64,000 nucleotides of DNA from Escherichia coli (lineage in GTDB: Bacteria > Pseudomonadota > Gammaproteobacteria > Enterobacterales > Enterobacteriaceae). The DNA is taken from the NCBI RefSeq assembly GCF_001677475.2, contig NZ_CP012497.1; one strand, given 5' to 3'. Of this stretch, positions 1 to 64,000 are shown one piece after another (within the stretch, counting starts at the first letter, position 1; the number at the start of each line of letters is the position of its first letter). The position numbers and the translations under genes are program-made. The notes beneath the pieces were generated by a model. The model was given only the letters and a program-made list of their open reading frames with translations. It did no database searches and had not been told where the DNA came from.

Positions 1-1
1 T

Positions 2-1549
<1,548 letters not shown>

Positions 1550-1580
1550 GAAAAGCCCGGCGATCGGGCTTTTCTTTTAT
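1550..1580. terminator. bidirectional intrinsic terminator between convergent genes
   Basis: GC stem AAAAGCCCG/CGGGCTTTT with flanking A/T runs between the + strand gene ending 1549 and the - strand gene ending 1595. Confidence 0.5.
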
Positions 1581-1594
1581 AATGGGTTCAATTT

Positions 1595-2593
1595 TTATCC
1601 GTTACCGCACGACGGTTTCTGCGTGATAAACGTCTCAAGCATCTTTTCCGCAATTGCCGACCAGGTGTGACACTGGACCTTTTCAGCATTTTTCACGCGA
1701 TCAACGCGAGCAATAACCTCATCCCAATCAATCCGCGACTTGATAACCATATGGTTCACCAAAGCCAGGCGATCTGGCGGAAGGCAATCGGGAGGCGTTA
1801 ATACCAACGCCCCGCACATTGCCGCCTCAAGAACAGTTAATCCAAGGCTTTCGGGATGCGTAACGATAAAAACGTCACTCTTACGCAATTCAGCTGCAAA
1901 TTCGGTTGCTGGCACCGGCGTCCGTCTGTATGGAATTACCGAAATATTCCCCGGATCAATGGTAACCAATCCGTCATCAGTCAACGTTCTGGCCTCATAC
2001 GGAACGGTCAGACGCTGAAGGTTCATAAGGATACTTAAGGAGTGATCAAAACCACTAACATCAAATGCAGCGTGGTCTACAAAAATACGCAGAACATCGT
2101 CTGTTTTGGTTTCCAGATGGAACAGATCCTGATTCGCTGCCCATCCAACATGTTTGTTAAAGCGATTATGACGCTCTAACCTGCCGGGATTATCCAGGTA
2201 CCGCCAGGTATCATCGCGGACAGTAAAAGTAATATCGACTGGTGCCGAATCCAGCATAGAACCGTCGTATACCTGGGCTACCCATCCAGTGAATCGACGA
2301 CGCAGTTGCACGCCTATTTCCCTGGGCACCGTAGTAAAATACCGCAATCCTGGCGCTAAAATGGCTTTCGCAGAACACGAGGTCGCAGCGGTCAACACAG
2401 CTTCAACATAATCCTCCGGGCTTTCGACGCTGGGGGAATATGGACGATGGTATTGCAATGTTACCCCTGCCTCACTAAAGGCGCAGGCCAGGTTATAAGC
2501 CCACATTTCCGTATATGTTTTCACATCACTGATAGCTTCAAATTTTCGCCCAATGATCAGGATGTTCATCGGCTTTTCCTCATTCCATTGCAT
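1595..2593 (-). CDS. hypothetical protein downstream of ban (positional equivalent of P1 dbn)
   Basis: 332-aa ORF immediately downstream of and abutting the DnaB-like gene on the same strand. Confidence 0.45.
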   Translation of the reverse strand: MQWNEEKPMNILIIGRKFEAISDVKTYTEMWAYNLACAFSEAGVTLQYHRPYSPSVESPEDYVEAVLTAATSCSAKAILAPGLRYFTTVPREIGVQLRRRFTGWVAQVYDGSMLDSAPVDITFTVRDDTWRYLDNPGRLERHNRFNKHVGWAANQDLFHLETKTDDVLRIFVDHAAFDVSGFDHSLSILMNLQRLTVPYEARTLTDDGLVTIDPGNISVIPYRRTPVPATEFAAELRKSDVFIVTHPESLGLTVLEAAMCGALVLTPPDCLPPDRLALVNHMVIKSRIDWDEVIARVDRVKNAEKVQCHTWSAIAEKMLETFITQKPSCGNG

Positions 2594-3962
2594 TAATAAT
2601 CCTCTTGCCAGTCAGCACCGGCATAGTTATCAAACCGTGAGTATTGGCCGTTAAAAGCCAATCTCACCGTGCCAATTGGGCCATTTCGTTGCTTACCGAT
2701 AATTACCTCGGCAATGCCCTTCATTTCGCTATCCGGGTGATAAACTTCGTCACGATACAGAAACATGATCAGGTCTGCGTCCTGCTCAATTGCTCCTGAT
2801 TCACGTAAATCTGAATTTACCGGTCGTTTGTCCGCACGCTGTTCAAGCGATCGATTAAGTTGTGACAATGCCACCACCGGTACTTGTAATTCCTTCGCCA
2901 AAGCCTTCAGTGAGCGAGAAATCTCGGCAATTTCCAGCGTTCGGTTATCTTGCAGCTCGGGGACGCGCATAAGTTGCAGGTAGTCGATCATAATCATGCT
3001 CAAACCACCATTTTCTTTATAAACACGACGAGCGCGGGAACGAAGCTCTGTAGGTGTCAGGGCGCTTGAGTCATCAATAAAAATATTCTGCTTGTCCAAC
3101 AGAATCCCCATTGCGCCAGAAACCCGCGCCCAATCCTCGTCGTTAAGTTGCCCTGTTCGAATACGAGTCTGATCAACGCGTGCAAGAGAAGCCAGTGAGC
3201 GCATCATCAGCTGGTGGCTCGGCATCTCAAGGCTAAAAACCAATACGGGCTTATCGTTACGGACTGCGGCATTTTCGACGAGATTCATCGCAAACGTAGT
3301 CTTCCCCATCGATGGGCGGGCGGCGACAATAATGAGATCGGACGCCTGAAGTCCTGCCGTCTTCTTATTGAGATCGGTAAATCCGGTATCAAGCCCGTTA
3401 CACCATCATGCGGTCGCTGAAACAACTCTTCTATGCGAGATACCGTTGCATCGAGAATGCTGGCGATATCTTTTGGACCACTACCGCTCTTTTGTCGTTT
3501 TTCAGCTATTTCAAAAACGCGGCGCTCGGCCATATCCAGCAATTCATTGCTGCCCCTGCCATCCTGCGCATATCCAGCTTCAGCTATTTCATTTGCGACG
3601 GAAATCATTTCACGAACAACCGCGCGTTCACGAACGATATCCGCATAAGCACAAATATTTGCCGCGCTGGGCGTGTTCTTTGACATCTCCGCAAGGTACG
3701 CAAAACCACCGGCGCGTTCTAATTTACCGTTCTGTTCAAGTGCTTCAGCAAGTGTTATCAAATCAATCGGTTTGCCATGACTTAATAACCTCTCCATCTC
3801 ACTGAAAATTTCACGATGAGCACTGGTATAAAAATCATCAGCAACTATACGATCTGCAACTTCATCCCAGCGGCAGTTATCAAGCATTAAGCCACCAAGT
3901 ACAGCTTGTTCTGCACTAAGGGAATTTGGCATGGATTCAAGAGGGGATGCAGACATTAGCAC
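2593..3962 (-). CDS. ban: DnaB-family replicative helicase (P1 Ban-like), frame broken by a 1-nt indel
   Basis: N-terminal ORF 3285-3962 matches the DnaB N-domain up to HDGVTG; C-terminal ORF 2593-3309 starts MGKTTFAMNLVENAA (Walker A) with full RecA-like core; an alternate frame reads DTGFTDLNKKTAGLQASDLIIVAARPS bridging them; break at about 3388-3392. Confidence 0.85.
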
Positions 3963-4241
3963 TCCACCCAGGCGTGCTGAATGTCAGATATAATCGGCAT
4001 ACTCAAATCACTCCTAACGATATGAGTCATCACCAGAAAATCAGGATTAATGCGCCGGACTCTTCCCGGCTGTCACACCGAATCGCCAGGATGGTGAGTC
4101 CCTGTATCCGCTATCCCTCCAACGGTGACTTGCACATTTCGGCTACCTGGTTTGTTGCCTGAGCTAGGGGAAAAGGTAACCCCTTTAACGTTACCAGACC
4201 GCTAACGACGCATGTGCCAGACGCCGTGTTACAACCAAATA

Positions 4242-4317
4242 TGGTGGCCCCTACCGGACTTGAACCGGTGACCGTGCGATTATGAGTCGCCAGCTCTAAC
4301 CACTGAGCTAAAGGGCC
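4242..4317 (-). tRNA. trnI: tRNA with CAU anticodon (Ile2/lysidine-type-like, or Met)
   Basis: Reverse complement folds as a cloverleaf GGCCCTT..GCTCAGTGGTTAGAGC..CTCATAA..GGTTCAAGTCCGG..AGGGGCCACCA; close to the E. coli ileX sequence as recalled; CCA encoded. Confidence 0.8.
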
Positions 4318-4320
4318 GGA

Positions 4321-4428
4321 TTACTGTTTCCTAAGTGCTTCAATGGCGCTAACAATACCGCCTACAACTATGGCAACAATGATAATGAGAACAATTGGAT
4401 ACTTATCTGCAAAATCCCAGAAGCTCAT
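4321..4428 (-). CDS. tiny hydrophobic membrane protein (35 aa)
   Basis: Hand-translated MSFWDFADKYPIVLIIIVAIVVGGIVSAIEALRKQ; start ATG overlaps the upstream stop (TGATG); not in the ORF track because under 60 aa. Confidence 0.35.
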   Translation of the reverse strand: MSFWDFADKYPIVLIIIVAIVVGGIVSAIEALRKQ

Positions 4429-4592
4429 CACTGATCCTTCGAGGCTGGTTTAAATATCGGCCATACCAATGTTACAGCTACTGCTACCAACGCCCCGTCG
4501 GATAAAACCGACAGGATTGTGCTGGTGAAATCCACCAGCACAGATAGCACGAGAAAAACCAAAGCCAGAATTAGACGTGCTTTTATAACCAT
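4428..4592 (-). CDS. small membrane protein (54 aa)
   Basis: Hand-translated MVIKARLILALVFLVLSVLVDFTSTILSVLSDGALVAVAVTLVWPIFKPASKDQ; start overlaps the TerB-like stop (TGATG), suggesting translational coupling. Confidence 0.4.
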   Translation of the reverse strand: MVIKARLILALVFLVLSVLVDFTSTILSVLSDGALVAVAVTLVWPIFKPASKDQ

Positions 4593-5017
4593 CAGATATA
4601 CTGTTCCAGTGGCAATTGAAGAGCCTGGGCAATTTTCTTCAATTGCTCCTGCTCTTCTGCCCCAATGCCATCCTGGTCAGCAATATCAATGCATAGGCAC
4701 AGAACATCTACCGCATCATTAGTTCCAGACACGTCAGCCAGTTCACGTAAAGCCTGGGCATTCGCTCGGCGCGGCGAGGCTTCATATTGAGCGCGAATAT
4801 TGGCGCTCATCTGGGCAATTTCACCGGAGAACGGCGCAAAGGCAGGAAGTGCTGCAATGGTTTTTTCCAATACTGCAATTTCTTTCGCATCGCAGGTGCC
4901 GTCAGAGTATGCAATGGAATATGCGCCCCAGACAGTCGCTTCCACCGCATCACGGTTTTCCATCTTCTTGACTCCGCCAGCCGCTTTGCGGAATTTCTTT
5001 TTGAGAATACCGAGCAT
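4592..5017 (-). CDS. TerB-like protein (P1 Tci-type)
   Basis: 141-aa ORF with TerB-domain character (AYSDGTCDAKEIAVLEKTIAALP, acidic C-terminus); position between the tRNAs and ban matches the P1 tci cluster. Confidence 0.55.
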   Translation of the reverse strand: MLGILKKKFRKAAGGVKKMENRDAVEATVWGAYSIAYSDGTCDAKEIAVLEKTIAALPAFAPFSGEIAQMSANIRAQYEASPRRANAQALRELADVSGTNDAVDVLCLCIDIADQDGIGAEEQEQLKKIAQALQLPLEQYI

Positions 5018-5193
5018 TTATTAACCTCATTACTGGTTGGGAAATAAGGTTGCGGTGCCGGGTGCCTCCCGGTGTCCTTTGGCTGGTTATCCACCGTGGA
5101 CGGGGAAATAAGGAGAAATAATGGACAGATATAACCATTTCCCCGCGTGCGCTTAGCCGCATTCACCGCAACGGAAAGAGCATTCCTGGTGGA

Positions 5194-5944
5194 CCTGTAG
5201 ATTGGGATATGAACCCGTTACAGGAGAATGCTCTTACCTGTTACGTGCTCCGTTTCGTGGAGCTAACGGCGGGTGATCGGGCCGCACCAGACTGGACTTA
5301 TTTCAGCGTTATGCTCATGCCAGAGAATCAAACTGTGATGGTCGGTGCTGAACTCCGACACAGGGTTGTAGCAAGCCCCGCAAAGCGCGCACTACTGTAG
5401 TTGCGGCACATCAGCCTGTGCATTCACCACAATGTTGAGAACACTGGTTGTCACGCTGCAACGCAACATTTATTCGTAGATTGGGATATGACCCCGTTAC
5501 GCCAGTGTTCTCAACGTTGTAGTGCCGGTTACGGTTCCGGCCAGGCCTCTTCCTCAACGGGGTGTTCTCCATACGGACTACCGTTTATTGGTCGTTCCTG
5601 CGGTTTATGTTGTGAAGCCAGATGCTTATCTTCTGGTTGCTTCAAAGAGCTGCACTTCATCACAACGGTAAGAGCACTCGATGCATTTAAGCCAAGCCCC
5701 ATAAGGGAGAATGCCCTTACCTGTTGTGTTGTGATGACCGGTGCTGATCTCCGGCTTGCGGTTATTTCAGACTCTCACGGGCGTTTAATTGCCCCGCCGA
5801 ACAGCTCTTTTCCGCAATAGCTGCAATGTCTTTCGCGCATCAGCCTGCGCATTCATCACAACGGTAAGGGTACTTCGTAGGGATTCGAACCCTCTGCCAA
5901 GCTCGGCGATCTCCGACGTCGCAAAATACCCTTACCTGTTGTGC
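5194..5944. repeat. array of short repeats and tRNA-like remnants
   Basis: Two copies of a 25-bp palindrome-flanked core GTAGATTGGGATATGA(A/C)CCCGTTAC (5194-5224, 5475-5501); motif CCTTACCTGTTGTG/CTTACCTGTTACG at 5225-5250, 5706-5738, 5921-5944 and again at 6365-6390; no convincing ORF. Confidence 0.4.
5868..5931 (-). other. tRNA-like fragment (T-arm and acceptor remnant)
   Basis: Contains GGTTCGAATCC T-loop and a D-arm-like GCGA..TCGC, but does not fold into a complete cloverleaf. Confidence 0.3.
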
Positions 5945-6020
5945 TGGTGCCGATTAACGGACTCGAACCGCTGACATCCTGCTTACAAGGCAGGCGCTCT
6001 ACCAACTGAGCTAAACCGGC
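5945..6020 (-). tRNA. trnT: tRNA-Thr (anticodon UGU)
   Basis: Reverse complement GCCGGTTTAGCTCAGTTGGTAGAGCGCCTGCCTTGTAAGCAGGATGTCAGCGGTTCGAGTCCGTTAATCGGCACCA folds as a canonical cloverleaf, CCA encoded. Confidence 0.85.
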
Positions 6021-6025
6021 ATTGG

Positions 6026-6098
6026 CGATGGTGGATGGATTTGAACCATCGACCCGTTGATTAACAGTCAACCGCTCTAACCGCTGAGCTACACCATC
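6026..6098 (-). tRNA. trnA: tRNA-Asn (anticodon GUU)
   Basis: Reverse complement GATGGTGTAGCTCAGCGGTTAGAGCGGTTGACTGTTAATCAACGGGTCGATGGTTCAAATCCATCCACCATCG folds as a cloverleaf; 5 nt from the tRNA-Thr. Confidence 0.85.
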
Positions 6099-6763
6099 AC
6101 TTGCCGGGTACGTCTCCGGCGAGGGCTTCCACCTCCGTATGCTTTTCGGCGCACCGCGCCCTGGCTGCAATTCGGTAACAGGGGATGCACAACCCTGGCT
6201 TCCAGCGTGATTAGCGCCTTCAGCATGACGGGATATACCCGTAAATTCGTGGAACTGTACCCAAAGTGCTGTTAAGCACCGCTGTTACGCTGAAAAGAAA
6301 ACGCAACAGGAAAGGACGCTGACCAACAGATGGCCCCTTCTCGTTCATCTGGTTAATCACACCAGCGCCCTTACCTGTTGTGCCTCCCCGTTCCCTAATA
6401 CACAGACGGGGACACTCTGCGGTCGATTTTTTGACGGGGGACGACTCATACCCCGTGGCATCTGGCTTCTTAGGCCGCTACCATCATCAGATCATCGTTT
6501 GCATTTACTTTAATGGTCAGTTTCTAAACCGCCGCAAAGTCGCTAACTATGACGAAAACCCTGAAAAAAACGCCCACCCGAAGATGGGCAAACTGGAAGC
6601 TCGTAACGCACTTCGGCGTTGCCACTTAGGCGCATGGTCAACCTGGCAACTCGGTGGTTTGTCTGGGAGGACTAGGCCCAGCCATGCTTACCGCCGCGCC
6701 TGTCGCGGCTAACAGCTAAATCGCTCTATAAATCACGATTCATTGAGGCGATATTACACTAAT

Positions 6764-6780
6764 AAATTTATTAGAGCAAT
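6764..6780. promoter_or_regulatory. P1 C1 repressor operator, perfect consensus match, with overlapping promoter for the tRNA-tci-ban operon
   Basis: Reverse complement is ATTGCTCTAATAAATTT (17/17 to the C1 operator consensus); just downstream of the dmt stop and upstream of the tRNAs on the minus strand. Confidence 0.7.
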
Positions 6781-6799
6781 ATACCCAAAACGTCATGAG

Positions 6800-9700
6800 C
6801 TACACCTCGAGTGTCCCCTTACAAGACACAGAACGTCTGGCAAAAAGAGGTTCCACTCTGAAGCCACTGTCATGATAAAGCTCTCTGATGTTTGGCGCGC
6901 CACTGTTAGTAATGAGAACCTTTGCACCTCGACGATGAGCATCCGTCAACAGAGACACCAGGCGTTTTTGCTCTTCAAACTTAAAGTCATGACCGGAATA
7001 GTTCGTGAATCCCTCTGTATTTGGAAGCGGTTCATACGGCGGATCGCAAAAGATGACATCTCCTTCTCCGGCAGCTTCAATCACCGCTGCAAAATCACCG
7101 CATACAAACTCAGACCGCCCTTCCGCACCGAGGAAGGCTTCCATCTCCTGTAATGGGAAATACGGAGTTTTATACTTCCCGTAACCGACATTGAACTCAC
7201 CGGCCTGGTTGTAACGCGTCAATCCGTTAAAACAATGTCGGTTCAGGAACAAAAACGCCGCTGCGCGATGTAAATCATCATAGACTTGTTTGTTAAACGC
7301 ATTCCGTACTGCCAGGTATCCTTCCTGTGTGTTGTAGTCCTGGAAGAAACGATGTGCCAGAGTGATAAGTGAATGCGCCTCGCGTTGCAGAGTCTTGTAA
7401 AAGTTAATCAGGTCAGCATTCACATCATTTAGCAGATTTTCCTGGTATCCGGCATTCATGAAGACAGCTCCGCCACCAACGAAAGGTTCAATCAGGCGCT
7501 TCCCTTCTGGCAAATAGCGAAAGATTTGTTCCAGAACACCAAATTTTCCACCAGCCCATTTGAATATGGACCGTTCGAATTCTGCCGCTGGTTTAACTTT
7601 TCGCTCTTTTGTTTCACTTCCTTCTTTCTGCCGACATACGGCCTTAGTAATCCGATCGCCAATCCAGCGCATTACTGGTATTGCCATACTATTGCCGATC
7701 GCTTTGTAACGCGGTCCGTCAGCTGCAAGCATCGCGGCCTCTTCTTCGCTTAAATCTGGATAGTGATTGCGAAGATATGCCAGTTCATCTGAATTAACTT
7801 TTTTACGCTTTTCCGTCGGGATCAACGTATGCCCATCAGGAAAACCTTGCAGCCTTTCACATTCGACAGGGGTAAGACGGCGGACAGCTACTTCTGCGTT
7901 TCTTACTTCATAGCAAACAGCTGTTGGATTTTTAGCCATTAGAGATGGTGAAGTATTCTTAGTTGCAGCATGTTGTGTACCGCTCATACGCTCAGGAAAA
8001 GCCAATGTAACAAGATGCTCATGGCTTTCTTGCTCACGTGCCCGCAATGTACCATGCCCTTCTGACCAAAAACCTGCTCCTGTGCTGCTAAAAACGGCAA
8101 GGTCAGTGGCATCTTTAAAATCTCTTGCCTTTACTGTCGATGCGGTTTCATCGTCAATATATTCCCCAAATGCCGCCATCCTGAAAGCGTTTACGGCTTT
8201 CGTCGATTTCATACCGGGTGGCATGTCAGCGTGTAGGCATGGATTTAGGCTTTCGCCACTGATTGCAGCGCCATTTGCAATAATGGCGGAAGCGATTTCC
8301 TTCTTTTTTCGGCTCGGCGCAATATTCCGGCGCACGCCTTCGAACTCAAAAAGTACCGTTGCGGGATCGAGGTCTGTTCGAGCACTTGCGACAACAAACA
8401 CGCGTCGGCGTCGTTGTGCCACTCCGAAGTATTGGGCATCAAGGATTCTCCAGGCCACCTTTCGCTGCGGTCCATAAATACAACCACACTGCGGCCACTT
8501 TGGAGCATGGCAACCGGTTTTGCCATCCCACCGCCAGAACGCGTTACTTTTTCCTGATTCAGGTCGATCACCTGGTTCAAATGGCGCATCTTCTCCAGCC
8601 AATCCGGCAAGGAAACATCCGAAGGCGTTATCTGCCGATGACAGGACTCCTGGGACATTTTCCCAGACGATAACTGTCGGTTTGAGGAAGGACTCAGACC
8701 GTTTGTCGTCAATTGCATTTGCAAGCTCCACATACTTCAAAGTTAGCGCGCCGCGTTCATCATCAAGCCCACCACGTAAGCCCGCGATACTGAATGCCTG
8801 ACAGTTATGGACCACCGCACCATTGAGGATATAGGAATGATCACCTTCGACTTCTATGTTGTATACAGTATCTAGGCCTACCGATTTAAACTCTTTGACT
8901 GTTCGTAAAAGCATTCCATGAGCCAATCTTGATTTACGTGACAATTTCTGCGGGCAGATTGTTACCTGATAATAATTCCGTTGATTTACCACGCGATCCT
9001 CGATCACTTTTTTGGGCTCAACTTCAATAAAGCTGACCGAAGAAACATAACCACAAGTCTGTGACAACCCCGCAACGCCCCAAGCAAGCGCAGGACTAAC
9101 ACTATTAATTCTAAATCCCGCTTTACCACTTGGTGTCCCATCAGTATCAAGATAGCCTTGTAAAAACACATGACGCAATGGATGCGACATCACCCATGCA
9201 GGGATACGCTTAGCATGGCTTAACTCGCCAAAATGTTCATTAAGCCAATTGGCATAACACGTATCATTCAAGGTTACTTTGATGCTCCCTCGGATTTCGC
9301 TTGCCACGGAAAATATGTTTTCTGGTATGCGGCAATGAAACTTTCTCAATTTCTGGCAATTTATGCCAAAAACAACCGCCTTCTTAGATTTACCTCTCCA
9401 TCTCCTAATATATCCATCGCCAACATAAGCGCCCGCAAGATACATAGCCTGTTCTTCAGACAAGAACCGAGAACAAATATCTGGAGATGCAATATTGAAA
9501 TTAGTTAGAGCGCACCATTGATATCCCGGCATATCACATGCTGCTCGCCATTCCGGTTCAGACAACAACTCTCTCTTAAAATATGTGCCATTTTTCCGGG
9601 TGTTTTGGGCTTTCCACCGAACAGCCAGGAAGGGATGGTCATTGGTTGTTCTTATACCTAAAGGCTGCCCAACGGCATTAAGTAACCCCGTATTAGCTAT

Positions 9701-10056
9701 TTTTGAACCAACTCTTTTTACTTGTTGTAACCGCCCGAGATGACTGACTACGTAATCGCCAGGGCAAACATCTTCTATTGGTTTATAACCATTTTTACAA
9801 AGAACCATATGCCCCGCGGTAAAACATGGTGTTCCCCGACGAGCACGTCAGGGGATTCGATTTCCCCAGCCAAGACTTTTTTGGCAAGTTTTGTCATGTC
9901 GCCAAGGTTGGCGACATGGGGCCAGCGGAGCGCAAGAACGGCAGATGGAAAAGGCTCGATTTCAGCAAACCACGCCGGACGCATACCCAACGGTTCCCAG
10001 GCAATACTCGCGGCTTCAATTCCACTGCAAACAGATCCATAGCACAGCTCTTTCAC
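6800..10056 (-). CDS. dmt: bifunctional DNA methyltransferase (C5-cytosine domain plus Dam-like N6-adenine domain), intein-containing, frame broken near 9834-9837
   Basis: C5-MTase motifs [40 protein letters not shown]; Dam motifs FVGGGAV and DPPY at the C-terminus; GTG start overlaps the hrdC stop; the N-terminal 77 codons are in a different frame, joined across a C-run. Confidence 0.85.
8804..9826 (-). mobile_element. intein with LAGLIDADG homing-endonuclease domain, inserted at the catalytic Cys of the C5-MTase
   Basis: 341-aa insertion starting CFTAGHMVL and ending ILNGAVVHN followed by Cys+1 of CQAFSIAG; LAGLIDADG-like motifs [13 protein letters not shown] and [11 protein letters not shown]. 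Confidence 0.75.
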
Positions 10057-10961
10057 TGCTTAGCCTCTCCGCCAAGGGCATTTACCAGAGCATCAACCAG
10101 GCACGAAATTTCACTGGTCAACAGGAAGAAATCTGCGTCCAGTCGCTGCGCAACATCTTCACTATCAATATCAGAGTTCTGCTCAAGCAATTCATCCGCA
10201 AATTTGACGCTGGTAAGGCTGAAGTTATGGTCCAGTGTAAATTTAATGCGGTTCTGCCAGTCGAGTGCCAACTTAGTGACGAGCTTGCCAGCTTCCAGGT
10301 GTGTGGAAATTTCATCGCTTCCCAAATCCTGCTTTTTCACTCGGGCAATACCGCCATCCTCAAGCACTGCCTTAAGTTCTGCCGCATCCCCCATTTGAAA
10401 TCCCTGTGGAGCACTACCATCACGTACCCAGTCGGTCAGCGTTAATTCAATGGGATTTTCAACACTTAGGGGAACAACAGGAAGAGAACCCAGAGACTTA
10501 CGCATAAGTGCGAGCATATCCTCTGCCTGCCGCGCGCTGGCATTGATATAGATACGTTTAGTTGAACCATCGTAGATCGCCTGGATAACAGAAAACTTTG
10601 AAAAAGCCCGTGGCAGAAGAGAATGCAGAACTTCGTCTTTCAGGGAATCCTTCTCTGTTTTCTTCAGTTTACGCGCTTGTTCTTGCTCAAGTTTTTCAAT
10701 TTTTTCTTGAATAGCTCGCTGGATAACCGGCGGGGGAAGAATTTTTGTTTCGCGCTTTGCTTCAACAAGGATAAAACCATTTCCATGCATAGCGATAACT
10801 TCGGAATTATCACCAAATGGCGATACAAAACCGAACTTGGCCATATCCTGACTACCGCATGGCGTGAAAAGGATCATTTTCTTTTTATCTTCTAAGTCGG
10901 TCAGATCCGCCTCACGAGAAAGTTTATAAATAGTAATGTTTTTCCAGTGCTTAAACATGTT
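10053..10961 (-). CDS. hrdC: RdgC-like recombination-associated protein (P1 hrdC)
   Basis: Colinear similarity to E. coli RdgC ([59 protein letters not shown]); start taken at internal Met MFKHWKNI. Confidence 0.85.
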
Positions 10962-11306
10962 GTAACCCTTGAATATCAACCACAGAAAGCTCGTCTTTGT
11001 AGAAAAAGGCCAAGTTGTGGCACCCCCTCGTTTGAGCGTATGAGCTGGGACCAATTTCGTTCTTCCAGACAAATGGCTTCAAATCCGTACGGCGAAGCAT
11101 AAAAACGCGATTTGTTCCGCTCTGATTCCCAATGAGGCAAAAGCCTTCTTTCACCTTGATAGCCTGCAAGTTGTCGAGTTCACCGCTGGTTACACGGCTA
11201 TCGAACTCCTTGCGGCTTATTAGCTCCATCTGCATCTGACGACTCCAAACAAATGCCCATTGAAGGGCGATGGCTGAATGGTACCGAAAATACTACATAA
11301 AAAACA

Positions 11307-11323
11307 ATATTCATTAGAGCAAT
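11307..11323. promoter_or_regulatory. C1 operator-like site upstream of hrdC-dmt
   Basis: Reverse complement ATTGCTCTAATGAATAT, partial match to the C1 consensus, in an AT-rich intergenic region. Confidence 0.4.
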
Positions 11324-11403
11324 TATGCAATAGTGAACGCTATGTAGACCACAAGTAACATAGGTTAAAATAACGAAAACCAGAGCAAATAATTGGTGAT
11401 TAC

Positions 11404-11688
11404 GTGGCAAGTATTGCAACAAAAGACAGCATTTGTTCGGGGCACGGAGGATTCCCATCCAGGCCTCCTGTAGAGAGTGAACCACTACTTAAAGTCAACG
11501 GAGTCGAAGTGTTAGTTGATGGTAAGCAATATGCACAGCATACCGATGGAAACAGTACGCACGGTGGGCAAGCTATATCAACCAGGGCATGGTTTACCGT
11601 CAATGGTAAAGGGATCGTATGCGTTGGTGACCCTGTTTCATGCGGCTCTACCGTAGCGTCAGGTGACGGCCTGGTTCAGGTAAGTTAG
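11404..11688 (+). CDS. PAAR-like small protein
   Basis: GTG start; Gly/Cys pattern KVNGVEVLVDGK and TVNGKGIVCVGDPVSCGSTVASGDGLVQV resembles PAAR repeats. Confidence 0.45.
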   Translation: MASIATKDSICSGHGGFPSRPPVESEPLLKVNGVEVLVDGKQYAQHTDGNSTHGGQAISTRAWFTVNGKGIVCVGDPVSCGSTVASGDGLVQVS

Positions 11689-11696
11689 GAGATATC

Positions 11697-12484
11697 ATGC
11701 TGGAAAAAGACTACCAATTATCCGCATATAAAAAATTGGCCGCAGCCGGTGGGATGAAAACACCAGGTGCCATAACATCGGCACGAAGCAGTGCTAACAC
11801 GGCAAAACAGCTTGCAGAAGAATTGACCGGATTAATTTTGGATACAATTGTCTATCCTGACACTATTACCAGCTATGTTTCAACGATCAGAACAACCACA
11901 ACCGGCTTAACGAACATTGGAGAACTGGCAACTAAGCACGCGGACCTGTTGGCTGGTTATGCAGATCTGTCAATGCTGCTTCAACTCGATATTGGTTGGG
12001 ATGTTTACTGCCGTGCTAATGAGCGAGAAGTTTCAGAACTGCCAATCTCTATTGCCATTGGTGATGTGACTATTACTAAATCGCTTGAGGACGCTGTAAA
12101 CGCGCTTAATACATCAAGTTTAGTCGCTGCTATGGGGAGATTAACCAGACCCTTAACACTGGCTCTGAAAGCTCGTCAGGCACTGGTTCAGGCGGCGGCA
12201 CTGCCATTCCCCCACCAGCACTAACAGAAAAGCAAATTGAAGCTCTGAAAGTAGCAACTGAACAGTTTGGGGGAGTTTTCAACCAAACAACAGCGCCCAC
12301 TGTTGCATTGCAACAGCAGTATGAACGGGCGAAGGAAAGCGCCAGCATAGCCATAACTGCTTATGGCCATGCTATTGGTACCGCGCTTGCGGAAGCATCA
12401 GCAAATAAGACCAGCACAGCCAGCGCAGTCGCCGCTTTGGTTCCTGATTCTGTTCTTGATGAATTAAACAAAGCGGCACAGTAA
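11697..12484 (+). CDS. hypothetical protein, frame broken at a G-run
   Basis: 175-aa ORF 11697-12224 continues in another frame to 12484 (GSGGGTAIPPPALTEKQIEALKVATEQ) if the G4 run at 12134-12137 is G5. Confidence 0.4.
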
Positions 12485-12523
12485 CAAAGGACTTCATTGA
12501 TAATTTTTCTTCAGGAGGAAGAC

Positions 12524-12946
12524 ATGTCATTCTTTTCTACGTTAAAAACAGCTTTGTCTTTGAAGGAGAAACTTGCTGCTACTGGTGTTCTTGTTCTGAT
12601 TTGCGCACTTGTTGGTGCTGGGTTTGCATGGGAACGTCATCAGCTAAAGCAAGCCATGGAGAAAATTGGCAGTCTTGATCAGGCTGTTAAGGAACGTGAT
12701 AAGTCAATAATGGATCTTAACCAGACCATTGAGACGATGAACAAAGCAGAGCAACATTTTCACAGCCAGGAAGTGAAAAATGAATCAGAACAAGCCAAAT
12801 ATGCTGACAGGCAAATGGAACGAAAAGCTGAAGTTCAGAAACAACTGGTTGCGGCGGGTAATGTTCGCCAGCGCATTCCTGCTGACACTCAGCGGTTGCT
12901 CCGGGAGTCGATCAGCGAATTTAACGCCGACGCCGACAAAGGTTAA
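12524..12946 (+). CDS. Rz-like inner-membrane spanin candidate
   Basis: Start MSFFSTLK; N-terminal TM segment (ATGVLVLICALVGAGFAW) followed by a charged coiled-coil region. Confidence 0.45.
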   Translation: MSFFSTLKTALSLKEKLAATGVLVLICALVGAGFAWERHQLKQAMEKIGSLDQAVKERDKSIMDLNQTIETMNKAEQHFHSQEVKNESEQAKYADRQMERKAEVQKQLVAAGNVRQRIPADTQRLLRESISEFNADADKG

Positions 12947-13112
12947 CCACCCTGCCCCCAAAAGTGCATTTATGTGCAGAATGCCAGAGTTTAGCAGTGA
13001 ATATTTTGATGATCTGCCAGCGTATATCCTCGATACAGAAACGATGCTGATGGGGATTAACAGGAAGAATCGCAACGTTAATGATTACAACCGCGCTATC
13101 AGCGGTAACTAA
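12861..13112 (+). CDS. Rz1-like outer-membrane lipoprotein candidate
   Basis: Out-of-frame ORF overlapping the 3' part of the Rz-like gene; lipobox MFASAFLLTLSGCSG; could instead be a P1 Mlp-type lipoprotein. Confidence 0.4.
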   Translation: MFASAFLLTLSGCSGSRSANLTPTPTKVNHPAPKSAFMCRMPEFSSEYFDDLPAYILDTETMLMGINRKNRNVNDYNRAISGN

Positions 13113-13123
13113 AAGGGATTTTT

Positions 13124-13516
13124 ATGTCTGATAAAGTAACAGTAAAGCAAACTATCAACAAAGCGACTTCAATCTACAAAATTGAGCACATCACTGTTGG
13201 CAAGCCAGGATCTGAACAATACCGTCATGCTTTCGAGCTTGCCGATCAGCTTGGTTTAAAACACCCGGATTGCATCGAGCATGTATTTCCGACCTATGCT
13301 GATGAGCAATGTACTCATGTTCTTACCGAAGAGGATTTTTTCAGCACTGAAGAACGAGAAGGCGTTGATCGTTGCATTGGTGTGATTTGCTCTTCAGTGA
13401 GTTATGAGTTATTCCCTAATGTCCATGAAAATGGTGGTATTGGATACCAATTCCTGTACGAAGGCGATGAGCTTAAATGTTATGAACATGGTCTTCTTAT
13501 CGAAAGCGTAGAATAA
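13124..13516 (+). CDS. hypothetical protein
   Basis: 130-aa ORF with a strong context, last gene before oriR. Confidence 0.4.
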   Translation: MSDKVTVKQTINKATSIYKIEHITVGKPGSEQYRHAFELADQLGLKHPDCIEHVFPTYADEQCTHVLTEEDFFSTEEREGVDRCIGVICSSVSYELFPNVHENGGIGYQFLYEGDELKCYEHGLLIESVE

Positions 13517-13549
13517 TACCCTTCCTTCCAACCGGCTATGTTGGCCGGT

Positions 13550-13780
13550 TTTTCACTTATCCACATTATCCACTGGGTAGATCCAATAATTAGGTCCATA
13601 CAGATCCCAATTAGATCCATATAGATCCCTGATCGTTGCAGGCCGCGTCACGTCTGGCTTAGAAGTGTATCGCGATGTGTGCTGGAGGGAAAACGATGTG
13701 TGCTGGAGGGATAAAAATGTGTGCTGACGGGTTGCTAATGTGTGCTGGCGGGATATAGGATGTGTGCTGACGGGAAAGCC
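13550..13780. promoter_or_regulatory. plasmid replication origin oriR (DnaA boxes, GATC cluster, incC iterons)
   Basis: Tandem TTATCCACA/TTATCCACT DnaA boxes at 13557-13576, GATC sites at 13611-13634, then 5 direct 19-bp iterons upstream of repA. Confidence 0.75.
13674..13778 (+). repeat. incC iterons (5 direct repeats, RepA binding sites)
   Basis: Five copies of ATGTGTGCTGGAGGGAAA-like 19-mers at about 21-bp spacing. Confidence 0.85.
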
Positions 13781-13833
13781 TGGGTAGTTATCACCACTAA
13801 TAAAAACTATCCACATAATTCGGAAAAAGTAAT

Positions 13834-14694
13834 ATGAATCAATCATTTATCTCCGATATTCTTTACGCAGACATTGAAAGTAAGGCAAAAGAACTAACAG
13901 TTAATTCAAACAACACTGTGCAGCCTGTAGCGTTGATGCGCTTGGGGGTATTCGTGCCGAAGCCATCAAAGAGCAAAGGAGAAAGTAAAGAGATTGATGC
14001 CACCAAAGCGTTTTCCCAGCTGGAGATAGCTAAAGCCGAGGGTTACGATGATATTAAAATCACTGGTCCTCGACTCGATATGGATACTGATTTCAAAACG
14101 TGGATCGGTGTCATCTACGCGTTCAGCAAATACGGCTTGTCCTCAAACACCATCCAGTTATCGTTTCAGGAATTCGCTAAAGCCTGTGGTTTCCCCTCAA
14201 AACGTCTGGATGCGAAACTGCGTTTAACCATTCATGAATCACTTGGTCGCTTGCGTAACAAGGGTATCGCCTTTAAGCGCGGAAAAGATGCTAAAGGCGG
14301 CTATCAGACTGGTCTGCTGAAGGTCGGGCGTTTTGATGCTGACCTTGATCTGATAGAGCTGGAGGCTGATTCGAAGCTGTGGGAGCTGTTCCAGCTTGAT
14401 TATCGCGTTCTGTTGCAACACCACGCCTTGCGTGCCCTTCCGAAGAAAGAAGCTGCACAAGCCATTTACACTTTCATCGAAAGCCTTCCGCAGAACCCGT
14501 TGCCCCTATCGTTCGCGCGAATCCGTGAGCGCTTGGCTTTGCAGTCAGCTGTTGGCGAGCAAAACCGTATCATTAAGAAAGCGATAGAACAGCTTAAAAC
14601 AATCGGCTATCTCGACTGTTCAATTGAGAAGAAAGGCCGGGAAAGTTTTGTAATCGTCCATTCTCGCAATCCAAAGCTGAAACTTCCCGAATAA
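13834..14694 (+). CDS. repA: plasmid replication initiator RepA (P1 type)
   Basis: 286-aa ORF flanked by iteron arrays on both sides, the classic P1 R-replicon layout. Confidence 0.9.
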   Translation: MNQSFISDILYADIESKAKELTVNSNNTVQPVALMRLGVFVPKPSKSKGESKEIDATKAFSQLEIAKAEGYDDIKITGPRLDMDTDFKTWIGVIYAFSKYGLSSNTIQLSFQEFAKACGFPSKRLDAKLRLTIHESLGRLRNKGIAFKRGKDAKGGYQTGLLKVGRFDADLDLIELEADSKLWELFQLDYRVLLQHHALRALPKKEAAQAIYTFIESLPQNPLPLSFARIRERLALQSAVGEQNRIIKKAIEQLKTIGYLDCSIEKKGRESFVIVHSRNPKLKLPE

Positions 14695-14979
14695 GTGTGT
14701 GCTGGAGGGAAGCTGCATTAAAAAAATGTGTGCTGACGGGAAGGCTTGTCCAATTTCCTGTTTTTGATGTGCGCTGGAGGGGGACGCCCCGCAGTTTGCC
14801 CAGACTTTCCCTCCAGCACACATCTGTCCATCCGTTTTTCCCTCCAGTGCACATGTAATTCTCTGCCTTTCCCTCCAGCACACATATTTGATACCAGCGA
14901 TCCCTCCACAGCACATAATTCAATGCGACTTCCCTCTATCGCACATTCTGGTCCTGCATCATCCCTCCAGCACACATCT
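14693..14979. repeat. incA iterons (9 repeats, 3 direct and 6 inverted)
   Basis: TGTGTGCTGGAGGG-type 19-mers at 14693, 14725, 14765 (direct) and CCCTCCAGCACACAT-type at 14809, 14840, 14871, 14902, 14932, 14962 (inverted). Confidence 0.85.
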
Positions 14980-15087
14980 AATAGCCTCATCGCCATTTCT
15001 TTACGTGCAATAATTGACGCACGAATCAAAAAAAGTTGCACGTAGCAGAATCAAACGTACAATTCACTCATACGAAATGATAAGGAG

Positions 15088-16299
15088 ATGATGATGAAAC
15101 GCGATTACGGCGGTGTTGGCACCATAGCTCTTCGTGCAAGCGCATTACTTAAGGCCATGAGTCAGGATATTGAAGATCAGCGCAAAGAGTTCAATCAGAC
15201 CGAGTATTATCAGACGTTCACTCGTAACGCTGTGGCAAAGTTGCCGAAGCTGAGCCGCCGCATTGTGGAGCAGGCCATCAAAGAGATGGAAGATGATGGG
15301 TACCAGTTCAACAAGAAACAGGTCGGTAACGTTGAACAGTACGCGCTGACCATCCAGAACGTCATTGATATCTATGCCCACCGTAAGATCCCCAAATATC
15401 GCGACATTCACAAATCGCCTTACGTTATTTTTGTCGTAAACCTGAAGGGTGGCGTATCCAAAACGGTTTCCACAGTTACGTTGGCGCACGCTCTGCGTGT
15501 GCATCAGGATTTACTGCGTCACGATCTGCGCATTCTGGTAATTGACCTTGACCCTCAGGCATCCAGCACAATGTTCCTCGACCATACTCACAGTATTGGT
15601 TCCATCCTGGAAACCGCCGCGCAGGCGATGCTGAACGACCTGGACGCGGAGACGCTACGCAAAGAGGTGATTCGTCCGACCATCGTTCCTGGCGTAGACG
15701 TGATTCCAGCCTCTATCGACGATGGCTTTGTTGCCAGCCAATGGAAAGAGCTGGTTGAAGAGCATCTTCCCGGACAAAATCAGTACGAAATCCTTCGACG
15801 CAATATCATTGATCGTGTTGCGGATGATTATGACTTTATCTTTATTGATACCGGTCCACACCTGGATCCGTTCCTGCTCAACGGTCTGGCGGCCAGCGAT
15901 TTGCTGCTTACCCCTACCCCACCAGCCCAGGTTGACTTCCACTCAACACTGAAATATCTCACCCGTCTGCCAGAAATGCTGGAGCAACTGGAGGAGGAAG
16001 GCGTAGAACCGCGTTTGAGCGCCAGCATTGGTTTTATGTCGAAGATGACCGGCAAGCGCGATCACGAGACATCACACAGCCTTGCGCGTGAGGTTTACGC
16101 CAGCAACATTCTGGACTCTTCTCTGCCTCGTCTGGATGGCTTTGAGCGATGCGGCGAGTCTTTCGACACCGTAATCAGTGCCAACCCGCAATCGTATCCA
16201 GGCAGTGCAGAGGCGCTGAAGAAGGCACGAACCGAGGCCGAGCGTTTCACTAAGGCTGTGTTTGATCGAATTGAGTTTGTTAGGGGTGAGGCGGCATGA
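15088..16299 (+). CDS. parA: plasmid partition ATPase ParA (P1 type)
   Basis: Deviant Walker A NLKGGVSKTVSTVTLAHA and long N-terminal DNA-binding extension; colinear with P1 ParA as recalled. Confidence 0.9.
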   Translation: MMMKRDYGGVGTIALRASALLKAMSQDIEDQRKEFNQTEYYQTFTRNAVAKLPKLSRRIVEQAIKEMEDDGYQFNKKQVGNVEQYALTIQNVIDIYAHRKIPKYRDIHKSPYVIFVVNLKGGVSKTVSTVTLAHALRVHQDLLRHDLRILVIDLDPQASSTMFLDHTHSIGSILETAAQAMLNDLDAETLRKEVIRPTIVPGVDVIPASIDDGFVASQWKELVEEHLPGQNQYEILRRNIIDRVADDYDFIFIDTGPHLDPFLLNGLAASDLLLTPTPPAQVDFHSTLKYLTRLPEMLEQLEEEGVEPRLSASIGFMSKMTGKRDHETSHSLAREVYASNILDSSLPRLDGFERCGESFDTVISANPQSYPGSAEALKKARTEAERFTKAVFDRIEFVRGEAA

Positions 16300-17261
16300 A
16301 AAAAATAGTTTCCCGTGGACGAGTGCTGGGCAAGAATAGCTCCGAGTTTGCTCGCATGCTTGAAGGCAGTGAAGGCACCAAAACCTTTACCCTAAAATCT
16401 GGCCGCCAGGCTAAATTTTTGCTTACCGTTGTGCTGAGTGGTGAGATTGAGTCGCGCACGTTCGTTGACCCGGCAGTTAACGGCCGCGATCAGTCTCTGC
16501 TCACCCCTGAGTCGGTAAGCGATATTTCCCGCACCATTAAATTGCAACAGTTCTTCCCGGCTATCGGTCGTATGGTTGGGGAGCGCATTGAGGTATTGGA
16601 CGGATCACGTCGCCGCGCTGCGTGTATCTTCAATGAAACGAAATTTGAGATTCTGGTGACGAAAGATGAGATCAGCCTGGCAGATGCCCGCCAGCTGGCC
16701 ATTGATATCCAGACAGCCCGCGAACACACTCTGCGCGAGCTGGGTAAACGCTTCGAGGTTATGTACGGTAAGAATATGACCAAAGAAGAGATCGCCCGAG
16801 CTGAGAACATCTCAAAGGCTAAAGTGACGCGAGCTTTCCAGGCTGCCGCGGTGCCGGATGAGATGATTGCTGTCTTCCCTGTTGCCAGCGATCTCGCCCT
16901 GCCAGATTACCAGTTACTGCTCCAGATCGCCGAGGATGCTAACGCTAAAAGCGTGCCGATTGAAGAGCTGGTTGATACGGTGCGCGAACGAATTGCAGAG
17001 ACTGAGGGCGCGAAAGAGGATAAATCGAAGATACTGGCTATCTTCAAAGCGGAAAGCAAAAGCCTGAAGCCCGCGCCGGTTAAATCTGTGGTGATTGAGA
17101 AGCTGCGAGACTTCTCTGACCGTCGTCAATACGCCAGAAAGAAGTCCGATCCGAAAAAACGGGTAGTCGCCTACGAGTTCTCCAGACTCCCGTCTGAAGT
17201 GCAAACTGAAATTGACGAAGCAATAAAAAAAATCATTGGGAAAATGTCTGCTGGGGAATAA
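16296..17261 (+). CDS. parB: plasmid partition protein ParB (P1 type)
   Basis: Start overlaps the parA stop; ParB/Spo0J-like core (LDGSRRRAA, HTH region); colinear with P1 ParB as recalled. Confidence 0.9.
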   Translation: MKKIVSRGRVLGKNSSEFARMLEGSEGTKTFTLKSGRQAKFLLTVVLSGEIESRTFVDPAVNGRDQSLLTPESVSDISRTIKLQQFFPAIGRMVGERIEVLDGSRRRAACIFNETKFEILVTKDEISLADARQLAIDIQTAREHTLRELGKRFEVMYGKNMTKEEIARAENISKAKVTRAFQAAAVPDEMIAVFPVASDLALPDYQLLLQIAEDANAKSVPIEELVDTVRERIAETEGAKEDKSKILAIFKAESKSLKPAPVKSVVIEKLRDFSDRRQYARKKSDPKKRVVAYEFSRLPSEVQTEIDEAIKKIIGKMSAGE

Positions 17262-17304
17262 TCCCGCTGGTGGGAGGTGGTTTTAGCCTCCTCCCCTGCC
17301 TAAA

Positions 17305-17410
17305 ATGTCCTGCGCCAATTTCATTGATAACATTATGATTTAAATATATTTTTTAGAAAAATTTCAGACTGAAATTCCCACGATTTAACGCCTGCTTTCA
17401 CCGTCCACTT
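17305..17410. promoter_or_regulatory. candidate parS centromere
   Basis: Downstream of parB: boxB-like GCGCCA next to boxA-like ATTTCAT, an AT-rich possible IHF region, then TTTCACC. Confidence 0.4.
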
Positions 17411-17505
17411 CCCCGCATAAAAAATTTAAAAAATTACTTTTCGCGAGAAAGTCAACAAGTGACTTTCAATAAAATCTCTTCCGAAAAGGGATTCACACAA
17501 GTGCC

Positions 17506-19233
17506 TTGTGTTTAAGGAAGAGTAACTTGAGTAACTTACGCGAATACCAGAATCGTATTGCAGATATCGCAAAACGCTCTAAAGCCGTTCTTGGCTGGGC
17601 AAGTGCAGCACAGTTCGGTACTGATAACCAATTCATCAAAGATGATGCCGCGCGTGCCGCATCTATCCTTGAAGCTGCACGCAAAGACCCGATTTTTGCG
17701 GGTATCTCTGATAATGCCACCGCTCAAATCGCTACAGCGTGGGCAAGTGCACTGGCTGACTACGCCGCAGCACATAAATCTATGCCGCGTCCGGAAATTC
17801 TGGCCTCCTGCCACCAGACGCTGGAAAACTGCCTGATTGAGTCCACCCGCAATAGCATGGATGCCACTAATAAAGCGATGCTGGAATCCGTCGCAGCAGA
17901 GATGATGAGCGTTTCTGACGGTGTTATGCGTCTGCCTTTATTCCTCGCGATGATCCTGCCTGTTCAGTTGGGGGCAGCTACCGCTGATGCGTGTACCTTC
18001 ATTCCGGTTACGCGTGACCAGTCCGACATCTATGAAGTCTTTAACGTGGCAGGTTCCTCTTTTGGTTCTTATGCTGCTGGTGATGTTCTGGACATGCAAT
18101 CCGTCGGTGTGTACAGCCAGTTACGCCGCCGCTATGTGCTGGTGGCAAGCTCCGATGGCACCAGCAAAACCGCAACCTTCAAGATGGAAGACTTCGAAGG
18201 CCAGAATGTACCAATCCGAAAAGGTCGCACTAACATCTACGTTAACCGTATTAAGTCTGTTGTTGATAACGGTTCCGGCAGCCTACTTCACTCGTTTACT
18301 AATGCTGCTGGTGAGCAAATCACTGTTACTTGCTCTCTGAACTACAACATTGGTCAGATTGCCCTGTCGTTCTCCAAAGCGCCGGATAAAGGCACTGAGA
18401 TCGCAATTGAGACGGAAATCAATATTGAAGCCGCTCCTGAGCTGATCCCGCTGATCAACCACGAAATGAAGAAATACACCCTGTTCCCAAGCCAGTTCGT
18501 TATCGCGGCTGAGCACACGGTACAGGCGGCGTATGAAGCACAGCGTGAATTTGGTCTGGACCTGGGTTCCCTACAGTTCCGCACCCTGAAGGAATACCTG
18601 TCTCATGAACAGGATATGCTGCGTCTTCGCATCATGATCTGGCGCACTCTTGCGACCGACACCTTTGACATCGCTCTGCCGGTTAACCAGTCCTTTGATG
18701 TATGGGCAACCATCATTCGTGGCAAATTCCAGACTGTATATCGCGACATTATTGAGCGCGTTAAATCTTCTGGTGCGATGGGGATGTTTGCTGGTGCTGA
18801 TGCAGCATCTTTCTTCAAACAGTTGCCGAAGGATTTCTTCCAGCCAGCCGAAGACTATATCCAGACTCCGTATGTTCACTACATCGGTACCCTGTTCGGT
18901 AACGTGAAAGTGTACGAAGTACCTGCTGGTATTTGTAAGAACTTAACGACAGAGAACATTCAGTTCAGCTCGATGGATGTGCTGTGCTACGTCCGTGATG
19001 AAAATCCGGGTAAAGCAGGCTTCGTGACTGGTGATGCTGTCCCGGCCATCCCGTTCCAGCATCCGACCACTCCGGCGCTGGTCAACCGTACCACGCTGTG
19101 GGGTTCGGCTATCAACGATATGCACCCACGCAACGGCGCTGATTACTTCACTCGTGTAACGCTGACAATGGCCAAAAAAGGCGGGCTTAACTTCATAAGC
19201 GGCGACACGATTGATGCCGGTGACTCTGAGTAA
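17506..19233 (+). CDS. major capsid-like virion protein (position of P1 gene 23)
   Basis: 575-aa ORF directly after parS, as in the P1 parS-23-22-21 order; start may be the TTG at 17527 behind an AAGGAAG RBS. Confidence 0.5.
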   Translation: MCLRKSNLSNLREYQNRIADIAKRSKAVLGWASAAQFGTDNQFIKDDAARAASILEAARKDPIFAGISDNATAQIATAWASALADYAAAHKSMPRPEILASCHQTLENCLIESTRNSMDATNKAMLESVAAEMMSVSDGVMRLPLFLAMILPVQLGAATADACTFIPVTRDQSDIYEVFNVAGSSFGSYAAGDVLDMQSVGVYSQLRRRYVLVASSDGTSKTATFKMEDFEGQNVPIRKGRTNIYVNRIKSVVDNGSGSLLHSFTNAAGEQITVTCSLNYNIGQIALSFSKAPDKGTEIAIETEINIEAAPELIPLINHEMKKYTLFPSQFVIAAEHTVQAAYEAQREFGLDLGSLQFRTLKEYLSHEQDMLRLRIMIWRTLATDTFDIALPVNQSFDVWATIIRGKFQTVYRDIIERVKSSGAMGMFAGADAASFFKQLPKDFFQPAEDYIQTPYVHYIGTLFGNVKVYEVPAGICKNLTTENIQFSSMDVLCYVRDENPGKAGFVTGDAVPAIPFQHPTTPALVNRTTLWGSAINDMHPRNGADYFTRVTLTMAKKGGLNFISGDTIDAGDSE

Positions 19234-19293
19234 TCAGGGGAAGTTCTCCGTTTAACATAGCGCCCCCGTGCGGGGCGCATAACAGGGAAAGTT

Positions 19294-20883
19294 ATGTCTC
19301 AATATTCAATTCAACAGTCATTAGGTAATGCATCCGGCGTCGCGGTTAGCCCGATCAATGCAGATGCGACGTTATCTACCGGTGTTGCATTAAATAGCAG
19401 CTTGTGGGCTGGTATTGGCGTATTTGCGCGTGGCAAGCCGTTTACTGTTCTTGCGGTTACTGAGTCCAATTACGAAGATGTTCTCGGCGAACCGCTGAAG
19501 CCGTCTTCCGGCTCACAGTTCGAACCAATTCGCCATGTATACGAAGCTATTCAGCAAACGTCTGGTTATGTTGTCCGTGCTGTTCCGGATGATGCGAAGT
19601 TCCCGGTTATTATGTTCGATGAATCAGGCGAACCGGCTTACAGTGCGTTGCCATACGGTTCTGAAATTGAACTTGATAGCGGCGAAGCCTTTGCTATCTA
19701 CGTTGATGATGGTGATCCGTGTATTTCACCTACCCGTGAGTTAACCATCGAAACGGCAACAGCGGACAGCGCAGGTAATGAACGCTTCCTCCTGAAACTG
19801 ACCCAGACGACTTCGCTCGGCGTGGTAACGACCCTGGAGACACACACTGTGTCTTTGGCGGAAGAAGCGAAAGATGACATGGGCCGCTTGTGTTATCTGC
19901 CTACGGCTCTGGAAGCCCGTTCTAAATATCTGCGCGCGGTTGTTAATGAAGAGCTGATTTCGACGGCGAAAGTAACAAATAAAAAATCGTTGGCGTTCAC
20001 TGGTGGTACCAACGGTGATCAGTCGAAAATCTCAACCGCTGCGTACCTGCGTGCGGTGAAAGTGCTGAACAATGCGCCGTACATGTACACCGCTGTTCTT
20101 GGCCTGGGCTGCTATGACAATGCGGCTATCACCGCATTAGGTAAAATCTGTGCAGATCGCCTGATTGATGGCTTCTTTGATGTCAAACCGACATTAACGT
20201 ACGCAGAAGCACTACCAGCTGTTGAGGATACCGGTTTACTTGGTACCGATTATGTAAGCTGTTCTGTCTATCACTTCCCGTTCTCCTGCAAAGACAAATG
20301 GACCCAATCCCGTGTGGTCTTCGGTCTGTCTGGCGCGGCGTATGCGGCGAAAGCTCGTGGCGTTAAGAAAAACTCCGATGTCGGCGGTTGGCATTACTCA
20401 CCGGCTGGTGAAGAACGTGCCGTCATTGCTCGTGCATCACTTCAGCCGCTGTATCCTGAAGACACCCCGGACGAAGAAGCTATGGTCAAGGGCCGACTCA
20501 ATAAAGTATCTGTAGGTACTTCGGGCCAGATGATCATCGATGATGCTTTAACTTGTTGCACGCAGGACAACTATCTGCATTTCCAGCACGTACCATCCCT
20601 GATGAACGCAATCAGCCGTTTCTTTGTCCAGTTAGCCCGACAGATGAAGCATAACCCGGACGGCATTACTGAGTCTGGACTGACTAAAGGGATGACCAAA
20701 CTTTTAGATCGCTTTGTCGCCTCCGGCGCTCTGGTGGCTCCTCGTGATCCTGATGCTGACGGTACAGAACCGTATGTGCTGAAAGTTACGCAGGCGGAAT
20801 TCGATAAATGGGAAGTAGTCTGGGCCTGCTGCCCGACTGGCGTAGCCCGTCGTATCCAGGGCGTACCGCTGCTTATTAAGTAA
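19294..20883 (+). CDS. tail sheath-like protein (position of P1 gene 22)
   Basis: 529-aa ORF next to the capsid-like gene; size and position match the P1 sheath gene; no motif verification. Confidence 0.5.
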   Translation: MSQYSIQQSLGNASGVAVSPINADATLSTGVALNSSLWAGIGVFARGKPFTVLAVTESNYEDVLGEPLKPSSGSQFEPIRHVYEAIQQTSGYVVRAVPDDAKFPVIMFDESGEPAYSALPYGSEIELDSGEAFAIYVDDGDPCISPTRELTIETATADSAGNERFLLKLTQTTSLGVVTTLETHTVSLAEEAKDDMGRLCYLPTALEARSKYLRAVVNEELISTAKVTNKKSLAFTGGTNGDQSKISTAAYLRAVKVLNNAPYMYTAVLGLGCYDNAAITALGKICADRLIDGFFDVKPTLTYAEALPAVEDTGLLGTDYVSCSVYHFPFSCKDKWTQSRVVFGLSGAAYAAKARGVKKNSDVGGWHYSPAGEERAVIARASLQPLYPEDTPDEEAMVKGRLNKVSVGTSGQMIIDDALTCCTQDNYLHFQHVPSLMNAISRFFVQLARQMKHNPDGITESGLTKGMTKLLDRFVASGALVAPRDPDADGTEPYVLKVTQAEFDKWEVVWACCPTGVARRIQGVPLLIK

Positions 20884-20892
20884 GGGAATACA

Positions 20893-21708
20893 ATGAGCAA
20901 AAACTTTTTTCAATCCGGGGCATTTTTGGGGAATGGACTGTCCCGTTTCGCTTTGAACTCTGATCCTGTGCAGCTGATGGAGTCTGCCCGAGCAAGCGCC
21001 GAACCGCTAACAGATCCTGTTATTAATAATAATCCGGAACCGGCGGCACAGACTAACGATAACGTTCCATCTGACCCGGCTCCTGAGCAAATTCTGGAAG
21101 GGAAAGACGGTAAAGAATGGACCGTCGAACAGGCGCACCAGATGATTCTGGAAGCTGCAAATCGAAGTGCTATGCAGAATGCGTTGAGTGATGCGGCCGA
21201 CGCCGTTTTCGCCTGGGCTGATAGCGGTGATCTGACTTTCGACTCCCTTGATGGTTTCGTTCAAGCTATCGCTGGTATCTCTGACGACGACGACTCCGAA
21301 GTTACAGAAGAACAGGACGATGCCTATAACGAAGCATGGGCAAATGTTGCTGACTTCCTCGCAGCATGCGGTGTAGATGATGACCTGATCGAAGCACTGG
21401 CTGACGATGAGGACGACGACGCAGCTGCTGATGTTGGTGCCTCTATCGCTGGTTTAGATAGCGACGACCGCGACGAACTGGAAGCGGCGTTTGTTGTTGC
21501 TGGCACTTCTGATGAAATGCTGACTGAAGCATTTAAGAAGGTTGTTCGTAACGGTGAGATCAAACTCATCCGTAAACGCCTGCGTAAAAAACGTCTGACT
21601 GCGGCTCAAAAATCGGCGCTGAAAAAAGCTCGTCGAAAAGCCCAGACCGGCGCGGCAAAACTTGCCCGCAAAAAGTCAATGAAACTGCGCCGTAAGCGCC
21701 TTGGCTAA
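20893..21708 (+). CDS. acidic virion-associated protein with basic C-terminal tail
   Basis: 271-aa ORF, Asp/Glu-rich core and Lys/Arg-rich C-terminus (KRLRKKRLTAAQKSALKKARRKAQ). Confidence 0.35.
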   Translation: MSKNFFQSGAFLGNGLSRFALNSDPVQLMESARASAEPLTDPVINNNPEPAAQTNDNVPSDPAPEQILEGKDGKEWTVEQAHQMILEAANRSAMQNALSDAADAVFAWADSGDLTFDSLDGFVQAIAGISDDDDSEVTEEQDDAYNEAWANVADFLAACGVDDDLIEALADDEDDDAAADVGASIAGLDSDDRDELEAAFVVAGTSDEMLTEAFKKVVRNGEIKLIRKRLRKKRLTAAQKSALKKARRKAQTGAAKLARKKSMKLRRKRLG

Positions 21709-21743
21709 AGGAGGAGGCCGGAGAACTCCGGCCTTTAACTTGA

Positions 21744-22325
21744 ATGGCTCCTATAGCTTATGGGGTTTACAGCCAGGCTGACGGTGTATCGCCATATCTG
21801 AAAGTTACTTTAACGAACTCTCAGTACCAGGTTACCGGATATATCAGCCAGGGAGCGGCAATGAACATGGCCCAGAATTGGGAAGCGCCGTTTACCGGTA
21901 TGTCCATGGGATCTGTTTCTGGTGCTCTGGGTGGTTTTGTGCAAGTAGGTACTGAAACAACGTCGGTTGCCCGTTGGAATAGCTTAATGGTTTGGGAAGG
22001 GGGGACTCCGCCGACGTTCACGCTGCCTGTAACTTTCATTGCTTTGAACAATCCATTCATTGAAGTTTCAGGCGCTATCGCCGCGTTGACAGCCATGATT
22101 AGCCCGGAACTAAAAGCGGCCAATGTTGGTGGTCGAATCCCGGAGCGCGTGACGCTAAACATTGGTCGCCGGATCAACATCACCGATGTCGCCATCCAGG
22201 ACTTAAGTTTTGATCTCGATGCGCCAAGGGACAGTAATGGATATTTCCTGAAAAACACCGTCAACCTCCAGTTGACCGGTTCTTCGATATATAACAGCTC
22301 CGATATTGTTCGGGCGTTCCAGTAA
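21744..22325 (+). CDS. hypothetical tail protein
   Basis: 193-aa ORF in the late structural operon, followed closely by the next gene. Confidence 0.35.
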   Translation: MAPIAYGVYSQADGVSPYLKVTLTNSQYQVTGYISQGAAMNMAQNWEAPFTGMSMGSVSGALGGFVQVGTETTSVARWNSLMVWEGGTPPTFTLPVTFIALNNPFIEVSGAIAALTAMISPELKAANVGGRIPERVTLNIGRRINITDVAIQDLSFDLDAPRDSNGYFLKNTVNLQLTGSSIYNSSDIVRAFQ

Positions 22326-22336
22326 AAGGATTTTAT

Positions 22337-22846
22337 ATGGGGCACAATAACACTAAGGGAAACCGTAAATTTATTAAGGGCCGCTATACTGCCAACGCGG
22401 CCAAAGGCGAACGACTGGTATCTTCTGAATTCCAGCTCACTTTTGCAGGCCATGAAGATATCAGCGTACTGGTTCGCACGTCGCAAATCCCTGAAATGAC
22501 CCGCGAGGATGTGGAGGACTATGGCCCGAATGGTGTGAAGTTCAACCAGCACGGTCCAATCCGTAACTCCGGGGAAATCCAGGTCCAGTGCGTGGAGACT
22601 ATCGAAGGCGATATTCTTCAGTTCATTAAAGATCGCATTGCGGCGAAGGACTATGTTGATATCACGATGGCTGCGACCCCTGAATCCAAATCTTCCGGGG
22701 TTAACGCCGTGACAAAAGCTGCTACAACAATTGAAATGTTGGACTGCAAAATCTACAGTGATGCAATCGACTTTAGTACCGAAGATGTGAATGCTGCTGT
22801 GCGCCCGTCACTTCGTATCGTCTACAACTGGATTGAGTGGGATTAA
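22337..22846 (+). CDS. hypothetical tail protein (possibly tube-like)
   Basis: 169-aa ORF, last gene of the structural operon, followed by a terminator. Confidence 0.35.
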   Translation: MGHNNTKGNRKFIKGRYTANAAKGERLVSSEFQLTFAGHEDISVLVRTSQIPEMTREDVEDYGPNGVKFNQHGPIRNSGEIQVQCVETIEGDILQFIKDRIAAKDYVDITMAATPESKSSGVNAVTKAATTIEMLDCKIYSDAIDFSTEDVNAAVRPSLRIVYNWIEWD

Positions 22847-22865
22847 AAGTCATCCCTTGTATTTT

Positions 22866-22890
22866 AAAGCTCCTACGGGAGCTTTTTTGT
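22866..22890 (+). terminator. intrinsic terminator
   Basis: AGCTCC-TACG-GGAGCT hairpin followed by TTTTTT. Confidence 0.6.
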
Positions 22891-22929
22891 GCTTAAATTA
22901 TGCCGGTATAGATAGATTTTGAGCATGTT

Positions 22930-23226
22930 ATGGAAATTGATTTTTCATACTCTCCTGAGACGATAGAAAGAAGATTCGAAATAATTGGATGCATAACTAT
23001 TTCAGATGAGCATTATTGGATTCTCTATGATGCCAATACATGGTTATGTGCCTTAGCAGAATGTCAGGCATCGTTATGTGTAGGGGAGGGGGCTTTTCGA
23101 CATAAGGTGCTGGCTACACTTGAAGTGAACACGTTACGATATTGGTGTGTAGAAATACTTAGTGATAACAAAGAATTGCATTTATTATTGCTGAATAAGT
23201 GTGCTTCTCTGCGCAGAAAAGCATGA
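22930..23226 (+). CDS. hypothetical small protein (accessory island)
   Basis: 98-aa ORF in a low-GC island with no recognisable motif. Confidence 0.3.
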   Translation: MEIDFSYSPETIERRFEIIGCITISDEHYWILYDANTWLCALAECQASLCVGEGAFRHKVLATLEVNTLRYWCVEILSDNKELHLLLLNKCASLRRKA

Positions 23227-23391
23227 GAAAACCCAACCGCTCTCCCGTAATTATCAGAAGAATATGTGCGGAAAGTTATAGCTAGCTATTGAAAAGCTAA
23301 AGTAGATCGGTTAGATTTGCCTTACTCATCTACCATGTGTAGAAAGAGCGATCGAACCCGATACATAGTAATATGTGTCGGGTTCAGCTTT

Positions 23392-23856
23392 TTATGTCCC
23401 AAGTGCTCTTTTTCTGCTTTGTTTGAGTGTTCTGATTTTACTGTCATAGGTTACAACATAGGCTGTTTTGAGAAGCCAATAGTCTCTACGTGCGGATAGC
23501 ACAACAACGTAGTTTTCATACTCATTCCAGATTACCCACTCTTCAGTTGGTCCTCGTCTTTCAGACCAACATGATATATCGCAATGGTTATAATTCCTTA
23601 TCATATGCGCGATCCAGCGAATTCGTTTGCACCGTTCAAGATCGGGTATACGTTCTTCTTCTATTTTTCCCTCTGATACTAAATGCCAAAATCCGAACTC
23701 TTTCCCATCATATTCCGGTGAATAACGTAATCGAACAGGGAGACCCTTAAACGTTATATTAGAGATTAAAATATCTTCTCTGACAACATCATATACATCG
23801 TCTATATACTCTTGCCAACTTCCATTGAAGTACAATAAATCTGGCATTTGAAGCAT
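23392..23856 (-). CDS. hypothetical protein, downstream partner of the DUF3800-like gene (possible Rx5H HEPN-like motif)
   Basis: About 154 aa starting MLQMPDLLYF; ATG overlaps the upstream stop (TGATG); contains RIRWIAHMIRNYNH; low GC. Confidence 0.4.
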   Translation of the reverse strand: MLQMPDLLYFNGSWQEYIDDVYDVVREDILISNITFKGLPVRLRYSPEYDGKEFGFWHLVSEGKIEEERIPDLERCKRIRWIAHMIRNYNHCDISCWSERRGPTEEWVIWNEYENYVVVLSARRDYWLLKTAYVVTYDSKIRTLKQSRKRALGT

Positions 23857-24560
23857 CAGCGAGCCTCCCACACGAAAATATTAAATTTACTTTCTGTTGG
23901 AAGAGTGCTTTTTAGTAACTCCCTGTTTGTATGTGATTTTATCCTGTTTATGACTTGGATTTTTCCCGCGTTGCTATTCATTCCTCGATGAACGTAGCCT
24001 AACGCACCAATGAAAAGATCCGTTAGCTGCAATTGTTGCACTTCATGAGATCGTATATGTTGAATTCTGTTTATCGACTCATGATTGTAATCATAGCGAT
24101 CATTGTGAAGAACCCCTCTTAATTTCTCAATTTTTTCAATACCTAAAGTATCTTTTATATCTAGGTAGATATTGTATGTGTTGTTACTTTCTATTATGTT
24201 TTTTAAGACATAAAAAAACATCTTATAATAGAAAGTATTATGATCTTGATGGAATCGAGCATGGTCCAGTTGCTCTTTATCAGGAACAACAACACCTCTA
24301 AAGCGCAATGCTGGGTTGCTGAAGAAGTAATCTACGACATCTAAGTAAAATTCAACTTTGGACGCAGATACTTTAGTCCACTTGATTTCGAAATCAGGTT
24401 TTAGATTGTGTTTTAATTTTAATTCCTTGATGTCTCTAGCAATTTTTTTTGTGATAGTGCCTGGACACCAAAGCGCACCCAATACCATGACTTTATTATG
24501 ATCATTTAGTAGGTGACAGGATTCATCGCAGAATACATTAAATGTTCTTCGGTTCAACAT
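23856..24560 (-). CDS. DUF3800-like protein (candidate defence/accessory effector)
   Basis: 234-aa ORF with N-terminus NVFCDESCHL, similar to the xIDESG start recalled for DUF3800 proteins; low GC; sits where P1 rlfA/rlfB would be, downstream of repL. Confidence 0.45.
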   Translation of the reverse strand: MLNRRTFNVFCDESCHLLNDHNKVMVLGALWCPGTITKKIARDIKELKLKHNLKPDFEIKWTKVSASKVEFYLDVVDYFFSNPALRFRGVVVPDKEQLDHARFHQDHNTFYYKMFFYVLKNIIESNNTYNIYLDIKDTLGIEKIEKLRGVLHNDRYDYNHESINRIQHIRSHEVQQLQLTDLFIGALGYVHRGMNSNAGKIQVINRIKSHTNRELLKSTLPTESKFNIFVWEAR

Positions 24561-24710
24561 GTTAACTCCACTTATTGTTAGGTAGAATTGTCCGTTAGTT
24601 GTTTATTAATTGCAATAATGGGACGTCCAGTTTTGGCAACTGTGTCCTCTTACCAAGACGCCTATGAGTTTGCCTCATGGCAAACTAGAAGTGTTGAAAG
24701 TATGTATAGT

Positions 24711-24725
24711 TCTAATTAGAGCAAT
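24711..24725. promoter_or_regulatory. C1 operator-like site between repL and the DUF3800-like operon
   Basis: Reverse complement ATTGCTCTAATTAGA, partial match to the C1 consensus. Confidence 0.35.
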
Positions 24726-24728
24726 TCA

Positions 24729-25574
24729 TTAACCTCTGAATCCTGCCGGTATACCCCATTGTTCGTTATCTTTATTTTTGGCTAAAACCTCATTAAGAGC
24801 TTCGTTTACCGTCATGCAATGCGGCAGATTATCGAAGTTTGATATCCCGCCAATATCAGGAGAACGCTTGTTCTTCAGGTAAGCATATTTCCGCGCTGCC
24901 GCCTCTACTTTCTGCTTGAACTCATGTTTTTGAGCGCGTTTTTTGGATAACCGCAGATTGTCAGCCTTTGCTTTTGCCTCAGCGATCCATGAAGTCAGTT
25001 TTTTGAGGCTGGTCGTTCCGGTACCGCCGGAAACTGATCTTTTTGTTTTTTTAATTTGTGACTTCTTATTCTTTATTGCCACGTCATCCTGACAGGGGGA
25101 GGGGGTATCATTTTGACATGGGGGTGTGGATAAAAAATCAAATAAAGCCAATGTGTTAGCGAGAACAGCTTTAACCTTGGTTGCGGCTGAAGAGATCTTT
25201 AATTTGCTTTCAATTAGCGCATTTTTGGCTTGTTGAGCAAAGGCTAAAAAGGATGGTGTAAACCGGTACAGGTTAGCGCGGCGTTCACGGTGATCGCCGA
25301 TAACAATCTCTACCGACAGGATTCCTTTGTTTACAGCTTCACGGAATGCACGAACGACGGTTGATTGGCTATAACCAGTTTCTGCCGCGATCAGGCGGTG
25401 AGGCTTGTGAATGAAGTATTCACTGGTTGTTGCCGCGAGATTTGCACATTGCGACAGGATATGCCCGGCGCTACGGGATAGACCGGAGTGTGTTACAAAG
25501 CAGGCCAATTCATAGCCAGAAAAAGTAAAATCGCTCATCGTTATACAGCTCAGGAAAGTGACTTTAGCCAGCAT
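24729..25574 (-). CDS. repL: lytic replication protein RepL-like
   Basis: 281-aa ORF immediately downstream of kilA as in P1; HTH-like segment GYSQSTVVRAFREAVNKG. Confidence 0.55.
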   Translation of the reverse strand: MLAKVTFLSCITMSDFTFSGYELACFVTHSGLSRSAGHILSQCANLAATTSEYFIHKPHRLIAAETGYSQSTVVRAFREAVNKGILSVEIVIGDHRERRANLYRFTPSFLAFAQQAKNALIESKLKISSAATKVKAVLANTLALFDFLSTPPCQNDTPSPCQDDVAIKNKKSQIKKTKRSVSGGTGTTSLKKLTSWIAEAKAKADNLRLSKKRAQKHEFKQKVEAAARKYAYLKNKRSPDIGGISNFDNLPHCMTVNEALNEVLAKNKDNEQWGIPAGFRG

Positions 25575-25603
25575 TACAATGCTGGTGGTTCTTACTACGT
25601 CTG

Positions 25604-26404
25604 TTAGCGCGTTGCCGCGACAGGTACCAGCACACCAGCATCAAGCAATCGCTTCATCAGCCACTGCTGACCTTTGCCGGTTATACGAGTCGTGAAAGAA
25701 ATCCTGCTTCCATTGCTTGTATCGATCACGGTTTCTTTAAGGGTGAAATACCCATGGGATATGTATTCTTGTTTGGGGACGTTCCTGCGTTCACCGGTTG
25801 CGATCAGAATTCCGTTATCACGCAACCAGGTGAAGAGATAGTTTTGGCCCAGGCCGAGCACTTTGGCATAGTTGCCGATTAGAACCCCGCTGGCGGTAGC
25901 AACGCGTTCGGCGAATTCGACTTTAGGTGCATCCATAAGCATTTTTTGCTCCAGCCGTTGCTTTTGCTCTGCCAGGTCGGCAGCCAAACGGAGAGCTTCA
26001 GGGAGACTCTGCGGAATAGCAGGTTGTAATCTTCCGGCTCGATAGTCGATAAATGTCTGGTTTACCTTCAGCCGAAACGCGGGAGAAATCCAGCCTGCGT
26101 ACTCCACAGCGAGCAATTCATGGGCAAACGTGCCGCCGCCACGGCCTTCGAACGAAACTATGCAATTCTGCATAGTTTCTTTTTCAAGCTCTTCGATGAG
26201 CTGTTTGGCTGACAGCGTTCTTAGCCATTGAGCTGGCGCTTTATGGGCACCGAGTCCGCTCGCTCTGTGTAGAGCATTAAGGTTGTAACGGCCAGCGCGG
26301 TCGGTCGTAATTTCAACACCACAAATAACGGGCAGAGTGGTTGAAGGATCGACATTTTGATGAAGGTTTGATATATTCATATCCGCATTGAATGTTTGTT
26401 GCAT
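25604..26404 (-). CDS. kilA: KilA (KilA-N domain plus antirepressor-type C-terminal domain)
   Basis: 266-aa ORF; KilA-N-like N-terminus (VICGVEITTDRAGRYNLNALHRASG); C-terminal domain paralogous to the Ant C-terminus. Confidence 0.8.
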   Translation of the reverse strand: MQQTFNADMNISNLHQNVDPSTTLPVICGVEITTDRAGRYNLNALHRASGLGAHKAPAQWLRTLSAKQLIEELEKETMQNCIVSFEGRGGGTFAHELLAVEYAGWISPAFRLKVNQTFIDYRAGRLQPAIPQSLPEALRLAADLAEQKQRLEQKMLMDAPKVEFAERVATASGVLIGNYAKVLGLGQNYLFTWLRDNGILIATGERRNVPKQEYISHGYFTLKETVIDTSNGSRISFTTRITGKGQQWLMKRLLDAGVLVPVAATR

Positions 26405-26473
26405 TTTTTCTCCAAATTTGCATCAACCTTCAATCACCAGCTCGAAATGGTGATTATTTGCACTTATAAAACG

Positions 26474-26490
26474 AAATTTATTAGAGCAAA
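26474..26490. promoter_or_regulatory. C1 operator (P1 Op53-like) upstream of kilA-repL
   Basis: Reverse complement TTTGCTCTAATAAATTT (16/17 to consensus), about 70 nt upstream of the kilA start. Confidence 0.65.
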
Positions 26491-26568
26491 TTTTTCTAAC
26501 TCGATCCAGATCGGGTTGGACGATCTGCTCAGAAACCTGCCAGTTTGCTGGCAGGTTTTTTTCTTTTA

Positions 26569-27612
26569 TTAACCTATTGCTACTGGTTTTAACAAACCAG
26601 CATCAAGTAGCTTGCGAGTTAACCACTGCTGGCCTTTACCCGTTAATTGGGGCGTCAGCCGTATCTGGTAGCCATTTTCATCATCCAGCACCACTTCTTT
26701 CACCGTGAAATACCCGGCATTAATGTATTGCTGGCGCGGTACGTTTTTGCGCTCACCAAAAGCCATGAGAATGCCGCTCTGGCGCAACCATGAGAAAAGG
26801 GCGTTTTGCTTAAGTCCAACGACCTTTGCAAAGTTCCCGATCAGGATTCCATTGGCCACTGATACCCGGTCGGCAAAATCGACTTTAGGGGCTGCGGCCA
26901 CCAGCTGTTGTTCCAACTGCATTTTCTGTTCTGCCAACTCGGCAGCCAGGCGTAGAGCTTCTGGTAATGTTTGGGGGATCGATGGGGCAGGGGAGTTTGC
27001 CTGCTGCAATTCTTCCAGTTTGTCGATCAGCGAACGGCGGACCGCTTTTGACTCGCGCGCGGCAACTCGCAGGGCTTGTTTGTAGGTCATGGTTATGACA
27101 ACCATAGGCGTACCGCCACCTGGCGGCACGGTTGCACTTTTTGTGTAACCGTCCTCACCTTCTAATTCGTCGAGTATTTTTTCGATGAATTTATTGTTTC
27201 TAACCAATGGTTCTCCACATAACTTGCGTGCCTCATTGACCATCTTCAACAATGTTTGGCTGTCGATTGTGTCTCCGGTGTTGGGGATGACATTCACGGC
27301 TGGTGCTGGCGTAGCTGAAGCAACAGGTGCTGGTTTTTCAACATTCAAATTATTACCGGTCATTCTATGTGCCTCCTTTCTCATTTCTGCTGCCACTGTT
27401 GCGTAACGTAGACGTCCTTGTTCAATCAAATAATCCCTGATCTCGGCTATCAGTAGCCTGTTGATCACAGCCTTATCTATCCGGGTATAAAAACGCTTGG
27501 TTATCATGAAATAGTTGGCAATTGCGCCGGGGATCTCCCGTGTCGGCATACAGGCAGTATGCAGGGCGATCGCTTCGGCTATTTCATTCCGGGTGACGAG
27601 AGGTTTTTTCAT
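26569..27612 (-). CDS. ant: antirepressor Ant-like protein
   Basis: 347-aa ORF whose C-terminal domain (LPEALRLAAELAEQK..GILIGNFAKVVGL..) is paralogous to the KilA C-terminus; start overlaps the icd stop. Confidence 0.7.
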   Translation of the reverse strand: MKKPLVTRNEIAEAIALHTACMPTREIPGAIANYFMITKRFYTRIDKAVINRLLIAEIRDYLIEQGRLRYATVAAEMRKEAHRMTGNNLNVEKPAPVASATPAPAVNVIPNTGDTIDSQTLLKMVNEARKLCGEPLVRNNKFIEKILDELEGEDGYTKSATVPPGGGTPMVVITMTYKQALRVAARESKAVRRSLIDKLEELQQANSPAPSIPQTLPEALRLAAELAEQKMQLEQQLVAAAPKVDFADRVSVANGILIGNFAKVVGLKQNALFSWLRQSGILMAFGERKNVPRQQYINAGYFTVKEVVLDDENGYQIRLTPQLTGKGQQWLTRKLLDAGLLKPVAIG

Positions 27613-27830
27613 AAACCCCCCTGAACGTCGGCAGAGAAGGGGAGGTTCCAGTAACTAAGTGAATTGCGCGAGTTAGTTGAAAAACGGGCAGTAAAAATGC
27701 AGGGGCCATCAGGCAATTGAGAGCGTGCTTCGTCTTCTGTTGCTGCGATAACGAAGTGATAGTGGTGTTTTTGGCAGGAGTAAAAGCGCCAGATAAATTC
27801 AGGATGAGTAGGGGTAGGGATAGTAGCCAC
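27609..27830 (-). CDS. icd: Icd-like small protein
   Basis: 73-aa ORF overlapping the ant start (ATGA), same size and position as P1 icd. Confidence 0.5.
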   Translation of the reverse strand: MATIPTPTHPEFIWRFYSCQKHHYHFVIAATEDEARSQLPDGPCIFTARFSTNSRNSLSYWNLPFSADVQGGL

Positions 27831-28163
27831 AATGGCAGCCTCCTTTTGCTAATTTAAGGAGCTACCGCGTGAGGTTCCAATCTCAATGGCGGTAGCACTG
27901 ACTGGGTTGGAACTACCGGCGCAAAAGGGAACCGGCCTGCCTTTCGGCAGCCCAGCCAGCACTACCATTGATCTCGGAGCTATGTGCTACGTATGGCTGT
28001 GCGATGGCATGACACAAAAAAAGACGCTTTTGGCGTCTGTGTCGCCTTTTGCATTATCCGGGGTTCCAATCCCGGCATCCATTTTACTAAGATGCCTGTT
28101 TAGGATAAACCGAAAATGCATTAGCACGCAAGCAAGTTAATGTAGCATATGAAGCTAAAAAAA

Positions 28164-28180
28164 TAAAATAATTAGAGCAA
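28164..28180. promoter_or_regulatory. C1 operator-like site (P1 Op51-like) upstream of the icd-ant leader
   Basis: Reverse complement contains TTGCTCTAATTATT, partial consensus match in an AT-rich region. Confidence 0.4.
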
Positions 28181-28327
28181 CTTGTAACCATGTAAATTAT
28201 TTCCCTGGTAACTAAAATGTATGAGTTTAATTGATATGGGTCAAAGATTTTGACCATTGCATGGTGAAACTTTATGCTACAAAATGTTATTTTAAGGCGT
28301 TTTATCTGTGGCAGGAGATAGTTAATC

Positions 28328-28678
28328 ATGTCATCTGAACATGTTCGTAAAGGTGTAACAAATGCGAAATTCAATGAAGAGCAATCTAATATTCTCTTTA
28401 TTGAAATAGGAATTCTGTCAATACTGATAGGTTTAATGTCTAAATCATGGTGGGCCTTTGGCGGTTCTTTTCTTGGACTGATTTTTAGTTTAAGAATAAA
28501 ATTTCTGGCAATACCATTGATGATTGTATTTAGCTTAGTATGGGGAGCTATTGGCTATAGTATTGGTACTTTGTTTGAATCAACAGCAGCAAGTATTGTT
28601 TTGGGGGTAATTGCTTTCCTGAGTGGTTTGGGTACTCATTTTGCTGCCGTGCAATGGGCAAATGATATTGCAGAATAA
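28328..28678 (+). CDS. small polytopic membrane protein (about 4 TM helices)
   Basis: 116-aa ORF with four hydrophobic segments; low GC; first gene of a 3-gene + strand island. Confidence 0.5.
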   Translation: MSSEHVRKGVTNAKFNEEQSNILFIEIGILSILIGLMSKSWWAFGGSFLGLIFSLRIKFLAIPLMIVFSLVWGAIGYSIGTLFESTAASIVLGVIAFLSGLGTHFAAVQWANDIAE

Positions 28679-28700
28679 TTACAGATAAGAAGCGAAAAGA

Positions 28701-29177
28701 ATGAATATGAGATGGTTTTTATTATTTGTATCGTTAGTTTCAGCAGGAACATTTGCAAAAATTGATCCTCTACAATGGAATGTAATTGAAGAGAGAGGGG
28801 GGAGAGAATATACAATCCATAATCATAATGGTGATAAGATAAGTTTTTTATGTGATATGGGATTCATGTATGGTTCACCAGATAGTGCAGGTAGTTTAGG
28901 CTTGTTGCTAAGTTCGTCGAATAATAAAAAAGAGTATAATGCTGACAAGAATAAAATAGTATTAACTATAGATGGTGAGCAATATCCTTTTAGCAATCTT
29001 GGATCAATGGTTGGAGATTCTTGGTGGTATGCCTTTTGGCAAGATGCAGCAGATTCAAATGCTAATATGATTGATGCTTATGTTGATAATGAAAAAATTG
29101 CTACATTCCCTCTTTCTGGGCTAAGTAAGTTGTATCAACAAGCCAAAATGGATGGATGTATTAAACGAGGCAAATGA
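28701..29177 (+). CDS. secreted periplasmic protein
   Basis: 158-aa ORF with signal peptide MNMRWFLLFVSLVSAGTFA; Trp/Tyr-rich; low GC. Confidence 0.5.
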   Translation: MNMRWFLLFVSLVSAGTFAKIDPLQWNVIEERGGREYTIHNHNGDKISFLCDMGFMYGSPDSAGSLGLLLSSSNNKKEYNADKNKIVLTIDGEQYPFSNLGSMVGDSWWYAFWQDAADSNANMIDAYVDNEKIATFPLSGLSKLYQQAKMDGCIKRGK

Positions 29178-29218
29178 TCTTTCTGTGTTAAAGATTAACG
29201 CAATCAATAAAACATTGG

Positions 29219-30286
29219 TTGCGTAATATTCTATTATATAAATGGAATAATATGACAAAAATTACTAATTCTAATGAGTTGAAGTTACTGTATAAACAGT
29301 CAGTGCTCATTCCATCATACAAAGATCACGTAGCGATCTTGCAAAAACAATTAGGAATAGAAAAACATTCTTTTCAAAATATGACAAGATTGAATAGACA
29401 AGCTGTAATTAGTAACTCTCTTCGAAAACAATTGGCTAGTATGCCGAACTTGGCTGGAATAGGCAGCAAGTATCGTGAACATATCGCGATTTTACAGAAA
29501 CAGACTCAGGCTCTTTTCCCTCATGACGCAAATAGATATATTCAAATGCTAAGGAAACAGGCCGAAATAGCTATGCCATTACGAAAACAGCTTGAGGTGC
29601 TTAATAAGCAAGCTGGTTTAAATAACATGCAAGCGATACTTAAAGAATTACAACAAAGTGCAAGTTATAAAACAGATGTAAGCCAAGACATAAAGAAAGT
29701 ACTAGATCACTATGCTAGAACAAGAAATGCTTCATTACATCAAATAATAGAGCAGGGGATTTCATCTATTGCGCAGGCTTATGCTGAAGGTGCTACTGAA
29801 ACATCACACACCAAAAGTAATGTTCAAAATAAAGGATTAAATAAACCTAGCTCAAAGTTTGTTGATTCATTTAAAGAGCTTCCTTATCCACTGCAATGGT
29901 TACTAATGGTTATATTTTCTCAAGTTGTGTTTGGTGCTTTTATTGATTACGGAAAAGAGAAAACCTTGCTGGGAATACACAAGGCAGAATCATATTTTAT
30001 ATCTCTGTTTGAGGATAAACCAATATCAAAACAACAATTAATTAAAGAAAACAAAGAAATTAGTTGGGAAGATCTCAATGGTTTTCGTTTTATAACTGGT
30101 GAGAACGTAAGATTACACGTCAGTCCTTCTATAAATAGTGAGGTGATTGAATGCATTGGCAAAAATACTATAGTGGCTGTTTTAGATAAAAAAGATCGCC
30201 AATGGCTTTTCGTGCAGGTTAAATCAGGGGACGAGTTTATTACTGGATGGATTACACGAACATACACAAAGCCTCTTAAGGCTTGA
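29219..30286 (+). CDS. membrane-anchored coiled-coil protein with C-terminal SH3b-like domain
   Basis: 355-aa ORF with tandem helical repeats (HVAILQKQ, HIAILQKQ, LRKQ), one TM helix (LQWLLMVIFSQVVFGAFIDYG) and an SH3b-like C-terminus (GENVRLHVSPS..IVAVLDKKDRQWLFVQVKSGDEFITGWI); low GC. Confidence 0.5.
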   Translation: MRNILLYKWNNMTKITNSNELKLLYKQSVLIPSYKDHVAILQKQLGIEKHSFQNMTRLNRQAVISNSLRKQLASMPNLAGIGSKYREHIAILQKQTQALFPHDANRYIQMLRKQAEIAMPLRKQLEVLNKQAGLNNMQAILKELQQSASYKTDVSQDIKKVLDHYARTRNASLHQIIEQGISSIAQAYAEGATETSHTKSNVQNKGLNKPSSKFVDSFKELPYPLQWLLMVIFSQVVFGAFIDYGKEKTLLGIHKAESYFISLFEDKPISKQQLIKENKEISWEDLNGFRFITGENVRLHVSPSINSEVIECIGKNTIVAVLDKKDRQWLFVQVKSGDEFITGWITRTYTKPLKA

Positions 30287-30415
30287 ATTTTATCACCGTA
30301 TCTTGGGGCTGGGTGTTGATGACGATGTGCTACTTGAAGTACTTGGGTTTTTTAACGCAGCATCTGAAATGTGTAGACTGACCGGTAACAAATGACAACT
30401 CGTAGAATCGGGTAA

Positions 30416-30772
<357 letters not shown>

Positions 30773-30807
30773 GTTAGAAGCGCGCATATGGAAGTTATTC
30801 AAGATAA

Positions 30808-30837
30808 AACAGCGGCATTGGCCGCTGCTTTTTTATT
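30808..30837. terminator. bidirectional intrinsic terminator
   Basis: CAGCGGC-ATTG-GCCGCTG hairpin with A-run upstream and T-run downstream, between the + ORF end 30772 and the mom stop 30850. Confidence 0.6.
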
Positions 30838-30849
30838 CATTACGTGGGA

Positions 30850-31587
30850 TCACTTCGGGTATGGCTGAATCCTGAATAGCTTAGTATTTAGTCGCTTTTT
30901 TGCGCGCTTGTTCAGGAATCTGATGTAGCGATACTGATTAAATTTGTGTACCACCGCCCGCTCCTTATTAGCCCGCAAATACTCGCCTCGTTGTCCTCCA
31001 CGCTTAATCGCGTTCATCGTTATCTCGTGATACCACTCGCCGTCCAGCTCGTAGAACGTGCTTTCATGGCTACCAATAAAATCAAAATTAGATGCCTGAT
31101 ACACAACACCTGCACGTCCGCAGCGTTCGTCTGCAAAGGACTGAACCCACTCCACTGATGGATACAGTAACCTGATGGTTTTCAGTGCGTAGCTGATAGC
31201 CCGTGATTCAGAGTTGCGGGGCATGTCGTCGTGTAACCACATGCGGTTCAGTTCCATATAGCCCCGGTTATCCGTTTCCAGCACGACCCGACGCCCTGAG
31301 TTGGGATTAAGGGCGTATCCCCACTGGAGAACGCCAACCAGATCACGTCCGCTGAATACCCCCAGATGCAACCAGGAGTTATTCACAAAACGGCGGGAAT
31401 AGTGCTTTGTCTGAATGATTGTGCGGGCCAGCCAGCAGGATATGGTTTCAACGCGCAGTTCCCTTGAACCATAGCCGACAATACGGCCTTCATACTCAAT
31501 AACGCAGGGTTTTGTAAGGATGCGTGATTTCTTCTCTTTTCCCACAATACAGCTCCGTGGGATGCTCCCGGGCACTCGACATGACAA
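30850..31587 (-). CDS. mom: Mom-like DNA modification protein
   Basis: ORF directly downstream of and overlapping a Com homologue, the Mu com-mom arrangement; true start probably downstream of 31587. Confidence 0.7.
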
Positions 31588-31681
31588 TGTAACGTTTACA
31601 ACGAGGGCATTTGATTTCTATATGCTTAAAACTTCCTTTAAACAGCAATTTATTGCAGTTTTTACAACGAACAGCATCCAT
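31496..31681 (-). CDS. com: Com translational regulator (zinc finger)
   Basis: 61 aa [43 protein letters not shown], colinear with Mu Com as recalled (CxxC..CxxC). Confidence 0.85.
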
Positions 31682-31803
31682 GATCCCACCTGTGTATTAA
31701 CCAGATACGATAGCCCTGAGGGCCAGGGTATTTAATCACAGATGATGCAAACTGACGATCGATACGATTGTATCGATCGTTATAAACTATACAAAATGAT
31801 GAC

Positions 31804-32393
31804 TTAATAACCGGGCGTTAACGCTCTTATATCGCTCAGTGTGGACAGCAGGGAAAGTTGCTCTTTCATCTCGCGCTGGCGTTCGTGGATTTTAAAGCCC
31901 TCCGCCACCATGGCCACCATCATGGCATCGTTCAGCGCAATAAGTTTCTCCCTGGTCAGTACGACGTTGTTATTATCCGCATCAGTCCAGAAAAATCCCT
32001 CCGGAAGCAGTCCGGCCTGCGCTGCTGCAACCACGGGGCAAGGCGTGACTGCGAGGTTTTTCCGCCATCAAAACGACGGCCATCAAACGTGAAAATAAAC
32101 TCAACGTTTTCCTGACTGTCGCGCCATGCCTCAATTTCCCGCCTTTTGGCATCCTTTGCCGCTGCAATAAGTTCCGGCGTGACGGTGAACGGGGCGATTT
32201 CGCCCCATTTCCCGCTTTGCAGCTCCTGCCAGATGTGCTGGCCTGTCGGGGCCATATCATCCTGTATGGCAGTATACAGGGCGAACTCCGTTTCACCTTC
32301 AAATAACACCTCGCAGTCAACCGCACCATTTTCAAGATAATGTGCGTTTCTGATACCTTTCACCGCTCTGATTTTCATGCCTGATTTCCTCAT
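31804..32393 (-). CDS. tail fibre assembly protein, frame broken at a T/A run near 32057-32061
   Basis: ORFs 31956-32393 and 31804-32034 are N- and C-terminal parts of one Tfa-like protein; an alternate frame reads KNLAVTPCPVVAAAQAGLLPEGFFW across the junction. Confidence 0.6.
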
Positions 32394-34684
32394 TACTCAA
32401 TGCGTACAAAAAGACCGATAAAGCCACGCTGAGTACCATAATTGTTACCCAGGCCCGAAAGCGCCGTGTAACGACCGGGGAAGTTGTATTCACCGGCACC
32501 GCCAATCACAACCTGCGGTGAGGATGCGTATGTCCCTGTATCACTAACCTGTGCACTCATGGCCAGAGGACCAAGACGGGAACCCGGCACAGTATCACCG
32601 AGTCCCAGAGAAGCATTTTCACCAAAACTTTCTCCCTGATATACCGCCATAATCGGCACACCGACGGCCGGGTATTGGTAATATGAGAACGGACCATTAC
32701 CGGCGGTTGAGGACATCAGATATGCCAGGGAGTTGCCGTCATACACAATAAGGCTTGATGTTGCATTCCAGCTGTTACCACTGTAGCGATAACGCATACA
32801 ATGTATGCTGTGCTCATCCTCGTAATACTGGTTGTAGTACAGCAGCGTTTTGAATTTACGCGCTGAGTCTGAACCATCGTTATCAGAGGGTGACCACATC
32901 ACATCAATGATACCGTTAAATTTCGTGGTGCCCACCAGCAGCGTGGAGGAGTCCGCAATACTGACCGCATAACGCCCCGGGGTGACTGTCTGCAGCCATA
33001 TAACGAAATCAGCCTGTCCGTTAAATGACAGAGCTTCGGCGCTGGTGAATGCCTGTCCAAACCCATACATCCCGGACAGGGCCAGCCTGCCCGGTGTGCG
33101 GTCACGGATATCACTCTGGGGTTCCATCGTCGCAGCCGTGCTCAGCTCAAGCTCCGTGCGCATGGCTTCAGCCGTGTCATGCGCCAGCAATGCGCGGCCC
33201 TTCTCTGACAGCAGAGACAGTGAGGCATTCCCGTCTGTATTGAAGTACAGAAGATTATCTGCCCGTTGCGTCAGTGCGCTGATTGCCGTTAAGACGTCAT
33301 TAAGCGGTTGTTTGCCTGCCAGCGCGTTTGTGATTGTCGTCGCAAAGTTCGGGTCATTGCCCAGCGCCGCTGCCAGCTCGTTCAGGGTGTCCAGAACTTC
33401 CGGCGATGAGCCAACCAGCGCAGCAAGCAGTTTGCGCACAAACGCTGCGTTCGCTGCTTCCAGACCGGCGGCATCATCCGGTGGGGTTGGGGTGGTTGGG
33501 GTGCCGGTGAAGGCCGGGCTGTCCAGTGGCGCTTTTGTTTTCGTCTCGTCCATGACGGTTTTGACAGCCTTTGGCGTGGCAGCCAGTTCCTCGCTGTCGT
33601 TGTCCGTATCACTACACAGTTGCACCAGACCTTTTTCTGTCGTGGAGGCATTTGTTGCATTCAGGTCATCAACTATCTGCTGCGCCTCATCCCTGTACTG
33701 TTTCGCTTCCTGCGCATTGTCTGCACCTGCATCCTGGCTGGCTTTAGCCTGTCGGGCGTATTCGGCGGCGCTGTTTTCATGCCCGAGTGCAGCATTTGCT
33801 GCATTTTCCGCGCTGGTTGCAGCTGATGATGCGGCATTATGATAAAGGCGGGCGCGTTCGGCGGCATCGACTGATTCGTCCCGCGCTGTGCCTGATGACT
33901 GTGCGCTGTTTTCTGCCTCACCCGCAAAACGTTCCGCATCACTGCGGGCTGTTACCGTTGCCTGCACATCCTGTGCGGTCTGCTGTGCGCTTTGTGCTGC
34001 ATTATCAGCGTGATTTTCCGCATTCTGTTCGCTTTGTGCGGCAGCTTTGGCACTGGCTTTTGCCTCGCCGGTCAGCGTTGCAGCATCAGCAAGTTTATCG
34101 ACCGCTTTCCGGACTATCGTGTCGGCATCCTTAACGGCCTGCTCTGCGCGGGCTGCATTCTGACTGGTTTCAGAGGCAAGCTCTTCAGCTTTCTGCACAT
34201 TGCCTGCAATTTCTTCTGCATCCTGCCGTATTTCCCCGGCGAGGGTTTCTGTATCCTGGCGGGCCTGTTCAGCCGCGTCCGCGTGCTCTCCGGCTTCTTC
34301 CGCGCTTTGCTGCGCCTGTTGCGCCAGTTCTTCGAATTTCTTCAGGGCTTCCGGGCGCAGGTCAATATCGGTTGCACCCAGAAAATCATTCAGTGAACCG
34401 TCCTGTGAATCTTCATAAACACGAATGACACCGATTTCTGAAAGGCGCTGTTCGCTTTGTGTCAGGCGAACGCTGTACACACCCGGCTGAACGGAAAAGT
34501 CGTACTCCCCGCTCTGTGTGGTTACGTGGCTGAAAACACCTTTCAGGATCCCTGCACGGTTGTGCAGGGAGGTCAGAGTAATGGTTGCGCCGCCCAGCGC
34601 TTCTCCCGTGGGCGTTTTAATCACACCTTTAAGCTGCGGCATCGGGACGCTCCGGCCAGTTGATGGCATTAAAGGAGGCTTCAT
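32393..34684 (-). CDS. side tail fibre protein (lambda Stf-like architecture)
   Basis: 763 aa; N-terminus like the Stf N-domain (GVIRVYEDSQDGSLNDFL), Ala/Ser/Glu-rich repeats, conserved blocks LAATPKAVKTVMDETKTKAPLDSPAFTGTPT and LNELAAALGNDPNFATTITNALAGKQP. Confidence 0.8.
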   Translation of the reverse strand: MKPPLMPSTGRSVPMPQLKGVIKTPTGEALGGATITLTSLHNRAGILKGVFSHVTTQSGEYDFSVQPGVYSVRLTQSEQRLSEIGVIRVYEDSQDGSLNDFLGATDIDLRPEALKKFEELAQQAQQSAEEAGEHADAAEQARQDTETLAGEIRQDAEEIAGNVQKAEELASETSQNAARAEQAVKDADTIVRKAVDKLADAATLTGEAKASAKAAAQSEQNAENHADNAAQSAQQTAQDVQATVTARSDAERFAGEAENSAQSSGTARDESVDAAERARLYHNAASSAATSAENAANAALGHENSAAEYARQAKASQDAGADNAQEAKQYRDEAQQIVDDLNATNASTTEKGLVQLCSDTDNDSEELAATPKAVKTVMDETKTKAPLDSPAFTGTPTTPTPPDDAAGLEAANAAFVRKLLAALVGSSPEVLDTLNELAAALGNDPNFATTITNALAGKQPLNDVLTAISALTQRADNLLYFNTDGNASLSLLSEKGRALLAHDTAEAMRTELELSTAATMEPQSDIRDRTPGRLALSGMYGFGQAFTSAEALSFNGQADFVIWLQTVTPGRYAVSIADSSTLLVGTTKFNGIIDVMWSPSDNDGSDSARKFKTLLYYNQYYEDEHSIHCMRYRYSGNSWNATSSLIVYDGNSLAYLMSSTAGNGPFSYYQYPAVGVPIMAVYQGESFGENASLGLGDTVPGSRLGPLAMSAQVSDTGTYASSPQVVIGGAGEYNFPGRYTALSGLGNNYGTQRGFIGLFVRIE

Positions 34685-35159
34685 CAGTAACGGTGCTTAA
34701 ATCCAGCGCCTTCACCGCTTTGATATATGCCATCCACTGCGTAAGACGGGCTTTGTCATCGTCGCTGATGGTGCCCAGATCCAGCTCGGTTCGCCAGTCG
34801 GAGGTGATGTCCCTGGCTTCAGCCAGAAGACGCTGGCGTTGCTTTTCTGCCAGTTGCGAATAATCAACCGGAACCGGCAGCACTTCGCCATCCAGGTAAT
34901 ACCAGCAGGCTTCAATGCCAAAACCCTCCGGCAGTTCGTCCACTTCCACAATAGTGAAACCAGCCGGATAAAGACGGGACACATCTTCCGCCATCGAAAA
35001 AATCACGCCTGTGTCAGGGTGAATACACAATTTGTATTTCTTCGTGAATTTATCCAGTGATTCATAAAAATCCTGTCCGTCTTCACTGCGGAAATACTGA
35101 ATGTTTTCACCATAAGGCATTTCTTCCGGGTAATAACGCGTGACGTTTCTGAGTTCCAT
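34629..35159 (-). CDS. tail fibre assembly protein
   Basis: Tfa-like ORF directly downstream of the first tail-fibre gene; start taken at internal Met MELRNV to avoid an overlap artefact. Confidence 0.65.
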   Translation of the reverse strand: MELRNVTRYYPEEMPYGENIQYFRSEDGQDFYESLDKFTKKYKLCIHPDTGVIFSMAEDVSRLYPAGFTIVEVDELPEGFGIEACWYYLDGEVLPVPVDYSQLAEKQRQRLLAEARDITSDWRTELDLGTISDDDKARLTQWMAYIKAVKALDLSTVTDEASFNAINWPERPDAAA

Positions 35160-35173
35160 TATTTTCTCCTTAA

Positions 35174-36169
35174 TTAACCGGATACGGTGCGCCATGAGCC
35201 ATTGATATAAACCTGAGTTTGTTTGTAATACACGCCGCCGATGTTATCCGAAGAACTTCTTCCCGTTTCCTGAACGTAAATACCTGACAAAACGCAACCT
35301 GAGGGCGCGCGAAACGTCCAGGTGATTTCGTTACCTCCGGGATTGTGAAACACTTCGCTGGTGTATCTGAAATCACGCACAGCACCAGAATCGGTACTGC
35401 TGATGGTGATATCGCTGGTGCCATCAAATGCCACATTATTAATCTTGCGGGCTGTCTGGAGTTTTGTAGCAGTTGCTGCGTTGAAACTGTCTTTTGAGGT
35501 AAAAACCTGTGCCCATTCAGACCATTCCGCCTCGTCATTGTCTCGTCTTGAGCGGATGTAAACCGGGGCATGTGCACCACTTGTGCCACTCCAGCCAATC
35601 AGTAATTCGCCTTCACCTGACGCTGTCCCCCCCTTCAGATGCAGCACATTGCCGTATGGAATGGGATAGCCGTTGTTATACGCTTCGTACATCTGAAGTC
35701 CGGTTGCTCCCTGTGAGCCACCGCTTAATGCTGTTATTCGCCCTGATGATAAAAGGGTGTCCGGTGACAGGCCAATTGCTTTAATAAACTCACTGCCGCT
35801 GTTTTTTCCAAGAATACTGCGCACAAACGCACTGAGCGGCGTTAATGCCATTGTGTCTTCGCCGGTAAAATACGGGAACGTATTATTCTCACCGGTTAAT
35901 CCGGCAATAGCTCCGGCTGAACCACTGTTCGTAATAAACTGTTTTTTCAGGGCTGCCATTATCTGACCGGTATCTGCTTTATCCGGCGTTATTCCGGCTT
36001 CTTCGAGAATTTTCAGTAATTCAGACTGAATAATATTAAACCAGTCTGGTCCTGGATAAGTGGGTGGAATACCGTTCCCGCCTTCGGTGAAATAAAGCGT
36101 TGTTTTGCTTAATTCAGCCGCAACAGGCGGCATAACAGGCACACCCGTATTATTGTCCACGTGAAACAT
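35174..36169 (-). CDS. tail fibre protein (Mu S position)
   Basis: 331-aa ORF after the gp48-like baseplate gene and before a Tfa gene. Confidence 0.65.
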   Translation of the reverse strand: MFHVDNNTGVPVMPPVAAELSKTTLYFTEGGNGIPPTYPGPDWFNIIQSELLKILEEAGITPDKADTGQIMAALKKQFITNSGSAGAIAGLTGENNTFPYFTGEDTMALTPLSAFVRSILGKNSGSEFIKAIGLSPDTLLSSGRITALSGGSQGATGLQMYEAYNNGYPIPYGNVLHLKGGTASGEGELLIGWSGTSGAHAPVYIRSRRDNDEAEWSEWAQVFTSKDSFNAATATKLQTARKINNVAFDGTSDITISSTDSGAVRDFRYTSEVFHNPGGNEITWTFRAPSGCVLSGIYVQETGRSSSDNIGGVYYKQTQVYINGSWRTVSG

Positions 36170-36172
36170 AAA

Positions 36173-36757
36173 TTATTCTCCGGTGTAATAATATTCATAT
36201 TCCGTACCCGCCAGCCGGTAATGCTTCAGCAGGCATTCCAGCTCGCGGGTACGTTCGCTGATTAATGGCGTCATGACGTCATCAATACAGGTAAACCGCC
36301 CGGCATCGTTGTCCGGGACTTCCACTTTCAGCAGCCAGCGATACCGTGCCGGATGCAGCGGGTACATGCAGTCACGCAGGCAGTGGTGCGGCAGAACGGC
36401 CGTCACCTTAATGGTGAAGCCCAGCGCCGCCGCAGCGGCTTCAATCTGCCAGGTTGCCAGCCCGCCTTTGCGGCGGTATTTCTCCACAACGGCCCGGCGG
36501 CGGGCTTCCGTTGTGGTGGCGGCAATTCCGCATTCCGGCAGCGCCAGATATTGCTCCCACTCCGGCAGCAGCTGGAGCGTGGTTTCCGGTCGCATCTCCA
36601 CATGCAGGCGCGAGGCATCGTATTCAACGCGGGTTAAACGCTCTGCCAGTGCCCTTAAAAAGCGGTTTAAATCCGCGTCGTTATCACGAGGCCATGCCTT
36701 ACCCCGTGGCATGACCTGTTGCAGTGCGGTCAGCCATTCCGTCACGCTGTGAGCCAT
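36173..36757 (-). CDS. baseplate protein, Mu gp48-like
   Basis: 194-aa ORF in the Mu-order baseplate cluster. Confidence 0.55.
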   Translation of the reverse strand: MAHSVTEWLTALQQVMPRGKAWPRDNDADLNRFLRALAERLTRVEYDASRLHVEMRPETTLQLLPEWEQYLALPECGIAATTTEARRRAVVEKYRRKGGLATWQIEAAAAALGFTIKVTAVLPHHCLRDCMYPLHPARYRWLLKVEVPDNDAGRFTCIDDVMTPLISERTRELECLLKHYRLAGTEYEYYYTGE

Positions 36758-37851
36758 GTCACCTCCCCGATGGTGATAAGCTCATCCACATCACTGGTGG
36801 TGTCTTCCCCGATGTTAAGAAAGTAATCCGTGATACCGGACGTCATACCGATGGCCGTGCGCAGCGAGGACACCGGCAGCATCTGACCGGGGGCCAGCGT
36901 TTTCTGTAATGCGGTCAGGTTTGCCCGGACGGCGTTCCTGTTCGCCTGGCTGTCCGGTGTCAGACGGATGGACAGGTCGATTTTCTTCAGCCTGACCTGT
37001 ACCGGCCAGACCTCGATGCCGCCCGGTTTGCCCACCATCACGCCGGTGGCCGGGTGTTTGTGGCAGAACAGATACTGCTCCATGGTCTTCAGGTCGTCCC
37101 GTGTGGGGATAATGTCTTCACGGTCATCATAAAGCCATGCCAGCCCGACCGTGCCGGGGCCGTGCCACGCATCCCACGCCCACGCACGGCTGACGCCCGG
37201 CACTTCACGCGCCCATATCACGTAGTCATGCAGCGCACCACCTACCGGGGGATTACGGCGCACATACAGCAGACGGTCCAGCAGCTCTGCGATGGATTCG
37301 ATATCTGCGCCACCGGTGATGCCACTTTCAGTCACCGCGCCTGTGCTGCCCGTTCCGGGCAACGGGGACAGCAGGGTCAGCACGGCACCGGCAGCAAGAT
37401 TGCCCGCAACACCGGCTTCTTCAGCCTGCACGATGACAGTGACCTCGCCGTTCTGTACCTCGCCGGATGTGAGTACCTGATACACCTGATTCGTGTCGTA
37501 CTGCATCCGGGTTTCTGCCGGAATGGGGGACTGACTGGTGAAGGTCACCGGCCCGCTGGCAAAGGTGGCCTGCTTGCGGATAACCCCTTCATACGTTGCT
37601 GTTTTGATAATGGTTTCATCATCAGACGCGGTGGACGGAATTATCTGGTCCTTAATCCAGCTCTGATGGTCGTATAAATCCCGGACCTGACTGCTGAATG
37701 ACACGTTCAGTGCCTGCTCAACACTGACAGGCGGCAGCTTTTGCAGGCCGAGTTCATACGCAATATCTTTTTCGCCGTCGGCAATCAGTTTGCCCAGCGT
37801 GGGGATTTCATACGGCATTAATGGTGGCCTCCCATCGGCGGGTGATTTCAA
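36742..37851 (-). CDS. baseplate J-like protein, Mu gp47-like
   Basis: 369-aa ORF, position and size consistent with the gpJ/gp47 family. Confidence 0.65.
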   Translation of the reverse strand: MKSPADGRPPLMPYEIPTLGKLIADGEKDIAYELGLQKLPPVSVEQALNVSFSSQVRDLYDHQSWIKDQIIPSTASDDETIIKTATYEGVIRKQATFASGPVTFTSQSPIPAETRMQYDTNQVYQVLTSGEVQNGEVTVIVQAEEAGVAGNLAAGAVLTLLSPLPGTGSTGAVTESGITGGADIESIAELLDRLLYVRRNPPVGGALHDYVIWAREVPGVSRAWAWDAWHGPGTVGLAWLYDDREDIIPTRDDLKTMEQYLFCHKHPATGVMVGKPGGIEVWPVQVRLKKIDLSIRLTPDSQANRNAVRANLTALQKTLAPGQMLPVSSLRTAIGMTSGITDYFLNIGEDTTSDVDELITIGEVTWLTA

Positions 37852-38260
37852 TTGTGAGCGTGGTTTTGTCCGGGCGGGTTAACACCACCTGAAAGGCAAT
37901 ACGGTCAGGGACGATGATTCTGGCCGTGACGGTGGCGTTACGGGCGTAACCGGCCCGCAGCAGCGGTTGCATGGACAACCGCGCGTAGTCTTCCACGCGC
38001 AGGCGGACATCTTCCGTCAGTTTTTCGCGCTCAAGCAGCCACAGGCGGGAACCCCACGAAAAATCGCTGTACGTGTCGCCCGGCCATCCGCGCGGGTCGC
38101 CGGAACCATCAGGAATGACATCATCGTCATCAGCACGGGCATCGGTGAAAAGGCAGATAAGAACCTGAGTGACCAGCCCCTCATCCAGTGAGAGGCCGTT
38201 ATGGGTGACGGTGATGTCACCCCGTGAGAGCATGTTATTCCAGCGGATTCCTGTCGTCAT
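37808..38260 (-). CDS. baseplate wedge protein, Mu gp46-like
   Basis: 150-aa ORF between the gp45-like and gp47-like genes. Confidence 0.55.
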   Translation of the reverse strand: MTTGIRWNNMLSRGDITVTHNGLSLDEGLVTQVLICLFTDARADDDDVIPDGSGDPRGWPGDTYSDFSWGSRLWLLEREKLTEDVRLRVEDYARLSMQPLLRAGYARNATVTARIIVPDRIAFQVVLTRPDKTTLTIEITRRWEATINAV

Positions 38261-38793
38261 ACGGGCGGTGATGTATTCTCATTGTCGCCGTCCTTATGAA
38301 TGTGTTCGCTGAAAGATTTGCCGTTGATTCTGACATCTTCAGTAAACTCACAGGGACCGACGAATTTCATATTTCCTGCATTTATAGCCAGTAATTCGTC
38401 GGCGGTGAGATTTACCGTTTTCCCTGAAACGTTTAATTGTTCCCCTGTGATTTCAATAATTCCGCCTTTCCTTAACGTGATATGTGATTTGCCGTCCTGG
38501 TGATACAGCCGGACGTCGCCGGGGGACAGCCCTTTCGGGCGACATCGCTTGTCCTCCACCGCGATGGCAACCAGCCCGTCACGCCGCCCGCTAACGGCCA
38601 GCACTATGGCTTCAGAACCTTCCGGCGGCACGGATGTAAAACCGTAGTTCTGGAAGCGTTCCACGTCGTCGTCGGTGGCATCTGCCAGCGTCTGGATTTG
38701 CAGGTTCTGCCGCTCCAGACTGTCAGACACCATGCGGACAATGGCACGGTCAACCATCAGTCGCAGACGGCGGGCAATGGCGTTTAATCCCAT
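38257..38793 (-). CDS. baseplate spike protein, Mu gp45-like
   Basis: 178-aa ORF with gpV-like features, in the Mu baseplate cluster. Confidence 0.6.
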   Translation of the reverse strand: MGLNAIARRLRLMVDRAIVRMVSDSLERQNLQIQTLADATDDDVERFQNYGFTSVPPEGSEAIVLAVSGRRDGLVAIAVEDKRCRPKGLSPGDVRLYHQDGKSHITLRKGGIIEITGEQLNVSGKTVNLTADELLAINAGNMKFVGPCEFTEDVRINGKSFSEHIHKDGDNENTSPPV

Positions 38794-39854
38794 GTGGCCA
38801 CCGCCTTTGTTTTCTTCGTCTTCGCTTTCATTTCCGGCATATCCAGTGATTCAGGCGGAACCAGCGCCAGAACCGTCATCCGCCCCTGTGCACCATCCGT
38901 CCAGGTCACCCCGGATATCAGCCAGGTGGTTTTCAGGTTCTGAATGCTGTCGTCGATATCGACAAGGCGGTTGGTCTGCCACAGCGGACCGCTGTCGCCC
39001 TGTTCGCGCCAGCCTGCCACCGTGATTTCCGTCGTGCGGGCCTCTCCCAGCATCCGGGCTTTGTACCATTCCCCGCGAATGCTGGCACCGCCCACGGTCA
39101 GACTGTCTTCATTGACCAGAATGCGCGGGCGGTAACGGTTAATTTCCGGGTCTTCGGTGATGTACTGGCGACCGCCCACCATCGGGGCAGGCTGGCTGTC
39201 CCACAGTTTGCCACCGGCACTGGTGGTGCCCTTGATGATGTACTGACTGTTACGCTCCCGCCAGCTGAAGCGCCCACGGGCGGCGAGGATATTTTTTCCC
39301 AGCACCAGTGACACGCCCGCGCGAACGGAAGAAGCGCGGGTGATAATCAGGTTACCCGCTCCGTCAGACGTCAGCAGAACACCGCGCTGTTTTGCCAGCC
39401 GGTCGAGCAGTTCAAAACCCGTTTCACCCTGTTCCAGAACAACGGACGCAAACGCCTCCCCGGTCGGGGTTTCCGTGATGACGGTTATTCCGAACGGGCG
39501 GCAGACATCCGCCGCCACCTGTTCAAGCCGCACGCCTTTCCATTTCCCGGACGAATGCACCACAGAGCAGTCCACCAGGTCGCCGGTTTTGTCGCGCCCC
39601 ATGACACGAATTTCCACATTGTCCGCGTCATAGCTGGGAATAAAATCATCGATATACCCCGTCAGCACGGTATCCGCACCCAGCCTGACCGTACAGGGTT
39701 GCCCCTCACGAATCACGCGCGGTGCCGCCGCTGACCAGCGTGTTGTCACACTGAGATCAAACTCACCGGCAATCGCCTTCAGGGAACGGCTGACGGACAT
39801 TTCCGTCCAGCCTTCCCACAGTTTACCGTCAACGGTAAGAATCACGGATCCCAT
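38784..39854 (-). CDS. tail/baseplate hub protein, Mu P (gp44)-like
   Basis: 356-aa ORF between the N-like and gp45-like genes. Confidence 0.6.
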   Translation of the reverse strand: MGSVILTVDGKLWEGWTEMSVSRSLKAIAGEFDLSVTTRWSAAAPRVIREGQPCTVRLGADTVLTGYIDDFIPSYDADNVEIRVMGRDKTGDLVDCSVVHSSGKWKGVRLEQVAADVCRPFGITVITETPTGEAFASVVLEQGETGFELLDRLAKQRGVLLTSDGAGNLIITRASSVRAGVSLVLGKNILAARGRFSWRERNSQYIIKGTTSAGGKLWDSQPAPMVGGRQYITEDPEINRYRPRILVNEDSLTVGGASIRGEWYKARMLGEARTTEITVAGWREQGDSGPLWQTNRLVDIDDSIQNLKTTWLISGVTWTDGAQGRMTVLALVPPESLDMPEMKAKTKKTKAVATWD

Positions 39855-41128
39855 CAGTCGGTGATCTCCACAGGTTGCGTCGGCAGAATGAATGATGGAT
39901 GGCGCAGGCGGTTACGCTGCACGATTTCATCCCGTCGGCTTGTATCCCCATGCTCGCGCCATGCCAGCAATGCGGCAGATGTGGTTGTGGTCAGCGTCAC
40001 CTGCCGGGTTTCCGGCAGACGGGCGGCACGCTCGCGGGCATCCGTAATCACGGCCTGCCGTAAATCGCGCAGCGTTCGCCACAATGCCCGCTGGTTATTT
40101 TCCACTGCTGCCACCGCCTGCTCATGCAGTTCAGCCGCCAGCACGTCACCGGCAGATAATGCCGCATCACTGGTATCGAACGTCATCGAGGCCACGGCAT
40201 TTGCCTGTCCCAGCAGAGTTTCCAGCACAACCACCAGGCGGAAGTCGTCAATGTTCTTTTGCAGGCTGTCAGATACAGGCTGATAATCCGGTGACAGCCC
40301 GATAGCAAAGCCAGGTTCGCCGTCTGCCACGCTGCCTGGCTTCACTGTGATATCTTCCGGCAGTGCGCCGGTGGCAACCTGTCGGGAGCGTTCTCCGGCC
40401 CACTGGTTGCGTAATGTCGTGTAAACCGCCAGTGCTTCGGGTGCTTCCGTCACCAGATCAACCACGCCGTTAATGAACGAGGACAGCTCACTGACCAGAC
40501 GCCCCGGCGTGGCAATGATGGTTCCGGCCATCTCCTTAAAATGGTTCAGCCTGTCCATCCACTGATTCAGTGCTGCCGGTAACGTGGGCAGGTTAGCCAC
40601 AAGGTTTTCCATATCGGCCAGAAAGCTGTCGGCCATGTCACCCAGCCCGTCAGGTACACCGAACCAGTCGCCAGCATCAATAGCCGCTTTTACCGCATCA
40701 ATACCCGTCAGCACCTCCTGCTGCGTGTTATCCGCCGCAGACGGGAACAGGCGCTCGCCTGCCTCAAACACTTCAAAGGTGACATATGCAATGCCATCTT
40801 CCTCCGTGCTGAGGCGATGGGTGACCTTGCCAACCTGTACGGTCTGTATTCCGAACCACGGGTGGATAAGCTCACCGGGGCCGGGGGTATTGAGTGCATC
40901 TAAAAGGGCGTTTAAATCATCCTGGAAGTTTTTACCCAACAGCTTTGCGTTAATCTGCTGTTGCCCCGGAACGGCCCCGTTATCATCCGTCCAGGCGGTT
41001 TCACGCCGGGGATACGCACGGGGAATGGCACGACGGCCACCGGTGCCTTCCGTATCCACCAGAAAGAAGGGGACGCCACGAAACGAAGCGTCGCGCAGCC
41101 CGTCCCATTTGCCGTTGCTTGTTGTCAT
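39854..41128 (-). CDS. DNA circularisation protein N (gp43)-like
   Basis: 424-aa ORF directly downstream of the tape measure gene, Mu order. Confidence 0.6.
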   Translation of the reverse strand: MTTSNGKWDGLRDASFRGVPFFLVDTEGTGGRRAIPRAYPRRETAWTDDNGAVPGQQQINAKLLGKNFQDDLNALLDALNTPGPGELIHPWFGIQTVQVGKVTHRLSTEEDGIAYVTFEVFEAGERLFPSAADNTQQEVLTGIDAVKAAIDAGDWFGVPDGLGDMADSFLADMENLVANLPTLPAALNQWMDRLNHFKEMAGTIIATPGRLVSELSSFINGVVDLVTEAPEALAVYTTLRNQWAGERSRQVATGALPEDITVKPGSVADGEPGFAIGLSPDYQPVSDSLQKNIDDFRLVVVLETLLGQANAVASMTFDTSDAALSAGDVLAAELHEQAVAAVENNQRALWRTLRDLRQAVITDARERAARLPETRQVTLTTTTSAALLAWREHGDTSRRDEIVQRNRLRHPSFILPTQPVEITD

Positions 41129-42975
41129 TACCCTTGCTCCACGCTGGTGACGCCAGCCTGCGCACTGAGTCTGACGCCGGGTTGATCCACTCTGACACTT
41201 TTCACGCGGGCGTCACCTTCCACCACCACACGGATTTCCCCCTGCAACTGCTGCGGAAGGAAAGGATAATTCTGTGTGCCCTGCATACCTGCCCACGGTC
41301 GCGGGTCAGCAATGTTCTTGTCACCCAGCGAACTGAACCAGTCCGTTACCTTACGCCAGACGGACTCGAGCGCTTTCTGGTTGTCCTGACTTTGTTGCGC
41401 GAACTCGCGCTCCCACGGGCTGGCGCTGGGGTCAGCAGCCACAGATTTCGTGAGTGAGTCTGTTTCATCCGGCAGGGCGTATAGTGTTTCCAGACGCTCT
41501 TTTACAGCCATTGCCCCCAGCACAGGACCGAGGATTTTCCCTATAAAACGTCCCCGACCGTTACCTGAACCGCCGGAGTTTTCCGGTAACTCCGGGAGGT
41601 CAGGGAGATCCGGCAGACCACCGTCCTTACCCGGACCAAAGCTGCCCATATTGACCACATAAACAGGTATCACGCCGGAACCAAAAACGTCAGTAATGGC
41701 ACCGGGTATTCCTTTGCCTTTCCCTTTGGGATTCATGATGTCGTGGAGGGTTTTACCTAACTGGTACGTTTTTCTGATGGCGATAATGCCGCCCACAGCA
41801 ATCGCCATATATTTACCGACCTGCAACCAGTTCTGGACGGTATGCTGGTCCACGCTGTTGAGCGCATCCGCCAGCTCCTGAACGGGTTTTGCCAGTTGTC
41901 CTTCAGCAAAACGTTGCCATTCGTTATTCAGTGACTGTATTGCGGCATTAAAGCCTTCGGCATTGGTCTGTGCGGCCTTTTGCGTGGAACCCAGCTCAAT
42001 CGTGCCGTAAATCATTTGTTCCATCAGTTGCCGGTTTTCAGGGTTAAGCAGCGCCTTAATCCCCTGCATTCCGGTCAGATCAAACACATCCTGAAGTTTC
42101 AGCGGATCGTATTTGGCCCGTTTAAGGATTTCCATCATCAGCTCATAGGGCTTTTTGATGTCTTTTGTGCCTTTGACAAAAACGTCAATGCCGTTTTTTT
42201 TCAGGAACTCGATGTTCTTTTTGTCCGACAGGGAAGCATACATGGCCTGAATACTGGTTACCGTCTCATCAATGCTGCCTTTGTTTTTGGCGAACACCTG
42301 AGCAAATGCCCCCATCTGGGCAATGGCTTCCGGTCCCTGATCCTGAATGATGGAAAACAGTTTCGGGGCAGCGCGGGCAACATCGGCAACGCTAACAGAC
42401 CCCACTGCGAACTGCGAATACAGCCTGTCCATCATGTTATTGACCGCCTCAGCACCCCGGACGTTTTTTTCCCAGAACTGGGCCATCAGCCCGGCTGCAA
42501 CCTGTCCGTCAACACCGAACGCCTGCATCATCAACCCCATGTTGCGGAGGTTGTCCACCACATACTGATAATCACCGGTTTTCCCCAGAAGTTCGCTGGC
42601 CCCCTGACCAAGCGCAGAAGCATCAATACGAATATCTTTCTGGTTCGATACATCCCTGATTTTGTCGTGAAGCGTCTTTACCTGTTCAGTGGTTAACTGG
42701 GCATCCGTACCCATCCGGCGCATCTGCGCATCAAAATCGGCAACCTGTTTGATGGTAAGACTACTGCCAAGCCCGGCTATCATTGCCGTGTAGCGGTTAC
42801 CAAGCGTATCAAGGCCGCGTCCTGCGGCCTCCGTTGTGGCTTTGACAAGGCTCATAGCCTTCTGATGGTTCCGGGCGAACTGCGACATATTTGCGCCGTA
42901 CTGCCGGGCTTTGGCGGTCAGGTTCCCGGCAAGGTTGATCATGATTTCCGTGCTGAGACGGTTACCTGTTGCCAT
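41128..42975 (-). CDS. tail tape measure protein
   Basis: 615 aa; helical N-half, Gly-rich segment, downstream of the chaperone frameshift pair. Confidence 0.75.
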   Translation of the reverse strand: MATGNRLSTEIMINLAGNLTAKARQYGANMSQFARNHQKAMSLVKATTEAAGRGLDTLGNRYTAMIAGLGSSLTIKQVADFDAQMRRMGTDAQLTTEQVKTLHDKIRDVSNQKDIRIDASALGQGASELLGKTGDYQYVVDNLRNMGLMMQAFGVDGQVAAGLMAQFWEKNVRGAEAVNNMMDRLYSQFAVGSVSVADVARAAPKLFSIIQDQGPEAIAQMGAFAQVFAKNKGSIDETVTSIQAMYASLSDKKNIEFLKKNGIDVFVKGTKDIKKPYELMMEILKRAKYDPLKLQDVFDLTGMQGIKALLNPENRQLMEQMIYGTIELGSTQKAAQTNAEGFNAAIQSLNNEWQRFAEGQLAKPVQELADALNSVDQHTVQNWLQVGKYMAIAVGGIIAIRKTYQLGKTLHDIMNPKGKGKGIPGAITDVFGSGVIPVYVVNMGSFGPGKDGGLPDLPDLPELPENSGGSGNGRGRFIGKILGPVLGAMAVKERLETLYALPDETDSLTKSVAADPSASPWEREFAQQSQDNQKALESVWRKVTDWFSSLGDKNIADPRPWAGMQGTQNYPFLPQQLQGEIRVVVEGDARVKSVRVDQPGVRLSAQAGVTSVEQG

Positions 42976-43457
42976 GCTGTTTCTCCAGTTGCTTTATCAG
43001 GCGGAACAGCTGCCGCAGGGGCAGCTGTTCCAGGTACTGAATGCTGAATCTCGAAGACAGGTTAACCAGCAGGTTCATCAGTGCCGCCGCCAGCGGCATC
43101 AGTTCGCCCCCGCGTTGCCACCTCCTCAAGCATGTCATCCAGCGCAGCAGCTTTCGTGCTGATAAGCTCAAGGTCTGCGGGGTGGAGCATTCGCAACTGT
43201 TTCATGTCCAGCGGGCCGGGAATACTGCCGATGGCCGCAACCTGACGGCGCATCATCTCCAGCCCCATCAGCACTTCAGAGCAGTAGGCCACCGCCTTTC
43301 CGTTCCCGCCCATGACGACGCGTTCTGCGGCCAGTTGCGCATCAATCACATCACTGGCAGTCAGTTCGCGCAGCTTCACGGTTTTATGCAGGGTTTCATC
43401 TGCCGTGCCTTTGCCGGTCAGAAGCCCGTGTTTCAGTTCAAATTCCATCGCGGCCAT
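42962..43457 (-). CDS. tail assembly chaperone with overlapping frameshift extension
   Basis: 131-aa ORF 43062-43457 plus overlapping out-of-frame ORF 42962-43171, located between tail tube and tape measure genes. Confidence 0.5.
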
Positions 43458-43458
43458 G

Positions 43459-43815
43459 TCACACCTTCACGCATTTTTCACCGATAAAGTTTGCACTGAT
43501 GGTGCCGGAATCCTCGTCCAGCTCCGCCGGGTTATCCGTGGCGGACCCCGTCATCATGTAGTTCAGGCCGTTGTCGCCGTAGAACATCACCGTGACGTCT
43601 TCCCAGCTGCTGATTTCAATCACGTCCATATCCGCAGCCGCCGCAATGGTCACTTTGATGGACGGCGAGGCCATCTTGCTGGAGATGCCCCAGACCTTGC
43701 CGCCGCCCATATGCTGGGTGCGACTGAAGCCGCCTGGATTCAGCGTGGATTTCCCCTCGGTTTTAATTTCGCGGCCATTCACGCGAATGGTCGCCATGCC
43801 AAGAATTTTTGCCAT
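43459..43815 (-). CDS. tail tube protein (Mu M-like)
   Basis: 118-aa ORF directly downstream of the sheath gene. Confidence 0.6.
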   Translation of the reverse strand: MAKILGMATIRVNGREIKTEGKSTLNPGGFSRTQHMGGGKVWGISSKMASPSIKVTIAAAADMDVIEISSWEDVTVMFYGDNGLNYMMTGSATDNPAELDEDSGTISANFIGEKCVKV

Positions 43816-43823
43816 GCGGCCCC

Positions 43824-45368
43824 TTAAACTCTGAACTGAATCAGGCCTGCCAGCACACGCAGCTGGTTCACCAGATTCGGGTGGCAGATAAAGTTCAGGC
43901 GGTTTTTATCGCTGCTGTCGCGTGTCACCTGAAGCGTGTCCCTGTAATCGCTGAAGTTCTCCACAAGGCCTGCCGGGATAAGTTCGGTCTGGCAGATATC
44001 CAGCAGCTCTGCGGTGCACAGCTTCGGCGTCATCACCGGCTGCCCCGCATCCAGCGAGTCCAGCACGTCATCATCCGCCAGCTTGTGGCGCGGATAACGG
44101 TTCGAGAAACGGTTTTTGATGATGTAACGGATACGGCCCAGCGTGGCGGGCGACTGCACATCCAGGTACGACACATCCGCATCACCGTACTGATTAACCC
44201 GGTACATGGTGATTTCACGCTCTATGCAGACGTTATCCCCGGCGTCCACCATGTGCGTGGCAATGCCGTCATGCAGCAGCAGGTTACGTTCCGGCATATC
44301 CCAGCGAACATTACGCGCAGGCGGCAGAATGCCGGTCAGGACCAGCGTCTGAAGCGGACGCGCCGGGTCAATGGCAAGGTGATACGCTGCCGTTGCGCCG
44401 TATGACGCGGCCCACATCCACGCCGGATGCGGTGACAGGTTGGTGCCGATACAGCTAATCAGCCAGTCATTGCGGGTTTCACCAAACGTGCCTGTCTCGC
44501 CGTGCGTGCCACGAAACGCCGTCCATAGCTGCGCTTCCATCATCCTGAGCGGCCCCCAGCGGTTCAGCAGTTCATCACGCAGGGTGTTCAGGCTTTGCGT
44601 GTCGGTGAACGGGGCGATGATATCGGTAAACCACTCCGGGCCGATGGCCGCAACGGCGTCTGCCATTTCCGGTGTCCCGGTGCCGCCGGTAAACGCGGTT
44701 GCGGTCACCTTCACACCTGCCGGGAAGGCTTCACCGGTGTAGTAGTTCAGGCGAACGTCGGCACCGTTGCCGGTGACGCCGTGCCAGTTCACGGTCAGCT
44801 CCACGGTATCCGTGGCATCATCCTTCACCGCAGCGGCCACCTGCGTGGCAGGCTTTTTCGTCACCGCATCAGCAATGGCTTTTGCAATGTTTTCTTTGGT
44901 ATCCCCGGCGCTCACGCCCACCTGAACGGAGACACCGTTAATCAGTAGTGCCACCGTTCCGGCCTCTGTTGCTGTCCCCAGCACGGTCAGCGTGGCTTTT
45001 GCGGCAGCGCCAACAGGTGCGGCAACCGGCATTGCCCAGGTTTCCGTGTACGTGTTGGCACGACGCAGTATTTTGAGCATTTCAGCCAGCATAGACCCTT
45101 TGCCATAAAGCTGCTCTGCCTGGCTGTCACTGGTGATGCGGGTCAGTGACAGGGCGTCTGCGCTGCCGGACGATACCGCATGGCCCATGACCAGAATTTT
45201 TCGGCTTTGCGCGGATGCACTGTCCAGCGCCTGTGAATTGTCAATATCGATCACGACGAGCGGGACGCGGATATCATCAGGAATTGAACCCAGCGACATA
45301 GATTTACTTCCTCTTTCGTTTCTGATTTTTGGTTTCAGGGAGGGATGTTTCTGCCGGAACATCAGCAA
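43824..45368 (-). CDS. tail sheath protein (Mu L-like)
   Basis: About 490-514 aa; true start probably MSLGSIPDD near 45299. Confidence 0.75.
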   Translation of the reverse strand: MLMFRQKHPSLKPKIRNERGSKSMSLGSIPDDIRVPLVVIDIDNSQALDSASAQSRKILVMGHAVSSGSADALSLTRITSDSQAEQLYGKGSMLAEMLKILRRANTYTETWAMPVAAPVGAAAKATLTVLGTATEAGTVALLINGVSVQVGVSAGDTKENIAKAIADAVTKKPATQVAAAVKDDATDTVELTVNWHGVTGNGADVRLNYYTGEAFPAGVKVTATAFTGGTGTPEMADAVAAIGPEWFTDIIAPFTDTQSLNTLRDELLNRWGPLRMMEAQLWTAFRGTHGETGTFGETRNDWLISCIGTNLSPHPAWMWAASYGATAAYHLAIDPARPLQTLVLTGILPPARNVRWDMPERNLLLHDGIATHMVDAGDNVCIEREITMYRVNQYGDADVSYLDVQSPATLGRIRYIIKNRFSNRYPRHKLADDDVLDSLDAGQPVMTPKLCTAELLDICQTELIPAGLVENFSDYRDTLQVTRDSSDKNRLNFICHPNLVNQLRVLAGLIQFRV

Positions 45369-45487
45369 TCACCACATCCCCCTCGGCTTCACGACGTCGC
45401 CAGTACGCCCCGACGTCGAGACGTTCCCCTTCCGGGGATAAATGCGCGCCATCCGGTTTACGGACACGGACGTTTTCCCGCGCTGGC

Positions 45488-46099
45488 TTAATCAGTTTCT
45501 GTTCCATCGTCACCCCGTACATGGATCACGTCGTTAATCTCAGTATGTTCACCGCTGCGCAGCGTCGCTCCGAGGCGCAGGAAGTCCGGGAGCGCGGCGA
45601 GATCAATCTCTTCATCCAGCTGAAATTCCTGCTCCCACGTCACCGCCCACATGGTGACACCCAGCCCGTCGAGGCTGGCGGAGTAAATGTTGTCTGCCCG
45701 CACATCAGCGGCCATGCGTTCAGCCCCCATGCCCGCTGTGGCATCCGACGACAGCAGGCGTTTGATCACCTTTTCGGCCAGCACTTCACAGCGCACGTCG
45801 CGGGAATACCCCCACGAATCCGTTGCCATGATGTAAGCCACCCAGGTGACCAGACCGGACAGCCCGCCGCGCGGGTTGATATCCCGGACACGCAGGGCAG
45901 CTACCCGGATACAGCCGGTACGACCGGACAGATAGCGCTTCACTTCTTCCGGGCTGTTGAACTGGCCGATGTGACGCTCCACCACGTCGGCCCGGTCAGG
46001 GGTTTTCCCCTGAAGTGCTGTTTTCAGCCAGGCCACAATGCGCTCTGCGGCCGCAACGGTGCTCCCCGGTGTGCGCAGTTCAGGGCGTTGTTCTGTCAT
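45488..46099 (-). CDS. Mu gp37-like protein
   Basis: 203-aa ORF between G-like and sheath genes. Confidence 0.5.
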   Translation of the reverse strand: MTEQRPELRTPGSTVAAAERIVAWLKTALQGKTPDRADVVERHIGQFNSPEEVKRYLSGRTGCIRVAALRVRDINPRGGLSGLVTWVAYIMATDSWGYSRDVRCEVLAEKVIKRLLSSDATAGMGAERMAADVRADNIYSASLDGLGVTMWAVTWEQEFQLDEEIDLAALPDFLRLGATLRSGEHTEINDVIHVRGDDGTETD

Positions 46100-46641
46100 G
46101 GCAGAACCTCCTTCCAGAAATGACTGATAACCTGTTGCAGCTCCTGCTGGTTGGCAGAAGACAGCCCCAGAAATTCACGTTGTGGAATGTTCATCATGCG
46201 GTTATGTGCGCCGACGGTCTGCCAGACCGGATATTTCAGCGCCCGCCCGAAACACTGCGAGATAAGCCGTTTGTGGGCGCTGACCGGCACACTGCCGGAA
46301 AAGCCGTCATTCATGATGCGGGCATAATCCAGCGGTGAACCGATACGCACCACACGGTTTTCCACGATGTACTGGATACTCTCCAGCAGATGGCCTTCAC
46401 CGCGCAGCAGACTCTGGTTGCCGTGGCGGGTCTTTTTGTACCCGTCAGACCAGTCCGGCCAGCGTTCGCCACCCGGACTGGTTTTCTCATCGATGATGCG
46501 GCGGCGGGTCTGTGATTCCACCACCGCACCGATGCTTTCCAGCAGCTCTGCCTGCAATGAACCATCTGCCAGCTTTTCAACGGCGCGGCGGATATCCTCC
46601 AGACGCTGGTCACCGCTGACCTGTACAGAAATCCCCATCAC
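46096..46641 (-). CDS. virion morphogenesis protein (Mu G-like)
   Basis: 181-aa ORF, translationally coupled to neighbours, Mu order. Confidence 0.6.
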   Translation of the reverse strand: MMGISVQVSGDQRLEDIRRAVEKLADGSLQAELLESIGAVVESQTRRRIIDEKTSPGGERWPDWSDGYKKTRHGNQSLLRGEGHLLESIQYIVENRVVRIGSPLDYARIMNDGFSGSVPVSAHKRLISQCFGRALKYPVWQTVGAHNRMMNIPQREFLGLSSANQQELQQVISHFWKEVLP

Positions 46642-47075
46642 AGCACCCCTTTCAGGTTGTTACGGGTGAACAGCCGGGCATTGGCACCCACTACAATGAT
46701 CTTCCCGTGGTCGGTTTCTGCCGGGGTGGCATACGTCGGCAGACCCAGGTCACGGGTGCCGTTCGCCATCTCACGCAGGGTTTTAATGGCGTCGTCGTAG
46801 CGTTTCTGGATCAGCTCAGTGATTTGATTGTCACGCTCTGACAACCAGTAAAACGCCAGCGATACTGCCACGCGTTGCAGCGGGCGCGGGATTTCCGTCA
46901 CTCCCAGCGGCAGCTGGTAGCGGCGGGACAGAAACGAATCAATTTCCGCTTCGGCATCACTGATGGCCTGACGGATTTTGTCCTCGTCCAGCCCGTTGGT
47001 TTCCCGGTTAATCGCCATGTTCCAGACAAGATTGCCGTCCGCGCGTAACAGGTCTTCCTGCGTGATGTACCCCAT
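46638..47075 (-). CDS. Mu gp36-like protein
   Basis: 145-aa ORF downstream of the major head region. Confidence 0.5.
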   Translation of the reverse strand: MGYITQEDLLRADGNLVWNMAINRETNGLDEDKIRQAISDAEAEIDSFLSRRYQLPLGVTEIPRPLQRVAVSLAFYWLSERDNQITELIQKRYDDAIKTLREMANGTRDLGLPTYATPAETDHGKIIVVGANARLFTRNNLKGVL

Positions 47076-47386
47076 CAGCCTTTCTCCGCTTCCCGGACAA
47101 TCAGATTCGGCTCTGCCATCAGGCGGGTGGCAACCGCAGCGATCACCGCCACATTCTCACCGGCATGTGACCAGAAACGGCCACAGCGCCAGAACCCGTT
47201 TTCAGACACGGCCCGGACGTTCAGCCGGACAGGGGCGTCACCCTGTACAGCAACCGGGTCTTCAGCCGGACGTGGTTCATTCGCCTGACCGTCAGCCACA
47301 ATAACGTCTGCCAGCGGTGCCGGGTTTTCCTGTGCAGCGCTGTTCTTTGCGGCTTTCGCGCCTTTGGTTCCTGCTTTTTCACTCAT
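47075..47386 (-). CDS. Mu gp35-like small protein
   Basis: 103-aa ORF directly downstream of the major head gene. Confidence 0.4.
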   Translation of the reverse strand: MSEKAGTKGAKAAKNSAAQENPAPLADVIVADGQANEPRPAEDPVAVQGDAPVRLNVRAVSENGFWRCGRFWSHAGENVAVIAAVATRLMAEPNLIVREAEKG

Positions 47387-47464
47387 GACTCTGCCTTTTA
47401 AAAGGCAGTTAAAAGGGCATTCGCAGCGCCTTTTAACTGCGGGTTACAGATTACGGATGACGGG

Positions 47465-48370
47465 TTATGCCGGGGTGGTGATGTACGGGCTGTCCACGAT
47501 CTCCACATCCTTGTACCAGATGTTGGAATCGCCGCCGTTAACCAGCATGGCGTCAATAATGAGCTTCGCGTCCGCACGGTTTTTCGGCCCCACCACAAGG
47601 GTGGTCGGGCGGATGCCCAGCGGCTCACCGTTGGTGCCCTTCATGCCCCGCAGCAACTCATTGGCTTTTTTGTAGTTCTCCACCGTCAGTGCTGCACGGG
47701 AACCGACGGCGGTCTGCCAGAAGCCGAAGCCCGCATTACAGCGACCGTCCACGCCGTACAGGAACTCGTGGTTCTTGAAGGTGTGCTCGCTGTTCAGATC
47801 GTCCAGGGCTTCAAATTTAAAGGCGCGTCGCGTCTGCCAGATGATGGGTTTCAGCACCTGCGACTCATCAATCAGAAACCACGGTTCGCCCTGGTCCGTT
47901 CCTGGTGTACCGACAACGTTGCTGTAGGTGCCGTCGCCCAGCGGGTGGTCTTCATCAAAGAAGTTCTGGCCGTCAAAGCACAGGGTGTTAAACCCGGCAC
48001 ACAACAGGGCGTAACACAGCTTGTCCGGGAACACAGCAGTCATACGGCCATAGCGTTCGGCGGTAATGCTGTACTGACCTATCTGGTCATCTTCAATGTG
48101 TTCGCGCTTAACGCGAATGGAACTTTCCCAGAGTTTGTTGGTGATGGTGTAACCATAACCGTCCAGCGTTGCCAGCTGACGCTCACCGACCCATTCTTTG
48201 ATGTCCGGTAAATCTTTCATCCAGCCGTAGGTGTTGGAGGCGGACGAACTCGGCACCTCAGAAGCAATACGATTCCACTGCGGTTCGACACCACTCAGTC
48301 CACGGGTAAAGGCGGCGCTCAGGCAGGTGGTCAGTGCATGAAGGATTTCAGAACTGATAGTCTGTGACAT
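47465..48370 (-). CDS. major head subunit (Mu T-like)
   Basis: 301-aa ORF following the protease/scaffold gene. Confidence 0.75.
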   Translation of the reverse strand: MSQTISSEILHALTTCLSAAFTRGLSGVEPQWNRIASEVPSSSASNTYGWMKDLPDIKEWVGERQLATLDGYGYTITNKLWESSIRVKREHIEDDQIGQYSITAERYGRMTAVFPDKLCYALLCAGFNTLCFDGQNFFDEDHPLGDGTYSNVVGTPGTDQGEPWFLIDESQVLKPIIWQTRRAFKFEALDDLNSEHTFKNHEFLYGVDGRCNAGFGFWQTAVGSRAALTVENYKKANELLRGMKGTNGEPLGIRPTTLVVGPKNRADAKLIIDAMLVNGGDSNIWYKDVEIVDSPYITTPA

Positions 48371-48377
48371 GTGTTAC

Positions 48378-49334
48378 TTACTCCTGTTTCGGTTTAGCGG
48401 CGAGGAACTCTTCCCCGGTAATACCCATGCTGCGGCACATCGCCAGTTCGGTGTCGGTCAGTGTCTGCGCGGGTTTATCCTTGCCCTGGCTGGGCTTGTC
48501 GTTGTTCACCAGCGGCTGTGCGCCTCTGGTGTACTCCGCAAACTGTTTGCGGCCTTCTTCCGTGCGGCAGGTGGCAAGGAACATGTCACGGTTTGCCGGG
48601 GCCACTTTTCCGGCTTCGATGGCCGCATCCACAAGCGCTTCTGCTTCCTTCTCTTCAAGTTGCTGAAGGCGTTGTTCTGCGGTTTCGGCACGGTTCAGGG
48701 CCAGATTGTGGGTTTCCACCGGCACAAACTTCGTCAGATCAGGTGTCTGTGCGCGGTTCAGCGCCACCTGTTCGTTCTCCTGAAGTTGTTTAATGGCGGC
48801 CACGGTATCGTCCACCGTGGCAGATTCAGCCAGCCCAAGCAGGCCGGTGATTTGCACAGGTACTGTCATCAGGTTTTTCTCCGTATTCAGTGCAGGAAAA
48901 TCCAGGTTAGGTTTGTTGGTCAGCCCGACGCTGGACAGGCGCGTCACTACGCCTTCCGCGTCAAAGAAAAACGCCGGGCTGTAATAGCGGTAGCGGCGCT
49001 CGCTCAGCATCCAGCGGGCGGACTCGCTCCAGACAACACGCCCTTCAATGGTGCTGCTGTCCGTCACCCGCAGTTCTTCCACCCAGCCATACGCCGGAGC
49101 ATCTTCACCACGCGGGCCTTTAATTTCGGTGGCGTGTTCAATATCCACCGGAATTTTGATGCCGGACGAACGGGCAACCACCTCATGCGGATTGCGGTTA
49201 ATCCACGTCCGGCCATCGCGCCCGGTGAACTCACCCGCAGGGACAAGTTCGAGCCATTCCGGCAGTTGAGCAGGTGTCAGCTCAGGGATGGGTTCTGGCA
49301 GGGAAAAACACAGCGCCAGCAGTTCCGGTTGCAT
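48378..49334 (-). CDS. head protease/scaffold protein (Mu I-like)
   Basis: 318-aa ORF; N-terminal protease-like region, C-terminal coiled coil (LQQLEEKEAEALVDAAIEAG). Confidence 0.65.
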   Translation of the reverse strand: MQPELLALCFSLPEPIPELTPAQLPEWLELVPAGEFTGRDGRTWINRNPHEVVARSSGIKIPVDIEHATEIKGPRGEDAPAYGWVEELRVTDSSTIEGRVVWSESARWMLSERRYRYYSPAFFFDAEGVVTRLSSVGLTNKPNLDFPALNTEKNLMTVPVQITGLLGLAESATVDDTVAAIKQLQENEQVALNRAQTPDLTKFVPVETHNLALNRAETAEQRLQQLEEKEAEALVDAAIEAGKVAPANRDMFLATCRTEEGRKQFAEYTRGAQPLVNNDKPSQGKDKPAQTLTDTELAMCRSMGITGEEFLAAKPKQE

Positions 49335-49380
49335 GTCAGTCTCCGTCGTCTGGGGTTACCGACGGTCAGTATGCGGAAGG

Positions 49381-49410
49381 CAGAAAAAAAGCCGGATTTA
49401 CCGGCTTCAC
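49381..49410 (-). terminator. intrinsic terminator between F and I
   Basis: On the minus strand TGAAGCCGGTAAATCCGGC followed by T7; identical copy at 57113-57140. Confidence 0.55.
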
Positions 49411-49547
49411 TGAAAACGGGGAAATACCCCCTTCAAAACCCCTTCAAAAACGCCACAGCATCTTCAAAAACGTCAGAATGCACATTCACGCCATCAGAAT
49501 AAAAAACGCGTTTCTGATGCGTTTCAGGGGGATTTACGGCGGGAGGG

Positions 49548-50276
49548 TTACTCACTGTCAAAACGGGCCTGTTTTGTCGCCAGCTGGCGCGCCAGCTCCT
49601 GCTCACGGTTTATACCGGGATTGTAGTTCCAGCCCGGATCAATCCCTTCCGGCACCTCTTCCTCTTCGCCCGTACGTTTGTTCACCCAGCGGACAGTCCT
49701 GATTTCCGGCGCTTCGGTGTGAATGGTGCCCTGTGCCGCCAGTTGCGCATACTCACCACGGCTGACCTGACGGATGGTGCATTTGCAGCCCCAGCCGTTA
49801 GGGGCGAAATGCGTCTGCCAGAACGGGTGGTCTACAGGCAGACACAGACGCGCCCATTTCACATGCTCCGCCCGGTGCTCGCGGGATGGCCCCAGCTCAT
49901 AAATCAGATACGGCATGGCCCGCTTTGTCCGCTGAATGCGTTCCCACTGGCCCGCCGCGCGGGCGGTGCGCATGTTGGTGTCAAAAATCGTGCGGAGGCG
50001 GCGGTCGCTGCCCAGTTGCACGGTGCGCCTTTCGCCCGTCAGCGGATCATCCATCTCCTGTACGCCCCACCATCCGCGTTTTATCAGCAGCGGTTGCAGC
50101 ATCTCCCGGAACTCGCTGAACGTCTGCCCGCTTTGCAGGGCGTCTTCCACAAGGGATTTCACATCCGACAACAAATCCAGTTGCAGCATTTTTGCCACGG
50201 TGAAGCTGTTCCGGTGTTCTTCCCGCCACACATCCCGGTAATCAAAACCGGGCGCAGCTTCTTCGCCTTCAGCCAC
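49548..50276 (-). CDS. head morphogenesis protein (Mu F-like)
   Basis: 242-aa ORF directly downstream of the portal gene. Confidence 0.65.
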   Translation of the reverse strand: MAEGEEAAPGFDYRDVWREEHRNSFTVAKMLQLDLLSDVKSLVEDALQSGQTFSEFREMLQPLLIKRGWWGVQEMDDPLTGERRTVQLGSDRRLRTIFDTNMRTARAAGQWERIQRTKRAMPYLIYELGPSREHRAEHVKWARLCLPVDHPFWQTHFAPNGWGCKCTIRQVSRGEYAQLAAQGTIHTEAPEIRTVRWVNKRTGEEEEVPEGIDPGWNYNPGINREQELARQLATKQARFDSE

Positions 50277-50303
50277 GCCAGCGCCTCTTTCGGGATGAGG
50301 GTT

Positions 50304-51875
50304 TCACGCATGACCAGTGTCTCCCAGCGCACGGGCCTTAAAGCACACCTCCGCCAGTTGCAGGGCAAAGTCGTCCGCGTTCAGCGTTTCCTGAAGCTCA
50401 GGCAGGCGTTTCAGAAAGTCATCAAAACTGTCGCATTCCTGCGCCAGTGTCAGCACCGGGTTTGTGAACGCCTCGCCGGTTTTCTGCCAGTCACGCAGGG
50501 CATCATCCACCATCTGTGCCAGTTCGTCGGGGTGTTCCCGGTTCAGGGCGACGCGCTCGTGGTTCATCGCCATATCACCTGACATTCCGGCAGACACCGG
50601 ATGCAGAACATCAGCCCCTTCGTCCGGTTCCGCCAGGCCGAACCGATCCCGCAGCTCCGATTCCTGAACCCGCATCCCCCGGTCAATCAGTGGCACCAGA
50701 GCATCAGTCAGCGCCTTCAGATCTTCGGCTTCACTGATACGCAGAACAACACGGGGATAGTGCGCCTGTGGCCCGTAGTTGGCCTCGATGTAGGGACGCA
50801 CCAGATATTCATTCAGCGTGTTAGCCAGCTGTCGCGCGTCCCAGCGCACAATGTCCATGCGCACCTGATTGTGCACGTCCGCCTGTGAACGCGAACTGCC
50901 ATTATCTGTGGTCATGGTCTGCCCCAGTACGGCTTTACTGATTTGCGCATCGCACCATTCAGCCATTTCACGGAACAGCGCGCCGCCGTTATTCCGGCTG
51001 GCGGTTTCCTGCATCTCCAGTTGCATGGACTGCGGAATGGCACACCCGGCATCTGAGGCAATGGAGGCAATCGCATCAATCAGCACGCGGATTTGCTCCT
51101 CCGTGGCGTTGGGACCGTATTTCCCCACCGTAACCGGAATGCCGAATTTTTCCGCAAATGCCCACCAGTCACGCACGGTAAAGGATTTCAGCATATACAT
51201 CACAGCCACCAGACGGGCCAGACCGTTACGCAGCGGCAGACCGGATTTCAGACGCGGCTGGTGAACAATGAATTTTCCCGGTGTCAGCGGTACGCCATCC
51301 ACCGGTTCATCGTCAGTCAGCAGGCGGAACCGGCGCAGAGTGGGCTTTTCGGCTTTCAGAAAACGGGGATCAACCCACTCATAATCACGGGGCACCCAGT
51401 GGTTGTTGCGGGTGTTCCACAAAATTTCACAGACCGCCACGCCTTTTCCCAGCCCGTCGAGCAAATCAAACATCAGCTCGGGGATTTGCGGGGCTTCCAT
51501 CAGCGCACGTATGGCATCCGCCAGCTGTACGTCGGCATCGTCATCACTGGCAGCCACCACCACCGGTTCAATACCCGCCACCGTCAGCTTGCGGGTGCGC
51601 AGCACCGAGGCGTAATGCAAATCGCGTTCTTCCATCTCTTCGGCAAGGATAAAAAAATCACGCGTGATACCGTTGGCGGCATTGCGCAGAATGCCTGCCA
51701 GCCTGCCGGGATTCAGCCCGGAGGCGATGCTGATGCCCGGCGAGGCCGGACGCACGCCAGCCTGACGCGGACGGGCCTGTGCTTCGTTGAGCGCCTCTTT
51801 TTTCAGCGTGTCTTCCTCACCGGTTGCCGGGTTCAGCAGACGGCGTGCGGCCCCGGCCTGTTGTTTCTGGTTCAC
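50304..51875 (-). CDS. portal protein (Mu gp29/H-like)
   Basis: 523-aa ORF; GTG start overlaps the terminase stop (GTGA). Confidence 0.8.
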   Translation of the reverse strand: MNQKQQAGAARRLLNPATGEEDTLKKEALNEAQARPRQAGVRPASPGISIASGLNPGRLAGILRNAANGITRDFFILAEEMEERDLHYASVLRTRKLTVAGIEPVVVAASDDDADVQLADAIRALMEAPQIPELMFDLLDGLGKGVAVCEILWNTRNNHWVPRDYEWVDPRFLKAEKPTLRRFRLLTDDEPVDGVPLTPGKFIVHQPRLKSGLPLRNGLARLVAVMYMLKSFTVRDWWAFAEKFGIPVTVGKYGPNATEEQIRVLIDAIASIASDAGCAIPQSMQLEMQETASRNNGGALFREMAEWCDAQISKAVLGQTMTTDNGSSRSQADVHNQVRMDIVRWDARQLANTLNEYLVRPYIEANYGPQAHYPRVVLRISEAEDLKALTDALVPLIDRGMRVQESELRDRFGLAEPDEGADVLHPVSAGMSGDMAMNHERVALNREHPDELAQMVDDALRDWQKTGEAFTNPVLTLAQECDSFDDFLKRLPELQETLNADDFALQLAEVCFKARALGDTGHA

Positions 51876-53406
51876 AGTAAACCTCCCTCATTTTTCAGGC
51901 CGCGCGTCAGCTTCAGCTGGCGGCGCGCGTTGCGTTCTTCCGGTTTCGCCGGGCGGTTCAGACGGTGCAGTTCGTAACGGTGGCAGTCATCTTTACTGGC
52001 AAGGAAGCCCAGGAAAATGGCCACAGCGGCGTCGCCGTGACGTTTGTGACCGTCGCTGCCTCTGGTTCGTGAATCATCAATGCCGGGAACGCCACGCAGT
52101 AACTGAATGGCCCGAGGTCATTGATCACGTCTTCATGCTTCGGAAGGATCAGCTCATCATCTTCAAACGCCGCACGGAAACGGGGCATGTTTTCACGGTA
52201 AAACGCCACGGACAGCATCACCTGTTCCACCTCGTCGCCGTACCGCTCCGCCGCCTGTTCTGCCAGATACTGACCATTCCCCCGCGCATCCATTTTGATG
52301 CCGTCACGACGGGGCAGACGATCGCAAAGCCAGAACAGTACCTGCTCCTGCTGTTTAAACGGCACATTGGCAAGCTCAACCAGGAACGGCACCTCGCGGG
52401 TGGTGTCGTCGTTCACCGTCACCGGGGCCAGCACAGTCAGGTCACCCGAACGCGCAAAGTCTTCCCCCAGACAGTGGCGCAGGTTCTGTGGGAGTTTTTC
52501 CAGTTCAGGGCGCACCACCGTTTCCAGCCATTCCCGGATATCTGCCCGGCGCTGGCTTTCCGTCAGTGCGTTAAATTCCGGTGTGCCGGTAAAGCGCAAC
52601 ACTTTTCCGGTGCCACGGGCTGCACGTTCACGCATTGAGCGGGGGATATACGTGCCGCCGCCGTTTTTCGGGACGCAGTAATATTCCTCCAGGGCGTCTT
52701 CGCGGGTGGCGGTATTTCGCAGCAGGCCTTCTTTCCATTCCGCCTCGGCCTCCGGTGACCACTCCATGCCGCGTACCTGACAGATACGCCGGTACAGCCC
52801 GTCACTGCAGGCGTCATCCAGCGTGATGGTGTGAATACGGTAATCTTTTTTGCCTGCGCGGCTCTCCTGAATCAGCTGGTTAAACGGGTTGTCCACGCCG
52901 TCATGGGTGGAGATAAGGCGAACCTTACCGCCCCACGTGGTCAGTGGTGTGACCGCCTTGAGTACCTCATCCAGTTTTTCATGAAACGCCGCTTCGTCGA
53001 TGGTGACATTCCCCTGCATCCCGCGAATGTTGCCCGGATTGCTGGACAGCGCCTTGACCTTAAAACCGCTGGCGAAGTACACGACGAACGTCAGAATGTC
53101 CATGTCTTCGTCGGTGATCACTTCCTCGCGGATTTCTTCCGCTGCCGCATTAAACGCTTTCGCCCACATCGCTACGGCGTCGATAAATTCGCGGGCCATC
53201 TCCTTATTCGAACCGATATAAAAGTGATCGCGCCCGCCGTTTTCCTTCTTCAGTGATGCGGTCAGTGCTGCATCTGCCGCTTCCGCCCAGGTTAACCCGG
53301 TACGGCGTGATTTCTCGGCGATTTTCAGTTTTGAATCATCCGCCACCCAGCGTTTCTGATACGGCAGCAGAACATCGGATTCACTGAACGTGTTCATCTG
53401 TGTCAT
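51872..53406 (-). CDS. terminase large subunit (Mu gp28-like), frame broken near 52111-52113
   Basis: ATPase N-domain; the ORF-track C-terminus is out of frame, and the corrected frame gives ..GVPGIDDSRTRGSDGHKRHGDAAVAIF.. ending at a stop that overlaps the portal start. Confidence 0.8.
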
Positions 53407-54005
53407 GCGCTAATCCCCAGAATGTCTCGTTTGATGGTGTCAGCCGCACCGCCTGACAGACCACCCGTTCTGACCAGCTCTTCGGTTTTCTCAGCCATCT
53501 CCTGTGCAAACGCATCGCGGATCGCTTTCTCGCGTTTATGGCTGGTCATGGCTGCCGCTTCCAGACGCTGGGCAACCAGCGCCAGTTGCCCCAGCGCCTT
53601 TGGTGCTACAGGTTTGTCGTCTTCTGCCATCGACATGGACGTTTCAAAGGCCAGCGTTTTTACAAACTCCATCAGCAGCCTGCCGACGTCTGATGTTGGC
53701 GCGGAACCCAGCTTTGCCGCCCAGACTTCGGCCATTTCGCGGGAGGCGCGGATTTTGGCCCCGACTTTTTCCATGCGGCTGGCATAACGGTTTAAACCCG
53801 TCCGGCTTAACTGCATCTCTTCCGGCAGGTTGTGTTCGTCAATCAGGGCGTTGATGGCTTCGCGGATTTCTTCCTGCGTGTGCCGCTTTTCCCGCAGCAT
53901 CTGATGCAACTGCTCCCGGATGCTGTCCGGGAGTAAATCCACTTTGGAAAGACGGCCACGGGTGGGGCGTTGTTCATTTTCCATGTTTGCCCTCCTGTTG
54001 CTCAC
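53403..54005 (-). CDS. terminase small subunit (Mu gp27-like)
   Basis: 200-aa ORF immediately upstream of and overlapping the large-subunit start. Confidence 0.6.
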   Translation of the reverse strand: MSNRRANMENEQRPTRGRLSKVDLLPDSIREQLHQMLREKRHTQEEIREAINALIDEHNLPEEMQLSRTGLNRYASRMEKVGAKIRASREMAEVWAAKLGSAPTSDVGRLLMEFVKTLAFETSMSMAEDDKPVAPKALGQLALVAQRLEAAAMTSHKREKAIRDAFAQEMAEKTEELVRTGGLSGGAADTIKRDILGISA

Positions 54006-54121
54006 TACGCTGTAAACTTTCGTATGCAGATTTCAGCGCGCCGCTCTGGATTTCCCGCCATGTCAGGTTGTGCGCCAGACGGCGGAGTTCATCACGGGAC
54101 GCTTTACTTATCGGATTCTTT

Positions 54122-54421
54122 TTACGGTTCACGACGGCCCCCGTCTTCAGTTCCCGGTGTTTTCAGACCGGCGTATATTTCTTCGCGAACGGACCGGATA
54201 TCCTTACCCAGCAGCTTCCACAGCCGCGCACATGCCGGTGATGACCGCAGAAAGCGTTTCATGGGGCTGTCCGGTGCATCCGGGCTCCAGGGCTTTCCGG
54301 TCTGTTGTTCGTATGCACGGACAATGGCGTTTTGCTCAATATCTGCCAGCACAAGGCAGTACGCCAGTTGCCGCACGACGGCCCGTTCTCCGCGACTTAA
54401 CGGCTTCAGTTTTCGGGCCAT
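54122..54421 (-). CDS. hypothetical protein
   Basis: 99-aa ORF between the lysis region and terminase genes. Confidence 0.35.
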   Translation of the reverse strand: MARKLKPLSRGERAVVRQLAYCLVLADIEQNAIVRAYEQQTGKPWSPDAPDSPMKRFLRSSPACARLWKLLGKDIRSVREEIYAGLKTPGTEDGGRREP

Positions 54422-54423
54422 GC

Positions 54424-54717
54424 TCAGCCCCTCGCACGGGGTTTTTTAACGCCCGGAACGCTGGACAGGCCGTTTGCCACATCCTCGCCGCTGCCGGTGA
54501 TTTCAGCCACGTAACAGCCGCCCACATCAGACAGACGAACCAACCCCTGCTCGCGAAGCCATGCAAGCTGGGTGCGCACCACATCACGGGATACCTTATG
54601 ACCATAAGCCTGAAGGCAGGTCTGCAACACGGATTCATTCGCGCTGTCGCCACAGTCCAGCAGGGAACGCAGCAACACCAGACGACGGTCTTCAGTGAGG
54701 ATCTCTTTCATCGCCAT
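54424..54717 (-). CDS. hypothetical protein
   Basis: 97-aa ORF, tightly packed. Confidence 0.35.
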   Translation of the reverse strand: MAMKEILTEDRRLVLLRSLLDCGDSANESVLQTCLQAYGHKVSRDVVRTQLAWLREQGLVRLSDVGGCYVAEITGSGEDVANGLSSVPGVKKPRARG

Positions 54718-55022
54718 TAATTTTTTACCTTTAACTCGTTCTCTAATAACAAATCACTGATGCGGGAAACCTGGCGTATGGATGGCCCCAGTTCCCGGAT
54801 TTCGCCCCGCAGGTTGCTGATATCCAGTTGCAGGCGGTGAAATTCATTGCGGTCGGGGAGCTGATTCACCAGACCTTCCATCACCGACACACGGGAACGC
54901 AGCGAATCAAACTCTTCGCGTTTGACGTAAGTCTTTGCCAGAATCAGCTGAAGCAAATTTATCGCTGTCATCAACAGCGCCCATAAAATGGGCCAGTTGG
55001 CCCGGATCACTTCCCAGGACAT
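54717..55022 (-). CDS. membrane protein, lysis-associated candidate
   Basis: 101 aa; N-terminal TM (NWPILWALLMTAINLLQLILA) followed by a coiled coil. Confidence 0.4.
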   Translation of the reverse strand: MSWEVIRANWPILWALLMTAINLLQLILAKTYVKREEFDSLRSRVSVMEGLVNQLPDRNEFHRLQLDISNLRGEIRELGPSIRQVSRISDLLLENELKVKN

Positions 55023-55234
55023 GTCTTCCTCCTGCGCTCACGCATCTGCTGGCAGTCAATACAGGTCACCACATCCGGCAGCGCCGCAAGGCGCTGTGCC
55101 GGAATAACGTTCCCGCAGTCATTGCAGAAGCCCCGACTGTGGGGCGCTTCTTTTGTCCGCGTCTGCCAGGCTTTAACGACGCACTGACGCTCGTTCAGAA
55201 CCACTTCACTGATGCGGTCGATTTCATCGGTCAT
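55007..55234 (-). CDS. TraR/DksA-family C4 zinc-finger protein
   Basis: 75 aa with CNDCGNVIPAQRLAALPDVVTCIDCQ. Confidence 0.6.
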   Translation of the reverse strand: MTDEIDRISEVVLNERQCVVKAWQTRTKEAPHSRGFCNDCGNVIPAQRLAALPDVVTCIDCQQMRERRRKTCPGK

Positions 55235-56237
55235 TTCAGCCCCGCAGACATTTTGTGACGGCTTGATTTGCTGTAACGGGCAAAGCCGTCAAGGGTTCGC
55301 ACGCCGAGATAGCCCAGCGCAGGGGTAAGCAACATCAGCGTGATATCCCAGTCCGGTGTTGGCATATGCAGCGTGATACCTCTGGCACCGGCAACGGCTC
55401 CGGCAATCTGGCCGCAGGAGAGCAACAGCACATAGGCCAGACCGCTGTAACAGGAAAGGCGGGCCAGCAGCGGGCGCGTCTGGCGCACATAGCTGTCCGT
55501 GGCGTTGTCACCATTGCGGATGGTTTCCTGCTGTTCGTGGTGTGCGGCCTGCTGGTCAGCCAGCACCAGCTTCTGCCGCTCCACCTCCAGTTGTTGCAGC
55601 TGAATTTTCAGGGTTTCCAGTTGTATCTGTTGTTCCGGTGGTAACATCGCCATCTTCTGTTCCAGAACGCGCTGCTGTTCAGCCACCGGCAGGCTTTCCC
55701 GGACGCTTTCCACCATACCGGCCACCGAGTCAGCGGCGGCAGATGTACCGCCACCAAACCAGCGCCCGACGGAACGAATCAGCCCCGGCCCGGCTTTCAG
55801 CAGAACGGAGGCGATGCCTGAAAGGGTTAACGGATCCACGGGAAACCTCCATACAGATAACGCTGAAGACAGAGCAGAGCGCCGCAACCGCCACCACACA
55901 GCCAGAACACCGGGTGTGCCGGTGACATCATCATCAGCGTGCTGAAGACGCAGCAGAAATATCCCAGCGCCCAGACCACCCATGACCACACGATGATGTG
56001 GCGACCAAAAGCCCGGTAACGGACCTCAGGCAGCAGGCGAAATGGCACATTCCCGAGGCTTGCGCTGTATGAAAACAACACCACCCCGGCAAAGGACAAC
56101 AACATCAACACGAACGATCGCCAGCCACATAACATGCTGATGATGAACATACAGAGCGTCAGTCCGGCCAGCGGCCATGGGGTTCTCATCAGTCGGGAAC
56201 AAATCAGCCAGTCACACAGTTTTAAAATTTTGTTCAT
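55231..56237 (-). CDS. polytopic membrane protein (lysis cassette), probably one gene split by an indel near 55840-55845
   Basis: ATG at 56237; multi-TM N-part in ORF 55827-56462; the frame of ORF 55231-55989 continues with coiled coil and C-terminal TM segments. Confidence 0.35.
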
Positions 56238-56462
56238 AACCTTTTTCCACATTGAATTTTTCCCTGTACTTCTGGCACTGCCAGAAAATGTCCCGTGTAT
56301 CCACGGAGTTCCAGCCACGCATGTAGTAGCTGGCGTGTGTGCCGTCATGGCCGGTATAGTCCAGCGGTTTCGGGGCGGACCTCCGGCCATGCGGTGCAGA
56401 ACCTCCTGACGCAGGCGGTCGCGCCGCCCGGCTTTCAGAGAGGCATCCCAGCCTTTGCCCAT
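56212..56462 (-). CDS. small protein downstream of the endolysin, frame broken at a G-run (56372-56375)
   Basis: MGKGWDASLKAGRRDRLRQEVLHRMAGGPP continues in another frame as KPLDYTGHDGTHASYYMRGWNSVDTRDIFWQCQKYREKFNVEKGYEQNFKTV. Confidence 0.3.
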
Positions 56463-56463
56463 A

Positions 56464-57060
56464 TCACCCCCGCGTGGCGGACATGATGCCTGGAGGGGTA
56501 TCGATGATTTCCAGACAGGCGTCGGTCAGCTTTTCCATGCGGTTAAACCAGCCGTTCAGGTATTTGCCCTGGGCGGGTTTGGACTTGATGATGTCGGCAT
56601 AAAAGCGGGAACGACGGACAATGCAGCGGGCCAGCAGCCAGTCCGGGGTGGACAGGCTCACGGCCTTACGGGTACGGGGGCCGATGATGCCGTCAGCATC
56701 CACATCCGCGGCTTCCTGCAAAATCCTGATAGCTTTTTTAACGCCATGCTGAACCGCCGCATCGAACACAAACATCGCCACGCCATCAGGCCACTGGTCA
56801 CATCCGGCAGGCAGCCAGTAATCGCGCCAGTAAATCTGAGCAACCTGTTCGCGGGTTAAATCCCTGATGCGGGTATCCGGTTTGCCGTCGCCGTTGACAT
56901 CGGTTTTGCCGTCAGTCACACCGTCGCGGCGGTCAGAAATGCCGTATTTGGTTTCACCGCCACGGTCAGTGGGGTCATTGGCATAGACGCCTTCGATATC
57001 GGGACGCAGAATGAAATTCAGCGCATGTTCAAAGGCCGGGGAGAATTTTTGATTTTCCAT
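56464..57060 (-). CDS. lys: endolysin (GH108-like catalytic domain with peptidoglycan-binding C-terminus)
   Basis: 198 aa with GVYANDPTDRGGETKYGIS and ADGIIGPRTRKAV motifs. Confidence 0.8.
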   Translation of the reverse strand: MENQKFSPAFEHALNFILRPDIEGVYANDPTDRGGETKYGISDRRDGVTDGKTDVNGDGKPDTRIRDLTREQVAQIYWRDYWLPAGCDQWPDGVAMFVFDAAVQHGVKKAIRILQEAADVDADGIIGPRTRKAVSLSTPDWLLARCIVRRSRFYADIIKSKPAQGKYLNGWFNRMEKLTDACLEIIDTPPGIMSATRG

Positions 57061-57112
57061 AAAAGCACCTGTGAAGCAGATTTAAACGTGGTCTGCTTCA
57101 TGGTGCCGGAGG

Positions 57113-57140
57113 CATAAAAAAAGCCGGATTTACCGGCTTC
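57113..57140 (-). terminator. intrinsic terminator between mor and lys
   Basis: Same 25-nt sequence as at 49381-49410: hairpin GCCGGATTTACCGGC with a T-run on the minus strand. Confidence 0.55.
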
Positions 57141-57145
57141 ATTGA

Positions 57146-57595
57146 TTAAGGGCGTCGTGGTGGACGACGAACGGGGTGAGGCAGGTTCGGGGAGGGGTAA
57201 AACAAATCCGGCTGGTATTTATTGCGCTCCAGACGTCGCATCCGTTTGATGGCCTTGTAGACGGTTTTATACGTCACCCCGTAACGCTGAACCAGTTCAG
57301 GAATATTATGACCGTTAAAATCACGCCAGATACGCATATCCCGGACAAGATTCTCCAGAATATTCCCCCTCGGAACATAAACCTGCATCCCGCCGATATG
57401 GCGACAAATCGCCACAACCAGCTCAAGGGAATGAGCAGGGTCTGCGCCAATCCGGGCCAGCTCTTTACGCAGCAGTGCGTTCAGTTCAGAAAGTAACGCC
57501 GGATAAGCGGTGTTTTCCTGGTAATCATGAAGATATTCCAGAACGCTGTCGTCCCGAAGGTCTTCGAATAAATCCTGCTCTTTCATCTGTTTCAT
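57146..57595 (-). CDS. mor: middle operon regulator Mor (Mor/C family transcription activator)
   Basis: 149 aa, colinear with Mu Mor as recalled (DPAHSLELVVAICRHIGGMQVYVPRG, VTYKTVYKAIKRMRRL). Confidence 0.8.
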   Translation of the reverse strand: MKQMKEQDLFEDLRDDSVLEYLHDYQENTAYPALLSELNALLRKELARIGADPAHSLELVVAICRHIGGMQVYVPRGNILENLVRDMRIWRDFNGHNIPELVQRYGVTYKTVYKAIKRMRRLERNKYQPDLFYPSPNLPHPVRRPPRRP

Positions 57596-58143
57596 ACAGC
57601 AATTCTCCCGCTGTTTCGTGCGCGGGCATATGCACTGGTCAGTGCATCATATCCGCGTAGTTCCCGCCCGGATGGGCTTGCAGGTAACGGCACACCATGT
57701 CGGGCAAAGGCTTCCCGGATGCAGCGCATGTGCCACTGCTTGAGCGTTTCGAGCACAACCTGCAACGATTCCCCGTGACACCAGACCAGCGTGGAAACAC
57801 CCTGACCGCCATTACGTCTGGCCGTCAGGCGTTCAACGTATTTGTCCAGCGCGGCGTCGCTGATATCGGAGACGAAACCATCAAGAAACATCTGCTGCCA
57901 GATTTTGTAAATCTTCTCGCGTGGTGTGACATGCCCCTTAAAGCGACGGCGGGGATGTTTTTTCTGCTTCTTAAAACCGCGCTCTTTCATGGCATCGAGC
58001 ACCAGTTCCAGTTGTGCGAAGGTCAGCTCGCGGCAACTGGTCTTGCCTGTGCACTGCACCAGAAAGGCGCGGTAAGTGTCATCGTCGAGTTGCAACTCCC
58101 GACGGGCAACATGAATTAATTTAATCAGGGATGTGCGGCTCAT
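57592..58143 (-). CDS. gemA: GemA-like protein (Mu gp16 family)
   Basis: 183-aa ORF immediately upstream of mor, translationally coupled. Confidence 0.65.
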   Translation of the reverse strand: MSRTSLIKLIHVARRELQLDDDTYRAFLVQCTGKTSCRELTFAQLELVLDAMKERGFKKQKKHPRRRFKGHVTPREKIYKIWQQMFLDGFVSDISDAALDKYVERLTARRNGGQGVSTLVWCHGESLQVVLETLKQWHMRCIREAFARHGVPLPASPSGRELRGYDALTSAYARARNSGRIAV

Positions 58144-58456
58144 TATGTCCCCCGGATTTAAAAATTAATTCAGTGTTGAATAGCTCTTTACTCATTCGCT
58201 GTAGCACATCGAGGGCGGCAACTGCCGCCACTTTATCATGGCTGGCAATGATTCCCCGCAACTCTTCGATAATCCATGCAGGGCTTAATGATTCAGCAAT
58301 CATCGTGAGCTTTTCCGAAATTAAATTTTCTCTGGCCTGCTCATAGTGTTGGTATACGACATTATCCAGAAAATCATTTACCTTTTGTTCTGACATGCCA
58401 CTGGAAACTAAGGTTGCAGCCATTAAATCAGCATCAGTAATCATCTGTATTTTCAT
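58121..58456 (-). CDS. hypothetical early protein
   Basis: 111-aa ORF in the Mu semi-essential early region. Confidence 0.35.
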   Translation of the reverse strand: MKIQMITDADLMAATLVSSGMSEQKVNDFLDNVVYQHYEQARENLISEKLTMIAESLSPAWIIEELRGIIASHDKVAAVAALDVLQRMSKELFNTELIFKSGGHNEPHIPD

Positions 58457-58829
58457 CTCTTAATACCTTTTCAGGATTCAGGAAAACTGCGCCGGTAACC
58501 TCCAGCAGATTCACCAGAGCATGGGTCGCAATTGCTGCGGCCAGACAATCACCGCTATAACAAGCATTGTCGACAACGCTTTTTATTATTCTGATCAGCG
58601 ATGGAAGTGTGGTATTTTCCATAATTTCCAGCTTGTACCGCTTCAGCCAGTATTCATATTCAGCTTCATCAAATGGAAGCTGTCCCATCAGTTCTGTCAT
58701 AGTTGTATCGGCCTGCTCCGGTGTATATCCACTGACAACCAGTTGCGCCCGCATTTCAGCCCGATATTTAGGGTCGTCATAAATATGCTTACTCATTTCG
58801 TAATACCTCTTCGCAATAAAAAACTTCAC
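58434..58829 (-). CDS. hypothetical early protein
   Basis: 131-aa ORF. Confidence 0.35.
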   Translation of the reverse strand: MKFFIAKRYYEMSKHIYDDPKYRAEMRAQLVVSGYTPEQADTTMTELMGQLPFDEAEYEYWLKRYKLEIMENTTLPSLIRIIKSVVDNACYSGDCLAAAIATHALVNLLEVTGAVFLNPEKVLRDENTDDY

Positions 58830-59067
58830 CGGGATAGCGTTTTTGTAAGCGTTCCTGCACCTGCATACATGTCTGCTCTGTGGGCCAGATTTTTTCCGTT
58901 ACCGGAATGGCATCACAGGCATCATTCCCGCAGGTGCCAACCAGCAGGACAAAGCCAGTTGACTTAACCATGCTCGCTGATTTCCTGTGTTTCTGCCGGA
59001 ACCGGTGAATAATCAAGAATGAGATAGCGCAGGATGTGGTCGGTGATATTCCAGCCACTGGAGCCAC
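58789..59067 (-). CDS. hypothetical early protein (Cys-rich)
   Basis: 92-aa ORF. Confidence 0.3.
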   Translation of the reverse strand: MAPVAGISPTTSCAISFLIIHRFRQKHRKSASMVKSTGFVLLVGTCGNDACDAIPVTEKIWPTEQTCMQVQERLQKRYPGEVFYCEEVLRNE

Positions 59068-59506
59068 AAATAAAACGACCCAGCCGGATATCGATATAAG
59101 CCATCACAAAACGGGGCATTCCCTGTTTGCACATCTCGTCATCCACTTCAGCAACGATGTAAACCGACTCGCAGGTCAGTACGCCTGTCGCGAATTCTTT
59201 TGCCAGTGCCGGAATGGCATTGCCTTCCAGCCAGGGCAAAGAGCGGCGGAACGCGCACCATTGAGCATCATCAACATCGGGGTGTTCAGTTGTTGCGTTT
59301 CGTCTTACTGGCGGCGTTGGACGAGGGCGCGGAACGTCATAAAATCCGTTGCATTCAGTGAGAACTCCGGCATCAACCGCATCACGCAGGAAATACACCA
59401 TTGAGGAAGGTGGCATCTTCATTTTTTCAGCCAGAACGCCGCAGGTCAGACGCCCGTAAACCTGTAATAATGTGCTGACGCCGCTCAGAACTTTTGTATT
59501 AATCAT
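58964..59506 (-). CDS. hypothetical early protein
   Basis: 180-aa ORF. Confidence 0.35.
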   Translation of the reverse strand: MINTKVLSGVSTLLQVYGRLTCGVLAEKMKMPPSSMVYFLRDAVDAGVLTECNGFYDVPRPRPTPPVRRNATTEHPDVDDAQWCAFRRSLPWLEGNAIPALAKEFATGVLTCESVYIVAEVDDEMCKQGMPRFVMAYIDIRLGRFICGSSGWNITDHILRYLILDYSPVPAETQEISEHG

Positions 59507-59604
59507 TTTTTATATCCCGTATATCAGATTCAGGCGCGAGCAATCCCCTGACGCATCGCGCCATAATTAAAAGAAAGTGAACTAATTAAATATTTGTGGT
59601 GGTA

Positions 59605-60129
59605 TTAAATACCGGCTTCCTGTTCAAACGGAATAATAGAAAAATCTTCAATGCCCGATTTAACTGTAATTCCGGCAACACCTGCGACCGCTTTCGGTTC
59701 CAGTAAAATCGCTTCCTTGTTGATTTCCTGTTTCGTGCGAATAAAGCGTTGCAGGCCAAGACGCTCCAGCGTTTCCATCACCGCATCCACACCGCGAATA
59801 CTTACCGATGGTGGGCGCTGACGCCATGACACATCGCCGGTTACCAGGTTGGCCGTCTTCACCTTGCCGCCGTTCGTCAGTTCGTCACGGTTCGCTTCAC
59901 ACCACCCCTGAACGCCTTTTGAAAGGGTTTCAATACGGGTTTTAAGCGGCGCAATCCGTGAGGCGTATTTCTCCGTAATTTCAGCAATAGCGTCATTCAT
60001 TTCCGTTTCAAGTCGTACCGCTTCGCGTTGCAGGTCACCAATCCAGCGAATATCACACACCACGGCATCCCGGGATTGAGGAACATAAGCTGCTGCGGCA
60101 TTCCTGATTCGTTTTGCTGGTTTAGCCAT
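59605..60129 (-). CDS. gam: host-nuclease inhibitor Gam (Mu Gam, Ku-like)
   Basis: 174 aa, near-identical to Mu Gam as recalled (MAKPAKRI..DLQREA.RLETEMNDAIAEITEK..GITVKSGIEDFSIIPFEQEAGI). Confidence 0.9.
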   Translation of the reverse strand: MAKPAKRIRNAAAAYVPQSRDAVVCDIRWIGDLQREAVRLETEMNDAIAEITEKYASRIAPLKTRIETLSKGVQGWCEANRDELTNGGKVKTANLVTGDVSWRQRPPSVSIRGVDAVMETLERLGLQRFIRTKQEINKEAILLEPKAVAGVAGITVKSGIEDFSIIPFEQEAGI

Positions 60130-60149
60130 ATAAATAAAGCTCCTGTTAA

Positions 60150-60437
60150 TTAATATTCTCTGTATACAATGCTGGATACAGCCCGATTGCTTAATTCCAT
60201 CTTTTGGGCAATGACATGAATAGCCACCCCTTCTTTATAAAGTTCACGACACAAATATTTGTCGTGCTCACTGATTTTGTATACACACAACGATATTCCG
60301 TACCTTCTGGCATGTGCCCGCAGGGCGCTTGTGGCAACGTTCAGTTTTTTCGCCATTTCTTCAACAGTCATTTTCCCGACACTGGCTTCGATAAATTCCC
60401 GGTCTTCACGTGACCATCTTTTGCGAGGGATTATCAT
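60150..60437 (-). CDS. small HTH-like early protein
   Basis: 95-aa ORF with HTH-like segment MTVEEMAKKLNVATSALRAHARRYG. Confidence 0.4.
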   Translation of the reverse strand: MIIPRKRWSREDREFIEASVGKMTVEEMAKKLNVATSALRAHARRYGISLCVYKISEHDKYLCRELYKEGVAIHVIAQKMELSNRAVSSIVYREY

Positions 60438-60453
60438 GATGATGCCCTCCTTA

Positions 60454-60873
60454 TCAGTGCACCGGGAGTTCGAATCGTGCCGACAGCATATGCCGCACAG
60501 ATAGCTGAACCGCTTTCAGGGCAAGGGAAGAATACGTCCCCTGCGTCCAGCCTTTCGCCATTTGCCGGTAATCGCGCCAGATGTTCTTCCACTGCTCCCG
60601 TGCGTCCGGGTCTGACGCGCTGATGTATTCGCGGTCCATGACGTATTCCCATAAATCCACATTGAAGGCATTGCCAAACGTAATGGCGCGGAATACCGCC
60701 TCCCCGCAATAACGCGCACAAATGCTGTAATGGTCAAATGCAATCAGGTAAGTCTTTTCGCCATACCCCTCAACTTCGCGCGCGCAAATAAACTCGCGTA
60801 AGTCTCTGCCATTGTTATTACGCATTTTAATTCGAATTAATGCCTGAATTTCGTTTCTGATTTTGGCTTTCAT
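60454..60873 (-). CDS. hypothetical early protein
   Basis: 139-aa ORF. Confidence 0.4.
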   Translation of the reverse strand: MKAKIRNEIQALIRIKMRNNNGRDLREFICAREVEGYGEKTYLIAFDHYSICARYCGEAVFRAITFGNAFNVDLWEYVMDREYISASDPDAREQWKNIWRDYRQMAKGWTQGTYSSLALKAVQLSVRHMLSARFELPVH

Positions 60874-60893
60874 TGTCAGAGTTCCTTTATGAA

Positions 60894-61163
60894 TTAATGT
60901 TTGGCTGCATCCGGTTTATACCGGAATAACTCGCCTTCGGCTTCCAGTCCAAGTTGTCTGGCTGACTTCAACAACTCCTGGGTTGCTTTTTCAATAATTT
61001 CAGGAGCCATGCTCTTGATAATGCCTGCCATTACGTCATGTGGTCCGATTTGCTCCTTAGGAGACCGTTCTTCCAGTTGCACACTCATTCCTACAAAGAA
61101 ACCTCCTTTTTTCTGAAACTCAACATCTTCCATGCGGTTAAATTCAAAGATTACTTTTGCCAT
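60894..61163 (-). CDS. hypothetical early protein
   Basis: 89-aa ORF. Confidence 0.35.
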   Translation of the reverse strand: MAKVIFEFNRMEDVEFQKKGGFFVGMSVQLEERSPKEQIGPHDVMAGIIKSMAPEIIEKATQELLKSARQLGLEAEGELFRYKPDAAKH

Positions 61164-61174
61164 TTTGTTTCTCC

Positions 61175-61429
61175 TTATTGATTCTGAATAACTGCGCTGA
61201 CCTTTATTTTCGCGCCTTCTACCTGTTTAAAGAAAACACCACTACACCACGGACAACATGTGAAGGAGTCCCATACTTCATTTTCGGGGGAACTTTGCGT
61301 CATAAGTTGTTTGCCACATCCTGGGCATTTATATGTCGTCAAAGGCACTCCGTGGCGCTGACAATGTTTAACCCACTCAATATATTTTCCAGACCTGATA
61401 CTCATCGTTATCTCCAGATAATCTGACAA
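61175..61429 (-). CDS. zinc-finger small protein (Mu kil-region)
   Basis: 84 aa with CPGCG and CCPWC motifs. Confidence 0.4.
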
Positions 61430-61635
61430 CCATTAAGACGGGCCGTCCATACTGAACGGGCAACCCCGGATTTATGCTCCATAATCCTGACAGCGTTTCT
61501 GACCAGCTCTGGTGGCGGGCAGGTGATTTCAAGCACCGGGCGGGCCACGCCCAGCCAGGATTCGTTGACGTGGCTGCCGCGCTCCTGTAACCAGGTCTTT
61601 ACTTCCGTTGCCATTTTGATATTCCGTGACATCAT
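61408..61635 (-). CDS. hypothetical small protein downstream of B
   Basis: 75-aa ORF. Confidence 0.3.
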
Positions 61636-61647
61636 GGTTTATGCCCC

Positions 61648-62601
61648 TTACTGCCAGTTCAGCAACTTAGGGTTGCTGTAAGCCTCCTTAAAAGCCGCTT
61701 TTATGTGACTTTTATTCAGGGATGAACCAGCACCTTTCGCCGCCAGCCACGCATGATTCAGTGTGTGAGTTAATACACGCAATCCCCCGGGCTTTTCGGC
61801 AACCCTCATCAGCAGATCCAGCTCATCTTCCTGTGTTACTCCCCATGCTTTGGCTACAGCCATCACATCAGTCTTTTTCACTTTGCGCAGTTGTTTTGTC
61901 ATGGCAAAACGGCTGAACAAACGAGCCAGTTCATCAGTCCCACGACGGGTGGCATCCGCCATCTGTTTCGGGTTGCCAATTAAAACCATCCCCACGCCAG
62001 TAGCATCCTGAATGGCGCGTAATTGCTCCAGACCATCCACACTTAAGTGATCAGCTTCATCAATAATCAGCAGGGGGTTAACACGGCCACTGGTTTCTTT
62101 ACCACCGCCCAGTTTTCTGCGAATGGCGCGGGTTATATTCCCCTTATTTCTTCCCGGATTATTAATTTCCAGCGCATATGCTATTTCAAGGAGGCATTCC
62201 GTTACGCTCGAATGTGCCGGTGCAAGCGTCACCATCCAGGCATTAGCTGTCTTGCGGCAATATTCCCGTGCAGCAAAAGTTTTGCCGACACCCGGTACGC
62301 CAACAACAACACTGATAATCCCGAGTGAGCGCACTGTTTTAAACAGCTCATGCAAATCACAAAATGTCTGGGTCTTCACAACGCCGGGGGCACCTGACAA
62401 ATTCTGCCCTTTTTGCCAGACCCGATACCATTCCTGTAATTTGTCATGCATACCTTCGACATTGCCTTTGTATTCTCCTTTACGCAGAGCCGAGAGTGTT
62501 GCCGGAGACATTCCGGCCTCATCAGCAATATCTTCCTGGGGCTTGTCGCCCTCGTTGATCAACGTATTAATAGTGTTGAAAACATCATCAATATCAGTCA
62601 T
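61648..62601 (-). CDS. B: transposition ATPase B (Mu B-like)
   Basis: 317 aa, colinear with Mu B as recalled (Walker A GVPGVGKT, IIDEADHL, ARLFSR). Confidence 0.85.
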   Translation of the reverse strand: MTDIDDVFNTINTLINEGDKPQEDIADEAGMSPATLSALRKGEYKGNVEGMHDKLQEWYRVWQKGQNLSGAPGVVKTQTFCDLHELFKTVRSLGIISVVVGVPGVGKTFAAREYCRKTANAWMVTLAPAHSSVTECLLEIAYALEINNPGRNKGNITRAIRRKLGGGKETSGRVNPLLIIDEADHLSVDGLEQLRAIQDATGVGMVLIGNPKQMADATRRGTDELARLFSRFAMTKQLRKVKKTDVMAVAKAWGVTQEDELDLLMRVAEKPGGLRVLTHTLNHAWLAAKGAGSSLNKSHIKAAFKEAYSNPKLLNWQ

Positions 62602-62676
62602 AGTATTTCCTCCATCATTACAGATTCACTTTGTTTTCCTTGTTTAACAGTCCGTTCCCGCGGACTGTTTTTTTAT

Positions 62677-64000
62677 TCAGGCCAGCGGATCATCTTCTTC
62701 CTGCATGGCAAAAAGTTTTTGCATCCCCAGTCTGAAATCGCGTTCAAATTCTTCGTCATGCTCTTCTTCATATTCCGGTTGCTGAACGGCCACCACATTA
62801 CCAACCGGGCGATAAACATTATCCAGCCAGGGTTCAGCCTGTTTGTGTTCCAGAATCTGAATACCTTCATCTTCAGCATCGCGAATTTTTTCCTCAGCGC
62901 GTTTGCGCATCCCTTTAATACGCTGCTGTTGTTTGTGATATTCCGCACTGACAGGGAAGGCTGCGCGTTTATTGCCGTTCCATATCGCCTCACAGATAAA
63001 GCTGCCGTCCTTGCGACGTACCGTAATTCGCTCGGCGTCATGAATGTCATAACTGATAAGCACTTTGCGACCGTGTTCGTCACGCAGCTCCGGCGCGTAA
63101 TAAATATTGCCAAGCCATTTGATTTCACAGCGTTTTACCGGACGCTCCACCATCGGGCGGAACATGTCGCGCAGCTCAAGATCACTCAGCCACTCAATTT
63201 CGGTGTCTTCTTCTGCCAGGCGTTTTTTTCTGAACTCTGCCGGGCTGTAATGCCGCCCGTTCGGTTTCATAGGCAGCTCAGAATGCGGGCGGTTGTTGTA
63301 CCATTCCACGCCTTCACGAATAGCCTCAATAAGCTCCGCCCACGATGGTAGCTCGCGCATTGCAGCTTTCTGGCGGTCGTTCAGAGGCTTGTCCTGTTGC
63401 AGGGCGTTAAACGCTGAACGCAGATCACGGTTAAGTACACGCAACGATTCCCGGTCAGCACCCTTGCCAAAATAGGTGCGATACCTCCTGGCTATACGCA
63501 TCGGCAGTGTCCGGTTCAGGCGTTCAATAATGCCGCGCCCCTGTGGATTACCGGCAATACCTGTTGGGTGTTTAATCCCCAGGCGGGCAGAATACCCACG
63601 ACCTCTTTGTCAAGCATGTCAGCCGTTTCACCAGAACCGTTATCCGAGTAATACAGGAACGGTTTTCCGTGGTTGCGAATGCCGTGCTGTATCGCTCCGG
63701 CAACGGCGAAAACGTTCTCGGCAAGATCAAGACTCCAGCCAACAACAAACCGGGTTCCACCGTCGATCACAAACGTGACTTCTGGTGAGAATGGACGCCC
63801 GTGGATCGGATGCGCACATTTCAGCTTCATACCGTGACCGTCACCAATCCAGACATAATTCACCGGCATAGCTGTCCAGTCGCGGCGGGTGAATCCTTCA
63901 AGCTGACGGTATTCACTGCCGGTAACACGGCCTTTTTGTTTCACCACTTCCGGCAATTTCTTCATGGCATAACGAACCACATCGTAAGAGGGCATCACCT
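62677..64000 (-). CDS. A: transposase A (Mu A-like), 5' end beyond the window, frame broken at a C-run (63577-63580)
   Basis: ORF 63516-63998 carries the DDE catalytic core (YYSDNGSGETAD) and ORF 62677-63501 the C-terminal domain; an alternate frame reads GIKHPTGIAGNPQGRGIIERLNRTLPMRIARRY across the junction. Confidence 0.85.

What the first reader, a model, noticed from the sequence alone, without database searches (positions are those of the whole stretch)
8804..9826. Intein with LAGLIDADG homing endonuclease inserted at the catalytic cysteine of the Dmt C5-methyltransferase
The minus-strand dmt ORF reads as a C5-cytosine MTase (motif [13 protein letters not shown], then [20 protein letters not shown]) fused to a Dam-like domain (FVGGGAV, DPPY). 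Between GTP and the motif IV residues CQAFSIAG sits a 341-aa insertion that begins [14 protein letters not shown] and ends [10 protein letters not shown], followed directly by Cys. These are canonical intein splice junctions (Cys1, His-Asn, Cys+1), and the insert has two LAGLIDADG-like motifs ([24 protein letters not shown]). Removing it restores [11 protein letters not shown] and leaves about 745 aa, close to the intein-free P1 Dmt size as I recall it. Insertion at a catalytic residue is typical intein behaviour, but I do not know of one described in a P1-family methyltransferase.
Basis: partly seen in the sequence, partly recalled or inferred. Interest (0 to 1): 0.8.

Follow-up and report, generated by a model that had tools for sequence, protein, structure and literature searches.

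The report
Intein in P1-family Dmt methyltransferase gene
A self-splicing protein element (an intein carrying a LAGLIDADG homing endonuclease) sits immediately before the catalytic cysteine of the cytosine-methyltransferase half of the Dmt gene of this P1-like phage-plasmid; it is a well-supported but ordinary kind of selfish element, apparently undescribed for P1 relatives, and in this window the host gene is also broken by what look like homopolymer sequencing errors.

Summary
The 341-codon insert at 8804..9826 (minus strand) is real and the coordinates are exact. It runs Cys1 (CFTAGH) to His-Asn, followed by Cys+1, the Cys of the C5-methyltransferase PCQ motif IV. Pfam (Hint_2, LAGLIDADG_3, Intein_splicing), NCBIfam intein_Cterm and an AlphaFold model (pLDDT 93) whose best PDB matches are PI-SceI and other intein endonucleases all agree.

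After repairing two homopolymer indels and removing the insert, the product is 754 aa, 749/754 identical to reference P1 Dmt.

A G5 run 8 nt upstream of the intein is G4 here. None of 93 matching plasmid records has G4, and gp6, ban, upfB and the dmt 3' end carry similar homopolymer contractions, so I read this as sequencing error.

The intein occurs in about 27% of P1-like plasmids in PLSDB and in 151 of 5426 complete E. coli genomes. It is identical in divergent dmt backgrounds and has lower GC than its flanks, which fits a mobile element.

Related inteins occupy the same P|C site in C5-methyltransferases of Mannheimia, Propionibacterium and jumbo coliphages. Verdict: a new member of a known kind. 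Splicing and homing are inferred, not shown.

The parts
6771..10056 (-). dmt precursor gene (C5-MTase domain + intein + Dam/D12 domain). As sequenced it is broken by two 1-nt homopolymer contractions. Repaired, it gives a 1095-aa precursor.
   Evidence: Pfam on the intact orthologue: PF00145 split at model position 71, MethyltransfD12 E=4.6e-56.
9827..10056 (-). N-extein (77 codons in relatives): C5-MTase motif I ([10 protein letters not shown]) through ...DVLVGGTP.
9834..9837 (-). G4 homopolymer (C4 on the + strand) where all relatives have G5. It puts the N-extein out of frame with the intein. Probable sequencing error.
   Evidence: None of 93 plasmid records has the G4 version. Similar contractions break gp6, ban and upfB.
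8804..9826 (-). Intein, 341 aa, class-1 type: Hint splicing domain interrupted by a LAGLIDADG homing-endonuclease domain.
9785..9826 (-). Block A, with Cys1 at 9824-9826 ([14 protein letters not shown]).
   Evidence: C1, F2, A4 and G5 are invariant in 12 homologues. Hint_2 matches residues 1-49.
9635..9646 (-). Block B TxxH motif (T61-N-D-H64).
   Evidence: T61 and H64 are invariant.
9407..9445 (-). First LAGLIDADG motif ([13 protein letters not shown], residues 128-140; acidic residue D137).
   Evidence: The model has a helix at 124-137.
9134..9166 (-). Second LAGLIDADG motif ([11 protein letters not shown], residues 221-231; acidic residue D229).
   Evidence: The model has a helix at 218-229.
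8804..8866 (-). Blocks F and G ([19 protein letters not shown]), with penultimate His340 and terminal Asn341.
   Evidence: TIGR01443 above its cutoff. Alignment to the Spl DnaX mini-intein C-terminus..
8801..8803 (-). Cys+1. This is the Cys of the PCQ motif IV, the catalytic nucleophile of C5-MTases by established knowledge of the family.
6771..8803 (-). C-extein: the rest of the C5-MTase domain (ENVPG, QRRRRVF, variable region, GNSMAIPV) and the Dam-type D12 domain (FVGGGAV, DPPY).
6815..6818 (-). Second G5 to G4 homopolymer contraction. It replaces the last 17 residues of Dmt with a shorter out-of-frame tail.
11307..11323 (-). C1 repressor operator Odmt and adjoining Pdmt promoter of the uhr-hrdC-dmt operon. 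Coordinates are approximate, with 1 mismatch to P1.
   Evidence: Annotation of NC_005856 and alignment to the window.

Best explanation
The segment is a genuine class-1 intein with an embedded LAGLIDADG homing endonuclease. It is inserted in frame between Pro77 and the motif-IV cysteine of the C5-cytosine-methyltransferase domain of Dmt, the bifunctional C5/Dam methyltransferase of P1-like phage-plasmids.

Inferred mechanism:
1. dmt is transcribed from the C1-repressed Pdmt operon (uhr-hrdC-dmt) once repression is lifted.
2. A 1095-aa precursor is made in which the C5 domain is split.
3. Cys1 performs the N-S acyl shift. The N-extein is transferred to Cys+1. Asn341 cyclises and releases the intein. 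An S-N shift then restores GTP-CQAFS, giving the 754-aa Dmt.
4. The freed 39-kDa intein cuts intein-less dmt alleles at the empty site (about GTCGGGGGTACGCCT|TGTCAGGCATTCAGT). Repair copies the intein in, which accounts for its patchy spread among P1-like plasmids.

Shown here: the anatomy, the fold, the precise insertion site, the distribution and the mosaic flanks. Inferred: that splicing and cleavage actually occur.

The 1-nt frameshift just upstream in this window is most probably a homopolymer sequencing error, not biology.
For: Profiles:
- Hint_2, LAGLIDADG_3 and Intein_splicing hit the insert.
- TIGR01443 scores above its curated cutoff.

Structure:
- AlphaFold2 gives pLDDT 93.4 and pTM 0.90.
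- The top Foldseek PDB matches are PI-SceI, the TliVMA and PhoVMA inteins, PI-PfuI and PI-PkoII (E from 1e-16 to 1e-9), followed by I-DmoI and I-SceI.

Catalytic and motif residues:
- C1, T61, H64 and N341 are invariant; LAGLIDADG G132 and G138 are invariant, and D137, G224 and G230 are nearly invariant, across homologues of 29-53% identity.

Precise insertion:
- Intein-less alleles, including reference P1, are 754 aa with continuous [11 protein letters not shown].
- Intein-bearing alleles are 1095 aa, which is 754 + 341.
- The repaired window product minus the intein is 749/754 identical to P1 Dmt.
- PF00145 is interrupted at one model position.

Mobility signature:
- The intein is in 132 plasmid records, against 363 with the empty site.
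- It is in 151 of 5426 complete E. coli genomes, one copy each, all at least 99% identical.
- Window versus L003: 0/1023 differences in the intein against 13/300 in the adjacent C-extein (Fisher p = 3e-9).
- The window's C-extein flank is identical to intein-less L004 and L005, while L003's flank matches intein-less L007.
- The intein also sits in a dmt allele with a different central region, OP279344, with a 1013-aa precursor.
- GC is 43.0% in the intein against 54.8% and 48.9% in the exteins.

Same site elsewhere:
- Mannheimia phage 587AP2 (47.7% identity), jumbo coliphage A4, Actinobacteria methyltransferases, and a 141-aa mini-intein.

Frameshift as an artefact.
Against: - There is no experimental evidence of splicing, of endonuclease activity or of homing.
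- As sequenced, the window's gene cannot make the precursor, because the N-extein is out of frame.
- Copies within the P1 family are at least 99% identical, so they carry no usable signal of purifying selection on the endonuclease.
- Patchiness and mosaic flanks could also arise by ordinary homologous recombination between co-resident P1-like plasmids.
- The residue at the fourth position of block F is Asn (VYNIEV) rather than the Asp I recall as common in class-1 inteins. It is invariant in this family, which argues for function but is a deviation.
- dmt is dispensable in Dam+ hosts (PMC12707154), so selection for efficient splicing may be weak.
Confidence: 0.78

Rival explanations
1. The intein is splicing-competent but its homing endonuclease is no longer active, or was never active on P1 dmt. 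Its patchy distribution would then reflect one old invasion followed by vertical descent and general homologous recombination among P1-like plasmids, not ongoing homing.
For: - All copies are at least 99% identical and there is one per genome, which fits a single recent origin.
- P1-like plasmids are highly mosaic.
- A mini-intein lacking the endonuclease exists at the same site in another methyltransferase (P0023), so endonuclease loss does happen in this family.
- One homologue has D to N at the second LAGLIDADG acidic position (P0009).
Against: - Both LAGLIDADG motifs and both acidic residues are intact here.
- The endonuclease domain is modelled with high confidence.
- Identical intein sequence abuts divergent flanks, with exchange points within about 20 nt of the junction. 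That is what homing with short co-conversion tracts produces.
Confidence: 0.15
2. In this particular element dmt is a true pseudogene. The G5 to G4 deletion is real, so neither the precursor nor spliced Dmt is made. At most, reinitiation at Met7 of the intein (the 1002-aa ORF 6800..9808) would give a product able only to undergo C-terminal cleavage.
For: The frameshift is in the sequence as given. dmt is dispensable in Dam+ hosts.
Against: - The window carries the same kind of single-base homopolymer contraction in gp6 (299), ban (3394), upfB (12134) and twice in dmt, each splitting a conserved gene.
- None of 93 related plasmid records shares the G4 allele.
- Contractions confined to homopolymers are the typical signature of sequencing error.
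Confidence: 0.06
3. The G run is a programmed or phase-variable switch (ribosomal -1 slip or slipped-strand variation) that controls whether the intein-containing Dmt is made.
For: A -1 slip on GUC GGG G would restore V-G-G-T-P exactly; this follows from reading the sequence.
Against: - The site is not a canonical X XXY YYZ heptamer.
- A G4/G5 run is short for slippage.
- No related record has G4.
- Equivalent contractions occur in unrelated genes of the window.
Confidence: 0.01
4. The insert is a non-splicing Hint or bacterial intein-like domain, retained as a permanent domain of Dmt.
For: Only that splicing has not been demonstrated.
Against: - The junctions are canonical: Cys1, TxxH, His-Asn and Cys+1.
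- The insert splits a conserved catalytic motif that must be contiguous for C5-MTase function.
- Most alleles lack it entirely.
- It carries a homing-endonuclease domain.
Confidence: 0.01

Closest known systems
PI-SceI (Saccharomyces VMA1 intein) and the archaeal VMA, PI-PfuI and PI-PkoII inteins
   Same: Bipartite architecture, with a Hint splicing domain interrupted by a two-motif LAGLIDADG endonuclease. These are the best structural matches (Foldseek E from 1e-16 to 1e-9). Cys1, terminal Asn and Cys+1 chemistry are shared.
   Different: Only 11-16% sequence identity. The host proteins differ (V-ATPase, ribonucleotide reductase, polymerase). This intein is smaller (341 aa against 360-540). 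PI-SceI splicing and cleavage are experimentally proven; nothing has been tested here.
Inteins in C-5 DNA methylases of actinobacteriophages (bioRxiv 10.1101/2025.01.02.630785), and the tblastn hits in Propionibacterium phage B22 and EBPR siphovirus 2
   Same: The same host protein family (PF00145 / IPR001525). In the Actinobacteria homologues I could read (P0018, P0021), the insertion point is also immediately before the motif-IV Cys.
   Different: About 30% identity. The hosts are Gram-positive phages with single-domain methyltransferases, not the bifunctional C5+Dam Dmt of an E. coli phage-plasmid.
Insert in the cytosine-methyltransferase gene of Mannheimia phage vB_MhS_587AP2 (P0011, seen on 578 contigs)
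   Same: The closest relative outside the P1 family: 47.7% identity, identical GGTP|CFTAGH...VVHN|CQ junctions, and a 906-nt gene immediately upstream, as hrdC lies upstream of dmt in P1.
   Different: It is annotated as a 'hypothetical protein'. The methyltransferase reading frame is broken just after the intein, and an HNH endonuclease gene follows. There is no Dam domain.
Mycobacteriophage DNMT-1/DNMT-2 inteins (Kelley et al. 2016, PMC5050341)
   Same: Phage DNA-methylase inteins that fit the rule that phage inteins sit in nucleic-acid enzymes.
   Different: Those exteins are N6/N4 methylases (PF01555), not C5 enzymes.

Membership tests
Class-1 intein | Nucleophile (Cys/Ser/Thr) at intein position 1 | tested here: met
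   Cys1 at 9824-9826, invariant in 12 homologues.
Class-1 intein | Block B TxxH | tested here: met
   T61-N-D-H64, with T and H invariant.
Class-1 intein | C-terminal blocks F and G ending in (His-)Asn, followed by a Cys/Ser/Thr +1 residue | tested here: met
   ...NGAVVHN|C. TIGR01443 scores 25.9 bits against a cutoff of 15.6. N341 is invariant; the penultimate His varies (H/K/A/N) in relatives.
Class-1 intein | Hint (horseshoe beta) fold formed by the N- and C-terminal parts | tested here: met
   AF2 pLDDT 93.4. Foldseek matches intein structures over the full length and mini-inteins over the splicing part. Hint_2 and Intein_splicing Pfam hits.
Class-1 intein | In-frame insertion in a conserved site of a host protein; removing it restores a contiguous, homologous host protein | tested here: met
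   754-aa intein-less alleles carry GTPCQAFS. PF00145 is split at model position 71. The product is 749/754 identical to P1 Dmt after removal. In this window the frame is additionally broken 8 nt upstream.
Class-1 intein | Protein splicing actually occurs | not testable with these tools
   Needs expression followed by western blot or mass spectrometry.
LAGLIDADG homing endonuclease (two-motif, monomeric) | Two LAGLIDADG helices, each ending in an acidic residue | tested here: met
   [10 protein letters not shown]137G and FLQGYLDTD229G. The model has helices at 124-137 and 218-229. The LAGLIDADG_3 Pfam hit is E=4e-4 for the second motif but only 0.34 for the first.
LAGLIDADG homing endonuclease (two-motif, monomeric) | Alpha-beta-beta-alpha-beta-beta-alpha endonuclease fold | tested here: met
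   Foldseek matches to I-DmoI, I-SceI and I-AniI over the central domain (E from 1e-4 to 1e-3).
LAGLIDADG homing endonuclease (two-motif, monomeric) | Site-specific cleavage of the intein-less allele, and homing | not testable with these tools
   Only indirect population evidence: 27% occupancy, an identical intein in divergent flanks, and low GC.
P1 Dmt (bifunctional C5 + Dam methyltransferase) | N-terminal PF00145 C5-MTase domain fused to a C-terminal D12-class Dam domain, in the uhr-hrdC-dmt operon next to tRNA-Asn/Thr | tested here: met
   Pfam. Synteny in relatives, P1 and the window. 749/754 identity to P1 Dmt.

The most novel reading that the evidence does not exclude
The intein is not merely a passenger. 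Because Cys+1 is the catalytic cysteine of the C5 domain, and Cys1 and Cys+1 could form a disulfide, splicing could act as a conditional (for example redox- or stage-dependent) switch. It would delay C5-methylation while the downstream Dam domain is already present in the precursor. In addition, active homing between co-resident or co-infecting P1-like phage-plasmids could make this a tractable natural intein-homing system in E. coli.
Probability: 0.1. Interest if true: 0.6.

Novelty: new member of a known kind. Interest (0 to 1): 0.4.

Why it matters
**Annotation.** About a quarter of P1-like phage-plasmids, which are common carriers of resistance genes in E. coli and Salmonella, encode a 1095-aa 'Dam family methyltransferase'. 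Its extra 341 residues are an unannotated intein. The mature enzyme is the ordinary 754-aa Dmt.

**A possible experimental system.** P1 is one of the most tractable phages, and natural intein-plus and intein-minus alleles exist in near-identical backgrounds. This would allow intein splicing at a catalytic cysteine, and homing between plasmid prophages, to be tested directly in E. coli.

**A recurrent insertion site.** The P|C position of motif IV in C5-methyltransferases is used by inteins across distant phage groups.

**A practical caveat.** The window's source sequence contains systematic homopolymer errors. Apparent pseudogenes in it should not be over-interpreted.

Tried and rejected
- **Literature.** Searches combining intein with P1, Dmt, P1-like, RCS47, phage-plasmid and cytosine methyltransferase found no description of a Dmt intein. 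The co-occurrence hits were irrelevant: a Thermus phage ribonucleotide reductase intein, toxin-intein antimicrobials, CASP14 BIL2 and an N4-MTase, and a jumbo phage CBB paper on terminase inteins.
- **Phase variation or programmed frameshift at the G run.** Rejected. No related record has G4, and identical artefact-like contractions occur in other genes.
- **Permanent non-splicing Hint/BIL domain.** Rejected on the junction residues, the split catalytic motif and the fact that most alleles lack the insert.
- **dN/dS on the endonuclease.** Not attempted. P1-family copies differ at 5 or fewer of 1023 sites, and the next relatives are at about 50% amino-acid identity, where synonymous sites are saturated.
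- **Plus-strand ORFs inside the intein** (9233..9508, and 9740..10042, which also overlaps the N-extein). I assumed these are spurious by-products of the coding strand and did not search them.
- **PDB sequence search.** It gave only weak hits (Spl DnaX mini-intein E=0.0014, PI-PkoII E=0.027). The fold search was needed for a clear answer.
Full report
**1. What is in the sequence**

The window is part of a P1-like phage-plasmid. It is about 98% identical to the best records and is not itself in the collections searched.

On the minus strand, the gene order hrdC–dmt–tRNA-Asn–tRNA-Thr matches P1.

The finding's coordinates are exact:
- TGT (Cys1) lies at 9826-9824.
- CAT-AAC (His340-Asn341) lies at 8809-8804.
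- TGT (Cys+1) lies at 8803-8801.

The 341 codons between contain no stop. They read [14 protein letters not shown] … TNDH … [13 protein letters not shown] … [11 protein letters not shown] … [21 protein letters not shown], followed by CQAFSIAG.

**2.

There is no continuous dmt ORF in this window.
- The N-extein ([17 protein letters not shown]…DVLVG, from 10056) is in one frame and terminates soon after (…[21 protein letters not shown]).
- GTPCFTAGH… is in another frame, with a stop 7 codons upstream of Cys1.
- The cause is a run of four G at 9834-9837. Phage RCS47, 'P1 del res del mod' OP279344 and plasmid CP040069 all have five G there.

A second G5 to G4 contraction at 6815-6818 alters the C-terminus. 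A T8 to T7 contraction lies just downstream.

Across the first 25 kb, the window shows the same kind of single-base homopolymer contraction in gp6 (299), ban (3394) and upfB (12134). tblastn shows each of these conserved genes split across two frames.

A 91-nt query across the G run found no identical copy among 93 plasmid records. The best hits cover 92 nt at 98.9%, which corresponds to G5.

I therefore treat the frameshift as a homopolymer sequencing error. A real private mutation cannot be excluded without re-sequencing.

With both runs repaired, the precursor is 1095 aa. Removing the 341-aa insert leaves 754 aa, 749/754 identical to reference P1 Dmt.

**3. Is it an intein?**

Sequence profiles agree.
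- Pfam gives Hint_2 (E=5.6e-6, residues 1-49), LAGLIDADG_3 (E=4e-4) and Intein_splicing (E=4.7e-4).
- NCBIfam intein_Cterm scores 25.9 bits against a curated cutoff of 15.6.
- PDB sequence search aligns the C-terminus to the Spl DnaX mini-intein and the centre to PI-PkoII.

I aligned twelve inteins excised from homologues of 29-53% identity. Invariant positions are:
- C1;
- T61 and H64 (block B TxxH);
- G132 and G138, with D137 nearly invariant (first LAGLIDADG motif);
- V321, N323 and D329 (block F);
- N341.

In the second LAGLIDADG motif, G224 and G230 are nearly invariant. D229 is present in all endonuclease-bearing members but one.

AlphaFold2 on that alignment gave pLDDT 93.4 and pTM 0.90. 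Foldseek against the PDB returned PI-SceI, the TliVMA and PhoVMA inteins, PI-PfuI and PI-PkoII as the top 16 hits (E from 1e-16 to 1e-9). Free-standing LAGLIDADG enzymes (I-DmoI, I-SceI) came next.

**4. Insertion site**

Intein-less alleles read …[16 protein letters not shown]… without interruption and encode 754 aa.

On an intact intein-bearing orthologue, the Pfam C5-methylase profile matches residues 8-78 (model 5-71) and 419-476 (model 71-119). The profile is therefore cut at a single model position. The D12 Dam domain follows at 834-1066 (E=4.6e-56).

Cys+1 is thus the Cys of the PCQ motif IV. By established knowledge of C5-methyltransferases, this is the catalytic nucleophile. From this I infer that the C5 domain cannot be active before splicing.

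**5. Evidence that it is, or recently was, mobile**

- The intein DNA is in 5 phage records and 132 PLSDB plasmids (Escherichia, Salmonella, Shigella). By contrast, 363 of 494 dmt-bearing plasmids have the uninterrupted site. Occupancy is about 27%.
- It is in 151 of 5426 complete E. coli genomes. Each has one copy, full length and at least 99% identical; 147 are on plasmids.
- Window versus CP040069: 0/1023 differences inside the intein against 13 in the first 300 nt of the C-extein (Fisher p = 3e-9).
- The window's C-extein flank is identical to the intein-less alleles L004 and L005. CP040069's flank is closest to the intein-less L007.
- The intein also sits in a dmt allele with a different central region (OP279344, 1013-aa precursor).
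- GC is 43.0% in the intein, 54.8% in the N-extein and 48.9% in the C-extein.

All of this is what homing with short co-conversion tracts would produce. General recombination among P1-like plasmids is the alternative and is not excluded.

**6. Expression context**

In P1, dmt lies in the uhr-hrdC-dmt operon behind Pdmt, which is controlled by the C1 operator Odmt (annotation of NC_005856). The operator and promoter are conserved in the window, with one operator mismatch.

I infer that the precursor, and hence the endonuclease, is made when C1 repression is lifted. That is when other P1-like genomes may be present and replicating.

P1 needs GATC methylation for packaging, and dmt is essential only in Dam- hosts (PMC12707154). 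Selection on dmt, and on splicing, may therefore be weak in ordinary hosts.

**7. Relatives and what is already known**

Protein search found inteins of 47-52% identity at the identical GGTP|C…HN|CQ site in other PF00145 methyltransferases. These include Mannheimia haemolytica (seen on 578 contigs) and metagenomic sequences. Inteins of about 30% identity occur in Actinobacteria methyltransferases (ASPE|C…N|CTNHS). A 141-aa mini-intein occupies the same site.

tblastn against phages found further members:
- Mannheimia phage 587AP2 (47.7%);
- Propionibacterium phage B22;
- EBPR siphovirus 2;
- Lactobacillus phage Nyseid;
- jumbo coliphages A4, ph0011 and UE-S1. In A4 the junction is GGFP|CFPAGT…VVHN|CQAWS.

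Inteins in phage N6/N4 methylases (PMC5050341) and in actinobacteriophage C-5 methylases (bioRxiv 10.1101/2025.01.02.630785) are published categories.

I found no paper describing the intein of P1-family Dmt. RefSeq annotates the whole precursor as 'Dam family site-specific DNA-(adenine-N6)-methyltransferase'. Some partial proteins are labelled 'Hint domain-containing protein'.

**8. Verdict**

This is a canonical class-1 intein with a LAGLIDADG endonuclease, placed at the catalytic cysteine of the C5 domain of Dmt.

It is a new member of a known kind. It is useful for annotation and is potentially a convenient experimental system, but it is not surprising to a specialist. Splicing and homing remain to be shown.

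Noticed in passing
window 299, 1592, 3394, 6571, 6815-6818, 9834-9837, 12134: Single-base homopolymer contractions relative to close relatives. They split gp6, ban, upfB and dmt (twice) into two frames. This pattern is typical of homopolymer sequencing error, so other apparent pseudogenes in this window are suspect.
   Followed up: partly
L011 (NC_005856 P1) dmt codon 73, homologous to window about 9834-9839: Reference P1 Dmt reads DVLVWGTPCQ, whereas all other alleles examined read DVLVGGTPCQ. This Gly to Trp change sits at the same G-run, right in front of motif IV. It may bear on why C5 activity of P1 Dmt is annotated only as 'perhaps'.
   Followed up: no
L001 (OP279344.1) 2770-5811; L007 (CP083587) 2857-5445: dmt alleles differ in the central region between QRRRRVF and [13 protein letters not shown], presumably the target-recognition domain. 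OP279344 has a shorter, unrelated segment (1013-aa precursor). L007 encodes an 862-aa intein-less Dmt. This suggests different C5 specificities among P1-like elements.
   Followed up: no
L001/L008 (OP279344.1, 'Escherichia phage P1 isolate del res del mod'): A record named phage P1 carries the intein at 100% identity to the window, whereas reference P1 (NC_005856, AF234172) is intein-less. Laboratory 'P1' stocks evidently differ at dmt.
   Followed up: partly
P0023 (306-aa protein, residues 115-255): A 141-aa mini-intein without an endonuclease domain at the same GGTP|C…HN|CQ site of another C5-methyltransferase. This is consistent with the endonuclease-loss stage of the intein life cycle.
   Followed up: no
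L009 (Mannheimia phage vB_MhS_587AP2) 1362-4584: A 906-nt gene, the same length as P1 hrdC, lies directly upstream of the intein-containing methyltransferase gene. The methyltransferase frame is broken just after the intein (two annotated CDS), and an HNH homing-endonuclease gene follows.
   Followed up: partly
window 4242-4317, 5945-6020, 6023-6098 (minus strand): tRNA-Met(CAT), tRNA-Thr(TGT) and tRNA-Asn(GTT) genes downstream of dmt, as in P1.
   Followed up: yes
E. coli complete genomes: Four of the 151 intein copies lie on chromosome records rather than plasmids. These could be integrated P1-like elements or assemblies in which the plasmid was joined to the chromosome.
   Followed up: no

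Follow-up and report, generated by a model that had tools for sequence, protein, structure and literature searches.

Organization of the P1-like region around upfC and upfB

The window examined in this study, by which we mean the whole stretch of 64,000 nucleotides that was analysed, was identified by alignment to P1 genomes as a P1-like phage-plasmid, and the locus of interest comprises two neighbouring genes on its plus strand. The first of them, upfC (11404..11688), has a GTG start and a TAG stop, is preceded by the Shine-Dalgarno sequence GGTGA 5 nt upstream of the start codon, and encodes a 94-aa PAAR-type P1 tail spike-tip protein according to profile and PDB sequence matches. The second, upfB, follows after a gap of 8 nt, with a Shine-Dalgarno sequence that overlaps the upfC stop codon, and is divided into two parts on the plus strand. 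The 5' part, as translated (11697..12224), yields 175 aa consisting of 147 native and 28 out-of-frame residues up to the TAA at 12222-12224, and the 3' part (12138..12484) is out of frame, fully open, and encodes a Gly/Ser/Pro linker together with a predicted long C-terminal helix. Between them lies the frameshift site (12134..12137, plus strand), where alignment with two P1 genomes revealed a 1-bp deletion that leaves G4 at a position where relatives have G5.

The interval from 11200 to 12700 displays 93-96% identity to P1-family phages and phage-plasmids, and approximately 600 plasmids in PLSDB, hosted mainly by E. coli, match it with a top identity of 96.6%. In the annotated P1 genome, dmt, hrdC and uhr are found on one strand and upfC, upfB, ppfA/mlp and upfA on the other, followed by oriR and repA; the comparison of gene order with P1 that the earlier note had suggested showed that this arrangement (dmt-hrdC-uhr / upfC-upfB-ppfA/mlp-upfA) is reproduced in the window. 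Upstream of upfC are uhr and hrdC on the minus strand, and downstream of upfB is the ppfA/mlp spanin pair. Of these two plus-strand genes, ppfA (12524..12946; PHROG 89, E 1.5e-25) encodes an Rz-like inner-membrane spanin and mlp (12780..13112; PHROG 30284, E 2e-77) an Rz1-like outer-membrane lipoprotein spanin, both in agreement with the P1 annotation. The start of mlp at 12780 lies within ppfA in a different frame, and its translation contains the lipobox LSGC. From their sequences, the pair supplies the two components of an Rz/Rz1-type spanin, namely an inner-membrane component and an embedded lipoprotein component. The last gene of this same-strand cluster is upfA (13124..13516, plus strand; P1 annotation and profile search), and the string upfC-upfB-ppfA/mlp-upfA ends, ahead of oriR, at a terminator-like hairpin followed by a T run (13530..13550, plus strand), a feature found by consensus scan only.

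Genes 5 and 6 of P1, for the spike and the hub, occupy window positions 1-1549, about 10 kb from upfC, and gene 5, which encodes the trimeric beta-helical spike that UpfC caps (917..1549, plus strand; sequence matches; PMC12810830), is intact. The earlier note had placed the PAAR gene beside hrdC and the lysis-like genes and away from the tail and baseplate cluster; the neighbours are as it described, but the large cluster at about 34-47 kb belongs to an unrelated Mu-like prophage and not to P1. P1 homology stops at window 30723, within pmgC, of which only the 5' part (30440..30723, plus strand) precedes the cut at 30723/30724 made by the right end of this prophage. The Mu-like prophage (30724-64000) begins with the Mom/Com genes, continues with tail fibre, baseplate, sheath, tape measure, head, portal and terminase genes, and also carries Mor, Gam and part of the transposase region; the window ends before its left end.

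The 94-aa PAAR-type protein UpfC

The open reading frame at 11404-11688 and both of the motifs quoted for it in the earlier note were recovered in our analysis, with GTG as the start codon. Its assignment to the PAAR proteins is borne out by several searches. PHROG 281 ('PAAR motif') matched UpfC with E 2e-30, and the NCBIfam profile T6SS_PAAR_dom (NF033420) aligned along the full protein with E 4.5e-9, scoring 36 bits against an equivalog cut-off of 124. The HMM search proposed beforehand returned Pfam PAAR_motif (PF05488) with E 8.5e-6 and 26.4 bits, slightly short of the gathering score of 27. Against P1 UpfC of known structure (PDB 9vyi_A), 93 of the 94 residues are identical (E 1.7e-60), and the exact UpfC sequence of the window is present on 141 contigs.

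When solved structures were searched with phmmer, UpfC also matched the T4-like spike tip 9f4b_BA (E 4.8e-10), T4 gp5.4 (5iv5/4ku0; E about 1e-7) and the type VI secretion protein VCA0105 (4jiv_D; E 3.7e-4). In the alignments, residues H14, H46, H53 and C80 of UpfC are identical in T4 gp5.4 and the 9f4b chain. Conserved His and Cys residues near the apex of the PAAR cone were reportedly described as metal ligands by Shneider and colleagues in 2013. These sequence relationships show that UpfC is homologous to the PAAR cones of solved structure, and the product of 11404-11688 is identified by them as UpfC, the already-known PAAR-type tip of the P1 tail spike. The earlier note had considered that a missing PAAR match together with absence from virions would speak against its proposal; PAAR matches were obtained, and a position in the virion is given by the published P1 cryo-EM.

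With reference to the literature, the P1 GenBank entry already notes a similarity to T4 ORF 5.4. Gonzales et al. 2022 reported an HHpred match to gp5.4 and found that a upfC deletion mutant still forms plaques (PMC9024508), gp5.4/UpfC has been described as the only BLAST-detectable tail protein pair of T4 and P1 in a T4 work that also reports a gp5.4 phenotype on truncated LPS (PMC12407873), and CRISPRi indicated that upfC and upfB are both non-essential (PMC10695390). Cryo-EM work of 2025-26 placed a UpfC monomer on the tip of the trimeric gp5 spike (PMC12810830; bioRxiv 10.1101/2025.07.21.665459), and UpfB was described as a 'tripod' of three trimers at the spike tip by fitting an AlphaFold3 model into medium-resolution density (PMC12810830). 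Both assignments, UpfC to the PAAR tip and UpfB to the tripod attached to it, are therefore already in the literature, with structures.

It was also observed that upfC, with its GTG start, is often skipped by automatic gene callers, for instance at the clonal loci L008-L011, and an 86-aa antisense ORF is called instead. Older records that do include upfC label it 'alanine racemase', a misannotation that has been propagated.

The upfB frameshift and its plasmid lineage

The gene directly downstream of the PAAR gene is upfB, as it is in P1. P1 genomes carry upfB as one uninterrupted reading frame, of 262 codons if counted from the start with the strong Shine-Dalgarno sequence and of 281 codons as annotated in the reference; as it stands in the window, the gene lacks the continuous ORF of about 260 aa that characterizes the P1 UpfB tripod protein. 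The earlier note had called this gene frame-broken, and indeed the ORF at 11697-12224 continues in another frame; the break is real and shared by other assemblies. Past the break, the frame stays open for 116 codons to the stop at 12482-12484 and encodes GSGGGTAIPPPALTEKQIEALK, the Gly-rich linker that had been quoted from the sequence. As for the place of the break, the attribution to a G run held true, as the G5/G4 run at 12134-12137 is affected, but it is not the Gly-codon repeat: the window reads ATGGGGAG against ATGGGGGAG in OP279344, with one missing G, and this G4 run lies about 50 nt upstream of GGCGGCGGC, which encodes the Gly linker.

Restoring one G gives a 262-aa protein with 94% identity to OP279344 UpfB and 90% to reference P1 UpfB, which matches PHROG 1559 along its whole length (E 1.6e-133). 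In an alignment of 21 UpfB homologues, the N-terminal domain and the C-terminal part are conserved, and the Gly/Ser/Thr/Pro linker between them is variable. In the AlphaFold2 model of UpfB (pLDDT 82.7), which is all-helical, residues 156-177 form a disordered linker and residues 178-237 a long helix, and the lesion falls inside predicted helix 140-155, the last of the N-terminal domain. Searches with UpfB, for which no structure has been solved, returned only a weak Pfam match to DUF7432 (E 0.023, below the cut-off), no match in NCBIfam, and only matches to the low-complexity linker among PDB sequences; comparison of the model with the PDB by Foldseek found generic helical bundles only, none with E <= 0.001.

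A homopolymer lesion in this window has to be regarded with suspicion from the outset, because the window carries five private deletions of the same kind, and the upfB lesion is rescued only by the agreement of other assemblies. Compared with two relatives, the 1-bp homopolymer differences of the window are all contractions; over roughly 34 kb compared, five private 1-bp contractions of G/C runs were counted, with zero substitutions against the best-matching relative of each segment. Relative to the clonal relatives, they comprise C5 to C4 at 299-303, which breaks gene 6 (baseplate hub), C4 to C3 at 3394-3397, which splits ban (DnaB-type helicase) into two ORFs, C5 to C4 at 9834-9838 in dmt, which is intact in the relatives (1085/1095 aa), G4 to G3 at 50253 in a Mu-like F-like head gene, and C4 to C3 at 52111-52114 in the Mu-like large terminase gene; all five genes are broken by them. 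An exact-sequence look-up found the broken terminase product on record nowhere else. The five private deletions are probably due to homopolymer under-calling in the source assembly of the window. As these five sites look like assembly errors, other calls of broken genes in this record need to be checked against clonal relatives.

Some observations on dmt were made along the way. This gene (window 6800-10056, minus strand) encodes a bifunctional P1 methyltransferase with an intein and a LAGLIDADG domain (Pfam LAGLIDADG_3, 31 bits); its relatives match Hint_2 and measure 1013-1095 aa, compared with 754 aa in reference P1, which is intein-free. The intein appears to lie in the C5-methylase half, at its conserved Pro-Cys motif or close by, with the downstream junction ...VVHN|CQAFS, and its upstream junction is obscured by the private frameshift of the window. 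At window 6815, near the 3' end of dmt, loci L008 and L010 (1085-aa Dmt) have C4 and locus L009 (1095 aa) has C5; this difference can be taken as a real variant in the C-terminal length of Dmt, since it is polymorphic among clonal relatives.

Complete E. coli genomes gave 510 matches to a 68-nt probe around 12134, and every one of these 510 records has one more base at the site, none being G4. The exact 175-aa product of the broken gene is nevertheless recorded from GCA_002516285.1, GCA_018683295.1, and Logan SRR25942434 and SRR3929499 (two NCBI drafts and two Logan assemblies), and the SRR25942434 contig was seen in 12 samples, so that the G4 allele has carriers in at least four other assemblies besides the window. 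The clonal loci L008-L011 show 99.98-99.99% identity to window 1699-22224, with 0-1 mismatches and no gap at 12134. Because the exact broken product and G4 recur in near-identical independent assemblies, the G4 in upfB is a real inherited mutation of a clonal plasmid lineage. Lineage members differ by only 0-1 mismatches across up to 20.5 kb, and the downstream frame is still open; both point to a recent event.

The same lineage is marked by the disruption of pmgC. The 110-aa PmgC read-through product across the junction recurred in five other assemblies, whose DNA is 99.97-100% identical, meaning that at least five other assemblies share the pmgC::Mu-like junction, and two samples carry both this junction and the upfB G4. 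The contigs of the lineage were reached through Dbn, as gp5 is too widespread to serve as an anchor. The pmgC gene is essential for P1 and encodes the head-tail adaptor (PMC12810830). Since this essential gene is split by the Mu-like prophage, the lineage can very probably no longer assemble P1 virions and would persist through its plasmid functions.

Interpretation of the lesion and comparison with known systems

The explanation that we favour, at a probability of roughly 85% for the whole of it, is that upfB has only recently become a pseudogene, under no selection, in a P1-derived plasmid that is defective as a phage. On this account, one PAAR-type cone of UpfC caps the blunt end of the trimeric gp5 beta-helix, which gives the P1 tail spike a sharp point, and upfB, coupled to upfC, encodes the all-helical protein that published cryo-EM sets at the spike tip as the tripod of three trimers. 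The upfB of this lineage has lost one G from G5, with translation ending after 147 native and 28 aberrant residues, so that the linker and C-terminal helix of UpfB are no longer made. The truncated UpfB, with its N-terminal helical domain nearly complete, is presumably non-functional. With pmgC split, the P1-derived element would survive in its plasmid form only; in such a setting upfB is a dispensable virion gene, and a frameshift in it is therefore expected to be neutral.

The behaviour of upfB in other P1-like elements was also considered. UpfB homologues, down to 43% identity, were found only in Enterobacteriaceae contigs that measure about 90-135 kb and have a P1-like set of genes. In the most distant group (L036), a 94-aa PAAR gene is located 3 nt upstream of the upfB homologue, near the major capsid gene; its product is 68% identical to UpfC and matches Pfam PAAR_motif at 28.2 bits, above the threshold. 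The order of PAAR gene then upfB is thus held at 43% UpfB and 68% UpfC identity, in keeping with the physical association that has been published for the two proteins. Other disrupted upfB alleles occur among homologues from P1-like plasmids (P0018, P0019, P0023, P0029 and P0034). They include a second frameshift, represented by 96 cluster members, in which a 1-nt deletion in the linker-coding CCACCAG leads to the same TAA and 175 aa; in two further alleles the reading frame passes into unrelated sequence, after residue 140 in one case and in the linker, at about residue 171, in the other.

From these sequences, upfB seems to have been lost repeatedly in P1-like elements, and the disrupted alleles are consistent with its dispensability. 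They could also be read as a sign that upfB loss is recurrent and non-random in plasmid-resident P1-like elements, or else the G run might give leaky or switchable expression of the tripod; we regard this as very improbable. If non-random loss were true, the tripod on the PAAR tip would have a cost or a host-range role under selection.

It is very improbable that full-length UpfB is still produced, either by ribosomal -1 slippage at AUG GGG AGA with re-pairing of Gly-tRNA on the G run, or by a phase-variable switch of that run. A -1 slip on G-GGG would regenerate the wild-type ...AAMGEINQ exactly, and the upfB frame downstream is open for 116 codons. AGA is a rare codon in E. coli, and here it is awaited directly after G-GGG. 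However, AUGGGGAGA contains no canonical X XXY YYZ heptamer, the downstream 88 nt fold like shuffled sequence (z = -0.12), and a run of 4-5 nt is short for a slipped-strand mechanism. An open downstream frame is equally expected from a very recent mutation, with 0-1 substitutions in the lineage. Moreover, the two-frame layout occurs in 0 of the 510 complete-genome records, all of which have upfB in one frame, and hence there is no sign of an evolved recoding site. With no heptamer, no downstream structure and a split layout that is not conserved, programmed -1 frameshifting and phase variation were rejected.

We give just as little credence to the view that the truncated UpfB, essentially its helical N-terminal domain, is a functional variant under selection, for instance for binding to the PAAR tip or for a role in the plasmid state. 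It retains 147 of about 155 residues of the N-terminal domain, and other P1-like plasmids repeatedly show truncations close to the linker; yet the cut falls within predicted helix 140-155 and adds 28 foreign residues, and in the AlphaFold2 model (pTM 0.77) the C-terminal helix is apparently no separate domain. The lineage has furthermore lost pmgC, hence offers no virion context, and recurrent disruption fits neutrality, upfB being dispensable.

The least probable reading, that the upfB break is a homopolymer under-call of sequencing or assembly in the source record and the gene is really intact, was the one first favoured, given the contraction-only homopolymer differences of the window (five other private G/C-run contractions against clonal relatives, with a broken terminase product unrecorded elsewhere) and the absence of G4 from all 510 complete-genome records, and it was overturned by the independent G4 assemblies, at least four of which have the exact broken product, and by the clonal relatives, which restore the other five sites yet keep G4 in upfB.

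The upfB frameshift is a genuine but ordinary pseudogenising mutation. Its biological weight is little, as the UpfC tip and the UpfB tripod are published and both are dispensable for laboratory plaque formation. Its value is one of curation, with one homopolymer frameshift that is genuine (upfB) and at least five others in the window that are probably assembly errors, and the record adds a naturally occurring upfB-null allele, carried by a P1-derived plasmid lineage that a Mu-like prophage has disabled.

Comparatively, the UpfC of the window agrees with P1 UpfC (PDB 9VYI chain A; P1_gp066) in length, start and position between uhr and upfB, and differs from the reference P1 protein by a single substitution, S86 here against A86 in P1. 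T4 gp5.4 (PDB 5IV5, 4KU0) resembles UpfC as a single domain of about 95 aa, with a phmmer match that spans residues 7-90; each caps a trimeric gp5 beta-helix, and neither is needed for plaque formation, although the two are only about 30% identical. P1 gp5 is without the lysozyme domain that T4 gp5 has, and no UpfB-like tripod has been reported at the T4 tip. The T6SS PAAR-repeat proteins, such as VCA0105 of Vibrio cholerae (PDB 4JIV), belong to the same cone family as UpfC, which in contrast caps a phage spike rather than VgrG and is without an effector extension. With one G restored, the UpfB of the window is 90-94% identical to P1 UpfB (P1_gp065; PHROG 1559) over 262 aa and shares with it the layout of N-terminal domain, linker and C-terminal helix as well as the place after upfC; unlike P1 UpfB, the gene in the window is frameshifted at codon 147/148.

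Follow-up and report, generated by a model that had tools for sequence, protein, structure and literature searches.

Does a pair of genes that overlap out of frame next to the replication origin of a P1-like phage-plasmid encode the two subunits of a spanin, and what connects such a pair to lysis? The question arose in a window of 64,000 nucleotides of Escherichia coli DNA (the whole stretch that we analysed, from contig NZ_CP012497.1), for which a preliminary description had proposed an Rz/Rz1-like gene pair. This pair is ppfA/mlp of phage P1, which is already known and catalogued as the predicted overlapped two-component spanin of that phage; spanins disrupt the outer membrane at the end of lysis. 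On the features described below, we consider it very probable that the two genes form a two-component spanin of the overlapped type belonging to a P1-like phage-plasmid, a function that is predicted from sequence. The finding matters little beyond correct annotation, in a model phage whose lysis system is unusually scattered; stating which ORF is which, and where Mlp is likely to start, helps to annotate P1-like phage-plasmids.

The gene pair lies on an interrupted P1 backbone

Bases 1 to about 30,723 of the window are collinear with phage P1/P7, in reverse orientation and at 96–98% identity, and correspond to P1 coordinates from roughly 75.2 kb down to 46,293. The RepA protein encoded here (13834–14694) is 100% identical to P1 RepA, and the gene pair lies just upstream of oriR/repA, within the P1 string upfC-upfB-ppfA-mlp-upfA, all of it on the plus strand of the window. 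The string begins with upfC (11404–11688), in whose product we found a PAAR motif, and upfB (11697–12484), both in the order and on the strand that they have in P1. Directly upstream of ppfA, upfB is frameshifted by a 1-nt deletion in a G-run (12134–12137); this indel could be a sequencing error. ppfA (12524–12946) and mlp (12780–13112) are followed by upfA (13124–13516), whose product is 96% identical to P1 UpfA, and by a terminator-like hairpin (13528–13550, plus strand; nine pairs and then a T-run) that closes the gene string before oriR/repA. The homology to P1 breaks off inside pmgC at about 30,723, and a Mu-like prophage comes next, with Mom (30850–31587), a GH108 endolysin of its own (56464–57060) and a Mor-like activator (57146–57595), all on the minus strand, as well as tail fibre genes and a terminase.

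The locus therefore shares with ppfA/mlp of P1/P7 (the ‘P1’ family of SpaninDB) its position, its neighbours (upfC-upfB-ppfA-mlp-upfA-oriR-repA), its Shine-Dalgarno sequences, its lipobox region and its overlap, and it differs from P1 in the frameshift in upfB and in the interruption of the P1 backbone by the Mu-like prophage. The preliminary description set the pair apart from the remaining lysis genes. That holds for reference P1, in which ppfA/mlp lie at 63.35–63.94 kb, lyz/lydD/lydE at 20.0–20.9 kb and lydA/B/C at 30.4–31.5 kb, so that 32–43 kb separate the pair from the other lysis genes. It is not something that can be seen in the window, where a tblastn search found neither lyz nor any of lydA-E. 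The only other recognizable lysis gene in the window is that of the GH108 endolysin, and it belongs to a different element, because the P1 homology ends in pmgC and the Mu-like prophage follows.

An interrupted backbone invites the reading that a defective prophage carries the two genes as inert cargo, intact but unused. Besides the break inside pmgC and the adjoining Mu-like prophage, the 1-nt deletion in upfB fits this reading, as do several ORFs in public databases in which a 1-nt deletion has fused PpfA to Mlp; these fusions show that the locus decays in some plasmids. Here, however, both ORFs are full length and their products are 98–99% identical to the P1 proteins, the upfB indel could be an artefact of sequencing, and purifying selection is clear across the family (below). 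We therefore give this reading little credence; it also concerns the state of one copy and not the identity of the genes, for which a spanin assignment is strongly favoured.

ppfA encodes a predicted inner-membrane subunit

The first gene, ppfA, encodes a 140-aa protein that is 99.3% identical to P1 PpfA, with the substitution I45M. Its Shine-Dalgarno sequence, AGGAGG (12513–12518, plus strand), lies 5 nt 5′ of the ATG at 12524; AGGAGG or GGAGG is found at the same site in three diverged homologues (L005–L007, described below), and SpaninDB gives the same sequence for P1 (Kongari 2018, PMC6139136). In PpfA, Kyte-Doolittle hydropathy over 19 residues peaks in the window that begins at residue 17 (mean 2.35), and we read a transmembrane segment at residues 17–36 (codons 12572–12631). 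The net charge of its N-terminal flank is +2, implying by prediction an N-in/C-out, type II topology. The remaining 104 residues are charged, rich in Q and free of Cys. An AlphaFold2 model built on nine homologues places a helix at residues 13–110, a break at 111–119 and a second helix at 120–137, with a low to moderate mean pLDDT of 65. These predictions agree with the preliminary description of this ORF, which gave it an N-terminal TM anchor and a coiled coil, and PpfA is a predicted i-spanin, the inner-membrane component.

mlp overlaps ppfA in the +1 frame and encodes a predicted lipoprotein

The second gene, mlp, encodes a predicted o-spanin (an outer-membrane lipoprotein) of 110 aa as annotated, which is 98.2% identical to P1 Mlp, with the substitutions S7N and V32A. 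Its start is offset by 256 nt from that of ppfA, which places it in the +1 frame relative to ppfA, and the ORF coordinates define a dual-coding overlap of 167 nt (12780–12946, plus strand) in which ppfA is read in frame 0 and mlp in frame +1. Beyond the ppfA stop, mlp continues for another 166 nt. The preliminary description was right that a second ORF overlaps the first in another frame, but the overlap takes up the 3′ two-fifths of ppfA and not its 3′ half, and the architecture is not the ‘embedded’ one that had been suggested. Because mlp runs past the ppfA stop, the pair belongs to the overlapped class as defined by Kongari et al.

Direct reading of the sequence gives the lipobox L-S-G-C (12888–12899), in the context FLLTLSG-C, with Cys40 as the predicted lipidated residue. 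The residue at +2 is Ser, which favours sorting to the outer membrane. A lipobox protein in the second frame had been anticipated, and the motif is present not only here but in every homologue (LNGC, LVAC, LSAC, LSAC and LSSC). The predictions support anchoring of PpfA in the inner membrane and, for Mlp, a lipoprotein signal for the outer membrane. Alignment of the Mlp family further reveals an N-terminal stretch rich in Pro and, towards the C-terminus, a conserved motif. Cys66 (codon 12975–12977, plus strand), the sole periplasmic cysteine of the pair, is invariant in all seven family members and is aligned with a Cys of P2 LysC.

Both reading frames are conserved and constrained

To what extent is the +1-frame ORF maintained as the sequence diverges? 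At least 655 enterobacterial plasmid records contain the locus, and five diverged lineages were recovered (L005, L006, L007, L008 and L011). L005–L008 are clearly P1-like phage-plasmids, the first three having 62–69% nucleotide identity to P1 across this region, and L011 is on a 1.2-kb contig. All five keep the +1-frame lipoprotein ORF, which in each lineage begins within the 3′ portion of the ppfA counterpart and passes its stop.

Selection was measured by Nei-Gojobori counts. In the segment that is mlp only (159 nt), synonymous sites are saturated and dN is 0.13–0.22, which, in the comparisons that allow a ratio, gives a dN/dS of about 0.10; read in either of its other two frames, the same segment gives values above 1. 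The part that is ppfA only has a dN/dS of about 0.2. Within the overlap, two zones can be distinguished. Before mlp codon 24, substitutions are synonymous for ppfA and replace residues in mlp (dN 0.48–0.78). From mlp codon 24 on, synonymous divergence in the ppfA frame is 0.45–0.8, compared with saturation elsewhere, as counted on only about 24 synonymous sites; such a drop is expected if both frames are constrained. The lipoprotein ORF therefore has conserved homologues, and they are under purifying selection.

These data bear directly on the idea that the +1-frame ORF is open by chance and not a gene. This idea draws on the behaviour of gene callers, which often skip the ORF or cut it to a fragment of 46–65 aa that lacks the lipobox, and on the first 23 codons, which show no constraint at the protein level. 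It is refuted by the contrast between a dN/dS of about 0.10 in the mlp-only segment and values above 1 in its other two frames, by the retention of the ORF, the lipobox and Cys66 across lineages at 62–69% nucleotide identity, and by homology to P2 LysC (next section); we regard its likelihood as negligible and treat mlp as a gene.

PpfA and Mlp are related to LysB and LysC of phage P2

We next consider which known proteins the pair resembles. PpfA matches the profile phrog_89 (‘Rz-like spanin’) with an E-value of 1.2e-25 over positions 3–137 of 143, and Mlp matches phrog_30284 (2e-77) and phrog_456 (4e-5), both of which carry the same description. The same profiles recognize the spanin proteins of phage P2, its equivalents of Rz and Rz1: LysB matches phrog_89 (5.8e-61), and LysC matches phrog_456 (1.7e-31) and phrog_30284 (5e-4). 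In a pairwise BLASTP comparison, Mlp and P2 LysC are 37% identical across 68 aa (E=5e-8). The best NCBIfam matches of PpfA and Mlp are likewise the P2 LysB and LysC models, both below threshold: PpfA scores 19.0 bits against a cut-off of 92.75 for TIGR03495 (phage_LysB), and Mlp scores 14.3 bits against a cut-off of 27 for NF038368 (P2_Rz1). An hhalign comparison of the PpfA alignment with a single P2 LysB sequence was not significant (probability 2%), and the PpfA–LysB link thus rests on the PHROG and NCBIfam profile matches. In Pfam at E<=1, no Rz or Rz1 family was matched; PpfA gave weak coiled-coil noise only and Mlp gave nothing. In the absence of a Pfam match of any kind beyond that noise, the Rz and Rz1 models, which we take to be PF03245 and PF06085, are among those unmatched. 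The profile and pairwise matches indicate that PpfA/Mlp and the LysB/LysC pair of P2 are related but diverged, with homology at the level of the family. An alignment of the two proteins with non-lysis P1 proteins would have argued the other way; what they align with are lysis proteins.

Searches for further relatives returned to P1-like elements. A tblastn search of 50,697 phage records with PpfA found P1-like phages only, and word-indexed protein searches with Mlp and PpfA found the P1-like family only, with many truncated or fused gene calls. When a PpfA profile was run as an HMM against 1.84 billion representatives, two further, more distant full-length homologues (P0101 and P0107) came to light, the rest being coiled-coil noise; P0101 has P1-type surroundings, and the contig of P0107 is too short to tell. 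Every PpfA/Mlp homologue with enough flanking DNA sits in the same P1-type, oriR-proximal neighbourhood. Since all homologues that can be judged share this one neighbourhood, the P1-like family taken alone offers no independent link to a lysis cassette. Homology to P2 LysB/LysC, together with the location of that pair in a cassette, supplies the link that the P1-like family cannot.

The likeness to the P2 pair extends to gene and protein architecture. The i-spanins are of nearly equal length (140 aa for PpfA, 141 aa for LysB); lysC, like mlp, lies in the +1 frame of its partner, begins in the 3′ part of that gene and runs past its stop, with an overlap of 146 nt as against 167 nt; and the 68 aa over which Mlp and LysC align include the signal peptide, a stretch rich in Pro and a Cys present in both. 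LysB and LysC are encoded in the lysis cassette Y-K-lysA-lysB-lysC, whereas the P1 pair is far removed from the other lysis genes, and LysC has nothing that corresponds to the C-terminal half of Mlp (DDLPAYILD...INRKNRNVN.YN).

The pair has the features of catalogued two-component spanins

Five of the features that mark a two-component spanin (Summer 2007, Kongari 2018) are found here. PpfA is predicted to cross the inner membrane once, near its N-terminus, in type II orientation, and its periplasmic domain is mainly alpha-helical, with two helices and a linker (AlphaFold2, mean pLDDT 65). Mlp has a lipobox Cys and no Asp at +2. mlp overlaps ppfA, an arrangement that the class allows alongside an embedded gene and one that follows immediately after. 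The pair contains at least one periplasmic Cys, that of Mlp, as do 507 of 528 two-component spanin systems. A further feature is usual but not obligatory, namely a place in a lysis cassette with holin and endolysin genes; ppfA/mlp lie outside such a cassette.

Existing annotation agrees with this assignment. SpaninDB (PMC6139136) lists the P1 pair as ‘ovl’, with the i-spanin gp064 (140 aa, a 104-aa periplasmic domain and no periplasmic Cys) and the o-spanin gp063 (110 aa, a 71-aa mature form, TLSG-C and one periplasmic Cys). For P1 Mlp it records a LipoP site at 39, no Prosite lipobox match and the remark “Too long signal sequence”. Bednarek 2022 (PMC9025707) likewise describes ppfA and mlp as the spanin genes of P1, partly overlapping and in an operon away from those of lysis otherwise known in P1, and attributes their identification to Summer 2007, from predicted features; in that paper, the labels of o- and i-spanin are swapped. 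The RefSeq product name of P1 Mlp is “Rz-like spanin”. All three sources thus agree with an Rz/Rz1-like pair. Neither gene is mentioned in one P1 transcriptome paper or in one P1 mutagenesis paper. The preliminary description had allowed that the lipoprotein could alternatively be P1 mlp. The gene is indeed mlp, but this is no alternative: a reading of ‘mlp instead of Rz1-like’ is rejected because both names denote one gene.

The pair can also be compared with spanins of lambda and T4. With Rz/Rz1 of phage lambda, the prototype of two-component spanins, it shares an inner-membrane protein of type II topology whose periplasmic domain is helical, a small +1-frame outer-membrane lipoprotein and a periplasmic Cys capable of forming a disulfide. 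It differs in that Rz1 is fully embedded, whereas ppfA and mlp merely overlap, and in that lambda has three intermolecular disulfides (Rz C99, Rz C152, Rz1 C29), whereas here the periplasmic part of PpfA is free of Cys and that of Mlp contains a single one. The i-spanin of T4 PseT.3/PseT.2 likewise lacks a periplasmic Cys, and pseT.3/pseT.2 provide a precedent for spanin genes that are unlinked. In T4, however, the two genes are separated and do not overlap, the o-spanin has two essential Cys, and PseT.3/PseT.2 complements lambda Rz/Rz1, whereas the function of the P1 pair is a prediction.

A proposed mode of action, and an alternative outside lysis

By analogy with lambda Rz/Rz1, we predict that the N-terminal helix of PpfA would lie in the inner membrane with its N-terminus inside, and that its helical domain of about 104 residues would project into the periplasm. 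Mlp would be exported, lipidated on the lipobox Cys and cleaved, and its Ser at +2 would direct it to the inner leaflet of the outer membrane, a step that follows the general Lol sorting rule. The periplasmic domains of the two proteins would then bind one another and span the periplasm through the murein mesh, with Mlp probably forming homodimers through its single conserved Cys66. Once the holin-triggered SAR-endolysin Lyz had destroyed the murein, the PpfA/Mlp complexes would cluster and collapse, and this collapse would fuse or rupture the outer membrane and so release the virions. In this scheme the localization of the proteins, the formation of the complex, its timing and the disruption of the membrane are all inferred from the analogy.

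Might the pair instead be an envelope module with a role apart from lysis, such as exclusion, envelope remodelling or plasmid maintenance, that is expressed from sigma-70 promoters next to oriR and not late? Its setting, between the PAAR gene upfC and oriR/repA and far from lyz and lydA-E, would suit such a role. The promoters that the P1 record places upstream of the pair are weak, predicted sigma-70 promoters within upfB, and none is a late promoter. Our own scan with the three annotated P1 late promoters as templates found, ahead of upfC, a single site with two mismatches (11353); nine such matches are scattered over the window, and we do not count this one as evidence. A generic sigma-70 scan gave fewer matches than shuffled sequence. 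The names first given to the genes in P1, ‘possible periplasmic function’ and ‘membrane lipoprotein precursor’, do not commit them to lysis. In a genome-wide P1 CRISPRi screen, ppfA (1.3, 1.2) and mlp (0.24, 0.19) were non-essential for plaquing.

Several observations speak against a role outside lysis. Spanins are non-essential for lysis in shaken laboratory cultures (Bednarek 2022, PMC9025707), so a non-essential CRISPRi score does not discriminate between the two readings. Both proteins are homologous to LysB/LysC, and the unusual +1 overlapped geometry is kept. The gene string also offers a hint about timing. We take the product of T4 ORF 5.4 to be the tip of the tail spike. The PAAR protein with which the string begins is 31% identical to that product according to the P1 record, and this likeness suggests a virion-related function and late expression. 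Taking these points together, we judge a non-lysis role to be improbable and favour a spanin made for the lysis of the host by the P1-like element.

The start of mlp

The annotated start of mlp gives a signal peptide of 39 residues. Upstream of this distal ATG (12780) is a Shine-Dalgarno-like AGGA (12768–12771, plus strand), and AGGA, AGGAGG or AAGAGG is found 8–10 nt 5′ of the ATG in all lineages compared; the same Shine-Dalgarno sequence is listed in SpaninDB (PMC6139136). The conservation of both elements is ambiguous, because they coincide with conserved PpfA codons (Q-E and D/N-D/E).

A candidate proximal start is TTG at 12849–12851 (plus strand), from which translation would yield a canonical lipoprotein signal of 16 residues, M-RRVMFASAFLLTLSG-C. 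The codon aligned with it is ATG in L005–L007, TTG in P1 and L008, and TTA in L011, and it is aligned with Met1 of P2 LysC. The 23 codons that lack constraint in the mlp frame are those upstream of this TTG. These patterns suggest that the proximal TTG may be the main start of Mlp translation, or a second one, which could explain why SpaninDB flags the signal sequence as too long. If both starts are used, the two precursors could differ in their export kinetics, in a dual-start device like that of holins. A separate point is that, with no late promoter annotated upstream in P1, sigma-70 promoters might drive synthesis of the spanin complexes before the late lysis genes act. We offer these proposals, on the start of Mlp and on the timing of the spanin, as tentative and rather doubtful.

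Names for the two proteins are inconsistent in public records, where they appear, for example, as PpfA, hypothetical protein, ‘endopeptidase Rz’, ‘outer membrane lytic protein’ and an ‘Rz1’ of 46 aa without a lipobox.

Distribution of the ppfA/mlp locus and its flanking genes

The locus encoding the predicted i-spanin PpfA and o-spanin Mlp is widespread. By blastn, 12524-13112 has matches in 655 PLSDB plasmid records, and in 609 of these the match is close to full length. Escherichia accounts for most records (588), followed by Salmonella (50) and Klebsiella (10). In NZ_CP100532.1, a 102-kb plasmid of E. coli of chicken origin, identity is 100% across the 589 nt. Both genes are also retained in diverged P1-like plasmids, where mlp is followed by a Phage_gp49_66 (PF13876) gene (4209-4562 in L005, 4197-4562 in L007 and 6864-7226 in L008) that encodes a protein of 117-121 aa and not by a UpfA homologue. 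In the window, in contrast, the slot 3′ of mlp holds UpfA, of 130 aa. This slot is thus variable, with ppfA and mlp themselves retained.

Upstream of ppfA, a G-run in upfB (11697-12484) at 12134-12137 is 1 nt shorter than in P1 and MH422554 (GGGG in the window versus GGGGG in MH422554), and this deletion splits the gene into ORFs of 175 aa and 58 aa. Either upfB is a pseudogene here, directly 5′ of ppfA, or the shorter G-run is a homopolymer sequencing error.

Timing of expression

The string of same-strand genes that includes ppfA and mlp begins with upfC (11404-11688), which encodes a PAAR-motif protein (Pfam, 8.5e-6; phrog_281, 2e-30), and the P1 record describes UpfC as 31% identical to the product of T4 ORF 5.4. 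upfC is likely a virion spike-tip gene, and its position at the head of the string hints that the spanin pair is expressed late. The element AAGTAACATAGGTTAAAAT at 11353-11371 (+), 33 nt upstream of upfC, is similar to the P1 late-promoter layout (a -22 box plus a -10), with 2 mismatches in the box. Because nine late-promoter-like matches of comparable quality occur across the window, AAGTAACATAGGTTAAAAT is not significant alone; the P1 record annotates no late promoter at this site.

PpfA-Mlp fusions and misannotation in public sources

Several distinct PpfA-Mlp fusion proteins of 193-195 aa are present in public protein clusters (P0066, P0038, P0031, P0002 and P0010), some of which contain 18-31 member sequences. 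The point of frame switching differs among them: in one it lies at an A5 run just 5′ of the distal mlp ATG (...QEVK joined to MNQNK), in another between RLLR and SRSANL, and in a further one between ADADK and VNHP. This pattern is consistent with single-base deletions at any point of the overlap, each of which would inactivate ppfA and mlp together. The fusions could be genuine decay or assembly errors.

Annotation of the locus also contains errors. MH422554, MH445380 and MH445381 carry a 46-aa ‘outer membrane lipoprotein Rz1’ (2169-2309 in L002, from MH422554) whose start lies 3′ of the lipobox, the JL22 record names PpfA ‘endopeptidase Rz’, and PGAP records mostly give ‘hypothetical protein’. 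The introduction of Bednarek 2022 (PMC9025707) assigns ppfA as the o-spanin and mlp as the i-spanin; these labels are reversed.

A Mu-like prophage apparently inserted in the late sit operon

P1 homology ends within pmgC at P1 coordinate 46293 (window junction ~30723-30807), where the window has a 110-aa ORF (30440-30772) versus the 567-nt pmgC CDS annotated in P1. From there to the window end at 64000 lies a Mu-like prophage. On the minus strand, 30850-31587 encodes a Mom family protein, 32393-34684 a tail fibre, 51958-53406 the large terminase, 56464-57060 a GH108 endolysin and 57146-57595 a Mor-like activator. The prophage also has a gam/kil region at ~59-61.6 kb. The second Mu end is outside the window. 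The late sit operon of the P1-like plasmid appears to have been a transposition target of the Mu-like phage, and such an insertion would probably cripple P1 morphogenesis.

Follow-up and report, generated by a model that had tools for sequence, protein, structure and literature searches.

We have found that the region between 13550 and 17410 of the stretch of DNA analysed here (64 kb, hereafter the window) is very probably the maintenance module of a P1-group (Punavirus) phage-plasmid. Judged from its sequence, the module joins the IncY R replicon, which P1 and P7 have in common, to a partition (par) operon of P7 specificity. Over its full length, the 4-kb module is collinear with that of phage P7 at 97.9% identity (AF503408.1/NC_050152.1, 61.5–65.5 kb; X17529 for P7 par and J03308 for P7 rep). 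An earlier note on this DNA had called the same span, which does take in the entire module, a complete P1-type cassette. The family, the anatomy and the replication half are as it described, but the partition half is of the P7 species, with a ParA 100% identical to that of P7 and 57% identical to that of P1. As for completeness, replication and partition are both present, but cre/lox and phd/doc, which are further P1 maintenance functions, map in P7 beyond the portion of the genome that the window spans. The cassette itself is already known and well-annotated biology, among the best-studied plasmid maintenance systems; hundreds of near-identical copies exist in public plasmids, and little is at stake for the cassette as such.

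All coordinates below refer to the window, and the features lie on the plus strand, except that the GATC sites and the incA locus as a whole carry no strand. The left edge of oriR is formed by two tandem DnaA boxes, TTATCCACA (13557–13565) and TTATCCACT (13566–13574), at the position of the DnaA protein_bind feature in the P1 and P7 annotation. Next to them lie five GATC (Dam) sites in AT-rich AGATCC-type repeats (13580–13634), presumably the origin-opening region. These sites (13580, 13603, 13614, 13624 and 13631) correspond to the annotated P1/P7 Dam sites 5 to 1, and nearly every base of the stretch is the same as in the P1 and P7 origin. A third DnaA-box-like site, CTATCCACA (13807–13815), is found between incC and repA and is conserved in both phages. 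Just 5' of the origin and 3' of the upfA homolog, the consensus scan also returned a putative terminator-like hairpin (13530–13550, AACCGGC...GCCGGTT and then a T run).

To locate the RepA iterons, the whole 64-kb window was scanned with the 19-bp consensus GATGTGTGCTGGAGGGAAA, allowing at most three mismatches and using 100 shuffles as control. All of the 10 matches fall between 13674 and 14978, while 0.03 matches are expected from the shuffles and none of the 100 reached 10. With four further, more-diverged copies there are 14 in all, and each of the 14 pairs with one annotated P1/P7 iteron of the same position, the same orientation and near-identical sequence; only three bases, in copies 13, 9 and 8, differ from P7. 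Five direct iterons (copies 14–10) make up incC (13674–13777). They start at 13674, 13695, 13716, 13737 and 13759, that is, at a spacing of 21–22 bp, and none of the five has more than one changed base when set against the P1 or P7 copies. Inside incC, homology to the P1 annotation places the repA promoter (-35 TTGCTA at 13732–13737, -10 TAGGAT at 13756–13761). A sigma-70 scan returned fewer promoter-like sites than in shuffles and called neither PrepA nor Ppar, so the promoter positions given here are taken from the P1 annotation by homology or stay candidates.

The gene for the iteron-binding replication initiator, repA (13834–14694), encodes 286 aa. The protein is 100% identical to both P1 RepA and P7 RepA and scores 25.7 bits against Pfam Rep3_N (cut-off 22.4). 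Directly 3' of it, the copy-control locus incA (14694–14978) holds nine iterons, of which copies 9–7 are direct on the plus strand (14694, 14725 and 14766) and copies 6–1 are inverted on the minus strand (14806, 14837, 14868, 14899, 14928 and 14960). Identity to the incA of P7 is 99.0%, and to that of P1 94.4%. RepA, incC with its promoter, incA, and the DnaA boxes with the GATC cluster, by which the P1/P7 R replicon is recognised in sequence, are thus all present. The earlier note had listed two tandem DnaA boxes, a GATC cluster, five direct 19-bp iterons 5' of repA and nine iterons after it (three direct, six inverted), in the incC/incA layout of P1; every one of these elements is there and has its annotated P1/P7 counterpart. 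The alignment with the P1 R replicon that it proposed gives 97.6% identity for the rep half, over query positions 1–1482.

What we observe directly is sequence identity and a feature-by-feature match to P1 and P7, and the mechanism that we propose is drawn from the established biology of these phages. From its identity to the characterised replicon, the region would replicate autonomously at low copy number and would need RepA, DnaA and Dam. RepA would bind the five incC iterons of oriR for initiation, while host DnaA at the tandem boxes, together with the Dam-methylated GATC repeats, would open the origin and start theta replication. RepA would also repress its own synthesis, since the repA promoter sits within incC. 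Further control would come from the nine incA iterons, by titration of RepA and by pairing with the origin ("handcuffing"), and this may hold the plasmid close to one copy per chromosome.

Between incA and parA, a spacer of 108 bp with an inverted repeat was found, in which 107 of 109 positions are the same as in P7, the repeat being shared as well. It contains a candidate par promoter/operator (15002–15063) with a perfect 9-bp inverted repeat, whose arms are TACGTGCAA (15002–15010) and TTGCACGTA (15036–15044), and a possible -10 element TACAAT (15058–15063); the operator role of the repeat is a putative one. The gene parA (15088–16299) encodes a partition ATPase of type Ia, in which an HTH lies at the N-terminus (Pfam HTH_54, E=3.8e-37) and the Walker A motif is the deviant KGGVSKT (AAA_31, E=8.1e-24). 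The gene begins with three ATGs in a row. The third one, at 15094, is the likely start and gives 401 aa; AAGGAG (15082–15087) stands 6 nt before it, and RefSeq relatives are annotated at 401 aa. The parB gene (16296–17261) encodes, by homology, a centromere-binding protein of 321 aa (ParB PF08775, E=9.9e-33), and its start shares the 4 bp ATGA with the parA stop, an overlap that the earlier note had already seen. At 317 of 321 residues (98.8%) ParB is the same as P7 ParB; the four substitutions (residues 160, 212, 244 and 267) are conservative, and the C-terminal residues 268–321 are identical. The public collection has this exact protein in 781 blocks. We have also considered that the module may be a decayed relic, and have rejected this, as all three ORFs (repA, parA and parB) are intact and identical or near-identical to characterised proteins.

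The centromere parS (17307–17389) lies 3' of parB, where a boxA/boxB-like candidate centromere had been noted before, and its box order (B-A-IHF-A-A-B-A) and spacing are those of the annotated P7 parS. By correspondence to P7, it consists of boxB1 GTCCTG (17307–17312), boxA1 ATTTCAT (17318–17324), the IHF core TAACATTATGATT (17328–17340), boxA2 ATTTCAG (17361–17367), boxA3 CTGAAAT (17369–17375), boxB2 TTCCCA (17375–17380) and boxA4 ATTTAAC (17383–17389). Compared by hand, the IHF core has one mismatch to WATCAANNNNTTR, which we take to be the consensus, on the reverse strand. The boxB is known as the element that tells partition species apart, and the specificity hexamer boxB2 is the same here as the annotated P7 boxB(2).

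The P1-type label, if read literally, would mean a canonical P1 cassette with P1 rep and P1 par. The replication half does agree with P1 (NC_005856.1, 58.9–62.9 kb): oriR is 97.1% identical, repA DNA 99.1% and RepA 100%, incC and incA are shared, and so are the layout of rep, then parA-parB-parS, then gene 23, and the architecture of parS. In addition, a record named "Escherichia phage P1" (OP279344.1) matches the module over its full length at 98.3%; therefore the P1 label has been loosely given to phages with P7-type par. On the other hand, the alignment to NC_005856 covers query positions 1–1482 alone and stops at the incA end. From there on, the incA-parA promoter/operator spacer, which is 273 bp in P1, is dissimilar and not alignable, the parA and parB of P1 are 16 bp apart while their overlap here is a P7 trait, and the partition proteins are of another species (57% identity to P1 for ParA and 40% for ParB). 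The boxB of P1 is TCGCCA, compared with boxB2 TTCCCA and boxB1 GTCCTG here. That is, neither the boxB nor the orthologous ParA and ParB that define the P1 species of the P1par family are found, while the marks of the P7 species are all found, namely a ParA with HTH and Walker motif, a protein of the ParB family, both genes in one operon, the parS order, and the boxB2 and ParB C-terminus. Canonical P1 identity is thus refuted at the sequence level, and we regard it as hardly credible; within the P1par family, the partition half belongs to the P7 species and not to that of P1.

At least 80% of the module is present in 224 PLSDB plasmids at 95–99% identity, and every relative inspected types as IncY. 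Over the full length, 97.8–98.5% identity is reached by P1-like IncY phage-plasmids of Enterobacteriaceae, such as p64EVA-6 (CP138405.1) and E. coli H15 plasmid A (CP010179.1), and S. Typhi LT882487.1 and Cronobacter pCrono684-2 (CP080596.1) are IncY relatives in the same range. An identical module was found neither among phages nor among PLSDB plasmids or complete E. coli genomes, where the best match is 98.5%.

The only part of the module that has drifted is parS, whose identity to P7 is 83%, compared with 98–100% for the genes on either side. The likeness to P7 in box order and boxB2 is accompanied by differences in boxB1 (GTCCCG in P7), in boxA4 (GTTTCAC in P7) and in the sequence of the IHF loop. 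Since boxB1 GTCCTG is in none of the 15 P7-type relatives compared, one may ask if the parS of the window, by its boxB1, boxA4 and IHF loop, marks a new partition-specificity subtype within P7par. We consider this very improbable, as the same exact ParB is encoded beside both forms of parS: next to a P7-like core in contigs L014, L018 and L019, and next to a window-like core in L015 and L023, whose parS differs from that of the window by one base. The same form as in the window also occurs in CP010179, LT882487 and CP080596, and in CP010179 it adjoins WP_000725192, which equals P7 ParB at all four variable positions. A diverged parS that travels with ParB substitutions towards a new specificity was rejected on the same grounds, by the sharing of one ParB between the two alleles and by this P7 ParB variant next to the second. 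Moreover, ParB is identical to P7 from residue 268 on, and the A2-A3-B2 core is unchanged in 15 of 15 P7-type relatives. According to PMC10999674, this core suffices for ParB binding and specificity (citing Dabrazhynetskaya 2005), and boxB discriminates between partition species (citing Dabrazhynetskaya 2005 and 2009). Overall, the parS of the window is a second natural allele that shares one ParB protein with the P7-like allele. From this natural polymorphism it can be seen that the loop, boxA4 and boxB1 of the centromere are open to change, while A1 and A2-A3-B2 do not vary.

By analogy with P1 and P7, host IHF would bend the centre of parS and ParB would assemble on the boxA and boxB motifs, after which the ParA ATPase would place the ParB-parS complexes on either side of the division plane; ParA would also repress the par promoter. 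In typing terms, the element is IncY with partition of the P7 type, and this predicts an incompatibility pattern. Because RepA and the iterons are those of P1 and P7, replicon (IncY) incompatibility is expected with both, whereas partition incompatibility is expected with P7-type and not with P1-type plasmids, because boxB2 and ParB are those of P7.

It had further been claimed that the cassette shows a low-copy plasmid prophage rather than an integrated element. This does not follow, as repA, parA and parB form an intact copy of this cassette in the chromosome of E. coli 1008S13 (CP147053.1), where they lie between dusA and zur with IS26, IS1 and IS5 on the flanks. The claim is also weakened by the window itself. 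Positions 1–30723 map to P7 77634 to 49143, and the P1-like DNA stops at 30722–30724, inside the tail gene tubA, precisely where a Mu-like transposable prophage has its terminus. The prophage occupies the remainder of the window and has its other end ~1.9 kb past it, so that the second junction lies beyond the window. The cassette shows that the element could be maintained as a plasmid, but not in which state it actually exists, and should not be taken as proof of an extrachromosomal state, because the same module occurs in one chromosome and stands here 13 kb from a transposable-phage junction.

Two readings of the junction have to be weighed. On balance, we lean towards a P1/P7-like phage-plasmid that took a complete Mu-like prophage into tubA and then persisted through the cassette or as a cointegrate. 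Alternatively, the cassette may be intact in an element that is not a free plasmid, with the P1-like DNA fused to the chromosome, for example in a cointegrate that arose when the Mu-like prophage transposed replicatively, or through IS elements. In such a fusion, the R replicon would either be carried along as a passenger or act as a secondary origin. Besides the 1008S13 chromosome and the position of the two junctions, this is favoured by the Mu-like prophage family, which is nearly always chromosomal (511 of 532 matching places), and by PLSDB, in which no plasmid holds more of the window from 27000 to 51000 than the 3.7-kb P1-like part. However, no chromosomal genes were seen across the 64-kb window, and 1239 of the 1262 places matching the module in complete E. 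coli genomes are plasmids. Also, from general knowledge of Mu, the plain insertion of a Mu-like phage into a resident plasmid gives the same junction and is commoner. We judge the fusion to the chromosome to be unlikely.

If the reading towards which we lean is true, the Mu-like/P1-like composite would measure ~130 kb, which we take to be larger than a P1 headful. It would be tail-defective and no longer able to spread as a P1 virion, and would persist either through the IncY/P7par cassette alone or, had the Mu-like element transposed replicatively, as a plasmid-chromosome cointegrate with a second, iteron-controlled origin. A search of PLSDB and of 5,426 complete E. coli genomes brought up no "phage within a phage-plasmid" of this kind, and the junction at 30722–30724 occurs in no relative among the PLSDB plasmids and complete E. 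coli genomes. An assembly chimera at 30.7 kb is unlikely. The junction lies outside any sequence common to P1 and Mu-type phages, and its breakpoint matches, within two bases (a shared TA), the prophage terminus beside nrfB in E. coli RM9088.

We have read positions 13200-18200 of the window directly together with the ORF listing, and all the elements that the earlier note had named there are present. Two tandem DnaA boxes (TTATCCACA, TTATCCACT; 13557-13574) lie beyond a terminator-like hairpin (13530-13550) found 3' of an upfA homolog, and five GATC sites in AGATCC-type repeats come after them (13580, 13603, 13614, 13624 and 13631). A third DnaA-box-like site, CTATCCACA (13807-13815), lies between incC and repA and is kept in both P1 and P7. 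The repA gene occupies 13834-14694, and its product barely exceeds the Pfam cut-off for Rep3_N. For the 19-bp iteron consensus GATGTGTGCTGGAGGGAAA, 10 matches with at most 3 mismatches are found in the whole 64-kb window, all within 13674-14978, while the count expected from dinucleotide-preserving shuffles is 0.03. That is, the clustering far exceeds chance. The total becomes 14 once four more-diverged copies are added: five direct incC iterons 5' of repA (13674, 13695, 13716, 13737 and 13759) and, 3' of it, the incA iterons, three direct (14694, 14725 and 14766) and six inverted (14806, 14837, 14868, 14899, 14928 and 14960). All 14 agree in position and orientation with the annotated P1/P7 copies 14-1, and most are base-identical to them.

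The partition genes parA (15088-16299) and parB (16296-17261) share ATGA. This overlap is a P7 trait, while the P1 genes lie 16 bp apart. ParA has a type Ia N-terminal HTH (HTH_54, E=3.8e-37) and a Walker ATPase domain in Pfam, and ParB matches PF08775. There are three ATGs at the 5' end of parA, and the third, at 15094, stands 6 nt after AAGGAG (15082-15087); a start there fits the length of 401 aa that RefSeq gives for identical proteins. In the incA-parA spacer, a perfect 9-bp inverted repeat, TACGTGCAA/TTGCACGTA (15002-15010 and 15036-15044), is a candidate P7-type par operator. Hayes et al. 1994 are said to have found the par operators of P1 and P7 unlike each other.

By megablast of 13500-17500 against phage records, phage P7 (AF503408.1) matches over the full length at 97.9%, and so does OP279344.1, labelled P1, at 98.3%. 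Reference P1 (NC_005856.1, also AF234172/3 and K02380) matches at 97.6% over query 1-1482 only, which is through the end of incA. The older records X17529 (P7 par) and J03308 (P7 rep) also match. We have compared the annotated P7 and P1 regions with the window segment by segment. RepA is 100% identical to both at protein level (DNA: P7 98.3%, P1 99.1%), and incA is 99.0% identical to P7 and 94.4% to P1. The incA-parA spacer agrees with P7 at 107/109 positions and is unalignable with P1 (108 bp here versus 273 bp). ParA is 100% identical to P7 and 57% to P1, ParB 98.8% and 40%, and the parS region 82.9% and about 50%, respectively. Therefore, taking these identities with the iteron correspondence, the module joins the R replicon shared by P1 and P7 to a P7 partition operon. 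By its sequence it belongs to two well-defined families: as a replicon to the P1/P7 IncY R type, and as a partition system to the type Ia family P1par, within which it falls under the P7 species. All the defining sequence features of IncY R replicon and P7-species par were tested and found in it, and it does not conform to P1-species par. Thus the description of the cassette as P1-type holds for the R replicon but not for the partition operon. The claim that it is complete likewise stands for replication and partition, but not for cre/lox and phd/doc, which map to P1/P7 regions outside the window. The module is already known, with each of its features annotated in AF503408.1, and would hold no surprise for a specialist; 224 plasmids of the PLSDB collection have at least 80% of it, at 95-99% identity.

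The centromere parS (17307-17389) lies 3' of parB. In the annotated P7 parS the elements are boxB1 GTCCCG, boxA1 ATTTCAT, the IHF site TAAATATATGATA, boxA2 ATTTCAG, boxA3 CTGAAAT, boxB2 TTCCCA and boxA4 GTTTCAC. In the window these elements keep their order and spacing, and A1, A2, A3 and B2 are unaltered; the differences are in boxB1 (GTCCTG), the IHF core (TAACATTATGATT) and boxA4 (ATTTAAC). PMC10999674 (citing Dabrazhynetskaya et al. 2005, 2009) states that A2-A3-B2 alone suffices for ParB binding, and that boxB, B2 above all, discriminates species specificity and partition incompatibility. Given this role of boxB, the specificity of the window parS is that of P7; the P1 boxB is TCGCCA.

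P7-type parS has at least two natural alleles, which differ in the IHF loop (17325-17360) and boxA4 (17383-17389), while A1 and A2-A3-B2 are invariant between them (window; relatives' loci L005-L008 and L014-L023). The second allele, that of the window, also occurs in IncY plasmids from E. coli (CP010179), S. Typhi (LT882487) and Cronobacter (CP080596). In two relatives' contigs (L015 and L023) parS is one base off that of the window, and the single-base variant boxB1 GTCCTG is absent from the 15 relatives compared. Co-variation of parS allele with ParB has been rejected: the exact ParB of the window, present in 781 blocks of a public collection, adjoins both alleles, and in CP010179 the second allele has P7's own ParB variant beside it. 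Thus loop, boxA4 and boxB1 are tolerant positions and do not set a new specificity.

Judged from established P1/P7 biology, to which the window is linked here by sequence correspondence alone, the module most likely works as follows. RepA would bind the incC iterons in oriR, and DnaA at the tandem boxes together with Dam-methylated GATC repeats would permit origin opening. With the repA promoter inside incC, as annotated in P1, RepA would repress itself, and incA would limit copy number by titrating RepA and pairing with the origin. ParB and IHF would build the partition complex on parS, while ParA would position plasmid copies and repress the par operon. As an IncY replicon the module is predicted to be incompatible with P1 as well as P7, and its partition incompatibility to be confined to P7-type plasmids.

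When the whole window is mapped onto P7, collinearity extends over 1-30723 (P7 77634 descending to 49143); identity there is about 97%, with a few indels, and nothing past 30723 matches P7. The P1/P7-like DNA breaks inside a tubA homolog (codons 1-94 of 188 at 30440-30723), and from 30722-30724 to the window end there is a Mu-like transposable prophage, where GC is about 0.57, up from about 0.47 in the P1-like part. It encodes Mom (30850-31587, minus strand; Pfam Mom E=1.3e-75), a MuB-like ATPase (61648-62601, minus strand), tail fibre, baseplate, tape measure, sheath, portal and terminase, and a MuA-like gene that continues past the window end; its other terminus is expected about 1.9 kb after position 64000. 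The identical prophage end TATAAAGCGCGCAAAATTATTCAAGATA... adjoins the chromosomal nrfB of E. coli RM9088, so the junction is a genuine transposon terminus rather than a mis-join in shared sequence. The junction itself is in none of the records searched (phages, PLSDB plasmids, complete E. coli genomes).

The earlier note held that the cassette shows plasmid maintenance rather than integration. This goes too far, since the cassette gives the capacity only, the same cassette sits in one chromosome, and a Mu-like junction is in the window; still, it makes the plasmid state likelier. A cointegrate or chromosomal state would accord with the habits of the Mu-like family, mostly chromosomal (511 of 532 matching places) and beside P1-like DNA in no PLSDB plasmid, and with the complete chromosome of E. 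coli 1008S13 (CP147053.1), where an intact, IS-flanked repA-parA-parB lies between dusA and zur. However, in complete E. coli genomes 1239 of the 1262 places of the module are plasmid-borne. We consider a cointegrate or chromosomal state unlikely, and regard it as far more probable that the Mu-like phage simply inserted into a plasmid. The CP147053.1 cassette (899-903 kb) is bracketed by IS26, IS1 and IS5, and has a ParB identical to that of the window and a truncated gene 23.

Overall, the sole mildly unusual items lie outside the module: the Mu-like prophage in a P1-like tail gene and an intein-bearing, apparently frameshifted dmt. This dmt (Dam/C5 methyltransferase) homolog (6800-10056, minus strand) carries a ~343-aa insertion with a LAGLIDADG domain, which starts CFTAGH and ends VVHN/C at the C5-methylase PC motif, and fits an intein. 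The relative L023 has an unbroken 1095-aa dmt ORF, while the window is one G short in a G run three codons 5' of the intein; the missing G near 9835 puts the N-extein out of frame, and either a true mutation or a sequencing error could account for it.

The short segments 4563-5408, 5743-5924 and 7883-8311 of the P1-like part, without P7 counterpart at blastn sensitivity, are mosaic differences. P7 also lacks 27801-30387, which lies between c4/icd (immunity) and the tubA homolog; it is low in GC at 28-30 kb (34.5%) and 98-99% identical in other P1-like plasmids, e.g., CP099272.1, whose annotation lists an SH3-domain protein and hypothetical proteins for these genes. This segment looks like an accessory slot of variable content, which in P1 holds the sim genes. 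Rfam matches above gathering score are C4 antisense RNA (27885-27972, minus strand; 76.7 bits), the adjoining isrK sRNA family (28017-28095, minus strand; 58.9 bits) and three tRNA genes (4245-4317, 5948-6020 and, on the minus strand, 6026-6098); they correspond to the immI region and the tRNA cluster of P1/P7.

Follow-up and report, generated by a model that had tools for sequence, protein, structure and literature searches.

What is the function of the two overlapping genes that lie next to repL in P1-like phage-plasmids? P1 is heavily used in genetics, yet rlfA and rlfB have stood under a positional name for twenty years. The P1 record (AF234173) says of them only that they are 'possibly associated with lytic replication', and out of the rlf name have since grown database labels that include 'replication protein' and 'oxidoreductase'. 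In a genome-wide CRISPRi screen, rlfA, rlfB, and the nearby pmgF came out as non-essential (PMC10695390), and a P1vir transcriptome placed rlfA/B among the early genes around repL (10.64898/2025.12.28.696737). Our literature search found no functional study of either gene. We examined the pair in a 64,000-nucleotide stretch of Escherichia coli DNA, referred to below as the window, and in related loci across genome and viral sets.

Results

The locus and its identity

The two genes lie on the minus strand, rlfA at 23856..24560 (234 aa) and rlfB at 23392..23856 (154 aa, counted from the ATG at 23856-23854). The N-terminus of RlfA is MLNRRTFNVFCDESCHL, and a ribosome-binding site, GGAG, is located 5 nt ahead of its ATG. 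The preliminary description of this locus had reported two overlapping minus-strand reading frames, and a direct reading of the sequence bears this out: both are present and meet in a TGATG stop/start overlap on the minus strand (23854..23858), in which one base is common to the rlfA TGA stop (23858-23856) and the rlfB ATG. This arrangement implies that translation of rlfB is probably coupled to that of rlfA.

The pair sits in a low-GC cargo island (22850..24800) that extends from bplB to repL, comprises pmgF, rlfB, rlfA, and a leader, and corresponds to variable region 5 of P1-like phage-plasmids. The composition profile gave a GC content of 0.32-0.42 across ~22850-24800, against ~0.50 on either flank. 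A terminator scan identified a terminator-like hairpin with a 14-bp stem at 23354..23385, between the convergent rlfB and pmgF. The earlier placement of the pair in a low-GC island between the terminator of the structural operon and repL is in agreement with both results. The hairpin is strong and parts rlfA/rlfB from the convergent pmgF and the structural genes.

The interval 23200-24800 was found to be 98.3% identical at the nucleotide level to phage P1 (1601 bp) and 97.9% identical to P7, where the genes are named rapA and rapB. Synteny is as in P1, with bplB and pmgF on one side and repL, kilA, and ant on the other. Given this identity and the same neighbours, the genes are P1 rlfA and rlfB themselves and no replacement cargo. 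The preliminary description had assigned the pair to the "rlfA/rlfB position", which was right about the locus but treated as a position what are the rlf genes proper.

A partial match to the C1 operator had also been noticed upstream. It corresponds to the annotated P1 operator Orlf (formerly Op55) with one base changed, and AF234173 lists it as the 'monovalent C1-controlled operator Orlf'. In the window it spans 24709..24725 on the minus strand, starts 4 nt past the repL stop codon, and reads ATTGCTCTAATTAGAAC; the P1 version ends in ...TATAAC, a difference of 1 in 17 bases. Since only 12 of its 17 positions match the operator consensus, this copy falls outside a 3-mismatch search, which returned 6 other C1 operators in the window, where 0.17 would be expected by chance. 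A predicted sigma-70 promoter, PrlfA (TTGCAA, 17-nt spacer, GACAAT), was transferred from the P1 annotation to 24587..24615 on the minus strand. Its sequence is identical in the window and P1, and it is weak, scoring below the threshold of our consensus scan. Op55 lies ~95 bp upstream of this predicted promoter. Just past the repL stop and at that distance from PrlfA, it looks better placed to act on read-through from kilA-repL than to occlude the promoter. In P1, the operon would be transcribed from its own weak promoter, and kilA-repL read-through would provide a second source upon the lifting of C1 repression at Op53 and Op55.

A variable slot in P1-like phage-plasmids

Among the 679 plasmids with a bplB or repL match, 97 (~14%) carry the whole interval. 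Most other P1-like plasmids carry hokD with a small ORF, Ail/Lom, or IS elements in the same slot, and RCS47 and other Punavirus genomes have different content again; a look for different cargo at this locus had been put forward as a check in the preliminary description. Published comparisons of P1-like phage-plasmids distinguish eight variable low-GC regions, of which rlfA-rlfB-pmgF is one, and describe other ORFs in its place (PMC9603915, PMC6906374). Across 5,426 complete E. coli genomes, rlfAB was found in 120, nearly always on a plasmid. According to the P1 record, PAC vectors carry P1 lytic-replicon fragments whose end is 4 bp upstream of rlfA. The two genes are dispensable and patchily distributed among P1-like plasmids. 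Neither pmgF nor the alternative-cargo ORFs had a PADLOC match.

The pair is PDC-M04

The preliminary description could match the pair to no named system and suggested a comparison with defence-system catalogues. That comparison supplies a name. RlfA matches the PADLOC model PDC-M04A (E 1e-95) and RlfB matches PDC-M04B (E 2e-51), both nearly end to end, and the A and B matches fall on adjacent same-strand genes with a 1-nt overlap. The entity is thus already known: P1 rlfAB is PDC-M04. The PDC set comprises 145 candidates, collected through guilt-by-embedding from within BREX, DISARM, or type I restriction-modification (R-M) loci (Payne et al., 10.1101/2024.01.29.577857). Tests of other PDC candidates have included failures (PMC12409345). 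The papers testing PDC-M systems that we found covered M63 and M05, not M04, and the literature search returned no paper that mentions PDC-M04 and none describing an R-M-embedded pair of an RNase H-like and a RelE-like protein.

Related loci were gathered via RlfA from the genome and viral sets. Retrieved in this way, 78 of 80 species-level genome loci have a B-like ORF directly downstream on the same strand, as do 77 of the 78 viral loci that leave room for one there, which brings A-B adjacency to 155 of 158 loci across phyla. The reverse approach, with divergent RlfB proteins as the starting point, showed a DUF3800 gene upstream in 4 of 4 cases. Overlapping A/B junctions are the rule in this family: they dominate at ~160 related loci, most often in the form ATGA, and the pair in the window looks like the coupled two-gene module that had been postulated. 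Protein A is the more conserved of the two (mean pairwise identity of 52% vs 36% for B), and the identities of A and B covary between loci (r = 0.80). At five loci, A is intact and B is disrupted by a nonsense codon, frameshift, deletion, or insertion, a hint that B may be the costly component, in an asymmetry that is biased because the loci were retrieved through A.

The commonest neighbours of A-B pairs are HsdR, HsdS, and HsdM, as determined by neighbour clustering and annotation and with the hsd identities confirmed. We found hsdM, hsdS, or hsdR within 6 genes of the pair at 36 of 77 genome loci (47%), 15 of them strictly embedded, and the usual order at R-M loci is hsdM-hsdS-A-B(-hsdR). 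Operons of the order hsdM-hsdS-A-B-hsdR occur in Algoriphagus and Gimesia, for example. The embedding by which PDC-M04 is defined is therefore found in the family; it is lacking in the window copy, and the P1 pair has no R-M system adjoining it. Chromosomal pairs inside type I R-M operons, far from phages, are the signature of host-defence cargo. More than half of the loci, P1 included, have no R-M neighbour, which makes dependence on R-M unlikely.

Several individual loci show other company. A Bacteroidota island has the pair beside AbiP2 and pAgo, one locus combines it with MNT/HepT and a second DUF3800 gene, the pair adjoins the integrase in an E. coli integrative element, and it forms an opposite-strand moron in a lambdoid prophage. 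A link to retrons or reverse transcriptases was considered and rejected, given that the sole adjacent reverse transcriptase seen (locus L004) is AbiP2, a separate defence gene.

RlfA resembles an RNase H2-like nuclease

The first protein had been described as DUF3800-like, and Pfam agrees: RlfA matches DUF3800 (PF12686) with an E-value of 5.2e-14, residues 8-189 aligning to positions 1-148 of the 149-position model. Among 134 distinct sequences, D12, E13, D134, and D181 are invariant, with H16, E58, K60, K136, D137, and S171 as further invariant positions. An N-terminal DE and a C-terminal QxxD motif have been described for DUF3800 proteins (PMC7736814, PMC10910872), and RlfA carries both. D12-E13 and D181 are kept in 134 of 134 sequences and Q178 in 125 of 134. 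RlfA has a predicted RNase H2-like fold of the RNase H-like class, in which D12 and E13 fall on strand 1, D134 after a strand, and D181 on a helix. Judged on secondary structure alone, these acidic residues appear to correspond to the DEDD layout of RNase H2, and the modelled protein looks like an active nuclease.

Other searches returned no matches. With the RlfA and RlfB profiles, a sequence search of the PDB gave no significant solved relatives, and NCBIfam holds no family for either protein. An Rfam scan of 22800-25700 by E-value detected no DUF3800-associated RNA motif and no retron ncRNA, and neither was found at gathering thresholds in 8 related loci.

RlfB resembles a BECR-type endoribonuclease

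For RlfB, Pfam returned nothing even at E <= 10, and 101 of its relatives had no match at E <= 0.1, including to the BECR and PBECR models. A homologue search with the RlfB family profile yielded no precomputed Pfam labels. The family comprises 1,807 representative clusters, the members of which are nearly all standalone proteins of 155-180 aa; a few long 'fusions' (P0206, P0240, P0267) are apparently miscalled N-termini and no domain fusions.

The structure model was more informative. RlfB is modelled as an alpha/beta protein with a pLDDT of 96.4, and its best PDB matches all belong to one superfamily: YafQ, RelE, HigB, BrnT, MqsR, YoeB, ParE, and T4 RegB. The model also matches the BECR endoribonucleases colicin D and CdiA, and the predicted fold is of the BECR type. 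Relatives in AFDB at TM ~0.9 are named 'PBECR2/3 domain-containing', 'RlfB', or 'Phage P1-related protein', and the PBECR2/3 names lend independent support to this fold. The active site of PBECR and colicin D consists of a His on the N-terminal helix together with a C-terminal Thr/Ser (Iyer et al., PMC5512222). In RlfB, H58 (helix 54-60) is kept in 128 of 129 sequences, and position 131, on the last strand (127-134), is Thr or Ser in 128 of 129. By residue type and secondary structure, H58 and T/S131 fit this active-site pattern, and RlfB looks like an active nuclease of the colicin D/RelE-like type. R69, R75, and R78 are also conserved.

The preliminary description had raised a different reading, in which an Rx5H-like stretch would make RlfB a HEPN protein. 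The stretch, RIRWIAHMIRNYNH, is present, and in or beside it only R75, R78, and W81 are conserved. Its histidines vary across the 129 sequences, with position 84 being chiefly P, A, K, or W and position 91 chiefly D, H, S, or N. Together with the alpha/beta fold of the RelE/colicin D (BECR) type and the lack of a HEPN profile match, this led us to reject the HEPN reading.

Discussion

We consider it slightly better than even, with a probability of roughly 55%, that rlfA-rlfB is an accessory two-nuclease cargo module that acts in defence or abortive infection in a toxin-antitoxin-like manner and has no replication function. RlfB would be a metal-independent BECR endoribonuclease, a growth-arresting effector that cuts tRNA or mRNA. 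RlfA would be a Mg-dependent RNase H2-like nuclease, held in a fixed ratio to RlfB through translational coupling, that binds and restrains RlfB. It may also be a sensor or a second effector that acts on RNA-DNA hybrids or structured nucleic acid of an invading phage or plasmid. Activation would then shut down translation and abort the infection, and the same toxin-antidote logic could punish loss of the plasmid-prophage. The RNase activity of RlfB, the substrate of RlfA, a complex of the two proteins, their toxin and sensor roles, and an anti-phage phenotype are what we infer from the comparisons above. RlfA retains all of its active site, which simple antitoxins seldom do, and the two proteins could have the reverse roles.

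A more ambitious form of this proposal, which we offer only tentatively and regard as rather doubtful, holds that RlfAB (PDC-M04) represents an uncharacterised class of immune module. RlfA would detect RNA-DNA hybrids or structured intermediates of invading phages and license a colicin D-like tRNA/mRNA endonuclease. The pair would often be wired to type I R-M as a second line, analogous to PrrC yet unrelated to it, and in P1 it would protect the lysogen. For the puzzling DUF3800 family, which in other settings pairs with retron msDNA, crRNA, or structured RNAs, such a module would provide the protein partner whose logic has been missing.

Alternatively, RlfAB could be early lytic nucleases for host takeover or counter-defence that degrade host RNAs, or crRNA, retron msDNA, or R-loops, once C1 repression is lifted. 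The pair comes after kilA-repL and is read in the same direction, with the C1 operator Op55 upstream, and rlfA/B are induced early, alongside repL, in P1vir infection (10.64898/2025.12.28.696737). Phage PBECR RNases have been proposed to target host or CRISPR RNA (Iyer et al., PMC5512222), and other DUF3800 proteins go with retrons, Cas12a2, and structured RNAs. The upstream operator and the early induction with repL would fit a lytic-phase role better than lysogen protection, and we keep open the option that P1 uses the pair in its lytic phase. A dedicated takeover function is nonetheless improbable in our view, as nearly half of the chromosomal homologues reside within host type I R-M operons, ~86% of P1-like plasmids do without the pair, it is non-essential for plaque formation (PMC10695390), and Op55, at ~95 bp upstream of the predicted promoter, may only block read-through. 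Could the pair instead be purely an addiction module, in which RlfA is the antidote to a RelE-like toxin, RlfB, and which stabilises the P1 prophage without any anti-phage role? The RelE/colicin D-like fold of RlfB, the coupled two-gene architecture, the repeated inactivation of B with A intact, and the occupation of the slot by the type I toxin gene hokD in most other P1-like plasmids all speak for it. Against this, the supposed antidote, RlfA, is an enzyme of 234 aa whose active site is invariant and which lacks a DNA-binding antitoxin domain, classical relBE differs in gene order and sizes, and P1 already has phd-doc. The frequent embedding in chromosomal R-M loci would also not be accounted for by plasmid stabilisation, and we give pure addiction a small chance.

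RNase H processes the ColE1 primer, and the predicted RNase H2-like fold of RlfA recalls that action. By analogy, RlfA could process the oriL transcript or R-loop within repL and thereby provide the primer for lytic replication, assisted by RlfB. The position of the pair directly downstream of repL/oriL, the wording 'possibly associated with lytic replication' in the P1 record, and the co-induction with repL are consistent with such a role. However, rlfA/rlfB are absent from most P1-like plasmids in which repL is conserved, the PAC-vector lytic-replicon fragments exclude them, and CRISPRi found both genes non-essential (PMC10695390). The pair also occurs across phyla without repL, mostly beside R-M genes or integrases, and the base composition of the island is foreign. 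A replication role of rlfA/rlfB is therefore unlikely, and the specific priming scheme is very unlikely; the labels 'possibly associated with lytic replication', 'replication protein', and 'oxidoreductase' have no support in the evidence found here. The preliminary description had allowed that the proteins might prove to be RlfA/RlfB orthologues with a replication-linked function, of which the orthology holds and the replication link is what the evidence argues against.

What is new here is the link between P1 rlfAB and PDC-M04, the rejection of the HEPN and replication readings, and a model of an RNase H2-like protein paired with a BECR RNase, with candidate catalytic residues named for both. 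The PDC-M04 identity, the two nuclease-like proteins, and the tie to type I R-M turn an annotation gap into a hypothesis that is testable in E. coli. If the preferred reading of a two-nuclease defence module is true, a mechanistically distinct two-nuclease system would be added to the defence repertoire, DUF3800 would gain a first functional handle, and the bplB-repL interval of P1-like phage-plasmids would be recognised as a site that takes up toxin and defence cargo, such as rlfAB and hokD. Even if it is not confirmed, misleading annotations are corrected.

Comparison with known systems

The closest relatives are P1 rlfA/rlfB (rapA/rapB in P7), which are the same genes with the same neighbours (pmgF, repL, and kilA) and the same Op55 operator; the window copy has point differences only, one of them in the operator. 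Both proteins match the PDC-M04 models, and members of the family occur inside type I R-M operons, in line with how PDCs are defined, but the P1 copy stands alone and unembedded on a phage-plasmid, and PDC-M04 is a candidate without a described mechanism.

PrrC/EcoprrI and RloC likewise place an RNase candidate between or beside hsdS and hsdR, and PrrC is cited as the archetype of an R-M-embedded system (Payne et al., 10.1101/2024.01.29.577857). The colicin D-like fold of RlfB suggests a tRNA target, as for the anticodon nucleases. Unlike PrrC, rlfAB has no ABC-ATPase domain and no homology to it, and consists of two proteins, one of which is RNase H-like.

With the RelE/ParE-superfamily toxin-antitoxin systems, colicin D/CdiA, and PBECR proteins, RlfB shares its predicted fold and the His/Thr-Ser pattern; the genes are coupled, and B appears costly. 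It differs from these proteins in an extra N-terminal helical region and in matching no Pfam BECR model. The partner also differs from those of RelE/ParE toxins and colicin D/CdiA, being a conserved 234-aa RNase H-like enzyme where those toxins have small DNA-binding antitoxins or immunity proteins, and on this ground a classical type II toxin-antitoxin system was rejected.

Other DUF3800 proteins, namely the effectors of type VII retrons, the Cas12a2-linked TPR-DUF3800 proteins, and those that go with the DUF3800-I to -XI RNA motifs, belong to the same Pfam family as RlfA and have the same RNase H-like fold and DE...QxxD motifs. A type VII retron was rejected for the pair in the window, which is flanked by repL and pmgF, with neither an adjacent reverse transcriptase nor an Rfam match. 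The RlfA subfamily goes with no reverse transcriptase (apart from AbiP2 at one locus), ncRNA motif, or CRISPR array, and its constant partner is a protein, RlfB.

Loss of RlfB beside an intact RlfA

Among the related loci, which were mostly retrieved through RlfA and are thus biased toward this outcome, several retain an intact rlfA next to a broken rlfB, the gene for the predicted RNase. In two unrelated lineages a single-base nonsense codon lies 1–3 codons ahead of the predicted catalytic histidine. In Methylomonas sp. 11b, TGG (W57) has become TAG (L002, 9870-9872, and likewise L003), a stop present in two independent assemblies; in a Phycisphaerae MAG, GGA (G55) has become TGA (L082, 8879-8881). 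Selection against an RNase that is toxic to its host may explain these codons or, more speculatively, they could allow control through stop-codon read-through. With A again intact, B is frameshifted in an E. coli integrative element (L008, ~9990-10025), cut down to ~30 N-terminal residues in a Sulfurimonas locus (L062, 8663-8788), and split by a ~2.6-kb insertion in a viral contig (L127, 8890-11506).

RlfB (23392-23856) is called a replication protein in RefSeq P1/P7 and PHROG 16230, and an oxidoreductase in NCBI/UniProt. We found no backing for either label in this analysis, and we regard both as annotation drift.

Defence-island settings

In Algoriphagus pacificus (L004/L005, 5183-18062), two modules are embedded in a single type I R-M operon (hsdMS ... 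hsdR): a reverse transcriptase, AbiP2, and an RlfAB-like pair. Next come genes for a 325-aa unknown protein, a pAgo of the Piwi type, and a helicase, and the entire region is carried on an integrase-bearing element. A divergent A-B pair also lies in a defence-island context (L175, 6294-13434), where the order is an SMC/AAA-like 1022-aa protein, A-B, the toxin-antitoxin pair MNT/HepT, HsdR, and a second DUF3800 gene that is shorter (207 aa) and has no B partner.

Cargo between bplB and repL

Other P1-like elements carry alternative cargo in the bplB-repL slot (L177, 927-1509; L010, 2253-4357; L011, 3889-4464). The commonest is hokD with an 81-aa ORF, while RCS47 has a 198-aa unknown ORF and an IS605-family transposase, and Ail/Lom occupies the slot in others. 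PADLOC gave no match for any unknown ORF among this alternative cargo, nor for pmgF (22930-23226, +), which shares the low-GC island with rlfAB. The two co-vary among P1-like plasmids, but their linkage does not extend outside P1-like elements. Its 'morphogenetic' label is putative, and it was scored non-essential by CRISPRi (PMC10695390).

Regulatory sequences and the link to P1

Between the C1 operator Op55 and the predicted promoter PrlfA, the rlfA leader has a hairpin sequence (GTTTGCC ATGA GGCAAAC; 24668-24685, -) whose 7-bp stem is perfectly paired around a loop of 4 nt. This hairpin, also kept in P1, might attenuate or stabilise read-through transcripts coming from repL. At three or fewer mismatches, the C1 operator consensus has six matches in the window against 0.17 expected by chance: an overlapping inverted pair (6753-6780), the kilA/repL operator homologous to Op53 (26474-26490), and three others (11307-11323, 28165-28181, and 35775-35791). 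These matches confirm that the window carries an immunity circuit of the P1 type. In Kosakonia pseudosacchari, an RlfAB-like pair is followed ~7 kb downstream by Rfam matches to C4 antisense RNA and to isrK (L039, 15860-16087), which indicates that this copy resides in a prophage having a P1/P7-type immunity region.
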